A DNA stretch of 63,032 bases, counting the filler, from Rhabdomonas costata (lineage: Eukaryota): the NCBI GenBank assembly GCA_019059605.1. It is 38 parts of 38 records of this genome, joined end to end, with 100 filler letters (N's around TTAATTAATTAA, not from the genome) between each part and the next. Parts side by side here need not be neighbours in the genome. Positions count along the whole stretch, not along the records: positions 34,901 to 36,458 come from JAHMHO010013034.1; 37 more parts are not named here. The stretch is one strand, 5' to 3'. Each line of letters begins with the position of its first letter. Within the stretch, counting starts at the first letter, position 1. The notes below the pieces were generated by a model. That model worked only from the letters and a program-made list of their open reading frames with translations. It was not told the DNA's origin and did not search any database. Both the position numbers and the translations under genes were made by a program. Below are positions 1 to 63,032 of this stretch, piece after piece.

Positions 1-67
1 GGGGGGTGGTTTTTCTCTTTCTTCTCCCAGTTTTTTTTTACTGCATCTTCTTTGCTTTATACTTTCG

Positions 68-298
68 ATGCCCGCAAGAGCTCGTAAGTGTTGTTCGGAG
101 AGTTGCCCCGTTTGCATGGCAAGAGGGAAGCTTCTCCCATGCCCGAAGTGTCACTCTGTTGCCTATTGCAGTGCCATTCACATGAAGCTACACCTTCCTC
201 AGCACCTTCCTGAATGTGATCGCGTCGTGAAGTATGCCGCGCTTTATCCAGCTCGTTTGTCAGGACGGCTCTGGACTGCGACCGAAAACGCTCTGTAA
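68..298 (+). CDS. Small MYND-type zinc finger protein (or MYND-encoding exon)
   Basis: CPVC...CPKC.SVAYCS..H...H...H..EC matches MYND spacing (CxxC...CxxC...YCS...H...C); a pyrimidine-rich tract lies upstream. Confidence 0.65.
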   Translation: MPARARKCCSESCPVCMARGKLLPCPKCHSVAYCSAIHMKLHLPQHLPECDRVVKYAALYPARLSGRLWTATENAL

Positions 299-1561
299 AA
301 ATGGAATTTGAATGGAGTGAAATGACCTTAAATGGCTTTTAGAGAATTCAGGAAACCGCCTTAGGCGCCCCCACCCCCACTCCATGCTCCTCGCCCGATA
401 TAGGTTCCTAATTTTGAACTTGGGTAAGGGTTACTTTGGAAAAAAGTTTGCAAACACACACTGAAAAATGCAAATTTAAGAATCTTTGGAAGCCAGAAGA
501 TAACATGGGTTTATTACTTTAGAAACATGTTATGTGTGTGGGAGCACTCCAGCCGATCAGAGCGGCTGCGGGGCATAGTTGTCAGAAAAATAATTGCCAG
601 TGAATCAAATTTTCGGGCAAAATGAATGCAAATCAGATATCCCTGCATAGAAAGAGCACCGTGGGATTTGCGATTGCCCCCCGTTTTTGTCCAGGGTGCC
701 TGGCTTGGCATAAATTCACAGTCTGTCGCATGCCTTCTGTCGCAGGCTTTTGCGGGAAGCGCGTGCTCGCCCCGCAACCTCGATGGAGCTACCGCATGCC
801 TTGGAGGCGTCGTTTGCTTCTGCTCCGGGGCAAAAGAGAGGTGATTCGGCAGCTTCACCAGTCTTTGCGGCGACTGCAGGCCCTCAACCATCCCTTGTCC
901 CCTCCACAACCTTGCCTCGGCTCCCTGGACGAGGGAACGCAACCACTGCAGGGCATGTACCTGTTTTTTCCGTCACCACAGTAGACACGTCTGGTTTGAA
1001 AAGGGTTAGATGGGAAGGCTTCGATACCGTAAAGGTACCTCAAGGTAACTGAAAGAAAATATGAACCTTTGCGCTTCCTTTTTACCCTGGGTGCGCTCCT
1101 TGGTTAGGTTCGAGGTGTTGTTAGCTTTGACTTTACGCTAGCTTTGTTCCAAACTGCTTCAAGCTGAAGCAGTTTGGTGAGTTACGGACGCTTCGGCACT
1201 GCCGCAGGGATGTCCTGCGTTTCCTTCCAGGGGTTCTCCTTGTCTTTGCCCATACAAACATTTCATCCATGGCTTTTCCCACAGGGAGACGGGTGACTCC
1301 GCCGATGCTACTCGCTCGGCAGAGATTGGCAGGGCGGCCTGGAAGGTGTGGCGAATGCGGGCATGTCTTGCACTCCATCATCTGGGTGTTGACTTATTGC
1401 CCCATCCTTCCTGCTTTGCACCCTGGTGTTTCTTTTTGGTTTCACTGTCCCTGCTAAGAATACATGTGCCGTGTTTCTCGAATAGCTTATAGCTTGGGTT
1501 CACTCTCTGCGGTTATGACCAATATATTTTTGCCCAAAAAGCCCTGTCAAAATCTTTTGCT

Positions 1562-1661
1562 NNNNNNNNNNNNNNNNNNNNNNNNNNNNNNNNNNNNNNN
1601 NNNNNTTAATTAATTAANNNNNNNNNNNNNNNNNNNNNNNNNNNNNNNNNNNNNNNNNNNN
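1562..1661. other. Artificial contig-joining spacer (N-run + TTAATTAATTAA + N-run); first of 37 such spacers, spaced about every 1661 bp up to 61375-61474
   Basis: The same 100-nt structure with an all-frame stop linker recurs between contigs of near-identical length (~1560 bp). Confidence 0.99.
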
Positions 1662-1979
1662 GTGTGGGTGTTGTCAGCTTGTGCCTGCTGTTTTTTTCTT
1701 GGTCAAAATTGCTCCTAGGATGCAGCAGCAAAATGCCGAGCTGTTGTGTCGCATAAGATGAAATGGGGCGTTGGTTATTCAGAGCATTCAGATGCTGGGT
1801 GGGGTTTTAAACCAAAATGAAGTTCTTCCTTAAGCGGGATCGCCGTTATTCCATTTGCTTCCGTTCCACTCCATTTGATTTCGTTTGACCCGGTTTGTCT
1901 TTTTTGAACTGCAACGCGCGCTGTCTAAGATTTACGTGTGGGATTCCATGCGTGGGTGTGGGTGTGGGTGTGGGTGCAG

Positions 1980-2147
1980 GACGCGGCGGCAGAGCGGAAG
2001 CACCCGTGCCACCGGATCTTTGGACGGTGCGACTTCGGTGACAACTGCGACTACGCAAGCTACCCCTACGAGGCCTGCCTGATGTTCCTCAAGGGCACCT
2101 GCCGCCGCGGCGACGCCTGCCAGGACCTTCACGTACCCTTCGTATGA
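1980..2147 (+). CDS. Terminal exon of a CCCH zinc finger protein
   Basis: After a gtgcag acceptor: CHRIFGRCDFGDNCDY and CLMFLKGTCRRGDACQDLH (C-x7-C-x5-C-x3-H), then TGA; GC3-rich codons. Confidence 0.75.
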   Translation, partial: DAAAERKHPCHRIFGRCDFGDNCDYASYPYEACLMFLKGTCRRGDACQDLHVPFV

Positions 2148-2865
2148 GCCCCCGGCTGACCCCCCTCGCACCTCCTACTCCTCCTTGACCACCTGCTTAG
2201 CTAATATTAGAGGGCATGCGGGTGGCATGGACATTTCTACGGATCCGTGTGGATCTCGCGCCGCTTCACCTTCTCCTCAGCCGTACGCTTCAATGGAAGG
2301 CCTTGCTGCCTTGCTGTGGTCTTGCTGGTGCTGGTAGTTATGATGGCGTCGGTGGCGCCGTCAGGCTTCACTTTCTAGCCTTTGAGGTACATAAGACCTT
2401 TTTGCTCCCACTCTGTATGGGAGCAAAGAGGGTGCAAACTAGCCTGCACACGGATTGACCCACTGTTTTCATGATTGCCCCCGCAGTCCCGTCGCGTGGC
2501 GGACCGGGAGAGGTTCCTGCGCGCCCGGCGCAAGCAGAACCTTTCCGCGGACGAGGACGAGAACATCACCACTCTCACCGGACACACCGGTGTGTGGATG
2601 TGGGAGTAATGCCACCCCCACGTAATGCCTCCTCACTTGACTTCTTGGATTAGATGTCCCCTCACTGTGTCATACAAAACGTCTCTGGCCTTTTCTTCCT
2701 TGCGTATTAAATTCAAATTTGGGGGCTTAATACCGTCGTGCAAGAATAATTTAATCTTCATAACTTCTTCGTAAATGACAGAAGCCCTCGCCATCCTATT
2801 GTTGTTTTTGTACCGTCTAAGATGGCTTTCACCACATGTTATTAAATGGGTTATTATTTGCCGGT

Positions 2866-3218
2866 TGTTTTGCCGTGAGCTCAAGTATTCCTTGTGGTCA
2901 TTGGTCCTGGGCCATGCACGTATGCGTTTTGGACGGGTTGGGAGCTGGGTGCTGAGTGATGTGAGGCTGGAGGGTAAAACTTGCCGAATCTCACAAGGCA
3001 GGACTCCACTGTGTGTGTATTGTGTGTGTGTATGAGAACGCCCACGAGCACTTGCTCATTGTTTGACGGTTTGCTGCTCTGCAGTGGGGGACGAGGGCAT
3101 GCCTCCTGGCCGATACCGAGGGTGTGTACCCCCCCCCCCCATCCTCCCCGTCCAAAACGCATACGTGCATGGCCCAGGACCAATGACCACAAGGAATACT
3201 TGAGCTCACGGCAAAACA
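2866..3218. repeat. 72-bp perfect inverted repeat (2866-2937 / 3147-3218) ending at the contig end
   Basis: Direct reverse-complement match of the two arms. Confidence 0.95.
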
Positions 3219-5163
3219 CCACCNNNNNNNNNNNNNNNNNNNNNNNNNNNNNNNNNNNNNNNNNNNNTTAATTAATTAANNNNNNNNNNNNNNNNNNNNN
3301 NNNNNNNNNNNNNNNNNNNNNNNCAGGAAGGGGGTGGGGGTGTAGTTGTTGTGTTTTGTCGATATTTCTTTTTAAAACAAGACACGAAATACAGTGAGCC
3401 GTACAAAGGTAAACGGAAACTCGGCAAAGGCGACGGGGAAAATGGGAGGCAGCAAAGCAGGTGGGAAAAAACTAACGGGAGTGCAGGTCGAGAGAGACCT
3501 TAATCTAAGACCACCTCGAACACGAACAAGACACCAAACTAAACTATTCTAGACCCGGGGGGGAGGGGCAGCCGCGTCACTCCTCACTGAGAAGGTAGAC
3601 GAGTTCTGCGGTTTGAGGCCCTTTCCGGCAGGAGAGAAAGTGAAAGGCCGGAACCGCAACCACCGCAAAAAAAGAAAAGGGATGAGCTCGGGGCAAAGTC
3701 TTTCGCGAACCACCGAGACCTCCACTCCCCGAGGGCAGCGTACAGGGGTTTGAAAAAGAAAATAAGAAAATATCTGAACGGGAAACTCACCCCTCCAGAA
3801 GAGGTCGGAAGAAACAGAACCTCTTCTCGGTGTCCTGCACACTCTGATGAAGAGTGGCGAACCGCACCACCTCCCGCTCGACCACCTTGTTGGTCGAGCT
3901 CCGCACCCCGTCACAGGAGAGGAACTTGTCTGTGGGGCGAAAGGGGGGGGGGGCAAATGCTCACAAGCCCAATGGTTACCTGAGAAAATAAGGCGACGAA
4001 ACATAACGTTCCTAGAGGTGAAAATAGTCGGTCCCATTCGTTTTGTGAACAATAAATACACGTTCATAAGAAATTCCGTGATTTTGTCTGAGACTCTATC
4101 CCGCTCTACTTTGCCGAGCACCTCATCGAATAGACAAACACCAAGAACTTATTCCAGACACATCATCCCCATGTGTACTTCTTCGTTTTGCGTGTAAAGT
4201 TGGTCTTGCTCCAACAATTTCGGAATTTACGATTGAATTAATGCATGCATGGATGGCAGCACCCTGAGCAACTCCTCTTAATTTGGGTTCAAAATTGAGC
4301 GGCAGAAATTATCGCACAGAAATCAATCACGCAGGAGAACTGGGGGCTACCCAGCTTGCGCTCAGCATCTTGGGCAGCCTGAGCTTGCATCGCGGTCTGC
4401 TTCCTCTCCCACGTTTCCTGAGAGCGCAGAGACCGCAATGGAACTCCTTTTTTTTTTACCGCAATCTCCGCATTAGCATTAGTTAGAAGAAGCAGCTGTT
4501 GGCCAGATTCGCCACCTCATGTGAAGGTTCACCGAAATCGAGGACGGAAGACGACATGTGGGATAAGGGTGGCCAAAAGGCCTCTGATAATCAAAAAGGA
4601 TGCGGAATCTCAGACTTTTCGGCACAGACCGATGACAACCGTTGGCCAGAGGACGACGAGGCCACCAATATCAACGGCAACATCACCAAGATGCGCGCAG
4701 CTTCACACGAGGCACAGTCCAAGAATAAGGAAAGAAAAGATTTCACGCCCCTTGGGCGCTTGGCGGGCAGAAGGGCTCAAAATAACTCCAGTGTTGCGGA
4801 ACCTGCCCAATGTCTTTGCAACCGTCGCCCCGAACCCGCCTTTTCGACCCACTGCAAAACCGAATCCCCCCCCCCACCCCCCATTNNNNNNNNNNNNNNN
4901 NNNNNNNNNNNNNNNNNNNNNNNNNNNNNTTAATTAATTAANNNNNNNNNNNNNNNNNNNNNNNNNNNNNNNNNNNNNNNNNNNNAAAATGGCAGGTTCA
5001 GTGTCCAGAGACCGACAAAACACCCAAGAACAGTGGATCGTGATATGAGTAACAAAATGGAGGGAATGGAAGTGCAGAAGAAGAATTGAAGGCAAACTGA
5101 GCCTCCTCTAACGGGCCAACAGAATTTGCAAGGTACTCCATTTTCCTTCATTTTCATGCGGAC

Positions 5164-6457
5164 CTGAGGGTTGAAGAACCCGGTAAGCCAGTACTTCACC
5201 GGGCGATCATGAAGCACCCAGTCGTTGAGCTGCTCGTGCCTCTTGATCACATCAGAGAACCACAGCCCCATGTTGGGCGAGGGCCACGATACCTGTGCGT
5301 TGGTGCATAATTGAAGCGAGACAAGATGGCTCATCGGTATTGTAACTATTGAATACACCCACAGACTCATACCCAGCAAGCGCGCCAGGATAACATTAGA
5401 CAAGGAAGGTGTGGGAGGTAAACTCACGAACCTTGACCCACCGCGGGGGGACTCGAGAGTCGTACAGCGAGTCCAGGGCCTCTTGCAGCTCCTGCGACAT
5501 GATGATGATCCCCGCAATCGCGAGCTTCAGGTCCTGCAGCGTCTTGCGGACCAGCACAATCACAACCTGTGAGTGACAACCAACCACACCAACAGCGCCA
5601 GACACGCAGTGCAAGAGGTAATCGTCCGCCTCCCCCCCAGCGCTGTGCTCACTAATCAAGTACATCTGTACGTGAAAGTTTTCCGTCTTTTAAAAAACTC
5701 GAAAAATCACATACCTGTCTCGGGAAAGGGGGGGAGGAGGAGAATATAGGAACCTGCAGGCGGTCCACCTCCTGTGCGCAGAAGATGTTCAGGGGCAGGC
5801 CCTTGCCGATCTTCACCATGCATTCCTTCACGGTGTCCTTGACCCAGGAGGGGGGAAGCTTCTTCAGAAGGTCATCCGATGTCGCAACCACCTGGTCCTC
5901 ACGGGTAACTCCACCCCCACCTGCACGGCGTTTGGATGCGGGGTAAAGCGAGACCACATAGAGACAACTACGGCCAGTGAAACAAGGACCTCCGCCACGA
6001 GGAAAAGAAGGCAGGTGGCAGTCTCGCGGCTGATAATTCTGTCTGGAGGCGCTGTTGTGGTTTCATGGCTTATATGCAATTGTGTTGGTTACCTCGGAAT
6101 TCTCCTCGGAATTCTCCTCGGGATTCTCCACGGGGTGTCCCTTCCCTCACCATTTCCCGAATCAATATTCAGTGGTCTCGCCAAAAAAATCCCACCATAA
6201 AAACTTGATATGCCAGGATTCTGTGCAACTGCCGTGCGTGTTGTGTGTGTGGGGGACCACCCTGCGCCATATCGTCAGAAGTACATTCGATAATTTGGGG
6301 AAGGAGTGCTTCCCACAGAGGGAGATAGAGAGCCAGCTTCACCTGAGGACTGCCGAGGCTGGATGTCCAGGATTGTGCTGAGAACCTTGGTGGCTGTGCG
6401 GAGGCGGTATGTGATATCTGCGTTGGCGTTCAGGCCGAACACCTCCGGATGATCCAC
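5164..6457 (-). CDS. Axonemal dynein heavy chain, C-terminal region (outer-arm gamma/DNAH5-like); 4 exons: 6343-6457, 5754-5920, 5432-5566, 5164-5292
   Basis: Spliced peptide has [51 protein letters not shown] and [10 protein letters not shown]; all introns are GT-AG and in phase. Confidence 0.93.
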
Positions 6458-6940
6458 CTGGGAGGGAAGTGCGAGTGGTGAGGCGGACATGGGATGCACA
6501 TCACCACGACGCCTGTGAACCACCTGTCACCAATGAACGTGTACCAANNNNNNNNNNNNNNNNNNNNNNNNNNNNNNNNNNNNNNNNNNNNTTAATTAAT
6601 TAANNNNNNNNNNNNNNNNNNNNNNNNNNNNNNNNNNNNNNNNNNNNTTTTTTTTGGAACACGATTATATGGAAACTGCTCCCGGATCCGAAAGACTTTT
6701 ACTCGTTAGCTATGATAATCATTTGTGACCATTTTCCATATAATCGTGTTCCAGAAAAAAATCAGAATTGATGTGATTACTACGCCCTCTCACTCCGAGA
6801 CCTCGATCCTCACTTCGGGTCATCTACAGATCCTCAACCCCATCCCCTACTCCCAGCCAAGACTATGTCCTCTGCCGTCCCAGATTTCTAGAAGTCTTCT
6901 ATTACTTTGGGGGTTTGGTCTCGCCTCTCTGTTGGAACAG

Positions 6941-8006
6941 GTCAAGAGGACCCAGGAGGCTACTGCAAGCTCTATCAAGCCCAGGTCGATTGATTCCATG
7001 AGGTGAGTTCTGCTGTGCCCAGTTTTTGTTTCTCGCGATGCACGAGCGCAGTGGCATTTACGGTTTTGCCTGCGAATCAATGGAGATTGGGGGGGGGGTA
7101 CATATGAGTGGGAAGGACGTTGTATGCAACTTTGTTTCAGAAGTGAGCCACGCACCGGCCGATGGTGTCCCTTTCGGCCTTTTTATTTCATCAGCTCAGC
7201 AGAGGAGCACAAGAAGTGGCAGGCTCAGCAGCTGGCCTATCTGAAGCAGGAGTATGAAGCCCAGCTCAAGGAAGAGACCACCAAGACTCAGGCCAGGCAT
7301 GCCCATGGGATCTGACGAACCTTTCCGTTGCCTGCCCTCGTTGTGTTTGAGAAGCTGGACCGCACATTGCAAGTGTAATTGCCTTTTACTGGTCTTCGAG
7401 CACCGCAGCTTCTCCCTGGATCTGGGATTGCGGTGTCCTTCGTTTGTTTTTTTGTGATGGCCTTTCCGGAGTTTCGAAGATTGAAAATCAGATGGGATGG
7501 CACTGAGCTTTCCAGAATTTAATCCATGTTGCTGAATGACGATGTGGCAGGAACCGTCACAGCATTCCGGGAGCACTGTTCAGGAGGACTTTGTGCCCCC
7601 ACCCCCAAGGATAATAATTCCGCTGAAAATCGACCGACAGTGAGGATGTTTAAGAAGTGATCGCCAACGGCATGCATAATGAAGCGTGCGATAAACCTGC
7701 CGGCTTACCGTCATCTCAACTGATTCAGAGTTTCATTGTTCCATTCGGATTGTGTTGCCCTTGAACAGCATTGAGGCGCTGACCGAGAAGTGGGCTCGAT
7801 TGGGCCGCGAGAAGGATCATGCCGCTGCGCGACAGATCCGAGAGACCTTGCTACGGCACGGCGCCGGTGGGGCAGCAGGTGAGGAGGAGGCCGTGGCAAG
7901 CGCACAGCAAGCCGTCGCTGCGGAGCATGACCTGCGGCTACGGTGCTCGCAGCTGGAGCACGCGTACCAGGAGAGCTTGGCGCAGATCGCGAAGCTTACG
8001 GAGTTG
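6941..8006 (+). CDS. Coiled-coil protein fragment; exons 6941-7002, 7195-7296, 7769-8006
   Basis: In-phase exons rich in E/Q/A/L heptads; the second intron needs a GC donor. Confidence 0.65.
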
Positions 8007-8644
8007 GTATCCAACCCTCATTCACCTACTCAGTCAGTCGTGGCACAACCAACCACCGTGGCACCGCAGCCTTGGGGAGAGGGGGGTGCGGGGCATTGTC
8101 ACCGATTGTCAACGAGCGTTTGGCGTTTGTGATGCTGTGAGAGATGAAAGCCTACCACGGATCACTGCACGGCATTGGACCATTCTTTTTCTTGGACCAC
8201 ACCCACACCNNNNNNNNNNNNNNNNNNNNNNNNNNNNNNNNNNNNNNNNNNNNTTAATTAATTAANNNNNNNNNNNNNNNNNNNNNNNNNNNNNNNNNNN
8301 NNNNNNNNNGCTTTTCTTCTTCTTTCTTCCTTCGCTTGCATGCTTTGCAGTCTTCAGACATTAACGAAGCAGAAGAGGGTGAATCGCACATACGGAGCAG
8401 TGGGAAAGGAAAGTGAAGGGCAAAGGGAAGAGAAGCATTTGTTTTCCGCGCGTCTTGAAGGTGACAACTGTTGCATAAAAATTCGGCTGGAAGACATCTT
8501 CAGACATCTTCAGACATTGGTATCTTGGCCTTCGTCGACTGATAGATTACCCGAGAGCATGCCGGATTCGCACACCCAAATGAAGACGGCAATTCCCCCC
8601 AGAACCCCCACCCCACGTGTCCCCGTGGGGTATGAACGGTACCA

Positions 8645-9536
8645 CTGGTCGCCTTTGCTTGCTCCTTGTGTTTCTGCTCTTCAGGGTAGGCCTCGTCAAT
8701 GCGGTGGCCCATGTTGTACTCCACCTCCACTGTGCGGCCGTTCTCTGTCAGGCGGCCGGTTCCATGGCGCAGGCCATCCAGCCAGTGCCCCTCGTACTGG
8801 CTGGACTTGTCAAAGGAGACCCACGTGCCGTACCCGCAGATCTTCCCAGCCTTCCACTCCCCTTTGTAAATATCCCCGCGGGCGTAGTAAAAGGTCCCCT
8901 CGCCCTCCATGGCGTCGTCCACCCAGTTCCCTTCGTAGCGATTGCCACTGGCAAACCGCGCCTCCCCAAAGCCGTGCTTGTGGTCCTTGCACCATTCTCC
9001 TGAGCGGAAATGCAGAAATGCGCGCAAGTGTGAATGCGAAAAAAGAGCGTGTGGAAAGACAGTCGAGACAAATACCAGCTATATGGTGGGAGAGAAAATT
9101 ACGTTAGCGTTTCTGAAAAAGGCACCAAATTGTGCTGGCAATGTCAGGTTAACCGGTGGTGGTGGTGGTGGGTTCTGACAACCTGGAAGTGGTTCCATGT
9201 AGGTAATAGGTGCGTGAACGCAGGCTTTTGCTTGTTCCTTGTGTGTTTCTTTGATGCGACAAGACATGTGAACATTGAAAACAACTAGACGTTGAAAAGA
9301 GTGTTCCAGACTTTTTAACAGGAAAGAATTTATATTAACTTTGGTTAATTCTCGCCATCAGATGTCCTTCAAACGCAAAATCTGACTTAAAGAAAGGGAT
9401 TGGCTCACAGGCAAAGCCCTGGGACCTGTGTAGGTGGTGCCGTCGACAAAGGTGATGGTGCCCTTGCCATGCTTGAAGTCGTTGTCCCAGTTGCCTTCGT
9501 AGCGATTTCCAGAGACAAACTCAGCGACACCGTATC
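8645..9536 (-). CDS. MORN-repeat protein; exons 9426-9536 and ~8645-8999 (3' boundary uncertain)
   Basis: Repeated YEGNW...HGKG, YKGEWKAGKICGYG and YEGHWLDGLRHGTG MORN motifs; GT-AG intron. Confidence 0.9.
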
Positions 9537-9606
9537 CTGGACAATTGGACAGAAGAAGCACAGGCAAATATCAACAAAACCATGTTGCCGTTCACAAGGT
9601 GCCGGA

Positions 9607-9869
9607 GGTTCATCGTAAAGGCATTTACAATCAATCAATATCGATAATAGACCAACGGTCAGAGGCATTTTTTTCGAATGAATGCCCAACACCCTGTTGT
9701 GTTAAACCGTCGGACGCTAGGGTGTCAAACGGTTTAACGATGTTAAAACTAGACTAAAATTTTTTATTGGGGTGTATTTCTGGTGGTGTTTCGGAGGACG
9801 AACTTCGGTGACTTTGACCGTTGGTCTATTATCGATATTGATTGATTGTAAATGCCTTTACGATGAACC
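9607..9869. repeat. 55-bp perfect inverted repeat (9607-9661 / 9815-9869) with an internal hairpin (9701-9738); MITE-like or fold-back chimera
   Basis: Direct reverse-complement match; lies in a MORN gene intron at the contig end. Confidence 0.9.
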
Positions 9870-12099
9870 CCNNNNNNNNNNNNNNNNNNNNNNNNNNNNN
9901 NNNNNNNNNNNNNNNTTAATTAATTAANNNNNNNNNNNNNNNNNNNNNNNNNNNNNNNNNNNNNNNNNNNNGGGGGTGGGGGGTCCTTTATGGTCAAATG
10001 GTTAGATTGGAATTGTATGACGACTTTCCCAGAAAGCTAATCCGCACACTGAGATGACCTTGGAATACAGTGTGGAGGGGGAATAGGGCTTTGCGGGATA
10101 GGGAGTCACGTGTCGGTTGCAGAGCACTGGGACCAACGCGACTGCGGCACTGCGTGGGGAGGACGGGAAAGAAGCCAGACCAGTTATGAGTATTGGCACG
10201 GGAACAGGTGGGGGTGGGACCACATCAGTGATTTCTGCCACTGCAACAAAGGATAGTCACATCAAATACGGCTCGACTTTCCGGAAATCTGCCAAATTTC
10301 AACCAGAATGCGTTCATATGGGACAATCCTACAGAAGAGGGGATTCATGTGTCGCTTCAATTGAAAGAGCCAGTGAGTACATGTACCAAGACACAAAAGG
10401 CAAGAAGCAAAGCCCGCATTTCGCACATGTTAGCGCCTTCGGCGTGCTTTGGGAGCAGTGCTGAACCATCTGCGTTTTACTCTTATGCTTCTGAACAGCA
10501 GCCAGCGAAGGAAGCAGAACGGAACGAGAGTCGACCCCAAAAGAGCCGTGGCATCAGCACTAGCCATCCGATGAGCATTAGGCCCCCACCTCAGGGTGCG
10601 CGGCAGCTCCCGAATGGTAATGCCGCAGCACTCCCATTGCAACGAGAATCAGAATTCCGATGCAGAGGCGGTACCGGTGCAGCACCAGCGACCACAGAAG
10701 GGTTAGCGTCTCAGGGTGATGCAAGTCGTAGGATCCGAGCACTCCGTTGCTGAAAAGCACCACAAGATGCTCCGCCGGGCCTTGCCGGACAAACAGAGCA
10801 CTCAGCGCAGTCACTCCGGCACCCCAATCTGTAAGCAGGCACACAAGGCGAGCGCGCGCGCGCACACACACACACACAAACGCACATACACAAAATAACA
10901 GGGGATATCGGCAATGGCAGAATTTCTGGCATTTCCCAAAGAGCCCAAAGACACCTCAGGCGCTTACATCTCAAAAAGTGGTCTTCGGATATCGGGATTA
11001 GGGTTGCATAGCGTAGTGTTGCAAAAATCAGGTCTAACCTGTGTGCATGCACACAAACCTCATCCAGAGAATGATTGTTGAAACGAAAGAAGCAAGCACC
11101 AGAGGAAAGGTAGTTACATTGCCCACTCTGACAAGATACCCACCCAAACCTTCTCCAGATGTGAATACAAAGACGGGTCATGAGGCTTGAGGGAATCGGG
11201 TATACCAGAAGGAGGGGTAACCTGCAGCTCAATGGCCCATCCTGAAGAGGACCTGGAGAGCCAGCTACCAAAGATGCCCATCACTGCATTGCATAACCAC
11301 TGTGAAAAAAAAAGCAGAAAAGCGGAACAAAGAGGCACACCCCTTGACTTGTGTACTCTCATGCTCGTAACTCCAGCAACACAACAACACAAGAGCGGAA
11401 AAGCGTGATGGGTGGAACACCCCGATGTCAAAGTAGGGCCAGGGCCTGGCTTCCAAGCTGGCCTGGGCTTCCGCGGCGATTCTGATGTCCGGAAGCACCT
11501 TGAAAAGCACGTACACCTGAGACCTAAGAGAGANNNNNNNNNNNNNNNNNNNNNNNNNNNNNNNNNNNNNNNNNNNNTTAATTAATTAANNNNNNNNNNN
11601 NNNNNNNNNNNNNNNNNNNNNNNNNNNNNNNNNTGTTTTGTTGTTGTGCATGTCCATGTTCTGCCCACAAAATGCCTGTTTGCACTGTGGTGGCCTGTGC
11701 GGTGTTTTGGCCGTTGATCTTCGCCATTTTAGGAGAGAAAATGGCGGAATGGGGGCTCATTCACTCATCAGCACTTTCGAGACTCACTGGAGCACTGTGG
11801 GTGTGGTTGTGTACTGCTTCAGACGTACCTAAATGGCTTCGGATGAACCTAAATGGACCTGTAAGTCATACCCTCTGGGTCCATCTTGATTCTTGATTCC
11901 AACCGCCGCAGACCTCCTGAGCAAAAATCCCTACACCGCGAGAAATGAAAGGTAAAAAGAAAAAATGATTGAGAACAAGTCGTTTTTGGTTGGGTGCCCT
12001 TGTTTGACAACTGCCCAACTTTTGCTGCACTTTTTCTGCTGCTTTTCTTGTATTCTGTCGGATTCTGTTTTCTTTCCAGACTGGCCTGATTGTCTGTTA

Positions 12100-12600
12100 C
12101 GAGGATTTTTCTGTTTTTTCAATGCAGTCTAGTGTTGTTTGGCGCATTGTGAGTGGTGTGGCTGTTGAGAAACCCCGCCGCTTGGGCCTGACAATTGTTG
12201 TCCCCCCTCCAAGCTGTGAATGCTGGAGATGCTGGAGGTACCTTTTTCTGCTTCCTTCATCAATGCTGTGTGCTTGTCTATCTGTCTTGTTTGTCATGGC
12301 ATGGCATATCAAATAAAGGCTGTTTTTAGCAAATCTCCTGCGGTGGACGTGTCTCTTCAAGGGATCCTGAGACTGCCGTGTGAAGTCCGCTGTTTCTGTC
12401 GAGGCAGCAACGCAAGTGATGGTTTGCCCAGTTTTCTTCTGTTTTTGTGTATGGTGAGACAAAAGGTTTAGAGGGGGGAACGTAGATGTTTAAACAGGGG
12501 TACGGAGAGTCTGCGATGCACAGTCTGTTTGCACTTGTCCGGTAACGTACGCACTTTTACGTTAACGTTTGATCGTTAGGAACTTGAGGGGTTCCTGAGA
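12100..12600 (-). pseudogene. Possible decayed APE endonuclease of a non-LTR retrotransposon
   Basis: Fragmented motifs in the expected order on the minus strand (LKFLTI.., LNIYVPP, AGD, LDCI), with frameshifts. Confidence 0.3.
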
Positions 12601-13399
12601 GGTTCCTCGAACGTAGTTGCGGGCTCTTCCGGCTGTCTTCTGTGGGTGTGTGGGTGTTGAGCTCTGATGCCCAGGCTGTCTCGACAGCCTTGCGCGCTTC
12701 CGAGCTGCAATGTACCTCGATTCTGATGGCGATGGTTTGACAAGAACGGTGCCAGCCTGTCATCAGATGTTCACGTCCCGAGTCCGTTTATTTCGAGATT
12801 GTCACGGGATGTCGGCTCCCATGCGGGGTTGCGTTTGCACTTTTGAGTTTGGGGGCACGCTGGCGGTTGCCTGAATGCCTGTTGGTGATCGCTGTAGAAG
12901 ACGGAAGCGCTTGCTGGTGCACGCCGGAGGTGTACCTTCGCACCGCACGGTGCCGTGTTTGCATATATTTGTCGCCCCCGGATGACTGTCACCAGGGGAT
13001 GGTCATTTTTTTTGGAATCAGTAACCCTTGAGCCCGCTCACCCACCGATCACAAATTTGGAGGCCATGTTGAAGGCCATGTGGCTACTCGACTGATTCCG
13101 TCATTCCATCAGTTCAAAGACAAGGGATTATCAAATGGTGCAGACATCAGCTCCACAACAGCCTCCACGCCATGCGCTTAAAACACACACACACANNNNN
13201 NNNNNNNNNNNNNNNNNNNNNNNNNNNNNNNNNNNNNNNTTAATTAATTAANNNNNNNNNNNNNNNNNNNNNNNNNNNNNNNNNNNNNNNNNNNNGTTGG
13301 GGTGGCCATAGATTTGAACGCCCACAAAACGTAATTAGTTGCACGGAATTATTGGCGAAATTGCAGTTGAAGTAGCAGTCGATTTATTTGGCACATTTT

Positions 13400-14560
13400 G
13401 TTCGTCAGGAAAGTTGAGAAGCTAGAGCGACGCATTGTTGTCTGCATTGTATGCGACATTTATGAAAAGATTGGTGAAGATAAACTGAGCCTCAGCATTA
13501 TGTAAGCAAGGTGTGATTTAAGTGTGAAGATTACAGTAGATCAAGCTGGTGCTGATAAAGACTCTGAGACTTTTTCTGCACTATGTATGTTAAATTCGGT
13601 TTGATTCCCTGGTTTTTCTTTATTTTCCAAAAACTTAGATATCATAGGAGGGGTTAATGTGAAAAGTTACAGACCTGCCACATACGCAACAGTTGCTGTT
13701 TAATGTTTTATGCCCTTGCTCATTAGTCTGACGTAAGTCATAGTGGATCACAACTTGACCAGATGGTACACAAAGTGCCAGTTTGCACTTTTGAGTCAAT
13801 CTCGATGGAGTTACGGAAGATTACGGAAGCCACTGGAATGTGGACATACTTGGAGAAGAAGCCTCACTGTATCATCGAGGTGACGAAGGTGTCGACAGAC
13901 TGCCACATTGCGTAGTACTTCTGGTTGGAGGTGTTACGTTACAACGTTTTCCATAGAAGTGAGTGACAGGACCCAATTTTCATGTAGTTGTTCTCGAACG
14001 ATTTTATGATTTTTTGGATATAAATCAGCGCAGGTCTTTGCATTACTATTTGAAAACAAACGGCCAGACGGAGCGTACCAACAAGACAATGAAGCAGGTG
14101 TTTCGCAACGTTGTGGCTTCACACCAGGTGTGTTTTGGGTAAAGTTGAAGTACTGGAAGAGATAGCTATAAATAATACACCCATTGCCATGGAGTACTAG
14201 CAGTTCTACATAAACTACGGTTCAATGCGGTGACTACATAGCCACTAATAGCTTTTTTTGACAAGAATGAAAGTGGAGTGTAAGATGGTAAATGTGGTAT
14301 TTGATAAATAAAGAAATAAGTAAATAAAGAGCAGCTGCATATTAGAAGCGTTTGCCTTGACTATTAAGTGCTAAAACAAGAAGAGGCATTACCAATGGAT
14401 GTTTGGAGACCAACCACTAATTATCACTGCAAATGAATTTGTTCAACTTTTAATAAAAAAAACTTGATACACCACTCTAGTAATCTCTTTCAACATTTGA
14501 GCATAGTGTTATACTACATGTGTATTCATGAAGCCTCAGCGAAATATACAGAACCAACCT
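13400..14560 (+). mobile_element. Degenerate Ty3/Gypsy LTR-retrotransposon integrase relic
   Basis: 14056-14115 encodes TNGQTERTNKTMKQVFRNVV (integrase catalytic-E motif). A frameshifted VSDRDPIF-like motif is at ~13959-13980 and EIAINNTP...FY.NYG lies downstream. Many stops and indels; AT-rich. Confidence 0.8.
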
Positions 14561-15099
14561 GTATGGAGACTAAATGTGGTTACTTACGTTTTGGAAAATG
14601 ATGTGACAATTACATGATATATTACGTGATCCAGGATCAAAAGAACATTGATTAGAGTAAGTAGAATGTGAATGTGTGTCAGTTGTATTGTATATAAGTA
14701 ATGTTTTTGGTGTATTTCCCATATCCAGATCGATAAAGGATATAGTTGGTCCAGTTATTGCACAAAATACATCCACAATTTATAAATGTCGAAGACTAGG
14801 ATTTTGCTGACTAAAAACTGCAAGAAACAAATATGAATTTGGAAAAACCATCACCACNNNNNNNNNNNNNNNNNNNNNNNNNNNNNNNNNNNNNNNNNNN
14901 NTTAATTAATTAANNNNNNNNNNNNNNNNNNNNNNNNNNNNNNNNNNNNNNNNNNNNGTGTGTGAAAATTGCTTCAAAGAAAAAACACTCAGGCTAGATT
15001 TCTTTCTTTGAAGCAATTTTCACACAGCCGGGCAAACAATGGGGGCCTGCGTTCTGGGTGCTTAGTTTCTCCTTCCCTTTGTAACCTTCCACCACACAG

Positions 15100-15282
15100 T
15101 GCCGACGTGGTCCCAAGGCGTGCTGTGCACGTTCAGCCGGCATGTCGACCTGTGGACGCCTGCGGAGGTGGAGGGGGTGCGCGCCGCTCTCACAGCGTTC
15201 TTCTCGCTGGCAGGCCACCAGAGCATCCTCCAGAACTACACCGCGGGTGAGCAGAACGTGGAGATCATCTCCGTCACCCCAG
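15100..15282 (+). CDS. Internal exon of an unknown protein (ends ...NVEIISVTPG)
   Basis: cag acceptor, GT donor, GC3-rich open frame. Confidence 0.55.
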
Positions 15283-16653
15283 GTGCACTCTCCTGAACCC
15301 TGGCTACGAGTCATCCTCCTCATTATCATCTGGTGTTTTGATTCGATCAGAGTCAGTGCCAGACTGGATGGGGGTTCTGCTCATGGATTGCAACAAAACT
15401 CACTGAGCAGGGCAAGGGTAGACCTCGTCCCGCTTCGCCTAGAACCGATTTTCACCTAAAAGAATTTTTTGGAAACAAAACTCAAGCAGCACGGCATGCC
15501 CGCACAAACGGGGTGCCAGTTGTTCACGCGAAAACCAAAACAATACCGTACATGTGGGTGCAGAGGCTGCGAGATGAAGATGCAAATCAGAAGAGGGTGT
15601 GGGGCTCATCGGGAGAGGTGGGGAGGATGGACGCAAAGTGGCAGAGAGATACCACATTGGATATGGGCGAAGCTGTCAAAGCGGTCGCTGACTGTTCACA
15701 GGGAGGATGGAACGAAAAAGTCGCTTCGCGTGCGCGCTTGCACGAGTGAGACGAAGAGCAACCACAACAGAAAAAAGCAAGCCCTCACGTAAGTTTCCCC
15801 GGTCCGCACACAATAACAGTACATCGCGGAGTTCACCCCATTTCGCATCCCTCACCGCCTCAAGGCGGAAAGCGGGAGCGTCCCCGCGTTCCGTCGTAAA
15901 TCAGGAAAGCAGCAACAGCAACACCAAGAACATGGCAGAAAAAAGCGTTCGTGCAGGTTTGTTGGTTGCACCCCTCTCTTCTCCTCCTCCCTTCCCCCGA
16001 GTTTCCTTTTCTGTTTTGCTTTGTCCTTTCCTCAGTGCTGGATGAGTTCGATCACCGAGTCATGAGTATGTCCCTCTCTCCCTCCGTGCCCTCTTGCGTC
16101 CCTGCGTTCCACCCTGAGCTCCACGTTACGTCACGTCACGCCACGTTATAAGCACCTGTAACTTGTTCCTGTGACTTGCATTGAACTCTGAATTGCATTG
16201 TATTGAACGTTCAATTGTAATTGACTGAAACGAGACAAAACGAGACAAGGCATGCCTGCACAAAGAGGGGTGTCAGTAGTCGCACCAGGACGGCGTACCC
16301 CGCCAGCCTTCGTTACGAAAAAAAATATCTACATATACAGCAGACTGCATAAGCAAAGACGGGGACAGCATGGTGTCCGGAGATCAAGCACGACCACGAG
16401 CAAAACCAACGACGCGCTTGGAAAGGGGGAGCCGAGGCGCGGTCCCTGTACAACGGGATTAGCTCGAACGAAGCCGCCGAGCAATTTCAGTTGTAATACA
16501 ATGTGTTTTTGAACCACAANNNNNNNNNNNNNNNNNNNNNNNNNNNNNNNNNNNNNNNNNNNNTTAATTAATTAANNNNNNNNNNNNNNNNNNNNNNNNN
16601 NNNNNNNNNNNNNNNNNNNGTTTTGGGGGATTGGACCGTGGAGGTGTCTGCGT

Positions 16654-18165
16654 AGGCCCAGCCATCGTTGTCGGTCGACGCAGACACCTCCACGGTCCAA
16701 TCCCCGAAGAACCGATACCCTGCGGCCCATACAGTGCCCGTTCCACACAAACATATGCGTATGCGTGCGTATGCGTGTGTGTGTGCGCGTGTGCGCGTGT
16801 CCATACCGCACTGGCTGCTGGTGTTCGCTGTCGACTGACGGGCGCACGCGTTGTTGGTCACGAGTGCTCGCGAGAGGTTTTGGGGCATACGGTGCCGTGG
16901 GATGCGTGGGAGAACGGGTTTATTGCCGTGTTGTGTTTGTGTGAGAGAAGAAAAATAGAGACCACCGAGCATTATAGAAATAACCGGAGTGAGTGCAACG
17001 GATTGGAGGTTGAGAGGGTTGGGAGTGAAGAAATCAATTAGAAAGCACACACAGCGTCAACGTCTGGCATCTCCACATCGGTGTTCCGGAAATCGAGAAG
17101 GGAAAGGGGAAAGGGAAGGGGAAAGGGGAACACCCTCGGGAGGTCTGAGGTTCTCCGGAGGCCTGGAGTGGCGCCCGCTGATGTCGCTCCACCGTGGACC
17201 ATCCGTGGAGAGCAGGTGTCCTCCCCACCCACTGCCGACCAGATAGCGCTCCCTCTCATACGTTGTGATCCTAAACGCATACATACATCACTCAATTCGA
17301 CAAAGCCCCTCCGACGCTCCAGGGTGCAGAGTGACCCCGCAGCGCTGCAAACAATTCAGGGGCATGCCTGCGCAAGCGGGGTGCCTAGGGGGCGGCAACA
17401 CCAACAACCGTTCATCCAACACGCACGCGAAAGTATCCCACGATCCATTGCAGGGATTAAATCCAATCGGAGAGCAACCCACCCTCGGGGGAGAGGGGAG
17501 TGACGGACAGGGGTTCCCAACAACGTCGGTCCAGCCCCTTGACTGAGCAACTTGTCCCCATATATCGAGCAAAGACGGTCGGACACAAAGCCGACCAATG
17601 GCTGGATGGGAGTTGCTTATTTTAGGTTATTTTCTCTGTCTGCTTTTGTGAGGATGTCTCTTGCAGGTATGGGAAGGACAAGCCCATTAAGAATAATGCA
17701 GAAAGGAGTTCCATGCCTGTTGCTCAAAATGTGCACTAAAAAACTCTCCACAATCTGAGAGAATCTGAGATGCAATATATGAACACACCAACGGAAACAA
17801 GGGAGGGACTGCAAAGGTTGGAGACGGGGGGGCCCAGATTGGTAACCATAACCACACCACAGCCCAGCGGTCAGTGTAGTTGGGTTGGTGCACCGCGCAG
17901 TTCCGGAGCGAAGCCGTCATTGGTCCCGCGGTCCCGCGGAACAAGCGGAAAAACTGAAAAGGACACCAGCCCGCCCCCACAGACACCTGAGCACGCTGAA
18001 GTAGGGCGTGATCCATGGCCCCAGAAAGAGCCTCCGAGGCCGAAGCCGGAGCACACTGCCACGGTCCCCCGCAATCTCCGCGATTTCTGCCGTGGCGTTA
18101 GAGACCGTGTCGAAGATTCCTGCCACAGGTTTGCTCAGCAGCCCCACCACACCTGCCACCACCCC
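16654..18165 (-). CDS. VPS13: VPS13-family protein C-terminus followed by a DysF (peroxin/ferlin) domain; exons ~17987-18165, 17134-17270 and ~16654-16719, possibly others between
   Basis: GVVGLLSKPVAGIFDTVSNAT...RLRPRR is typical of the VPS13 C-terminal helical region. YERERYLVGSGWGGHLLSTDGPRWSDISG...PPEGYRFFGDWTVEVSASTDNDGWAYA is typical DysF. Confidence 0.72.
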
Positions 18166-18846
18166 CCAAACACACCAACANNNNNNNNNNNNNNNNNNNN
18201 NNNNNNNNNNNNNNNNNNNNNNNNTTAATTAATTAANNNNNNNNNNNNNNNNNNNNNNNNNNNNNNNNNNNNNNNNNNNNGTTGTGAGGGGGAAAATATT
18301 TTTACCGAAATCAATAGAGATGTACATGGCATACCTTCGGAATCCCGGCCCAAGGGAGTTCGATGAGAAACCGGAAGGAATCACTGACAGCAACCACTTC
18401 ATGCACAGGAGTGAAAAATGGATCAGCGTCTCTAGGGAGTTTCTACGCCATTGGTACTCCCTAAGTCTCCCTGATCTTCTAGATCAAATATAACAAGATT
18501 CACTGGAAATGTCCATCGCGAATGTGCTCCATCAACGAAAGACAAGGGTCCTTGCCATCCAAGTTTGCTCTCCACTGAAACTTCTTTTTATAAATAAGGT
18601 TCACTGCTGAACGTGTGCGATATACATAAATGCTTTTGCACAGAGAAAAATCGCTGGAAAGGCAGTACAAAAACGGTGAACGGGTGAACTTCAATTCCAA
18701 AGTACATCGTTGAACAAAATAAAACCACGTACTGATCCAATGACATGGGCGAGTGACATTTAATGGCTTCGAAGGGCACCTAAACGCACCGAAAGATGCG
18801 GTGGTAACAGCAACTGAACCGGATATAAAAACGGTGGAGGAGCGAC

Positions 18847-19717
18847 CTGGGGTTTCGGTGGTCCCGGCCAGAAGGGAGCCCATCATCACGCAGTCTGCCC
18901 CAAAGGCGACGGCCTGCCGCATGCCCCCCCACAACCCACCATCAGTGTGCCGAAAAACCTCTAATATCCATAAGCTTCACACCGGCCCACTGCCGAACGT
19001 TCCACAAGTCCGAAGAAGCAGAAGCCCAGCAACAACAAGAAGGGCAAGGGCCAGAGCCCAGCCGCGGGAAAGGGTGTGTGTATGTGTGTGCGTGTGCGTG
19101 TGCGTGTCCGGATGGCAGCAGGGACAGAGTACGGTAACCATGCCCCTCCACCAGGAAATCGGGTCTAAGCCCCGAGTGGAATGGAGGACCCAAACCCACC
19201 AGGGCAATAGGGCCCAAAGGGAAGTGTACGAGCGCGGAAGGTTGGGTACCACATAAGCGATCTCTAAACGCGCCAATCGGGTTCCCAAGGCCCGGCGTAC
19301 ACTGGAGTGGGACTCACATGGGATAAGTCAACCCTACGTGACAAGACAGAGGGACAAGGGCTGACAAGGGTGTGAGGCCCGATGGGCCCATTCCCCATCG
19401 AAAGGTGGGAGCTCAGGGGGGAAGTGGACCTCGAGTCCTCCCCAGAAAAAATTCATCCTTGCCAAGTTTAAGTGTGTGTGTGTGTGTATGTTTGTTTGTG
19501 TGTAAGCATAAATAACAATCACAAGCGCACACATCTGAATGAAGAAAAAACCGGTGCATGGGAAAAAATCCCACCTATGACACACACATTTTTTGACCAC
19601 ACAAGCCGCCCTCACAACAAACCTTCATGATGTGCCCCACGTTAGAGATTCCGCCGTCCGCAATGACAGGCACCCCGCACTGCCGTGCAAAGGAGGCCAC
19701 CCGGAAAACCGCCGTGC
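18847..19717 (-). CDS. IMPDH: Inosine-5'-monophosphate dehydrogenase fragment; exons 19623-19717 and 18847-18913
   Basis: [59 protein letters not shown] intron in phase. The related GMP reductase is not fully excluded. Confidence 0.88.
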
Positions 19718-20216
19718 CTGAAGGGTGTGAAAAAGCAACGGTCAGCGCCCAATGCGCCCAACCAAACCACTCGCAGCGAGACCACACAGAGTCATACGCC
19801 CGCGGCAACAGCCACGGCAGTGGCAGCATGACCAACCCCAACNNNNNNNNNNNNNNNNNNNNNNNNNNNNNNNNNNNNNNNNNNNNTTAATTAATTAANN
19901 NNNNNNNNNNNNNNNNNNNNNNNNNNNNNNNNNNNNNNNNNNGGGTTTGTGGAGTACTCTTCACGGGCGCCCAACCCTCCGCGCTCGTACACCCGGTTGG
20001 CCTGCAGGTCCCCCTTACGCCTTTGCGTAAGCCTGGGTCCTGCCTCAGTGTGCGGCACTCACGGATGCTATTGCCCACACTCCTGTCTGTGTGCTTCCCT
20101 TCCCTTCCCCACGCTTCTTCCCACCTGCTTGGTCTGGTCGCCGTGGTCGCTCCCCTCCCTGGTCTCCACTGTCCATTCCGGGTTGTCGCTTCCCATCCAT
20201 CCACACACACACACAC

Positions 20217-20320
20217 CGAGTGATCTCCCCTTCGTGGCTGCCATGGATGCTGGCGAAGATCTCCAGGAGCTCCTCGCGGTCCTCCTCCGAAAGAGTCTCC
20301 ATGATGGGCAGCCCCTTCTT
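20217..20320 (-). CDS. Exon with an EF-hand-like helix-loop
   Basis: LSEEDREELLEIFASIHGSHEGEITR resembles a degenerate EF-hand; flanked by AG and GT. Confidence 0.45.
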
Positions 20321-23300
20321 CTGTGAAACCACCCACAGCCCTCATTGGGCACATCCACGCGCACAAGGCACTGCTGTGGTGAAGGTCTTTTCTGCCATCA
20401 AGTGGGGCTGTTGAGTCTTCTTCCGCTGCGTGGCCGCTTCTCGGGGTGGGGGGTGGGGTGCGACCCCATCCAGTTGTGCGCACCCCCTACCCCTGGGTTG
20501 TTGTGGATCGAGTCAGCTTTGGGTAGTGGGTTAGGGTTACCGTGATAAGCGGTTTCCACCGATTTCCAGTAAAACGACACCTAGAGACTACGACATCGAG
20601 AGTTGACATAACCTTGAGGAAGAACAATGAGAGGGATGAAAAGTCAGAAGGAAACCCATTTTCCGACTCAATTCGATGTGGAATACACCCCCAGTTTCAG
20701 GAAGTTCAGCAAAACGGAAATTCACTATCAAAAGAAAATCGCATTGAACTACTTGACAATTCGAAAAAATATTTCAGGGAGAATCGGTGCAACTCAAATG
20801 TAGTTTCCGGTTTCCATGCGCAAAGATGCCACGGCAGTGAGGAACAGGGAGGGAGGAGGGCAGGCGGGGAGAAATCCGGCACCCGAGGGGTATGCCGACT
20901 GGGCCCCTTGGTAGACCAGTGGGTCACCGCGAACTCAATGTCGCGCTTTGAGGCCCGCGGAAACACCACCCTCATCAGCTCGGGAAGGTCTGGGTGGCAC
21001 CCCACGCACAGACAAGCACATTTTTATTCACGATATAATTATATTTGCGTTCTTTATCTTTAACATTTTCCCGGACCCCAGAATTTTATGTTTTCTTTCA
21101 GCAGAGAGGTTTAGGACAACATGCTACAGAGATTTCAGGTCTTCAGCGGCAGAGAGCAAAAAAACGCTTAGCACAGAAGCATGGCGCGCATCCGAGAACG
21201 CGATATACTCCTATACCTATGACCTCCTCGATAATCCTTTTAAACAAAAAAAATTGTCTGACCCTACACATAATTTGTGCACTTGGCAATGGTCATTTTT
21301 TTCTGCTGGAGAGGGCTCGAGATTCATTTCACCCCTGGGTTCCCGACACTCAATGGGGGCGTGGCCACATCAAGCCTAACCCCTTTGACGGTTCACGATG
21401 TCTTGTCCCTCTCTTTTGTCAGACAAATTGACTTACCCCATATGACCCGATGCATCCACAGCCTACGCGGCCTTGGGAACCCCAACACCCAAACACACCA
21501 ACACNNNNNNNNNNNNNNNNNNNNNNNNNNNNNNNNNNNNNNNNNNNNTTAATTAATTAANNNNNNNNNNNNNNNNNNNNNNNNNNNNNNNNNNNNNNNN
21601 NNNNTGTTGGGTGTGGGATTTTATCTTACGGTTACAGCTTTGGAAATTCTTGTGGCTTTTTTCATCTGGCCCACTCTCAGCGGGAGATCCGCGTGGGTGC
21701 GGTGGACGGCTCGCAGCCTCACGGCACAGACTTTGTCGTCAGTGTGTTGAGCCCGATCCTAGCGAACTCCCGCTCCCCGGAGCAGGCGCCAACCTCATTC
21801 GTGGATATTCCCCCGGAGGTGCACCCTCTGCCTCGGCCTGCCGCTGGGAGGCCTGTACACGCCCCCACATCGTACAGCAGAACAGCTGCTGCGCAGCCTC
21901 GGCGCTGACCCCCCTCCCCTCTTAGACTTCCTGCCCGCTTGTAACGCTGTAAATCAGAGCGGCCTGCGACTGTGTTTGTCTACCACACATATGGCCCCCG
22001 TTACATGGAACCAAGCCGTGAATATCCTTCCCATGGGGACGCTGGATAGCGATTCTGTAAGGAATTTGGTATTTGGTTGTTTTGCTGTAAAGTTTGTAGC
22101 GAATGGCTTGGATGAAGTGAAAGTGATCATCGTCTAGGTTCTGGTTGCCGAGACGTCTGCAACGTTGCCTCGTACGATAGTCCACTTTGTCTTTCTGAAG
22201 GATTCTTCTGGATTTTACGTTCCCTGTTGGAATTTCCTTTCTTGACCCTCCCCTCGGGTTGATGTGTGGGTGTACGTGCGCGTGGTTGGGTGGTGTGTCT
22301 GCAACGTGCAGGATTATGCACAGTTTGTTGCTACGTATTCTTCAATCTTCTGCAGAACAAGAAGGCTTTTTTCGCGGGAGTATATCACTGGCATTGTTTT
22401 TTTGTTCATAACTGATACAAGCAGTCCAGTCCTACCACTGGCAACTAAAATGTCACGCCCTCGACTTTCGGGGCGTGGTGCTGAGTGTGGGTCTTCCTCC
22501 TGTGTGACGACCTTCAGTCATTCCGACAACAACCACTTGGCCGTTCTTGAGGTGTGGTGGACGTGCAGGTTGGGACATAGCTTTCATACCACAGCAGCGG
22601 CTTCTAGATGCAAGTAAGGTTCCGCTGCGTTGACCCCCTTCCCATCTTGGGCACCTATAATGCCTTGCGCTGGGTTTCCGCTACTTCATTCCTACTTCGG
22701 TATAGCACACCCAAATTGATCCCGATAAAACACACGCGATAGATGCGTCGCATACGCGCACTGTCTTGGTGTGTAGGAGAAGAAATGGGATCAGGAATCA
22801 AATCTCCGTGGTTGGTCGCACACTACTTCTTCCTTCAGAAGAGGAAGGATGCAGCTGAACTTCATAGAAACCCAATGCTGACAAAAACAGCTGGAGGGCA
22901 TGGGCGGGTAGTAAATCACAACACTGTAACTTGTCGGCCAGCGCCCAAGAAAACGATTCCTTGAGTTGTTTTCGATCGCCATTTACCCATGCCATGTGCG
23001 AGCTGTGGCAAAATGCCGGGTATTCCACTTAATTGGAGGGAAATAGAAATGAGAAGAGAACCAGGGTACCAAGAGTACCAGTCCTCTGGATTATGCATGA
23101 GCCCGTGTACCCTCGGTACTCTGGGGTTCCCTCGTTCACCTCAATCGCACCTCCCCCCCACACCCCNNNNNNNNNNNNNNNNNNNNNNNNNNNNNNNNNN
23201 NNNNNNNNNNTTAATTAATTAANNNNNNNNNNNNNNNNNNNNNNNNNNNNNNNNNNNNNNNNNNNNGGTGGTGGGTGGGCAGCCTGGAATGGCTCAGCGC

Positions 23301-26300
23301 AGCGAGCTGAGAGTAGCGCTGGAACTCGTCCCTACACGACAAGAGCACGGGCTTACAATTTACATGGACAAGACCACTTCCAAAAGAACGTCAGCCCTCG
23401 TACCTATCCTCACACTTCTGGTGGATAGGTACGTCGGAGGCACGTTCACTTCGGAGTTTAAGTTGACCTTCTTGAAAACTAAAAAGAGGAAAGGGAGCCA
23501 ATGAACCACTGAACGTGTAGCAGCTGGGGGAAACGGGGCGTTCCCGATAATGCGGTTTCGCTAGCTAAACATAAATCAGAGCACAAAGAACGGAGTCAAC
23601 AGGGATGCATGCGGAACAAAACACGCAAACAGATGGGCATACTTCCCCTAGCATTCGGCAAAATACAGTTACAGTGACCACACATGTTGAGGGGAAACCA
23701 TCAGAAACCTACTTGTAAGTCACACTCTTTTGCTTGCAGATAGGTTCAGTTGTTATCGATGGCGCAAGCCCTCGTGGAAGCTGGACAGCATCCACCAGCT
23801 TTGCATTGAAGGTGTCGCTCTTTGAAAGGAGTACACGGACACAACACTACCTTCACATAACCACGTGTCTTCCTCTCCAATACCGACTCTCATCGCCTCC
23901 ACGCTTCCGACACATCCCGATTTCATCACGACAGCGCCACAAAGGGGACTTCTGGCAACCTGGTCAGCGTGCGGGCCAGCGCGGCCTTCAGGGGGGCGTC
24001 CTGGAAAACCTTGCGGAGGTACCAGCCCTGCGAGGAGGGGTTCGCCGCTGCAATGGCGAGCAGGTCCCGAAGCATTCGGCTGTCGCCCTGCCCGAGAAAG
24101 GGCTGATCTTCGGACGCCGCTGACGCTGGACCAGCCCGCTCCCTGTGGGGAGCTACAAGGCTGCGGTGGCGCATCGGTGCTGAAACTCTCACGGTGCGGA
24201 AGCACAAACCAGACAAGGAAAGAACATAGTCATGGCAAACACACAGCACATACAAGTAAGGCAAATTTACTAGAGCACTGCGCGAGGAAAGGGTCGGATG
24301 ACCACACAGGGAGCGAGAGCTCTCATTTTTTGGGGGGACAAACTGAATAGGTGTGACCTCACCTGTACATTGTCGAATTAACACAAAACAGAACACATTA
24401 ATAGCAAAAATAGATGTCAAAAATGAAAACTAAACCCAAATGGATTTCTAACTAACATTGAATGTCACAAATACTTGCTGGCGACGCGGCAAAGGTTGCA
24501 CAAGCGGGCGAAACATCTCGGCAGCCTTCCGCGCTAAATGGTGCCAGCTTCAACAAAGCTTCAACCAGCTTCAAGAAAGAAATTACGAAAAGCAGGGTTC
24601 CCGTAAAACAAAAAATTATGTATAGTAGGCTCCACCGTAAACTGAGACTTTCGTCGGAGCAGTTCAAGCACTGTGTTTAGGGCTGAGCGGCACTAAATCT
24701 GGGCACTCAGTGTGTCGGCTGATGTTTGGCGTTGAAGGTGCACGCCGTCCACCCGAAACACGTCTATTTCATCTTCAAAACGACTGATCCTGAGGCCGAA
24801 ACTTCGCCTTTGCACTGTGTACCTAAAANNNNNNNNNNNNNNNNNNNNNNNNNNNNNNNNNNNNNNNNNNNNTTAATTAATTAANNNNNNNNNNNNNNNN
24901 NNNNNNNNNNNNNNNNNNNNNNNNNNNNAGAGGAGGAGGAAAAGGAGAAGGATGAGCGGGGGTGTGCAAAAAAAGGAACAACCAATCAGAGAGGTTAAGA
25001 CAGGTTTTCCGCGTAAAGACTCGTTGAGAAGGGAAGGAGAGGTGAGAGGAGGAAGTTGGGGAGGGAGTTCATCGCTCAGTACATGTGCGGAGCGTCAAAA
25101 AAAATACATGGCTCTTCTGGGCATTCAAGGCACCCCGGAAGCGCCAAAAACCTCCACCACTACAACCACAGTCCACTTCCGTGGCGGTCAGGTTCGGCGG
25201 CCTCGACGTCTGTGCAAGGAGAGGGTGCAGCTTGCGCTTCCTCTGACAGAGGTGAAGCAAGGTGATGTGGAAAAGAACTCGCAAATCATTCCTGGTGCGT
25301 GCAAAAGTCAGGGCAAATGGACAATGTCTGGACAAATGACTGGGGCGAAATCCGCAGCACGCATGCCGCAGACCGACACCACCAGCGCAGGACCCTCGCG
25401 AATAGGATGTTCACAGCATTCCTTTTCGCGGCAAGAAAATGGGCGTCCATTGAAGGGTGGAAACGAATACGCAACTTCCAATAGACCCAAGGCCTCCCCT
25501 TGTACTCAGAACATTTGAGTCGATGGATGGACGGGGGCAAGGGAGGGAGGGAAAGCTCGCCTGCGCGGACCTGGGCGTAGTCAACGTTACACATAACCCA
25601 GTGTTGTCCATTGTGCAGGCTCTCCTGTCGGAGCCCAGCTCCTGGCACCGCCCAGCGCTCCCACGGCAGGGTCCGAGCACAGCGACGCCAAAGCTTTCCA
25701 GTACGGAGCCGCGCGGTGGCAGAAACCTTAAGGAAATATTCACATCTGCCATAATCACAAGTTAGGGCTAATGCTGTGTCCCAACTGGCTCGCGCCGGGT
25801 TAACGCCGATCAAAAGAGCGCTTCATAAAAAACACAAAACAAGTGCAGACAGCGAACAAACGGCACAAAAACCATCTGAGCGTCAGGTCGCAAATGGCAA
25901 TAGTAGCAAGAACATTACTGAGTCTCATCTCAGCACCTGCCGTCAGCAGGATCAGGATGCTGATGACCATCGGAATAAAGTTCCGGATTTCCACGTCCTG
26001 GGCGCAACCCGAAAAAGGCGGCGATGGTGCAGCAAGCGTGGGCGCAGGTAAAATATCAGCACAATGGCAAGACAAGCAGGCGCAACCGTTTGCATAATCA
26101 AAACTAGGGAAGAGAGATTATTCAGCGCAGATTGGGGACCGTTCATAACACAGAAACCCACGCTGGAGAAAGGTAAGCAAAATACGCTTAGATCAAACTA
26201 ATCCACTGGACTAGCATCTACAGGATGCAGGATCGCAGGACCCAACGCAGCGTGTGCACGGTATCAGGATGGTATTCAAGCCAGAATGAGCACCTCATCT

Positions 26301-27135
26301 CACCAGCATTTCCCGCTGGGCGTCCTCCCAGAGCAGCAGGATTCAGTCGGCCTGACTACGCAACAAGCGACTTTGGCTTGGAGAGTTCAGATGGGTTCAG
26401 AAATGGCATCGATTTAGTTATTTTTCGTGTGTATGGCAGGGCAATTGCGCGCGTAACTACCCCTCAGGTGGTTCAGGTGGTGGTATGGNNNNNNNNNNNN
26501 NNNNNNNNNNNNNNNNNNNNNNNNNNNNNNNNTTAATTAATTAANNNNNNNNNNNNNNNNNNNNNNNNNNNNNNNNNNNNNNNNNNNNAACACAAACGCA
26601 CGTGCACACACGCAGCCTTCCCTATCCAACCTGCTTTGACAGACAGACCAGAGCAAGCCAGAAACCGGAAGGAAGGGGGGAGGTGCAACAAAGAAGCGGG
26701 GGAGGGGTTTGTGGTGAGAAAAAAACCTAGTCCGAAACCATGGTCGCATTCCCGCACTTCTTCCAAAAATATTTAGCAGTGCAGACAGCGTTAGGGAATG
26801 GTACAGGAATTTACGGCAACTTGCAACTCCGCGGATCCCATAGACACATGGAATCCTCCACTGAAAAAGACCCCAACAGTATTCCATACTGGCGCACGAA
26901 GAAAAACTTAGCGGCCATCAGGCGCGTGCCCACGCCTTCACCCCAATCCCAAAAAACTCGATCCAAGGAAGAAGCCTTGCCCTCCAGCATGGCACTCCGC
27001 TCCCCAAGCACTTCGGATTTTTCCCACCGTGTCTCCCGAAGGGATCCGACTGCTTCTCCTCTGATTGTGCTTGAGGGAATGGGAACGCTTTTGGTGGGGT
27101 AGGGTGGGCGAGGGTGAGTGTTGCTTGCCACACAC

Positions 27136-27279
27136 CCACAGCAGCACCACGGTGTCCGCGAGCCGCCCCGAGGCCTGGACCTGGGCGAGCAGGCGGCGCA
27201 AGTCCTTGTCCATGTGGTGCGTGTTCTCCATGGCTTCGGTGTGACTGGTCTCCGCACCCCCGAATGCAGCGAAGGGCCG
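27136..27279 (-). CDS. Exon of a DUF229 / alkaline phosphatase-sulfatase superfamily protein
   Basis: RPFAAFGGAETSHTEAMENTHHMDKDLRRLLAQVQASGRLADTVVLLW is the segment that precedes the conserved SDHG motif in this family. Confidence 0.6.
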
Positions 27280-29300
27280 CTGCAAAGGGAAGGCCCCAGA
27301 CTCACGTCGACGAAACGATCATCCCACCCGCTTCGGTCACACCAGACAACTCCGTGACTTTAAATTCACTCGGAAAAAGCGGACACGTTTCTCACCCTTT
27401 TAGCGGAGAGGCTGTGGCGCTAGTACGAATGTGGGTTTGTGAACACGATTAAGGCCAATCCTTCACGGGTGCAACAACACCCCCCCTCCCGAGAGAACGT
27501 TCCCTTTACAGCCGCTGAACCGTGCGTTCAGAGGACAGTGTGTTTGCGTGTGTGTTTGTGTGTGTGTGTGTGTGGCAATTCTTACGCTTGCACGGTCGAA
27601 ACAGGTGCCGAGTGACCAATCGGCAATTCTTGCATTCCCAAAGGAGCGCACTTCATCCCTCCCCCAATCTGATGTGGATTCATCCCGACCCTCGAAGGCA
27701 AGTAGACCATTGCCCCCAAGAACAAACATAAAAGCACGAGCACGGACTCGACATCAAGACAAAAAGCACGCTGACAACGTACCCATGCACCTGGGTGCAA
27801 ACCCACACGCACAAGAAACGAGGAAATAATAGCGCGCTTAGGAGGCACAGGCACCCGGTCAGCGCCGTACGCCGCCATGGCCTGACCCAGGAAGCTGACA
27901 GACAGGGAGTGATGGAACTTGTCACCGAAGCAAACCTTGCCCAGCTCGTGGCTACCCTGGAGATTACGCCCCACCTGTAGCAGGGCCCGGCCTGAAATGA
28001 GCGGCACGTATAGTTCCAAGGGATTCTCAGCTTCTCACACAGTACTTCCCATTTGATCATTTCGCACTCGGAATTTGGAATGGCTGGAACTCTGCAGGGA
28101 GGGGGGTTTCCTTTCAAAAAATCTTGAAACTTTCAACTTCACCCAAAACCNNNNNNNNNNNNNNNNNNNNNNNNNNNNNNNNNNNNNNNNNNNNTTAATT
28201 AATTAANNNNNNNNNNNNNNNNNNNNNNNNNNNNNNNNNNNNNNNNNNNNGGGGTGGGGTCACCTTTTCCGAGCAGCCCCCTTCCGTCGACTTTTTTCTT
28301 CTTCGATTTTTCGGGTGATTTTTTCTCAAAAATGCTAATAAAATTCGTGTTTTTTTTGCTATAAACGAAGTTGACTTCGAGGCCTGCTCGGAAAAGGTGA
28401 CCCATCCCCCCATTTTCGGGTCTGGGAACACGACAAACACGGTTTGAAGCGTCGAATCAACTACTTTGACCCTCAAAAGGACGGTTTTTGCCCTTTTGTG
28501 TCCTACCTCGATGTACCTTGCAAGGGTCGAGAATGGCGTGTCCGGGGTGAAAAATTGACCCAACATCACGTTTTTGTGGTGGTGGGTGCCGAAAAACGTT
28601 TTTTTACGCGGAATCGAAGTTTTTTTGAGATTGTGGTGCGGGCTTTTGGGGGCCATTTTCATTGAAAGGCGGGCTTATTGGCCCAAGGCTCAAAAAGGAG
28701 TCAAAAATGAGGGAATTTCGACCCCCCAGGGCCACGTGAAGAATCCGTTCCCAAAAGAAAGCTGCAGGTGTTTTTTAGCGCCCCAAGCACGGATAATGGC
28801 GGGAAAGGCAGGAACCGGGGGGCCCCCCAGAGTATGTGTAAACCAAGAAGACTCAAGGGGTGAAAATATTGAACCCCGGAAATCAACCCAACAGGGGTCG
28901 AAAGTGGGGTCAAACTTTGATTTCCTCTGTAAAGGAAGGAAACCGGTTGGAGGGGTCCATGGATGGTGGATCACCCCCCGGAGTAGTTGTAAACCATGGG
29001 GGCGATAAGCCTTTGCCCCTCGTTACGGGACCCTTAAGGCTGCGCCTGGCGCTCAGAGCCCCTGTTTGTTGTTTCTGTTTATCAGTCTTGCGCGAGATGT
29101 GGCTTCAAGGATTCTCAACGGCATTTGTGTCTTTCGGTGCGGTTGATGGTTTGTGGGAAGTGGGAAGTGGGAAGTGAGAAGGGGGTGAAGTTCGATGAGT
29201 CTGTGTGCAGTGTGCTTGGTGCGCCCAGATGACATATTGGAGATGTGATTGTGCATGCATGTGGTGGGTGCCTGATGTGCGTGTGTGATGCTTGGCACAG

Positions 29301-29426
29301 AGACTATAATAGCTGGGATTCCCAAGCTTGGGGAGTGGCGCCGATTGCGGGACGTCCCGGCGGGGCAGATGGTGTGCAACGTGGAGTTCAACCAGGGCCA
29401 AGGGGGACGGCTGGCCCGGGCCGCAG
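29301..29426 (+). CDS. MRPL2: Bacterial-type (organellar, probably mitochondrial) ribosomal protein uL2 exon, nucleus-encoded
   Basis: GEWRRLRDVPAGQMVCNVEFNQGQGGRLARAAG matches uL2 GN.LPL..IP.G..VHNIE..PG.GG.LARSAG; flanked by cag and gt. Confidence 0.8.
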
Positions 29427-31176
29427 GTGTCAGCAGGGCTTCCCCTTCTTTTTCCCTCCCAGGCCCACCTTCAACCCTGCCTCCGTTTCGGGGAAACTAG
29501 AAGTGGGGTCATCGCTGCTCTTCCTCTTTTCAGTCCTTTCGATTTTTAAGCCGTTCTCTCACTCGGACAGCTGGCCTACTCCATGAACAAGAGCTCCTTT
29601 TTGCATGCCAATTGTTGGTTTCTCCGGGTGTGCTCTTGGCCTGTATTGTTGTGCGTGGATCCAATGAGGAAGGAGAGAGATCGCGCGTGCTTTCTCTGTC
29701 TGTGGTTATTCTTTTCTCGTTGTTTACCTGGTCTTTTCTCCGTGAAAAGACTCGAGCAGTGATGTTGTATGTGTACGTGCGAGCACTTATTTCAGTTGTC
29801 ACCTTGCCTTGNNNNNNNNNNNNNNNNNNNNNNNNNNNNNNNNNNNNNNNNNNNNTTAATTAATTAANNNNNNNNNNNNNNNNNNNNNNNNNNNNNNNNN
29901 NNNNNNNNNNNTTGAAGTTTCGTGGGTCCTAATGGATGGTCCAGTTGCTCACGATACCGAAGCCACACCACAATGGATCCAGAAAGACAAACCAAGCCAA
30001 TGCGGAAACTGGTAACCTTTAAGCCAGAGGAAGTACTCGGGTGTGTTTGGTGGCTAGGAATGCTCGTTATGATCTTGTGCTTGTGTGTCTATCTCTTTCT
30101 AAGTTTTGGTACAAGTTCTTTCTCTGATCGCTGTTCTGGGGGTTCTACCAGGTGGGCCTATATTCAGCCGACCTCGGGAACCTCAGCAAATCGTCGCTTC
30201 GGAAAAGGCCAGAGACCTACCATTGACCTCAGAACTCGAGCTAGAGTGACGGGTTGGGGCTTACATTTGGTGGGAAGAGTGATGGCCGCTTTCCGGCCTC
30301 GGACTCCGTCTGTACGCCGACATATGATATGGCCTCTTCAAAGTCCCATTTTGGCCCTTTTCAGGCCCTGCTCAAATCATTATGCGCGATTGATTCCTGC
30401 TAGCAATACCATACACCGCGGTTTATTTCTTTGCTTTTTTCTTCTTCTTTTCATAATATGGGAGGTTGTTCTCAAAACGGGCTTTGCTCAGTGTCTGTTT
30501 TTGTTTTTTTTCGGCGGCGGCGGGGGGGGGGGTTCTTCAATGCTCAGGCACGGCGGTTGGCCTCCTCGAAAAGACCCGATGGCGGCGAGTCACCACCTGC
30601 CGACACCTCAGTTTTCAACTAAAGAATCGGATGTGCATGTGTGCATGTGAATATTGATCTCTTCCGGGAGCATTGCACCCTGAGACTTGACTGCTTTCTT
30701 TGACGCGTTCTCCTCAAATACCGGCCTGTGATTTATGTGTGTGCTGTCCGAATTCGCGTCAATTTTTTTCCGGAACATACAGCTCTTAGAGTTCTTAAGA
30801 CGACTTTTGACTGAATTCATTTATTTTGGAAACATCTGTTAACACAGCATGTAGCACAACATCGGGCTGGGGCTTTGGTAAGAGAAAGGTGTTAGAGGGT
30901 TGCGCCCCTCCCCCTCCCCAGCTTAGCCGTCAAATTGTGTTTGCGCCACCTGATCACATGGGCCGAACCCGCGTTTCGGGCGACCAACTCGGGGTGACCC
31001 TAACCCAACCCAACCCAGCTACCCAAGAGCGCACACACTAATACTCTCCTGGATGCAAAAATGAGGTTGACATATGAACCTTCATCGCCCCCAGCACAAC
31101 CAGCGGCGCAACTTCAGGGGTGCAAGCACAACGTCAACAGGACAACACCAAAAGCAGCAAGCAATGCGCAACAGCA

Positions 31177-31207
<31 letters not shown>

Positions 31208-32049
31208 CATTTTTACCTCGAGCAGGCCAGGACAACCACAGTGGAGAGCGACACAACAGGGAGTTTAGAAAGAGAAGCAGATATCAAGCCTGAGTCTTAC
31301 GGTTTAATAACCGGGGAGACTAACTGAAGGAGTTAATGCACCTCCGGAGCCACCAGAACTGAAACAATCGTTACTCATGACAAAACGGAGATTACCCCCT
31401 CGGCGTTCCGTCACGCGGGGTAGGGCAGCCCACAGTCACCCTTGCACTGACGGCAACAGTCTGAACACACCAACNNNNNNNNNNNNNNNNNNNNNNNNNN
31501 NNNNNNNNNNNNNNNNNNTTAATTAATTAANNNNNNNNNNNNNNNNNNNNNNNNNNNNNNNNNNNNNNNNNNNNGGTTTGGGGGGTGGGGGGTGCGAGGC
31601 ACCAACGAAGCGATCTTAAAGAGGAAGAAAGAGCACAAAAGAAAACTTGGACCCGCCTTTCCACTGCGTAGTGCATGGTACACTGGCAAGACGTGCACAG
31701 GCAGAAGTTCTCGCGAGCACAGAACACAGTCCGAAGCTTTTTGCACACACCTAGGCCGTTTTGGGTGGTTGTTAAGTCCACCGCGATTCATTCATCTGAG
31801 GAATGCTTTCCAAATGGTCACAAAGAATCTGCCGAAATCTGCACACACAGACACACCACACACACCTCAAAAATGGAAATGCAGACCACCAAAGCAGGCA
31901 CAATGGTGGTCTGCCTTTGTGTCAGTGGCTGAGGCTGGTTTGATCGGAGGTACACAGAGGTGGCGCGGCACATTTCAGCAGACCCCTGGGACGCCGATCA
32001 CCAACAATTCTTGCCCAACGAGGCAACGCACCAGCAGAACTGACCAAAG

Positions 32050-32330
32050 ACTCATATATCTGGAAGATGGTGCGGACACTGAAGATGCATACTGGACCGA
32101 TTCCCTATGACATGGAGTTCTCGCAATCACACCACCCCAGGGAATTGGCAGATCAGGTCGCGAAAACATCAATCCGTGTCCCATGCTTTCAAAGTGACAG
32201 ACATTCAAAGTTAAGCCTAGTGACGCCCACACAATGTACAGACACACAAGCAAAAGGAAGAAGACCACCTTACGTAAAAAAAGGTTCTCCAAGAGAAGTC
32301 CGATACTCCGGCATCCAATTAACGTACACC
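32050..32330 (+). pseudogene. Possible decayed non-LTR retrotransposon reverse transcriptase
   Basis: LIYLED (YxDD-like), DMEFSQS and VRYSGIQL (RYLGI-like) occur in the expected order and approximate spacing, across frameshifts. Confidence 0.35.
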
Positions 32331-33239
32331 ACGGCATATAAACTGTTAGAGACAGAACCCGCAACCCGGAGAAGCAGAGCGGAAGCTAGCTGGACGCGTC
32401 TCGCCGGGGTTTGGTACCACTGGGGAGGAGCTGTCCGGGGAGATGTCCCCCCGGCAACTTCGCAAAAGGTCTTCCAGGAGCCGCCTCCGACGGCTGAGGC
32501 CACCCCCACGCCGAGAAGCACTGTGATATCGACACAAAAACGACAAGAGAATTTCAGCACAAGTCCTCTTGGCGTGATTCATGAGAGTGCCACATCACCA
32601 GCGCCTACAAACAGGCATCAGGGTTCATTGCACGGATGTGGTTCGTTAACGGTTGTGTTACAGAAAGAGAGAAACAGAGATGAATGTATACCCCGTAAAC
32701 GCTACTCGCGGCACTGAAGTGAATAATGAATAATGCCACAACTGAGCGGTCACCACCGTTAAGCATGCTCACCATTGGTATTCACAGAGGATATGTGCGC
32801 CTTCGACAACGTGGAGAAGGCACCTGGTCGGTCGCTTTGGGACGGGAGCAGACGGAAGGGCCGAAGTTGCCGGCTTCTCGGGCTCCACATGGGGCAGCTC
32901 CATTCCTGAGCCCAGGAAAAGAAGCCAACCATTGCGTTCGTGTGTGTGTGTGTGTGTGTGTGTTGGGCGCATTGCGCGCTGGCTGTTGCCTGGTTGACTG
33001 GTTGACTGGTTGGTGGTGACCACTGGGGACTGACTGGCGCACGCGCTGTTGGCCACGGGTGCTCGCGAGAGGTGCCGTTGGAGCGAACGGTGCCGTGGGG
33101 AACCGAAATCGGCTCACCACCGAACGTTCCACATTTGGTNNNNNNNNNNNNNNNNNNNNNNNNNNNNNNNNNNNNNNNNNNNNTTAATTAATTAANNNNN
33201 NNNNNNNNNNNNNNNNNNNNNNNNNNNNNNNNNNNNNNN

Positions 33240-34726
33240 GTCCTCGTCTTCGTCCGCCGCGGCATCTCCCGTGTTGGGGTCGCAGTGCCGGTGGCTGCGC
33301 TCCACGTTGGCCACGTGTGGGCTGTGCCCCGTGCCGCCCCCCCTGCCCAGGCTGCTGACCCTGTCCCCGCTGTGGGCGCAGAAGAACCGCCGAAGGTCCC
33401 GAACTGGATGCAGGGGGATGGGCGGAGGGGCAGCTGTGGATGAACTGATGTTAAGGTCATCGGTTTGGTCTCCAACTGGATGCTCCAAAGCGCCTGCCCT
33501 TCTTCGCTACAGTGTGTGCACGGGCTTTGCAGTTGGGTGACCACTGAGGTACTGGATGCGTCCGGTTTGTACCTGGAGTGTTTGTCCCTGCTTTTGGTAT
33601 AGTGTCTGCTTCAAAAAGTTACTTCGGATACTTTTTTCAAAAGCAACTTCGCGAAGAAATAGACGACCCATAAGCCCACAATGATGAGACGCAAGTTCAC
33701 ATCGGTTGTAAAGGTGCTAGTAAACTGAGGATGCTGGTTTTCTTTGTGTGACGGGTTTCAGAGAAGCACTCGGATACGCACAATGCGATGCTGGACAGCC
33801 GTTTGAAAGGTTCCTCATTGTCCAGAGCTTCCAAACAGCCACAGCGTCATACGCTATCCATCTCGTGCGGGTTGCGGTGGTCGGATTTTTTTCTTTTTTC
33901 AGTTTTCCGAGAAACGTCGTCCGGAACCAGAAATACAACGTGATCACCTTTCTGCCCAAGGTGCTGTACGAACAGTTCCGATTCTTCTTCAACTTGTACT
34001 TCCTGCTGATCGCCCTGAGTCAGTTTGTCGATGCTCTGAAGGTTGCTTGGTGATCAGGGGCTTTTTTGTATCTAGTGTGTATCTGTATTGGAGGCCTCGT
34101 TGACAGGGGTTTCAGTCTTGGGTACGCGCTTTTTTGCAGAGCCCTTAACTTGCATTTTCGCAAGTGACGTGCATTCATTTGCATTTACTCACAGCTCTAT
34201 TTTCTGCACTTGGTCGCCAGTATAACAATTGCAAGTGTAAACCGTGGGATGGATGTCATAGTGTACTCGTTCATTCACAAGTTGCCCGCTCTCAGGAGCT
34301 GTCGGAGAAATTGCTGTTGCGTCGTTTTTCCGTTTTGAAGCTGAGGGGTGTCAAAAGTTTCAACATTGGCTGCATCATTTGCCCGCAGACGAGTAGAATA
34401 AGCTGTTTGTTTTTTGATGTGGGGCGGGAACCTTGCTTGCGGCGCAACCGCGGTGTGCGGCGCTGTGCGTCACGCTCGACCTGGGCGCATGTGTCATTTT
34501 TTTCACTCAACAATGCAACAATGCCAATCCATTAATCCGTCCGAAAAAGCCTCCCCCGAACATAAACAATGCAACGGGTCTCTGCGAAAGCCTTGGGGGG
34601 AATGTCTTTCCGCTCGCCGGCACTTCGCTCTCTTGCGTGTGCTGCGCTGCGCCAAAGGTGGGATTCCTGTTCACTTATGTCGCGCCATTGATCTTCGTGC
34701 TGTCGGTGACGATCATCAAGGAGCTG
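33240..34726 (+). CDS. ATP9: P4-ATPase phospholipid flippase, ATP9/NEO1 subfamily, N-terminal part; exons 33240-33395, 33903-34041, 34658-34726
   Basis: [68 protein letters not shown] is characteristic of ATP9/NEO1; exon phases are compatible. Confidence 0.92.
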
Positions 34727-34900
34727 GTGTGTGGATGTAAGTATTTTGTGTGTGTCTTGTGGTGGCCGCGGATTGGAATTCGCCATCATCAACAACACAA
34801 NNNNNNNNNNNNNNNNNNNNNNNNNNNNNNNNNNNNNNNNNNNNTTAATTAATTAANNNNNNNNNNNNNNNNNNNNNNNNNNNNNNNNNNNNNNNNNNNN

Positions 34901-36458
34901 TGCTTGTGCTATGCTTCCTGTGTCTGCTTCTTGTGTTAGGGTTCCTGCTGCTGGTGTGAGGGAGTTGGTGGAGTGTGAGGGTCTGAGGTCTGAGGTGAAG
35001 GGTGTGTTGGTGTCTCGATGTCAAGCTGAGTCATGCCATGTGTTAGTGTGTAAGGGTTCACGTGTTCCTGTTCTTGATGCGTAGGGTGGATCGGAGGGTG
35101 TCGTGTGTTTCTGTCTCGTAGGGTGGTTGCTGCTGGTGTGTTTTCTCGAAGGGTGTTGTCATGGCTTCCTGTTGGTGTCGATGTTGGAAGGTGTGGGGAT
35201 TTACGACGTGTGGAATTCTGGGACGTGGATTTCTGAGGTCATGGTTGTTGGAGGATGTGAGGATGTGTGTCATGGCTGTACTCTGCTGTCATGTTGTGAG
35301 GATGTAGGGGTCTTGAGTTCTGAGGGTGTCGGGGATTTCAGGATGCGTGGGATTTACGTCTCAAGGTGAAGGGGTGTTACGGGCAATGTCAAGCTGAGTC
35401 ACCTGCTTCTTGTTTCAGAGGGTGTCTTGGGTTCCTGAGGCCTTCTTGAGTTGAGGGGTTTCAGGACGTAGGGGCATCTTGAGTTCCTACCTGCGGTGCT
35501 GATGCCTTCTACCACGGCAAGACCGCGATGCACTCTTGCCTTCGTGATGCCCTCCGATACCCTAGTGATGGAATACCCGATGCATTCTAAGGGTAAGGGC
35601 ATTCCTACCGCAGGTGCCTTGACTACTCCGGCATGCCCGTACCGACCATGCCTACGTGATGCCTAAACCCAACAGAGGCAGAAACCCGATGCCTTTCTGT
35701 TCCTCGACTTGGGGACACTTACCCTTCCATCCTCTACTACGCATGGCTCCCTCGCTGCGCTCAGACCCATGCTTCGTTCCTTCAATGCATTCTACCCTCT
35801 ATGCATGTAGGGGGTATTCTTACCTCTTAGCATCCTAGGGGCATTCCTACCGCAGGTGCCTTCTACTTCTACTCCTGCTCGGTCATGCCTTCGTGCCTCA
35901 GACATGCCCTCGACCTACAGATGGAATAGCCGATGCATTCCCATCCTTGACTTGGGAGCACTCTATTACGGCATGACCCACTGCGTGACTCATGCCTTCA
36001 TGCTGCTAAGGGTGATGCTAGGGGAGTAAAGATGGCCTGGGGGTATTTTGTGTTCTTTGCCGGTCGTGAGATCCCTTCACTACGTTCCGGTCTCTCACTC
36101 CCTATGAATGATGGCTCAGTCACTCCACCGCGATGCGGCTCCGTTCCTTCGCTAATACAGAAAATAGTCATGATGTCGGTCGCTACGCTCCCTCCTATTA
36201 CATGTCGGTGTCGCTGCGCTCCACCACCTATCCCCACTCCCTGCCGGTCGTGGGGCCCCGGGTTGATGCAGGTCGTATACTCCACTGCGTGTCGTATACT
36301 CCCTAAATGTGATGGGTCGGTCTACTCCCCACCCTTAGGTGGTACGTAGACCTCGGGGATACAAGTGGAGTATACTGCTGGTCGCATCTCGTGATACTCG
36401 ATGCTCCCGAGATGCAGATGTTCGCTCCCCGGCATAAGCCGGTACGCTCACCAAAACC
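34901..36458. other. Non-coding contig rich in repeats and hairpins, unlike the nuclear contigs (candidate replicon origin or control region)
   Basis: Strong G/T bias in the first ~550 bp, dispersed 16-24 bp direct repeats, about 9 hairpins with shared architecture, and no exon-like segments. Confidence 0.6.
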
Positions 36459-36558
36459 NNNNNNNNNNNNNNNNNNNNNNNNNNNNNNNNNNNNNNNNNN
36501 NNTTAATTAATTAANNNNNNNNNNNNNNNNNNNNNNNNNNNNNNNNNNNNNNNNNNNN

Positions 36559-36861
36559 CTGGTCTTTGTGACCTGCCTGCTGAGCTTCACTATCAACGGC
36601 CCCACGGGGGCGGCGACCTGCGCCGTGGTGCGGCCCGAGCTGCATCCCGCGGCCTTCGCCCTGAACATCCTAATCATCCACGCCCTGGGCGATGCCATAG
36701 CACCGCCCCTGCTGGGCGCCATCTCAGACTCTCTTGGGGGGAACATGGACGCCTCCCATGCCACGGCGATGGTGGCGCTGGAGGTCAGCGCAGGGATCTT
36801 TTTTCTGGGCACAAAGTTCTACCGCGCAGACGCTCTCCGGGTGAGCTCGAACAAGCTGTAG
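36559..36861 (+). CDS. MFS transporter (Spinster-like), C-terminal exon
   Basis: VVRPELHPAAFALNILIIHALGDAIAPPLLGAISD matches Spinster-family TM10-11 (HLLGDAGSPYLIG.ISD); ends in TAG. Confidence 0.8.
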   Translation: MVFVTCLLSFTINGPTGAATCAVVRPELHPAAFALNILIIHALGDAIAPPLLGAISDSLGGNMDASHATAMVALEVSAGIFFLGTKFYRADALRVSSNKL

Positions 36862-39800
36862 GCGATTGGGTAGGAGTCTCACCCCCACCTCTATTGCGGC
36901 ATCAGCTGGGAAGAGATTTTCTTCACACTGCTCGTTATTCACGAGCGGCTTTACGCCAGAACCTGTACTTATTTTACTCGCTCGAATTAGTACTTCTACA
37001 CGAGAGTGATGTGGCAGGCAAGATTCGCCTGGTTCACTTTATTTTCACTTTTTTGGAACGGGATCTGCACAGTCCGCCCTTGCTCTCAACCGCGAAGCAG
37101 ATGCTCCGACTCAGCGCATTCGTTTGCATTGGCTTCCTTGCACGCGTGATAGAGCGGGTCAGCAGCAACTCTTACGCATCTGTGCGGCCGTTGCCAAATG
37201 TGGCCCTGAGGCAAGGTGACATCGGTGGGAATGAAAGAAATGCCTCGTTCTGGTGGAAGAGGTATTATCAACAACAACAACAATATGCAACAAAATGTGG
37301 TTAGAAGTTTTTCCTCGACTGTTGCCATTCTTTCGTGCAGGAATGTACTGTTTTGTTTCATGTGAGATTATGTCCGGAGGCTTCTGAAGGAGTCCGCGCA
37401 TCTGGCGTCTCACCGTGAAGCGGTGTGCCCAAATCTCTCCTCCCCAAATGTGCTGCTTCCCCAAGTGTTTTTGCCTGAACCCTGTGTATTCGTGGTAATC
37501 CCTCATCATAAATTTTTGAGCATTAAGCAAGGGAGCTTAGAGGTTAAGAGCTGAAGTTAAGAGCCGTTAAGAACTGTGTGGAGCCAGCGTCACTTGGCGT
37601 CTCAAGAATCCGCACCAGGTTGAAAGCGCCAGGTTGGAGCAAGGCGGGATACTGGTTGAAAATTTCAGACTTGAACAGTGGATCAATCGTGTGCATGGGC
37701 TTGCCAACTTTGCGAAGACGGGAAGTGGTACGTTGTAAGCCTTGGGAATGGTCGTCTGAGCCGCCTTGACCCTGGACCTTGGCGTGAACCGAAGATTTCA
37801 ATGGTTCCCATGCACCGTGTATTTTCAGTCGAAATCGTGCACATAGTTCCACGGCTGCTGGCTTTCTCGCTGCCCCCGTCGCTGCCTGCTGCGCTTCAAC
37901 TGGTACTTTTTTGAGGGGCATTTTCGCGTTGGGTGTTTTCTGCGCGCAGGATTTTGTGCAGTGGGAGCAGGGGTTTCGGCTGATCGGCCGCCGGGCAGCC
38001 GCCGCGGGCAGCCCCAATGGGGGCGACAACCGGGCCCCCACCCCCGAGTTCTGCGAAAGCATTCCGGAGGAGTTGCCCCTGGTCAGCCTTCACCGAAAGG
38101 TACGGGGCGGGGCGGTGCCNNNNNNNNNNNNNNNNNNNNNNNNNNNNNNNNNNNNNNNNNNNNTTAATTAATTAANNNNNNNNNNNNNNNNNNNNNNNNN
38201 NNNNNNNNNNNNNNNNNNNGGGGGTGGGGGGTCGGGTTTGAGCCTCGCACACCCTCGTGAACCACATGACCCCCAAGGAGGCCGGACCAGGGGGCGGGGT
38301 GAGCTGTCTGATGTTCTGGGCCTGCGAAAACGGCAAAGACTCATTCCACTGCGACAGCCTCGGAAACCCGACACCCTTTTTTAAATCGGCTTGACACACC
38401 AGTGCTCCGAAAACCTAACACACAGACCCACGCAGTTTGAAAGAAAGAAGTCCCAGTGGGCGGGCAGGCAGAATTCCAACCTAACGAACTCTGCCACAGG
38501 CGGAGAATCTGTGAGAGGATTGCTTGCGGTGTAGTCCATATCGCTGTGCGAGAAGTACTTGCCATGGGAGGCTCCGATGAGTGTCCCGGAAGGGGTACGG
38601 AAGTTGGCAAAGAGCCGCTCCTTGGAATCCGAAAGCAGCCCCTTCAGAAAGCTGCTGACAGTGTGCACCGAGGTGTAAACCAAAAGGCGATGGGCGGCAA
38701 GCATGTCCAAGGTGGGAATGCCGTAGTCCAGGATTATCTCTGGTGTCCCGGCGAAGGGGTCGAAGTACTGTTTTTGTAAGCAACAAACTTTGAACTTTGA
38801 ACTTTGAACTCGAGACGTGAAGCCTGAACTTTAACAGGGCTCAAACTCGAATTAAATCCCAAAAAAAATTTGGAAGGTTCACATCGATTCAGCGTTCTTT
38901 CCACTGCAAACGTCGCTCCCGGGCTGCGTTAAGCGGGGGGGTCACCTTTATGCCCTCCAACATAAGAACGGCGACCAAATGTGAACACAATCTTCCTGTT
39001 TTTTGTGCACAAGCAGGAAATCAGCATATAAGAGAAAACAGTTTGAGGTGAGGGGCTCAAGGGTAAAAACCCAATTAAGCCCGAAAAACCAAAAGACCCA
39101 CAGTTTGTTTCAGGGAACAGGCTGGGAGTGGAAGTACTGTTTTTGTAAGCAAAAAGATTTGGAAGGTTCATCCACTACATACATACCTCCTACATACATA
39201 CATACCTCCAAGGGGTACTACAACCTCCCTATAATTGTTGAACACAAAACACGGGAAATTTCACATTTTTTTAGACGGATTTCAATTTTATGTGAATGAA
39301 TTACATGTGAATATGCGAATTTCACAGAAACGGCAACTATTGCTGTTTGCGACCCTTATTTTTGTGCTTCAATATAGTGGAAGGGTTTTGCACCGCGCCA
39401 AATCGGAGAAAACAGTGTACGTCACTCTCGCGTGGTTGTTGCAGTCCTTACTGCGACTTGAAAAACACCAGAGTATTGGATTTTTTTGTGGATTGTCCGT
39501 GAAAAGGTTCAAATTTTCGAGAAATTAAATAAGAAAAAAATGCTATTCATATCGGAATTGTTTCTTTGAAATCTCTCTCTGAAAATTACCACAAGAACTA
39601 TAACCAAACTCTTCGCGTCCGAAGGCAGTGCGCAACACTGTGGCAAGGGCCTGAATTTCATGGGCAATTCATAGTGCATCTGAATGGTACAACGGGTAAA
39701 AAAGCTAAAGTGTGCACGTTCGGTAAAGCAGGCGAGGTGAGGTGAGAAGAAGAAAAAGAGAACACGGGAGACAAAACCCCNNNNNNNNNNNNNNNNNNNN

Positions 39801-42800
39801 NNNNNNNNNNNNNNNNNNNNNNNNTTAATTAATTAANNNNNNNNNNNNNNNNNNNNNNNNNNNNNNNNNNNNNNNNNNNNGGGGGGTTTGTATTTCCCCT
39901 TTCGTTCCTGTAACTTTTCAGGCAGTGAATGTTTCAGTGCATGCTTCCTCTTGTAGGCACTCCTGCGCCGGCATCAGCGGTGCCCGGTAGCAGTCCTAAT
40001 TTGTCAGAGCCCTCACAGAGAGCCACAAGCTCAGGCAGCGGCGGCAGCAGTAACAGCACTGGCACCAATAGCATGTCTGCAGAAGGTGCACTTTGTCCTC
40101 CCTTGCCACGGACGACAGTCCATCTGCTGTAACGTGTGCGTGTGCGGTTTTGATCAGGGATTCCGATGTGGGTATAAGGTAGCGAAAATGCTGCTAACAA
40201 ATTTGTGCAAGTTCTGCAAAGGCGTTCCTCCACAACGTGCAGTGTTTTGTCCCGTCATGAATCGTCATTGGTCTTTATTTGTCATCGTTATCTGTCTCTC
40301 TCTCGTTTGTCCTTTGATATGGTATGCTTTGTGGTCTTGCAGCAATGTTTGAGATGCAGCAGTGGAGGGTAGTGCACAGTTTGATGGCCACGCTGACAGA
40401 GCGCCGCAACGCGTGCGTATCCCCCCTTCTCATTCTTTCTTCTCGTGTTTTCTTGTTTGTGCATGTGGGTTGCCACATGCCCCTATTCGAATGGTTCCCC
40501 CGCTTTGATTCTCTTATGTTGCGCAAATTCAGTGGCCGACCAGAAGCGCGGGGCTTCTTGAGCACAATGACTAAAGTTTTCAGTTGTAATGGAGCGATTT
40601 TCGGAGAATCTCTGTTCGGTTTGCCTCCTGCAGGTTTCCTGCGGATACGCAGGCCTCGCTCCAGCTGTCAAGGCTCCAGAAACTCCTGGTTGCGAACGAG
40701 ATGATTGGTTTGTTCAACACACCGCCTGCTTTTTTTTTTCGCTCTCTGATATGTGCTGCCGATCAACGGCTGTGTTGTGTCACAATGGGGTTTTCAGAGG
40801 AGACCGAGCTTCAGCTGGAGCAAGGGGAGCTTGGCTTGCAGTACGAGAGCCGGGCATTCTTGAGCAAGCTGAGCAGAGTGAAAAGGTAGTGTTTTCATAC
40901 ATCCTGGGAATTTCTCTCCTGTCTCTCAATAATCGCATCAGAAAACTTCATGGAAAGGGCCAGGAGCGTGCGAAACTACACGTGCTTCGAGTTCAGAGTT
41001 GAGTCGATTGATTCTTGGTTGTTTCAGTTGTCTCGTGGGTTTAAACGACTCCGTTCTTGAAAGATTTGCAAAGCCATTGACATCTCAACAGGTACTGTGA
41101 GTCCAACCGCACGGACCCCGCGGCATCTCCTTTTCTGGACCGCGTGCTGAGGGCTGTTGGGCCCTCCTCCACTGAGGCCGCTGCTCCCATGTGAGGAATA
41201 GACCGCTATGTCGCTGTACGTTTATCCTTCATTCGTCATCTAGATGTGTAATTACGCGACTTTCTGTTGACACTGCACGATGCCTGACTGTTTGACGCTC
41301 ATCAGGTTCGGCTGCCTCGACAGGGTCTGATTTCTATTTGATTTTTGATTGACTGGAATCGGACCCGTGTCTTTCATTTTCTTGTTCCGCAGCCTTGGTA
41401 AGTTGTGCCTCTGATTCTGTAGAGCCTTTTCCTGTCCCACANNNNNNNNNNNNNNNNNNNNNNNNNNNNNNNNNNNNNNNNNNNNTTAATTAATTAANNN
41501 NNNNNNNNNNNNNNNNNNNNNNNNNNNNNNNNNNNNNNNNNTAAAAGCAAACAACGCACAAAGAAAGGGTTGAAAAGCCGGAAGGTGGTACGGGAAACGT
41601 GTGCAGAGCTCATTCATTCATTCATTCATAGAGAACTGAGAACAAAGAGTGACCCAGTGTGCAAGGGAGGGGAAGTGCAGCAAAAACGTTTTGGAGGACT
41701 GTAGAATACACCCGGGATCCCAGTCTCTGGGCCTCTATCTTATTCTGATGGGATGTCCATCGCATTCACAGCCTCATCGTCCTCCGCAGTGGTGTCGCTG
41801 GCAACCTCGCGCGGGGCTCGAACAGGCTGCAGAATTTCCCTTCAGAATTTTGTTTGTGGGTTAAGAGTATACCCGAATCCTGCGGGCTGCGGTTTTCCCG
41901 CTCCCTCCTGTGCAATGTGGTTCACAGAGCGTGCAGCGGCAAAACAGGAGCATTGCGCGTAAAAGTAGCGAACGCTGCGGGTGAGGTCCACGTCATTGTG
42001 TCGGCGTAATGCCAGCTGGTGTGCTCAAAAAGAGAAAATACAGAAGGAACAGCACACGTTTCTACGATTGTGGCAGCGACATTGGCACGAACATACACCA
42101 GAGATCGGAGAAAGGAGGAGGACATACCAAAGGACATACGAGGGATAGGATGGACGCAAAGAGGGCAGGAGAGGCAAAAGAGAACAATACAGATCGTCCG
42201 TCTCGTGCTGTGGCCCACAGGTTTCGCTTCATCGTGGCCCGGGAGCTGCCGCGGTGGGTGTTGGGGTAGGGCGGTGCAGGGGCCACCGCAAATGCTGGGA
42301 CCCTCACTGTGACCACCCCCGTGCTCAGCGGCCGCGGGGGGATGGTCGCGCTGTGTGCAGGGTTGGTGCGGCTGGGATGGATGCAAGGTGCAGCACGTGG
42401 CAACAACACCTCCCCCCCTTCCTCACTACCGGGTGATGTTTTCCCCATGCAGGCACACTGCAGATCAGGTATGTAGATGTGGTCTTTCTAGTGAAGTCCG
42501 AGTTATATGCCGACCATGAAGAAGCCTCATTCACGAAAGAAAACACGCAAAAGAACAAATGATGACGCCCTTGAAGCTCTGGGCAAGGGTCCGGTCCGAT
42601 CCGGTCTATTGGGGGGGGGATCAGCACTCCTATTTCCGTACCTCGTGGCGATACACGTCAAACCGAAGCATGTACACTAGTGTCTGGGTGGGCCGAGCCC
42701 CCGAGGTTTAGTGTCGTCCCTGGCCGTAACGACGTTGCACCGTTGAAGCCCCCCACTCCCCAAATAAACCAATAATAAAATAGACCAAACCGTCTGGCTA

Positions 42801-43425
42801 AGCTCTGAGAAAGGAGACGAATGGTGCAGCATATTGAGTGCGCAGCAATGAAGAGTGGTCGATGATGAAAAAAGCTGACAAAGGGCACACACGGACTAGG
42901 TGTGAATGGGGCCCCAAACTCAGTATTTGGTATTGGCAAAGGACAAAACTTGGCCCCTGTGGCCTCACCGCCTTGCTACCGTTTTATTTTCTTGGTGAAC
43001 TCTTGCAGGGTACTTCAAGCTCCGGCTGGTCCGGCTCTCGCTGCGGGTGCAGACCACGGAGCTTGAAGTACCCTGCAAGAGTTCACCAAGAAAACAAAAA
43101 ACNNNNNNNNNNNNNNNNNNNNNNNNNNNNNNNNNNNNNNNNNNNNTTAATTAATTAANNNNNNNNNNNNNNNNNNNNNNNNNNNNNNNNNNNNNNNNNN
43201 NNGTGTGTGGGGGGGGGAGGGGTCGAAGCGGCGATGCAGAACGACAAACGAATACAGGATCGCCACACTCCAGCTTACAAGCATTGCAAGCTGAGCACCG
43301 GGAATCCCTAAGCTTGGAATTAGTGGCATGAAGCAACTGTGGATGCACAGCGTCACGCACTCTGGGAAAAGTGCGCAAGTGGTACGTTGCACCATCACGA
43401 TGGCAGGTCGGATGCAGCCGGCAAC

Positions 43426-44171
43426 CTGGTCTCTTGGTGCCACAACAAGGCGTAGTTAACGATGGACAGATATCGGCTGCGCCGGATGTCGAAAAACAGC
43501 TTCAGGGAGTCCAGGATGTAGCTGTAGTTCTGCACCACCTGTGGCCCGGGGATCTCAAGTATGCCCCTGCCCTTCAGGCGGAGGGACTGGTACCTCATCA
43601 GGTCTTCGGAGGGCAGAATCAGCTGCAGGAAGGCGCTTTCGGTGTTACGGATGGTGAGGCGGCGCAGTTCCAAGGTTGCCGCCTGCCGTCCAGCCCGCGC
43701 ACCCCCCCCCCCACAATTCCAAAACCACAAGTGGCCCGACAGGTCCGCCAAACGTGGTCTACGGTCCAGAAGGGGTCACATGCACTGAAACCCACTGACG
43801 CAGAGGGAAAAAAGAAGAACCGCGACACCAACGGATGTTGAGGGGTTTGGTTACCTAACCGGGATCCGGTAAACTGCGCTTCAATGGTTGTTCCCCCGAT
43901 AAGAACGGCGGGGTATGATGCAAGATTTTTCGAATCCCTCGCGTGGTAAACAAGACAAGCAGACCTCCACTGTCCGCTGGCCCACCTCGTGGATGTTGCT
44001 GATCCCGTTGCTGCTGGCCTGCCACGACACCGCCCACAGCGCCACCGCTGGCCCCACCGTCAGCACGCACATCGACATCACAAGCGCCAGCTTCAGGGAA
44101 ACCCTCCACGGGGCCCTCCGCCGCCGCGCCTCACCCGCTGCCGCGGGCCGGTAAAAGGCCGCAGTGGCCAT
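43426..44171 (-). CDS. N-terminus of a membrane receptor-like protein (TM helix plus extracellular region); exons 43965-44171 and 43426-43682
   Basis: Basic stretch, then hydrophobic SLKLALVMSMCVLTVGPAVALWAVSW, then an amphipathic helix. This layout resembles receptor-type nucleotide cyclases, but no catalytic domain is in the window. Confidence 0.5.
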
Positions 44172-44864
44172 TCTGCCTGCGCTTCTTCGGGCAGTGCACT
44201 CCACGCGACGTGGGGTAACCTCCACTTGGGAAAAGGACTCAGACCCGGACGTCAGCAAGGACCTGCCTTGTAATGGAGAAGGCATGTGAAAAGAACCCGC
44301 CATGAAAAATCGAAAAAAGAAACACTGGACGGAAAATAGCAACGGAGAGCTGGAGAGATGCCACGGCGGCCAAGAGAGGAGGAGGCAGATGCCGAATCGA
44401 AGGACTGGACGCTAACGTCAAATAAAGCCTTGAACTGCGGGGAAGAAAGGAAGGAAAGAGAATTTTAGAAAAGGAACCCCCCCCACCAAGTGCATTTACG
44501 GGCCCCCCATTCCGCTAGAACCCGCACATGCAACGAATGAAAGCACCTAGGATCTTGGGAGACATTCTGGAAAGAGTCCCAGGGGACACGTGCATCGCCT
44601 CTAAGCCGCGGCAAAAGCTTTTGTGGCAATCCCTGGGGCCCTGTATCACTACCTATATTCCTATGTTACAATCCCAGGGGACCCGTGCATCACCTACTAT
44701 CCACATGCTCTCTCCGGAAGGAGCCCATAAAAGCACTAGCACAGCCCAAACAGGGTGGACACACNNNNNNNNNNNNNNNNNNNNNNNNNNNNNNNNNNNN
44801 NNNNNNNNTTAATTAATTAANNNNNNNNNNNNNNNNNNNNNNNNNNNNNNNNNNNNNNNNNNNN

Positions 44865-45607
44865 GTGGGGTTGTAGCTCTTGCACATGATAATCCCTGCG
44901 ATCTTGGCAAGGGCGTAGGCATCATTGGTGGGCTCCTGGCAACAGAAGAGTGGAGGGATGGTGTCAAGAAAGCAAGACAGGGGTACGAAGACGCAACAGC
45001 AAACCGGACAATTCAAAATACTGGCCCATGCGGACTGTCATAAAAGCGCGGGGAGGGTGAGGGGGGTGAAAAGGAAGTGCGAGCGATTCAAAATTCAAGC
45101 TCATGGCGCATCAAATATGAGAGAGCCCAGGTGGCACGATTCCCGGCTCAATGGGGCTTTTCCATGCAAAGCCACGAATTTCAACGGGTTTCATGGCGGG
45201 ACAAAAGGGTGTAAAAATGGGCGGAAAGAGAAATGCGATGACAGGCGACCGGAAAAACGATTGCTGCCGAAGACCCTGTGCCTAAATTGTGCTGTGAGCT
45301 GCCATCAACCGTGTTGTTCAATGAAATGCGGTGAGGGAAGAAGGAGCCACGCCCCCCCCATTCCCACACGCCGCACCCCGAAATAAAACGCCCAGCAAGA
45401 AAAACCCAAGCATACCAACTTCCCAGAGAGAATGTACTCCTCCTTCATGGGCTGAGGCGCCAGCTTGGGGTAGATGCACGAACTGCCCAGGAACAGCAGC
45501 TTCTTCACTTTGTGCCGGAAGCAGCAGTCGATGATATTGATCTGGATCTGCAGGTTGACCCGGATGAAGTCCGCGGGATAGGTGTCGTTGGCGACGATCC
45601 CTCCAAC
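44865..45607 (-). CDS. GFUS: GDP-L-fucose synthase; exons 45416-45607 and ~44868-44935
   Basis: [15 protein letters not shown]...[52 protein letters not shown] intron. Confidence 0.95.
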
Positions 45608-47250
45608 CTGGTCACACAAGCAGCATTAAGCCACTCACACACACGCAAACAAACCTTCCACCTTTAAAGACAAAAGACTCGCCACGCTCCGCACAAATGG
45701 GCGACGCTGTTCACTGCGCCATAGCACCAGGTGTTCCGGAGTTTACGTTCGTCTGCAAATTCATCTTGGACGTTAGTGGCAGCGGGCCGATTCAAAAGAT
45801 TAGCGGAATGAATGTATGCAAGGAAGTTCAGCTTAAACCACAAACGAATGATCGGGTTGTGTTTGTAAGTGGGAGAGGGTCAAGAGATGGTGACTATTTA
45901 CAAGAACGCCTGCGTTGGGGTCCTTCCACGTTGACCAAATCAGACCAATCCCAGCCGGTGCTGTGCTCAAAAAGGCGTGTTGCAACGCTTCAGTGACCTT
46001 TTCAGTCAACGTTTTGAAATCCTATAAGACAATTTCAAACATTTCGAATGAAACCAAAGATTCGGGAATAAGAGAGAGAGAGAGATCGCACAACACAATT
46101 TGGAAAGAAACAGATAGAGAGACCCAAGTACGAAAAAATGATTACACTCAGTAAACAATGGTTCGTTTCCCTTGGCACGCAGTTGAATGGACGCACAGTT
46201 GAATAAAAATTCGAAACCTAGCCTAGTGAGCAACAAATCATCAATAATCCGAAATTTTTGATTTATAACCCCAACCCTATGCGGCAGTTGGCAGTGCGGT
46301 CCTGAAGTAATGCGCCGAAATTGCATTTATGCTCCTCCAGTGAGGCAAAGAGATCAGGCACTGGAGGGAGAAGGGTGCAAGTAAGTTTCGATGTGCCTTG
46401 GCTGCGGCCAGGACGACGAACCCACNNNNNNNNNNNNNNNNNNNNNNNNNNNNNNNNNNNNNNNNNNNNTTAATTAATTAANNNNNNNNNNNNNNNNNNN
46501 NNNNNNNNNNNNNNNNNNNNNNNNNGACCGGCCAAAGGCAAAGGCAGCAAGGGGGCACCAAGTCACTGGAAGCAGCCTCTAGCTTCTCCTCATCACCACA
46601 CAAAGTTTCCAAGTCAAATAAAGAAAACATGGCTGCAGGATGAAGAAAACAAGAGCCCCTAACACGAGGTAAGTTGCCCGGGGGGGGGGCTCCGCATGGC
46701 GTCCTAACCCCACATGATAAAAATAATTGAATTCCTTGGCCGGTCAAGTAGACCGCTGCCTTTTATTTAACTCTTTTTTTTGGGGGGGGGAACAGTGTGT
46801 CTTATCATTGGAAACCCGTGCGTTGTGAAAAAGACGGGGAAAGCTATTCTCTATCCAAAATAGCGTCCCAATTCTTCGCTCGGTGTTCCTACCCACGAGT
46901 CAGTGCAGGCTGGCACCACACAAAGCGCCACCATTGCCATGCCAATGGTCCCAGCACTCCCTCCCTTCCACGGTCGAGAACGACGGAAAAACGTGACTCG
47001 CCCATGGAGAACTCCAGGCTCGCTGTATCCCTTGCAGTGTGTCACCCACTCGGTGCGAACTAGCGCAGACTCAGACCCCAGGTAACCGGATGATCCTCCT
47101 CGAATGTTTGTGGATCTGACTCTCCGGAGAATTCGGCCGGCCGCTTGTTTATTCAAAGCGGAGAACTCAAGAATCATGCGGTTCACTTCTTCTTCGTATA
47201 TTCTATCTTCCGTTGACCACTCCACCCACCCTTTTGCTGGGGATGCGCAG

Positions 47251-47474
47251 AAGCTTCTGCCCAGCGGGGCGGCTCTGGAGTGGAACCGCCGTGGGGAGGA
47301 GTGCTTCGCCAGCGGGGACTGCACGGGCGCCGTGGAGGCCTACTCCAGGGCCCTCCGCGAGGATCCCTCACAACCCCTGGTGCTGCACAACCGCGGCAGC
47401 GCCTGGTTGCGGGCAGGCAACTCTCGGGCCGCCCTGGCAGACATGGACAAGGCCACGGAGCTCTGCCCTTCGTG
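47251..47474 (+). CDS. TPR-repeat protein exon
   Basis: RGEECFASGDCTGAVEAYSRALREDP...LHNRGSAWLRAGNSRAALADMDKATELCPSW forms two TPR motifs. Confidence 0.85.
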
Positions 47475-50400
47475 GTGCGCACCCACACAGATATCGGGCC
47501 TTTGGGGAAACGGTGACAAAGGAACATTTCCTGTCTGCAGAAACGTCCCAGCACCCAAAGCAGAGAGTGGCGAAACGTCCCACATCGCTGTTGCCTACAG
47601 ATGCATTAGGCGTGACCTCATTTCCGGTTCGCAATCGTGGGGAGGGTGGTGGCCACAAAAATAGAAATGCTGAAATTTGTGTGAAGTAGATTGTGTTTGT
47701 GTGTTCGGTGCAGTTGGGGTCGGAAACAGCCGATAGGGACGAAGACTTTGACTCAACTCATCATACGCCTTTCCTTGCCTGGAACATGGTGGGGTCGGTT
47801 CCTTCATTTCCGCTGGATTCAGTCCAGGCGTTTTCATACCACCATTTCTGTTAGCACGCACTTTTCTTACCCAGCAGACTTTTATACCAATCAGCACTGG
47901 AAGGCGTCAACCTTCTGGGGGTTCGGTCTTCCTTGAAGGATGTTTTTGAATTTATTCGGGATCGAGCTAAGGTGTGGGCTGTTCTCAGCCTGGGTATTAA
48001 AAACATTTCTCGAGCCATCATTGCAGCGAAAGAGGCGCTGCAGCAGGCGTTCGTGTTTCTCTTGAACAGTGCAAAGAAACACACCCNNNNNNNNNNNNNN
48101 NNNNNNNNNNNNNNNNNNNNNNNNNNNNNNTTAATTAATTAANNNNNNNNNNNNNNNNNNNNNNNNNNNNNNNNNNNNNNNNNNNNGGTTGTGGGAGCCT
48201 CGGGAAGCGTGGGTGTGGGAGTCCCAAGGGTGAATGCTTCGAAGCGCTCCTTCAGGTGTTGCTGCTGCTCCTGCAAGCGTTGGACAGAGGCCATAAGCGG
48301 CCCGAAAAGCTGCTGCGCCCAAGCAGGTGGGGGTTCACACATTGCAAGGAGGTAAAATAGAAGGGGTGATGCGAAAGGTATAAAGTGACCTGAGAGATGG
48401 CGGTGAAACTTCAGTTCCACAGCAATATTTAAAAAACAACGTCCAGGTCCACGTCTTCAAATTTCAGTCTGGTGTGATATGTTCGTGATCACAGATTTAC
48501 GCAACCAAAATGGGTTATGGCATCCGACACAAACTTCCCGGTATCAGCGCAAAAACCAAACTGTAAACATCACCTCACGAAGCGTAATCCAACAATTCTT
48601 AAAGCAACTGGTCCACATAGCGTTTTTAGTCGATAAATCCAGAATCAACGAAGCAACTGGATTTTACGGTGTTGCATTTATAGTCTTCACGCTACGCTCC
48701 TTGTTATGGAGCCTGCATATCACAGGTTGCCTATTTCCGGACAACTCGGTTGATAGATTTTGGGTGGTGACTACAAATAACCGCTGTTCACTCCAAAAAA
48801 AAAGTCACTTACATAGAAAATCCGCAATGGAAGCGTTCAAATAGTGTGGTTTTGCAAACAGAGCTAGCCAAAACATCACTGGTGTGAACGAATGGCTTAG
48901 GACATCTCCAAGACACAAATCGTCTTTGGGCTCATCATAAACAGGAGTAGAACCACTTACTTCGACCCAAAAACTCATGCCATTCGCCGAAAGACCCTCG
49001 ATGGTCTCTGGACCGGTGACTTATGATCGAACCCTGTCAACGGTCAGGCACTCATCGCAAATTTTTTGGGCGTTTTTTCTATTGGGAAGAGCGCGCCAGT
49101 TAAGAATTAACAATCACCGGGCGCGTTGTTGTGAACTTTGTTGCCCTCTCGACGGAAACTGTGCCGGGATTCTTCTGTGGTGTTAATCCCTGCGGCCTAA
49201 AATCGTCCATATTTTGGACTTGCTTGGACCGAAGGCCGGGGAAGTCGGAAAAAGCGCGTTAGCAAGCGACAGGACATGCTGACTGGTTATAAGATCGTAA
49301 CGCAAACAGCTCAATTACAAGCAGGAACAATCAACTCATATGCACACAAACTACTTCCTTTGAACAAGCAATACTTGATTTCGCACTGCTTTCACCGATA
49401 AAAAACCTTGACACACCGTTTTTATTGAAGCAATCGAAGGTGGGCTGAATGGTTCCGTGAGACTGAACAGAGAGCAACAGCAGCCAGTGGTGACAAATAG
49501 GTATACGAGACAACACATTCGCTGAGCTGCGCAACAATACAAAAGCGGTGCAGCCGTTTGCATCCGCAATTCCTCAAAAAAGTTTACCCCGGAGCCTGGG
49601 CCGCTTCCAGAGGAGCAAAAACCTCCGCGGTTGACGCTAGCATCACCTCAGCGCCAGTGCTTCCGTTTCACCAGACGGGAACCCTTCTCCTGCATCCAAA
49701 GGCGGCCCTCATCACTGCGACAGGGAAAGGCTCTTCAACCACAACCCNNNNNNNNNNNNNNNNNNNNNNNNNNNNNNNNNNNNNNNNNNNNTTAATTAAT
49801 TAANNNNNNNNNNNNNNNNNNNNNNNNNNNNNNNNNNNNNNNNNNNNGCTTCACTTGCCGCACCTGAGGAATCACTGTCTTCTGAATTTCTTTTCCTCTT
49901 GGATTTCGCACCCTGGGGACAAAAGGACCAACGACCAAAGAAAGCAATGAGAAATGCCAGGAAATGAACGGCTGTGTTTTCAAGTTTATCCGAGAAGTTT
50001 TCCTCCGCGCTTCATTATAACAAAGTGCCTGCCACAAAATCAAATACTGACATTCGTCTGTCTGGTCGTCTGTCTGTGGGATCCAGAACTGCCCTGGGGA
50101 GAAGAGTTTTATGGGGTCGGATCACGGATGACACAAACGCAGGGGGTTACGTTGGCGGTACACGTTCCCCCTGGGAGGCCTTGCAGAGATTTTAACAGAA
50201 TGTCTTGGGCCGCTGAGGGCAGCGGAGCGGCCCGAAATCCTAGGTGCCAACTGATGATGCCAAACTTCATTTTGTTAGTACTCATAAAGGGGGGGGGGAC
50301 TAAACCAATCCAAGAAAAATTTGACAACAAATTAAGAGACTCCCAAAGGGCCAACAAAATAGAGTGAGTTACGGCATGTGAAGGAACTGATACACAGCCA

Positions 50401-50800
50401 AAACGCGCCAACTTCCGTGCCCCAAATGGAATATGCAGTGCATACTTCTTCACTTCGGCGAGTACGTCCTGCCTCACCCGAACTGAAAGATGACCAATGC
50501 AAGGGAGCGATTGTGATTGTGGTGACCGTTCTTTTCAACAACAGCAAACAACCAGCCAAAAAATGACGCCGCATCACAGCATTCCTTTTGACTGCAACAA
50601 GGAAGTGCGAGGGACAAACCTCATTTTCCGAAGAAGATCATCAAAGTTTGATTTGTGAACGGTCCAATTGACGTATTTTCTGCAAAGAGGAGACTGATCT
50701 TCCTCGGAACTCAAACCTGTCCATAAAAATAAAGTGTCAATAAGTAACGTAATAATAACGGCAAAGCAAAAGTGGGGAAAGCGGTGGTAAAATTATCAAC

Positions 50801-50963
50801 CTTGATTCGGCTCCCGCTTCTGAACCCGAATGAAGTCGGGGTTGCCCTGCTCCTGGCGTCCGAGGCCTTTCCCTTCGCTCCAACCCATTTTCAGCAGCAT
50901 CTGGTAACCGAATCTGGACGAATCCGACGTCCAGTGTTTGTTGTTCGGATCCACGGAAAGCGG
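50801..50963 (-). CDS. PINX1: G-patch protein exon, PINX1/Gno1-like
   Basis: DPNNKHWTSDSSRFGYQMLLKMGWSEGKGLGRQEQGNPDFIRV; the DP.N..W motif before the G-patch is typical of PINX1. Confidence 0.8.
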
Positions 50964-52363
50964 CTGAAAAAGGGAAAGTTTCCGTTTGCAAGAAAAGAAG
51001 AAGAAGAAGAAGAAGAAAAGGCGTATGGGCTGGGAATTTTCGTTTTGCAGTATATGTACTTGCATTAAAGAAATTCTGGAAAAATATCGTTCATTGAATT
51101 GGTGGTCGAAGTTGTGGGACCGAACTGTTATGTGGGGCCTGCTCGGAGAGCGTATGGTGGGGCCACTCCAGGTCGTGGAGGTAGGCGTACAGGGCAGGCC
51201 CCACACAAAGGAACATCAACCCCGCAATCAAACTATGACCCCACATAACTACGCGCAACACCAAGGATACCCCACCGAGACACAGCAACCCGAAACCCGA
51301 CATGCGCACCACCGACTACAACGCAACCCACCGCTTCGAATCCACAGCACCCAACAAGCTCACCGACAACACACACTCCGAAGTCACCAGGAACCCTCCA
51401 CACACGACNNNNNNNNNNNNNNNNNNNNNNNNNNNNNNNNNNNNNNNNNNNNTTAATTAATTAANNNNNNNNNNNNNNNNNNNNNNNNNNNNNNNNNNNN
51501 NNNNNNNNGGGGTTGTTTGTTGTTGATTGCCATCACTACCCCGTTGCACTCCAGTGTCTGAGGACAGTACTGCATATCACGGATCGTCTTCCTTTTCCCA
51601 CACTTTGACACTTTTGACACTTTGACTGATTATCGGCTATTTTTGGTGCTTCAGTACCAAGGCATGTATCCTGAACAGAAAAGATTTCCTGCTGTGATTA
51701 TCTGGTTTCAGGTGGATTCGCCGCATCTGCAGCACTTCTGCACACGTAATTAACATAATTAACACATCCGGTATTGTGTGAATTTGAACCTTTGTCAAAC
51801 GAGAGGGAAAGCTCAATAGTAGGCAATAGTTCTGGTTTGATGTCGGTGTAAGATGCTCTCAGTGTAAGATGGTGGTCCTTGATTTTTGTCCAAGCCTGAC
51901 TCAGTCTGGCTAACACCACAACGCCCTGCCGGTATCGCTCGGGTTGAGTTCTGTGAATTGGTCTGACATTGTCCTTCAGTTTTTTTCAACAAGTCATGAT
52001 TTTTGGCTGATTTCGTGGCTCAACTGCTGCATATCGAAAGACGCTACCTTTTGTGGAAGAGACGCGGAAATATTTACTCTTCAGATATAGCTGCACAGAT
52101 GCAGCGCTGCGATGTTAGACACTTACTTTGTGGCATTATTTGGATGCTTACCTGGGCCCGTGGATGGACGTTCATGTGTAGCGAATTGACTACGCTCCCT
52201 CTGTTGCTTTTCTCGGGTCTTTTGAGCACTTTTTTCTTGATGATTGTTTTTGCTGCATGCTTTTGGATAACACTTTTGCCGAACGTCTCAGAGAAGCTTA
52301 GCCGCCGAAACGGAAGCCGCGGTTCGGAGGGCTGAGGAGAGAGCACTGAGAAATGAGGCAAGT

Positions 52364-53069
52364 TTGGCCTCTTTATCGGTAAGGTTGGAAGCTGCCATTC
52401 TGGAGTCGGAATTACAGGCAAAGCGACTCAAGGAGGCCCAAGTGAAGGCAGAAGAGCAAGCCCAACTCCATGCTCAGGATCGGCTTTCCTTGGAGTCTCA
52501 ACTCCACGCTGCCAGGGTCGAGCTGCAGCATGCTCAGATTGACAGGTGCATCATGCAAGAGCTCATGTCTCGCGTTTGCGCCAGAGCATCCAGTGAGAGG
52601 GATGTGCGCCGCAACCTTGAGCGATCGCTCCGAACTGAGCCAGAGCTTGAAAACGTCCTTTTCGAAAGAAAGGACAACGATGCATGTCGATCACGGGACC
52701 TTGCAGGCATTGCTGCTCTGAGGAAGGCATTGGAAACGGCACACTCCCACAACGCAGCTATCTCCGCGGAACTGCAAAACCTGCAGGCAGCTTCAAGTCA
52801 ACTGAAGCCTCTAAGGGAGGAGTTGGACAGTGTCAAGGAGGAATGCGCGGCAGCCAGCGCAGCCCAGGAGGCCGCTGTGACCGAGCTGAAGCAGTCTCAA
52901 GCCAAGGCAGTGGCTCAAGAAGCACAGCTGAAAGAGCAGGCTACTGTGACGGAGGGTCTTGCCCAGCAAATTTCATCCCTACAGCTGGCCGTGGCCTCCG
53001 TGGAGAGCGAGAAAGGCCTACTGGCTGAGCAAATAGCTGCGCTTAAGTCTGCAGCCCAGCCCACCACCC
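52364..53069 (+). CDS. Long coiled-coil protein exon (partial)
   Basis: More than 230 open codons rich in A/E/Q/L heptads, running off the contig end. Confidence 0.75.
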
Positions 53070-55160
53070 NNNNNNNNNNNNNNNNNNNNNNNNNNNNNNN
53101 NNNNNNNNNNNNNTTAATTAATTAANNNNNNNNNNNNNNNNNNNNNNNNNNNNNNNNNNNNNNNNNNNNGTGAATGAGACATTACTTGTTTGGTGCAGAA
53201 GTGCCGGTGCATACGAACTTGAGAGGTTGGTGAACAGGGGGAGGTGTGGAAAGGAGTATGGGGAGTGAACAGCGTGATGATAGTAGTGGTGGTAAGGTAC
53301 TTGGCAGGTACGCAAGTGAAAAATTCATAGACTAGCAGCAGAAGCTGTGATTTAGCGGAACGATGCGGTATACACTCAATTGTGCGGTTGCAGCAAGGAG
53401 ATTTCAACCGAGTTCAAATTACTGCACGATGGATTGGGCTTAAACCACGTGACCAAAAAATCCTAGATGGACTTGGACTAAAACTATCTAATTTTTCTGC
53501 TGAGAGAACCGACCCCAAAGTCCATAAGCGCAAAACAGGCGCCGACGGAAAACCTATACTGCCAGGCGGACGCGGTCAACAATGACCACACGACCACCGT
53601 TCATGACGCTTAACGAGAAATCGTTGGCATCACGCAATGATATCACACACCATGAATTAAATCACTACCACGGACGCGTTTGGCAGTTATAGACGGACAA
53701 CGGACAACAGCGCGGCTTTTAAGGAAAAGAACCACGGATGTTTGCAAGACCGGCCAGATCCCCATCTTGCATGGATGGGGACAATGGATTGGCTAATCAT
53801 CATTCTCGTGGTTGATAAAAACACGTTTTATTCTTTTTTTGGCGCGCGTCCCATATTCAAATCATCAGTTGGCCAAACCACGATTTTCGGAGAAAGATAA
53901 ATCAACACACGAGCCCAACTCAACAATGGGCCGGTTGGGACAGTCTTCCTTTTGACATAGGTTTTTCATGACATACGACACAGCACGGCACCATCGGGGT
54001 TTCTTCGGCGAGATGAAAAAAATCACGCATCTCACACACATTGATGTCACCGGTTCTATTTTCCGCACCGCGTTTTTTGGAAACTAAATTGGACCAAAAC
54101 GTTAGCTTTGCTTCTTTAAATTCTGTCTTTTTTTTTTTTAATCCTTTTGCACAGTTTGCTTGTTTTTCTGTAATTTCCTGGTATCCTGCTGTCCACATTT
54201 ACGCCGGTTTCATACAACTTCGGTAAACACAAGTTTTTCATGCGCCTGTGCGTTCTCTTTTTTGGTTTTTGGTTCTTGTTTCCTGGTCGTAGGAACATTT
54301 TTCGGCACAGCGATCATCTGCGACAAAATCACGAGCAAAAACCAAAGCGAAAAACTTCCGAATCAGGTCGGACCCGTGTTCAAAGGCCTGGACCCCGTAT
54401 TATGTATTTCGGCTTTTCAAGGTTGGTTGCATTTTTACCGTGGGAGTAAGTCTCTGTTCCACCGTGGTTTGCACATATAGAGAGTGAGAGCACGGACTTG
54501 CTTTCTTTCTTTCAATTTTGTGTGTTGGTGCCTGTCAGTCCGCTATTTCCTTTCCACTCGCTCCACATGCCTTGTGCAAGTTGTGCTCGTTGTGATGGAG
54601 AGTGATGCCGTTTGGATCATCTTATCACATAGATATTTCCATTGATTTCCAGAATTATTTCGCTCAGTAGACCTCAAGCATCTGATAGAGACAAAAAACA
54701 CCAATATTCCACTTCGTGAGCTGCAATTTANNNNNNNNNNNNNNNNNNNNNNNNNNNNNNNNNNNNNNNNNNNNTTAATTAATTAANNNNNNNNNNNNNN
54801 NNNNNNNNNNNNNNNNNNNNNNNNNNNNNNGGGGGGGTGTGGGAAAATTGCACAGGGAGGGTCACTTATGCCCCGTTGGGGGTGGTGATGAGTGCGCAGC
54901 GCTGAAGGACATACCGCACAGGCAGTAAGTGGCAAAATTATGCGATCAGTTTCCTAATTTCGCGGTGTTTTTCTAGCAGGAAACAGCACGCTGGGCGGAT
55001 AAAATGACTGAATATATATGTGTTCTATCATAAGAGTCCGACTGATGCATGACCGCACAGCATATGCATGCAGGTGTGCCTGTGTAGGACACATGATTGG
55101 GCGAAAGACATTGCATGCTCAGGAAAAAGGGAGAGATGAAGAAGAGGCAGAGCCGGAGAC

Positions 55161-56090
55161 TTTGAGGGTGCGGTCACGAGAGGCGGAGATGATCCGGGTG
55201 CCGTCCCTGGAGAAGATGGCGTGGTGCACGGGCGCGCTGTGCCCGCGGAACACCCGCACCACGGCGCTGGTGCGGGAGTCCCACAAACGGATCGTTCCGT
55301 CCATCGAAGCGGACAGCACCCTAGTGTCGTCCGGGCTGAAGTCGCAGGACCACACCGTACCTGCGGGTGGTGCCCCCAAAGAAACGTATACACAACCAGA
55401 GAGAACGCAGGGACAGGGGACCCAAAGAAATAGACGTAGAACCGACGGACAGGAGGGGCGGGGGGCCAAAGAACAAATGGACACATGGACACAGATGGCA
55501 GCGGGATCAATAGTTCAACATCCAAAGCGGACAAAGAAGATGCAAACCAGACCCAAACCCACCCCACATACACAAAAATTCGAAGGAATTCCTTCAATGC
55601 TTCCTACAATGCAACTCTCCCACGGCATGGCCGCTTCTCGGGGTACGGATCACCCGCTGGTGCTGTGCAAAGGTTCTTGAAAAACCTCAAGAGCGCATTA
55701 AACTGTGGTTCCAGGGAGCTCCAACCCTTCGCGATAGTCTGCATTTGGTGCACACAAACACATAAACACAGAGAGCGACGGGGGGGGGGGGGGAGGGAAG
55801 GAAGGGAAGAACGCTGGAAACCAGGATGATAATCTCCTGTTGAGAAAACTCCGGGCAACACTCCCGTACCTGGAGCAACCAAGCAGATGATCCGTTACAC
55901 ATCCACACATGCTACAGGCATCCGCATTTGGTCATATGCACATCCAGCCTCGCACCAGTGTGGCCTTGCAGAGTGTTGAGCTCCGTCTCGTCGTGCCACG
56001 ACCAGATCCGCAGAGTCTTGTCGTCCGACGCGCTGCAGAGCTTGCGCCCGTCATGGGAGAAGCACACCGAGAACACCGCGCTGGCGTGCC
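55161..56090 (-). CDS. WD40-repeat protein; exons 55956-56090 and 55161-55360
   Basis: GHASAVFSVCFSHDGRKLCSASDDKTLRIW and GHT|GTVWSCDFSPDDTRVLSASMDGTIRLWD. Confidence 0.92.
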
Positions 56091-58583
56091 CTGAGTGCCC
56101 CCGCCCCCCGCAGATGGGCTTCCCGAAAGCACCAAACCGTAGACTGGGACCTTTCATCCGAACATAGAACCCGCGAATGCGGGTTTGAAGGGCACTGCGG
56201 CATGGAAGCATTTTTTTTAGCAAATACTGCGAATCTTGGACCCGAATCTTAGATCCGACCTCAGAGGTGCAAGCATTGCCCATCGGCCACATCTACACGC
56301 AATGCTGAACGGCACAGAGAGGTAACAGCTGACAACCTTCAACATAAAAGGAATCGGAAAATGGTAAACAATTCAGCATCTCCACAACCCCNNNNNNNNN
56401 NNNNNNNNNNNNNNNNNNNNNNNNNNNNNNNNNNNTTAATTAATTAANNNNNNNNNNNNNNNNNNNNNNNNNNNNNNNNNNNNNNNNNNNNGGTTGTGGG
56501 GCCTGTGACCACCTTAGGTTTCAGTGTGAGTTTCTCGTGTTGTGTGACAGGCGTGTTTCTTTCGTGAAAGGAGGATTCCCTGTTGTGCAAGACAAGGGCA
56601 GTCTGTTTGACAGCCACATGCAATACATCACACGTTGTCTTGCTCTTACACCCAGCTCACCGGATACTGCGTTTCAGAGCACCTTCCCTTGCAGCTGATA
56701 CAATCCTGAGCCTTCTCGACATGAACAGTGATCCAAATGGCATGGCAAAGCTTTGCATAAAAATGGGGTGACCGTGTTTGTGTTTGTGTAGGTGTTTTAT
56801 GTGAGGGGAGCGTTTTTTCCATTCAGGCGTCATGGCCACTTTTTCCTTTCGGAGAGTGATGTGGCCCTGGTGCCGTAGGCTTCCTGTTAGAGGGTTCATT
56901 CTGCGAGGTGCAGGCCCTTGCCTTTTTTGAGGAGGAGCCTGTGCGGTGCTGGTCGCGGGTGTCGCGCGATGTGGAGTGCTTCTCGAGGGACCCTCTCGAC
57001 GAATCTGCGCAGGGGTTATACTTACGACACAGTTGCGGTGTGTCTTGGAGTCCTTGCCCGTGCGTCCAGTGACATCACACGCTCTGCATTCGCAGCTGCA
57101 GTTTGTGTCGGGACCGCAAGGTGAGGGACACGAAGTTTACTATTCCTGTCCCTGTTTTCTTCGGGTGGGTATTCAAGAGCTTTCGCGATTGTATAATTGG
57201 AGTGCACGAACCATGCAGATTTAGCTACCGTGGATAAACTTTCGGGCGGAGGTTCCGGCAGAACCCCTTTACTTCGGCTGAATATCGAAATGCCTCGGAA
57301 CTGCAATGCTCTGTGTGCCTTGCGGTCTTATTTCGTGGGCTTGCTTCTTTTCCAAGAGGCAGGGTGATGAGCCAATAACATTCCGACTCTACCATTTGAC
57401 CACCACCTCCCCTCTCCCCATTGACAGCAACTAATTTGGCTTTTGTTCTGTTGTTGGGCACTCACTCTGTCAATGCCCTCCCAGCGGGCCGTAAGGTTTG
57501 GTCTGTGCACCGCTGCCGCGGTTCTCGGCGGGGCAGCCTGGGCGTGCCCTGTTTGGCTGGGGCAGCGGACTTCCGGGGATCTCCGTGTGCGCGCCTTATC
57601 CGCGAAAGGCTCGGGCTCTTCTTCCACTGCAGCCAAACCGCCCCCCACCGCCGTGCAAGAGCTGCTGCACCAGCTGTACTATGACCTGCAACCGGGCTCT
57701 CGCCGAGAATACCGCATGCTGGGGTTCGCTGTGGGTCCTTTGGTGGGAAGGAGTGGAAGTTAACAGGGACATCAGAAGAGTAGAATGGCTTTGTCTTCCA
57801 ATGTCCTATTTGGCAGTTTAGCCAGTTTAGCCAGGTGTTTCGGCTGTTTTCTACCGTCTTGAGCGAGTTTGAGAAGGGGCACTTGGTGGCTTTTGCTTCC
57901 TGCGTTGAATGGGAATTTAGGGCCTCCTGTGGGGCCTGCAGGCAAACTTGCTTTCCTACAAGATTTCTGCTCTTCTTGAGTTGGAACAAATTTGGGCTTC
58001 ACAACCTCATACAGCTCTTACTTTTATCGCTGTTCTGGGGGTTCTACCAAGANNNNNNNNNNNNNNNNNNNNNNNNNNNNNNNNNNNNNNNNNNNNTTAA
58101 TTAATTAANNNNNNNNNNNNNNNNNNNNNNNNNNNNNNNNNNNNNNNNNNNNGGGTGGTGGTTGGCAGTTGAGCGCTTCCTACTTTCTTTGTCCTTCCTC
58201 GGACTCGGACTCGTTGATTCACCTTCGCTCTTTCCGACCTTGATCATGGTGCAACGTTTTCCCTTCGTTGCATTCATTCGAAACAGTCATGCAGTTCTGT
58301 TTCCTTGGGGGGGGGGGGGAGATCATCTCAAGAGAACGCATCATGTATCAACGGCCAACGTTCCTTGGGGAACCTGCAGCTGTCACCTGGGAGGGAGAAA
58401 GCCAAGGCTGAGAGCCAACCCGGCAAAGAATTTTATTGCGCTGCGCTGCCCAAGAATTCATAAATTCGTTTTTATTGGAGGTAATTTTTTCTCCTTGGGG
58501 GAATTTTTTCACTTAGCCGATTTTCTCAACTTGACCTTGCTACCGGGTCTGATGCGTTTTCTACTCGCATTCTCACTGCAAAG

Positions 58584-59700
58584 GGGAGCGCATCATCTCT
58601 GCTTCCGAAGGCGGCACGGCCAGGGTGTGGGATGTGGCCACGGGGGAGGCGTTGATAACTCTTGGAGGGCGCTTTTACGAAGTGATATGCGGGGTCTTCA
58701 GCCCTGCACCGCGCGGTGGGACAGAGGTGGCTCTCACCGGTGGCCGAGGTGGCGGGGCGATTCTCTGGAACTGCCTCACCGGCGTAGAGGTGCGGAAGTA
58801 TGGTCACAGCGGCCAGGTGCTTCGCATGTGTTCGCGTGTATTTTGTGGCAACTGCTGACACTGAGAGCTGGAGTTGCATAAGCACCGTCACCCAAATTTC
58901 ACTTCTATACTATCAACGGAATCCAGGCATGATATTTGCCAGAAAAGATGGGGAATGGTTTTCTTCCCTTGTTTTTCTCTTCCACGACCGATAAGCTGCC
59001 GTGTGGAACCGTTTGGTACATTGGCTATTGAATAGAAATGCGAGAATTGTCCGGTTGTGCAGAGAGGTCAGAAGAAGTGACAAATATGAAGTGAACATGA
59101 GACACTCCAAATTATCAGCGCTTCCGAAAGTCACCAATAATCAACACCAATAATCAAGCAATGGCAATGTTGCTCGAAATTGAATTTTTTTTTCATCACA
59201 CTCTTTCGACAGCTGAACGCAGGACCAATGCAGGCAGATCCACCCATCTTACCCACCACCACCACCATTTGGTCACCGTATTGTCTCCCTGCGTTTCCTG
59301 TTTTCCCTCGTCAGAGGTAATATTGCCGAGCGGTAATGTGGACCATATTGTTTTCGCAACAGGAGTAAAAAAAAATTAGCGATCGAAAGGGCTGGTGGTG
59401 TCCGTTGAAAATGCTCGTATGGCTTGTTCGTCTCAGGCTCAATAACGCGTGCTTAGGGAGCGTACACGTTAAGTCGACTGTAACTGCGCAAGGGGAGTAC
59501 AATGGTGCGGATACGTGCCTGCACTTTTTAAATAGCTATTTGCGGTGAACTTTGCTCCGAGCGGTGAGGTTATTGCCACGGCGTCTTCGGACTGCACCGC
59601 GCGCCTGTGGCGGGTTACGGGAGGGCGGCACTTGGAGCTTTTCGGGCACACCGGGAGCGTGCGCAGTGTGGCATTTGGTGGTGCAGAGGGGATGCCCGTG
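58584..59700 (+). CDS. WD40-repeat protein fragment; exons ~58584-58815 and ~59535-59700
   Basis: IISASEGGTARVWDVATG and VNFAPSGEVIATASSDCTARLW...GHTGSVRSVAF. Confidence 0.85.
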
Positions 59701-61996
59701 GTGCCCAAAAACCNNNNNNNNNNNNNNNNNNNNNNNNNNNNNNNNNNNNNNNNNNNNTTAATTAATTAANNNNNNNNNNNNNNNNNNNNNNNNNNNNNNN
59801 NNNNNNNNNNNNNTGTTTTGGGTGCTGCTGCAAAATGAGCGCAAGTATATGTTTCGTGAAGGTTTGTGAAGCTTCAGGTGGATTCTTGAGGACGGTACAA
59901 AAATAATCTCGTTTCATTAATCGGTAATTTTCGTTCCGAAACACTCGAAACAGCAAAACTGAGTCGTGGTCCGATTTATTGAATGGGTAAGCCTGGCAGG
60001 GGCAGGGATGCAGTACCCTTCGCCCTGCTCAACTCATTCATTATCTTTCGTGCATATCTCTCTCACAGCGATTCTCTTAAACTTCTCTCCTCTCTCTCTC
60101 CCTCCTGACTTCGTCTAAAATGGTTTCAATTTTGCAACATAATGAACCATGTCTCAAGTGTACCGGTGAGCAGAGCGATAAAAAGACATTCTTGGTCTTC
60201 TCCCTATGAGAACAGCTCGGTAGCAGGACTCAATGACCCATCACGGCACACATTTTTCGTGAATCCAGGGTTTAGCAGCGCAAAAACATCACTGACTACA
60301 GGCGCAAAAGAGTCCACAACGCGAACCAGGTGTGATAGGTGACAGAGGAGAGGCTGATACCTTGGGTCTCCCAAACGGGGCGAAGTAGGCTCCCGATGGA
60401 CCCCCCTTGCAGCTCTGCGGGCTCACAGACGCCAGCGACGAACTTCCTCAGGAGGGTCTCCTCGTCTGGCTAAAGCCGAGCATCCCCCGCGAGCGAAGGA
60501 CGCGAAAGACACTTCACGTCATCAGGAGCCCGTACCCTACCCATATCTTATGCACCTTTGTGTCTGGTGAAGAGAGACAGCTAAAAGTTCGATTCTCACA
60601 ACCACAACTGATGAAGGACCGACACAACCACAAACACAATGCCAGGACGCCCCCTCCCCCATCAGGATGAACGACGAAGCCAAAACAATGGAACGCCCAC
60701 GAGGAAGTATCGACCTGCTTCCGCTCGCTGTCGGGAGAGTGAGACTCGGCCATGGTGAAGCGACCAGCAGAAAAGGGAAAATCATGAAGGAGAAGTTCTT
60801 GAAGATGGGAAACGAAGCTACAACAAACAAAGCAAATTGCAAAGGCCAAGCTTCGGCGGTTGACGCCCAGATACTGCCACTGCCAAGATGCTGTTAACAG
60901 GCGCTGCAGTCAGCCGCCGTAAGTCTTTGGAGGGCAACTTGGCACCTGCATCATCTTCTCGTAGTAAGAGACAAAATCAAAAGTGTACGCGAACGCCACA
61001 GAAGTATTTGGCATTTTTAACTTGAGACGCGTCGTATGCATCTTGTAATGGCATCGTATCTTTTTGAAAGCCCTGTTCCAAAGGCGAAGAAAAAAAGAGA
61101 GCTCATAATCGCAAGCGGGCACGTTTTGCGTGTCAGAACCACGCCACGGCCTCAACAGCGGGCTTCTGTCACCGCCCTTGAACGTGCAACACCGCCGCAT
61201 CAGCAGAAAAGCACGTCTGCACAAAATACACGGGAACAGCACCGCAACACGCAATCAATCCGCGCACAGACATAACATAACAATGGAAGCACCTCAAAAG
61301 ATACAAGATATCAAACACCAACCGCGTACTTCCTTACTAACTTTCCAACCGTCATCTCTGCTCACCAACACCCCNNNNNNNNNNNNNNNNNNNNNNNNNN
61401 NNNNNNNNNNNNNNNNNNTTAATTAATTAANNNNNNNNNNNNNNNNNNNNNNNNNNNNNNNNNNNNNNNNNNNNAGCAGATTTCAGTAAAGAAAAGAGTA
61501 CCAGTAGCTGAAAGGGGGGAGTCGGGACTCTTTTGGTGAATTCGCCTTTTGTGCAATACATGTCTAAGTTTTCAATTTACGTCACTGCGCCAATGGGACA
61601 ATAAAAAAGAAATGAAAGCACTGATTGGATAGGATTGAGTATGTGTTTCGGGAGCTCTGCGAAGCAAACAGACCCAAGGCATAACGGATAGGCACGCCCA
61701 ACCCGACAGCGGTTCCACCGACCGGTTGGATGCAATTCTGGTGTCCTTTTTGCCGTTGAGGGATCGCTCAAACAGTAGCAGGAGCAGACCACCGTGCAAA
61801 TTGCAATTCAATCGAAACGGAGACCATCCGCTCCTTCCACAACGCCGTGTAAAAATTTCCATACAAAGCACAAGGTTCACGAGCAGTGAGTCCAGCCTAC
61901 ACCATCCCATTCGTCCAGTTTAGCCTACGCCACAGTAAATACAGCTCAGGGTCCGTCGTACCCCTCACCCCAACTTCCACTGGAGGGCACGGACCC

Positions 61997-62462
61997 TCAC
62001 TTGTCCATGTCCTCTCGGCGCACATCGACAACTTGAGCAGGATAGGTGGTCTCACCGGACCACAGCAGACGTTCCTCGTGAGGGTACAGCCGGAAACCGT
62101 CAAGCTTCAGGTTGCGCAGGTGCTTCACCCGCTCCGAGGGAACCACGTCCAGCACGGTTCGCCAGCCTCGCTTCAGGCACTACGCACAAATAGAGCCCGA
62201 GCAAGATGGGTGCAACAAGTGTGGTGAACGCTTAACACCTTAGCATTGTCGCCAACATGAACACACAGTGAGACATTCCATCGGACCCGCTCTGTGCCAG
62301 TGAAGCATAAACACAGAGAAAATGCACCTCATTCACTGCGGCCTGCCGCTCCAAGGGCCACAGCTGGTACACCCGTGCAAGGTTCACCTCGGGGTCATTG
62401 ATGTCCAGTCCGTGGCGTGTCCGCAGCCTCTTTGCGGTCTCCATGTCGATCCACACCAAGCA
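61997..62462 (-). CDS. Last two exons of an unknown protein (62328-62462, 61997-62179)
   Basis: In-phase GT-AG splice gives CLVWIDMETAKRL...AVNE|CLKRGWRTVLDVV...EDMDK*; GC3-rich. Confidence 0.6.
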
Positions 62463-63032
62463 CTGCGCAGAAAAAGCAGAAAACGCAGGCCCTGGGAGAT
62501 GCCACAACGTTGCAGGAGCAACGTAAAGAGAAGGGGTGATAGTCCGGCTCCTCGCTATGACACCTCCTGTTCCTGCGATTCCGACGTCTCGATTTCCCGG
62601 CGGCAGTGCATGTCGACACACCCTGGAGTTCAACTGTTCATCGTGTATAAAAAGAGTTACGGTTAGAGGATCGCAAGGAACAAAACCTCGATCTGGTTCG
62701 CAGGAAAATTGGGCAAATAGTGCTCCAGACGCTTGCGGAAGAAGGCCTCCAGTGGGGCCCCAAGGGTGTCCCCCGGGCTGGGCAGGGGACGGTAGTCCTA
62801 TGGAATGTTAGACACCACGCTGGCAAGCACACACTGACTGACACAGAATGCTTTTGCTGGGGACAATGGCTCGGGGAAAGGGGTTGCCACGGGCGGCAGC
62901 AAACCATTAACAAAAGAGCGAAAGCAACGCAAAAAATTCCGTATTTTGGTGCATCGATCAGAGCCCATATATCACATCAATCTGTTCGAAAACAAGTTGG
63001 AGGACACAAACGCAAAAACAACACACCCCACA

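Follow-up and report, generated by a model that had tools for sequence, protein, structure and literature searches.

The window analysed here is a stretch of 63,032 nucleotides from Rhabdomonas costata, made of 38 contigs of ~1.56 kb joined by linkers, and its array contig occupies positions 34901-36458 (JAHMHO010013034.1, G000:C13034). The left part of this contig is a G+T-rich non-coding arm (34901..35480, plus strand) in the strand sense of the mitochondrial coding strand, and it holds the word GTCAAGCTGAGT twice on the plus strand (35020-35031 and 35388-35399). The remainder is an array of at least 12 hairpins on the minus strand, spanning ~35490-36452. We recognised no mitochondrial gene in the three forward frames of the array contig (read with TAG=Tyr/TGA=Trp), and Rfam gave no match on it. 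Two potentially coding frames that lie ahead of arrays in L123 and L044 had no Pfam match, while the cox2 control matched. The array contig has no nuclear flank; the neighbouring contig contains, at 33900-34045 and 34660-34730, exons presumably of a P4-type ATPase (flippase) with GT-AG introns, unrelated to the array.

The array opens with an entry module on the plus strand (35487..35499), and related copies of it are found at 35600-35617 and 35842-35859. All the other elements are on the minus strand. Two hairpins, one with G·A, G·G and G·T columns and an ATC loop (35511..35545) and one with a GTA triloop (35625..35657), precede a 17-nt box, GTGYYYSCRAGTYRAGG (35702..35718), which is followed 12 nt later by TCGG and points back into the arm. 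Then come a hairpin with a GA-GC-GCA-GC-GA tip (35741..35772), a weak family hairpin module (35876..35906), a second 17-nt box with TCGG 11 nt downstream (35945..35961), a hairpin with a C(GCA)G triloop and G·G/G·T internal columns (35965..36001), a long zipper hairpin with three G·A blocks and a C(GTA)G triloop (36062..36102), and a family hairpin module with a short Watson-Crick core and purine-rich flanks (36113..36152). The best hairpins lie at 36178-36304: GG-GA-GC-GTA-GC-GA-CC (36178..36192), whose 11-nt tip is the core of the published cycad Bpu consensus, a GA/GA hairpin with a C(GCA)G triloop (36204..36228), another with a C(GGCA)G tetraloop (36232..36255), and a double GA/GA hairpin with a C(GCA)G triloop (36270..36304 with its outer GA/GA, 36275-36299 for the inner part). 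The array closes with a zipper hairpin with a C(TAAG)G loop (36319..36352), a double GA/GA hairpin with a non-GNA ATC loop (36380..36408), and a zipper hairpin with a C(TTAT)G loop (36420..36451), whose core recurs in other arrays in inverted form and marks the place where locus L201 switches orientation.

The initial annotation had described about nine hairpins here. They are present, but the count was low: the hairpins at 35511-35545, 35625-35657 and 36420-36451 had been missed, and because of them we extend the array to its present limits and the total to at least 12. The four hairpins that had been spelled out were all located on the minus strand where they had been placed (36178-36192, 36207-36225, 36232-36255, and 36275-36299). 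All carry a GNA triloop except 36232-36255, whose GGCA is a tetraloop. The looser relatives all fold on the minus strand, but the one at 35970-35996 has G·G/G·T instead of GA/GA, and the loop of the one at 36384-36404 is ATC.

We compared the array with dinucleotide shuffles of its sequence, as had been proposed, and the motif is above chance. Within 35741-36415, the minus strand holds five GA/GA hairpins against a shuffle mean of 0.064 (a number reached in 0/500 shuffles), and the plus strand holds one (reached in 6/500). When a GNA cap is included, the counts are three on the minus strand (shuffle mean 0.004) and none on the plus strand. Hairpins with any 2x2 loop present a modest excess in the same interval (11 vs. 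4.6-4.9; 5 and 8 of 500 shuffles), and therefore the enrichment is specific to the G·A design. The DNA folding z was -3.43 for the minus and -1.75 for the plus strand (20 shuffles each), and the minus strand folded better than the plus at 14 of 14 sites tested, as DNA and as RNA. In the whole array contig, RCGNAGY occurs nine times on the minus strand and never on the plus, and there are hairpins combining a GNA triloop, C-G closure, and a stem of at least 2 bp. The suggestion that nothing alike exists in the other 37 contigs of the window stood for GA/GA hairpins with a GNA loop (0/37), but a looser definition separates the contigs less well: it finds 10 hairpins in the array (shuffle mean 2.1, maximum 8 of 300) and up to 7 per strand in other contigs.

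The array contig is not unique; it is a member of a repeat family on many contigs of the assembly. Its array sequence matches at least 61 places (40 scored of 206 candidates). Each array is a mosaic built from modules of 20-100 nt, whose order is partly shuffled and some of which are inverted, and at least 36 different hairpin sequences follow one design. For the pairing statistics, hairpin cores were cut by their flanking anchors alone, so pairing was not required. Among 59 distinct anchored cores, 210 of 236 outer positions were Watson-Crick, compared to 90 (maximum 119 in 2000) with the arms reshuffled. The 669 columns of 62 anchor-defined cores comprised 473 Watson-Crick, 163 G·A, 9 G·G, 12 G·T, and 12 other, and G·A or G·G made up 172 of the 196 non-Watson-Crick columns. 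GNA was found in 40 of the 44 triloops of these cores, and 18 cores had even-length loops. The proposal of a conserved structure with varying stems is borne out at the family level: stems covary, and G·A mismatches and GNA loops are kept.

Many family loci had been fetched by hairpin similarity, and the strand test was redone on loci fetched by the 17-nt box alone. Around array-type boxes (n=34), 44 GA/GA hairpins were on the box strand and 7 on the opposite one; around leader-type boxes (n=45), the numbers were 3 and 2, and the 32.9 kb around leader boxes held only 5. GNA tips in the box-fetched loci numbered 117 vs. 35, the box strand again being given first. Thus, the favoured strand announced in the initial annotation is real, but since 7 of 51 hairpins near array boxes (about 1 in 7) face the other way, strand specificity is strong and not absolute. 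Taken at the sequence level, these patterns support a constraint on the array for a one-strand, DNA-type fold. Template-switch correction of palindromes could produce stem covariation without selection, but it would be expected to erase the G·A columns.

The 17-nt box is non-palindromic, and both of its copies in the window array are on the minus strand. It has 348 exact matches in the assembly against 0 for a reversed-pattern control, and 109 distinct box contexts were examined. A TCG word mostly follows the box 10-12 nt later (65/79). The box stands forward in G+T leaders ahead of mitochondrial genes and reversed inside arrays. At L101, a cob match begins 68 nt past the box; other boxes precede nad5-type leaders, and some precede apparent LSU rRNA pieces, identified by eye (12 leader loci had no Rfam match). 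A downstream match to gene references was present in only 9 of the 109 contexts, and several of these matches are leader rather than coding sequence. From its position, we infer that the box is a mitochondrial promoter. For 24 array boxes, the sequence further downstream was classed by composition: 15 were C+A-rich and none G+T-rich. A cYUCGg hairpin, which is of RNA type, comes after 19 of the 45 leader boxes and 3 of the 34 array boxes; therefore, RNA-type loops mark sense leaders and DNA-type loops mark arrays.

Other elements were observed near leaders and genes. In L162, L167, L175, L188, L204, L224, and L225, the leader box is preceded at a distance of 100-540 nt by the palindrome GGGTGCACCC; it is often close to where the contig starts and is possibly a 5′ end or a second dyad. 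A conserved motif of ~40 nt that holds part of the box follows both cox1 and cox2 (L069:345-425, L036, L071, L073, L080), and the cox2 frame of L069 has no TAA near the expected end under TAG=Tyr. Some molecules are gene-less (L158, L167, L188, L198, L204, L219, L228): they present a leader, the box, a cYUCGg hairpin, and ~1.1 kb of unskewed mosaic, composed of recurring short modules and rRNA-like pieces, and in L188, L198, and L204 the array follows. They resemble minicircle-like cargo. Finally, a 53-nt type I hammerhead-like core was seen in two mitochondrial-type leaders, L227 (G000:C22810, minus strand, ~100 nt after the box) and L150 (G000:C824, 1591-1643), with CUGAUGA, a stem II with a GGAA loop, GAAA, and a GUC site. 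The minimum-energy fold of the core is a three-way junction (-14.9 kcal/mol), a longer stretch around it folds otherwise, and Rfam gave no match; it is a candidate ribozyme in euglenid mitochondrial DNA.

The mitochondrial code reported for Rhabdomonas costata has TGA=Trp and TAG=Tyr (PMC8219788). The cox1, cox2, cob, and nad matches in the assembly read through TAG, and a long-insertion SSU rRNA is present; the two together point to a euglenid as the host. The mitochondrial coding strand is G+T-rich, as is the left 580 nt of the array contig. On the cox2 contig (C16366), a 1-kb G+T spacer ends in 127 nt that are the exact start of two array contigs, C10392 and C3188. Another 24 contigs share the arm found at the end of C16366; 17 of them have at least 450 nt downstream, and among these 17, ten contain at least three GNA mini-hairpins in the polarity of the window array, two are two-armed, and five contain two or fewer. 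Single contigs link the elements directly: L054 runs in one direction through a nad5-like piece, a cox2-type spacer, a window-like arm, and an array, L044 holds a nad5-like piece, arm, and array in a single direction, and in L048 a cob piece is joined to the arm. Altogether, homologues of the window arm on L040, L041, L044, L048, and L054 lie downstream of cox2-type spacer, nad5-like, or cob pieces.

Of 218 non-redundant loci, we kept the 20 array contigs of single orientation and dropped those that had markers on both strands. Among the contigs kept, the G+T arm stands before the array in 12 of 16 and after it in 0 of 13. Since this arm-then-array order is in the sense of the G+T coding strand, the hairpins are on the template strand, ~1.4 kb behind cox2. 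The layout is a leader with box, a gene, a G+T spacer, and an array with hairpins opposite the coding strand. The assembly-wide search for relatives of the pattern, one of the checks put forward in the initial annotation, found them physically joined to cox2, nad5-like, and cob sequence, and this linkage to mitochondrial DNA with the TAG=Tyr code is, along with the box common to leaders and arrays and the fixed polarity, what the present analysis adds. As for the type of replicon, which had been left between a mitochondrial chromosome, a plasmid, and a virus, the gene links speak for the first, and we found no matches for a plasmid, virus, or other replicon: blastn gave none in 72,556 plasmids or 50,697 phages, and the box pattern is absent from viral contigs. 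In many array contigs the sequence passes into nuclear-looking DNA, and the point where it does so varies.

Read depth gave a mixed picture. All values are summed contig depths from three runs of one sample (X1, X2, and X3) and not copy numbers. The mean depth of cox1 was ~4770, 365, and 149, a run ratio of 32:2.4:1, and nuclear flank pieces had 9-124, 4-82, and 2-38. The arm start of the array contig (4184, 725, and 228) and the stretch 35525-35576 (2964, 292, and 161) are cox1-like. However, exact pieces of the window haplotype had ~16-41, 3-4, and 5-6, which is nuclear-like and far under cox1, and the two deepest array modules (35733-35784 and 36045-36096) scale ~3:2:1 across the runs, as nuclear DNA does. 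The X1 enrichment is limited to the arm and box region, and distal hairpins have an X1 depth of 12-63. Array-type junction contigs reach depths of 1039 and 350 in the cox1-rich run X1. Thus, the depth comparison proposed at the outset placed the arm and box region with cox1 and the window haplotype and two modules with nuclear DNA; nuclear-like coverage, the outcome named as speaking against an unusual replicon, is partly what we see, because the depth of the window haplotype is low.

The repeat family is very probably mitochondrial in origin, and many of its copies read as nuclear or chimeric. The window copy, given its low and nuclear-like depth, is either a rare mitochondrial haplotype or, at odds slightly better than even, a NUMT. 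The reads show strong heterogeneity in the cox1 gene itself (L039:309-1078), many of its variants having depths from hundreds up to thousands, and the assembly contains 46 cox1 matches; this reads as a heteroplasmic pool plus many broken or nuclear copies. Apparent contaminants were noticed by eye in L031, L104, and L105: a second eukaryotic SSU rRNA of ordinary length and two complex I genes, one G+C-rich and bacterial-type, the other A+T-rich and without TAG read-through.

DNA mini-hairpins with a GNA triloop and a C-G closing pair are very stable and bind SSB poorly, and those of the GCGNAGC type occur at the phage G4 origin, RSF1010 ssiA, and N4 vRNAP promoters (PMC13037366, in part). Like these signals, the array has short stems capped by C(GNA)G on one strand of a candidate initiation region; unlike them, it has a dozen or more hairpins, tandem G·A zippers, and dozens of stem sequences. 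By design, it may work like a mini-hairpin initiation signal. With the Bpu elements of cycads and Ginkgo, it shares a mitochondrial setting and the identical 11-nt tip flanked by stem at 36178-36192. According to the parts of PMC8297867 used here, a single 36-bp sequence bounded by AAGG terminal repeats predominates in Bpu, which has ~500 copies, whereas the hairpins of the array vary in stem, lack AAGG ends, differ in their flanks, and are clustered and polarised. We rejected identity with Bpu on these grounds: 36 distinct clustered, polarised hairpin sequences and no dominant, dispersed 36-bp consensus.

Closer to the organism, the mtDNA of Euglena gracilis is likewise in many pieces, with full genes, broken copies, repeats, and signs of active recombination (PMC4700960, PMC4806707, PMC8130358). 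The portions of these papers used here describe no hairpin array, box, or control region in it (the word hairpin occurs 0 times in that of PMC4700960), and TAG is read through in the present assembly. The published Rhabdomonas costata mitochondrial contigs agree with ours in TGA=Trp/TAG=Tyr and in cox1, cox2, cob, and nad4 found as fragments, but the text about them deals with coding regions only, and the main text, as far as used here, does not contain the word hairpin (PMC8219788). Diplonemid chromosomes, in the part of PMC4806707 used, also have a non-coding constant region common to molecules of different cargo, and in our data L188, L198, and L204 have 1.1 kb of cargo with no gene between the same leader box and an array; the arrays differ in being heterogeneous mosaics, and the genes are not in trans-spliced modules. 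A metagenome search for relatives with one 33-letter pattern gave 0 matches, and the open papers covered hold, in their main texts, no account of such an array in euglenid mitochondria; the part of PMC7052976 used has nothing on mitochondrial priming. We regard the array as a real element, a mitochondrial hairpin repeat or a putative control region.

Our main reading is that the array is non-coding DNA behind host mitochondrial genes and may well be a control region for the priming or restart of replication, with a probability of roughly 45%. The template strand, once single-stranded, would fold into DNA hairpins zipped by G·A and capped by GNA. Transcription from reversed copies of the box, running back along the arm, would supply an RNA primer, and synthesis from there would displace the purine-rich strand, which could then fold into compact hairpins. 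These would exclude single-strand-binding protein and, as at phage G4, ssiA, and N4 promoters, offer a landing site to primase or a single-subunit RNA polymerase, so that replication would be primed or restarted there. Several points count against this model, among them the nuclear-like depth of the window haplotype and of two array modules, the passage of many array contigs into nuclear-looking DNA, and the small number of box contexts with a gene match downstream. The best hairpins (36178-36304) are upstream of both reversed boxes, so synthesis from the boxes would not displace them, and the G+T skew suggests that it is the coding strand, not the hairpin strand, that is long exposed. The shuffled module order and the arm-to-arm joins suggest that arrays also act as recombination sites, and the orientation switch of L201 at the TTAT-loop core suggests that shared hairpin cores promote recombination. 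The junctions of the orientation switches of L131, L133, L165, and L201 differ, and their halves are not mirror copies; because of this, we rejected a conserved centre of symmetry, and both a fixed dyad and a simple fold-back fail to account for these junctions. The orientation-switch and arm-to-arm joins, which have no fixed junction, may be amplification chimeras, and this too counts against the model.

The hairpins could instead be selfish, structure-selected palindromes of the Bpu, fungal double-hairpin, or yeast GC cluster type, amassed and recombined in non-coding mtDNA with no role in replication. The tip at 36180-36190, GA-GC-GTA-GC-GA, is identical to the Bpu consensus core (PMC8297867), hairpin repeats that lack a known adaptive role are common in mitochondria (PMC2800124), as the parts of both papers used here indicate, and the modules are shuffled in order and sometimes inverted. 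We consider this unlikely, though deserving serious attention: the hairpins sit together at a single position and are not dispersed, ~86% of them having the same polarity (44 vs. 7), the surroundings of leader boxes (32.9 kb) are nearly free of GA/GA hairpins, with five, and at least 36 hairpin sequences share the design with no single dominant one. In REP/RAYT elements, each hairpin has a conserved tetranucleotide tag at its 5′ foot, and no match to their Y1 transposase (TnpA-REP, PF01797) was found in the fragmented assembly of this incomplete genome. An array at the end of linear mitochondrial chromosomes, telomere-like, protective, and maintained by strand invasion into other arrays, would suit the arm standing before the array (12/16) and never after it (0/13), and the summed depth that declines toward the distal end. 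Moreover, Euglena mitochondrial DNA is described as linear with terminal repeats (PMC4700960, PMC8130358, in part), and mini-hairpins resist exonuclease (PMC13037366, in part). However, arrays end on different modules, with no terminal sequence in common, and several contigs go on into a second, inverted array and arm. The terminus would also carry the 5′ end of the folded strand, yet mini-hairpins are best known for guarding 3′ ends, and we find a chromosome end improbable.

Nuclear-like depth ratios of two array modules and the window haplotype, together with the frequent joins to nuclear-looking DNA, would fit a nuclear repeat family attached to nuclear copies of mtDNA, the real mitochondrial molecules having no array. 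This is very unlikely in our judgement, as the position and polarity behind the cox2 spacer are fixed, the box is common to arrays and mitochondrial gene leaders, the stems are intact (12/669 columns neither paired nor G·A/G·G), and array junctions reach a depth of 350-1039 in X1. The explanation we find least probable is selection of the structure as RNA, in antisense transcripts from reversed boxes. The minus strand does outfold the plus as RNA too (14/14 sites), tandem G·A and G·U pairs are compatible with RNA, and the box points into the purine-rich strand; but 40 of 44 triloops are GNA, the class that stabilises DNA mini-hairpins and whose RNA counterpart is much weaker (PMC13037366, in part), and sense-strand leaders use cYUCGg loops instead.

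Starting from replication priming as the preferred role of the array, a broader and more doubtful picture can be drawn. The mitochondrial genome would be a pool of minichromosomes, some gene-bearing and some gene-less, all with the same bipartite promoter box and a common control region made of dozens of interchangeable, G·A-zipped DNA hairpins, with two arms meeting head-to-head at the array, and the folded strands would prime bidirectional strand-displacement replication as at the RSF1010 origin. If true, what defines this organellar origin would be non-Watson-Crick DNA structure and not sequence.

For the replication and maintenance of the scrambled mtDNA of euglenids, the parts of the literature covered here name no cis-acting element. 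The present analysis offers two concrete candidates: the 17-nt box with its partner at a fixed distance, and the polarised hairpin array. Should the array turn out to be selfish, or no more than a chromosome end, it is still an unusual mitochondrial repeat, of narrower interest. In addition, the family is natural comparative evidence of sheared G·A pairs and GNA triloops being kept in DNA while the stems around them change.
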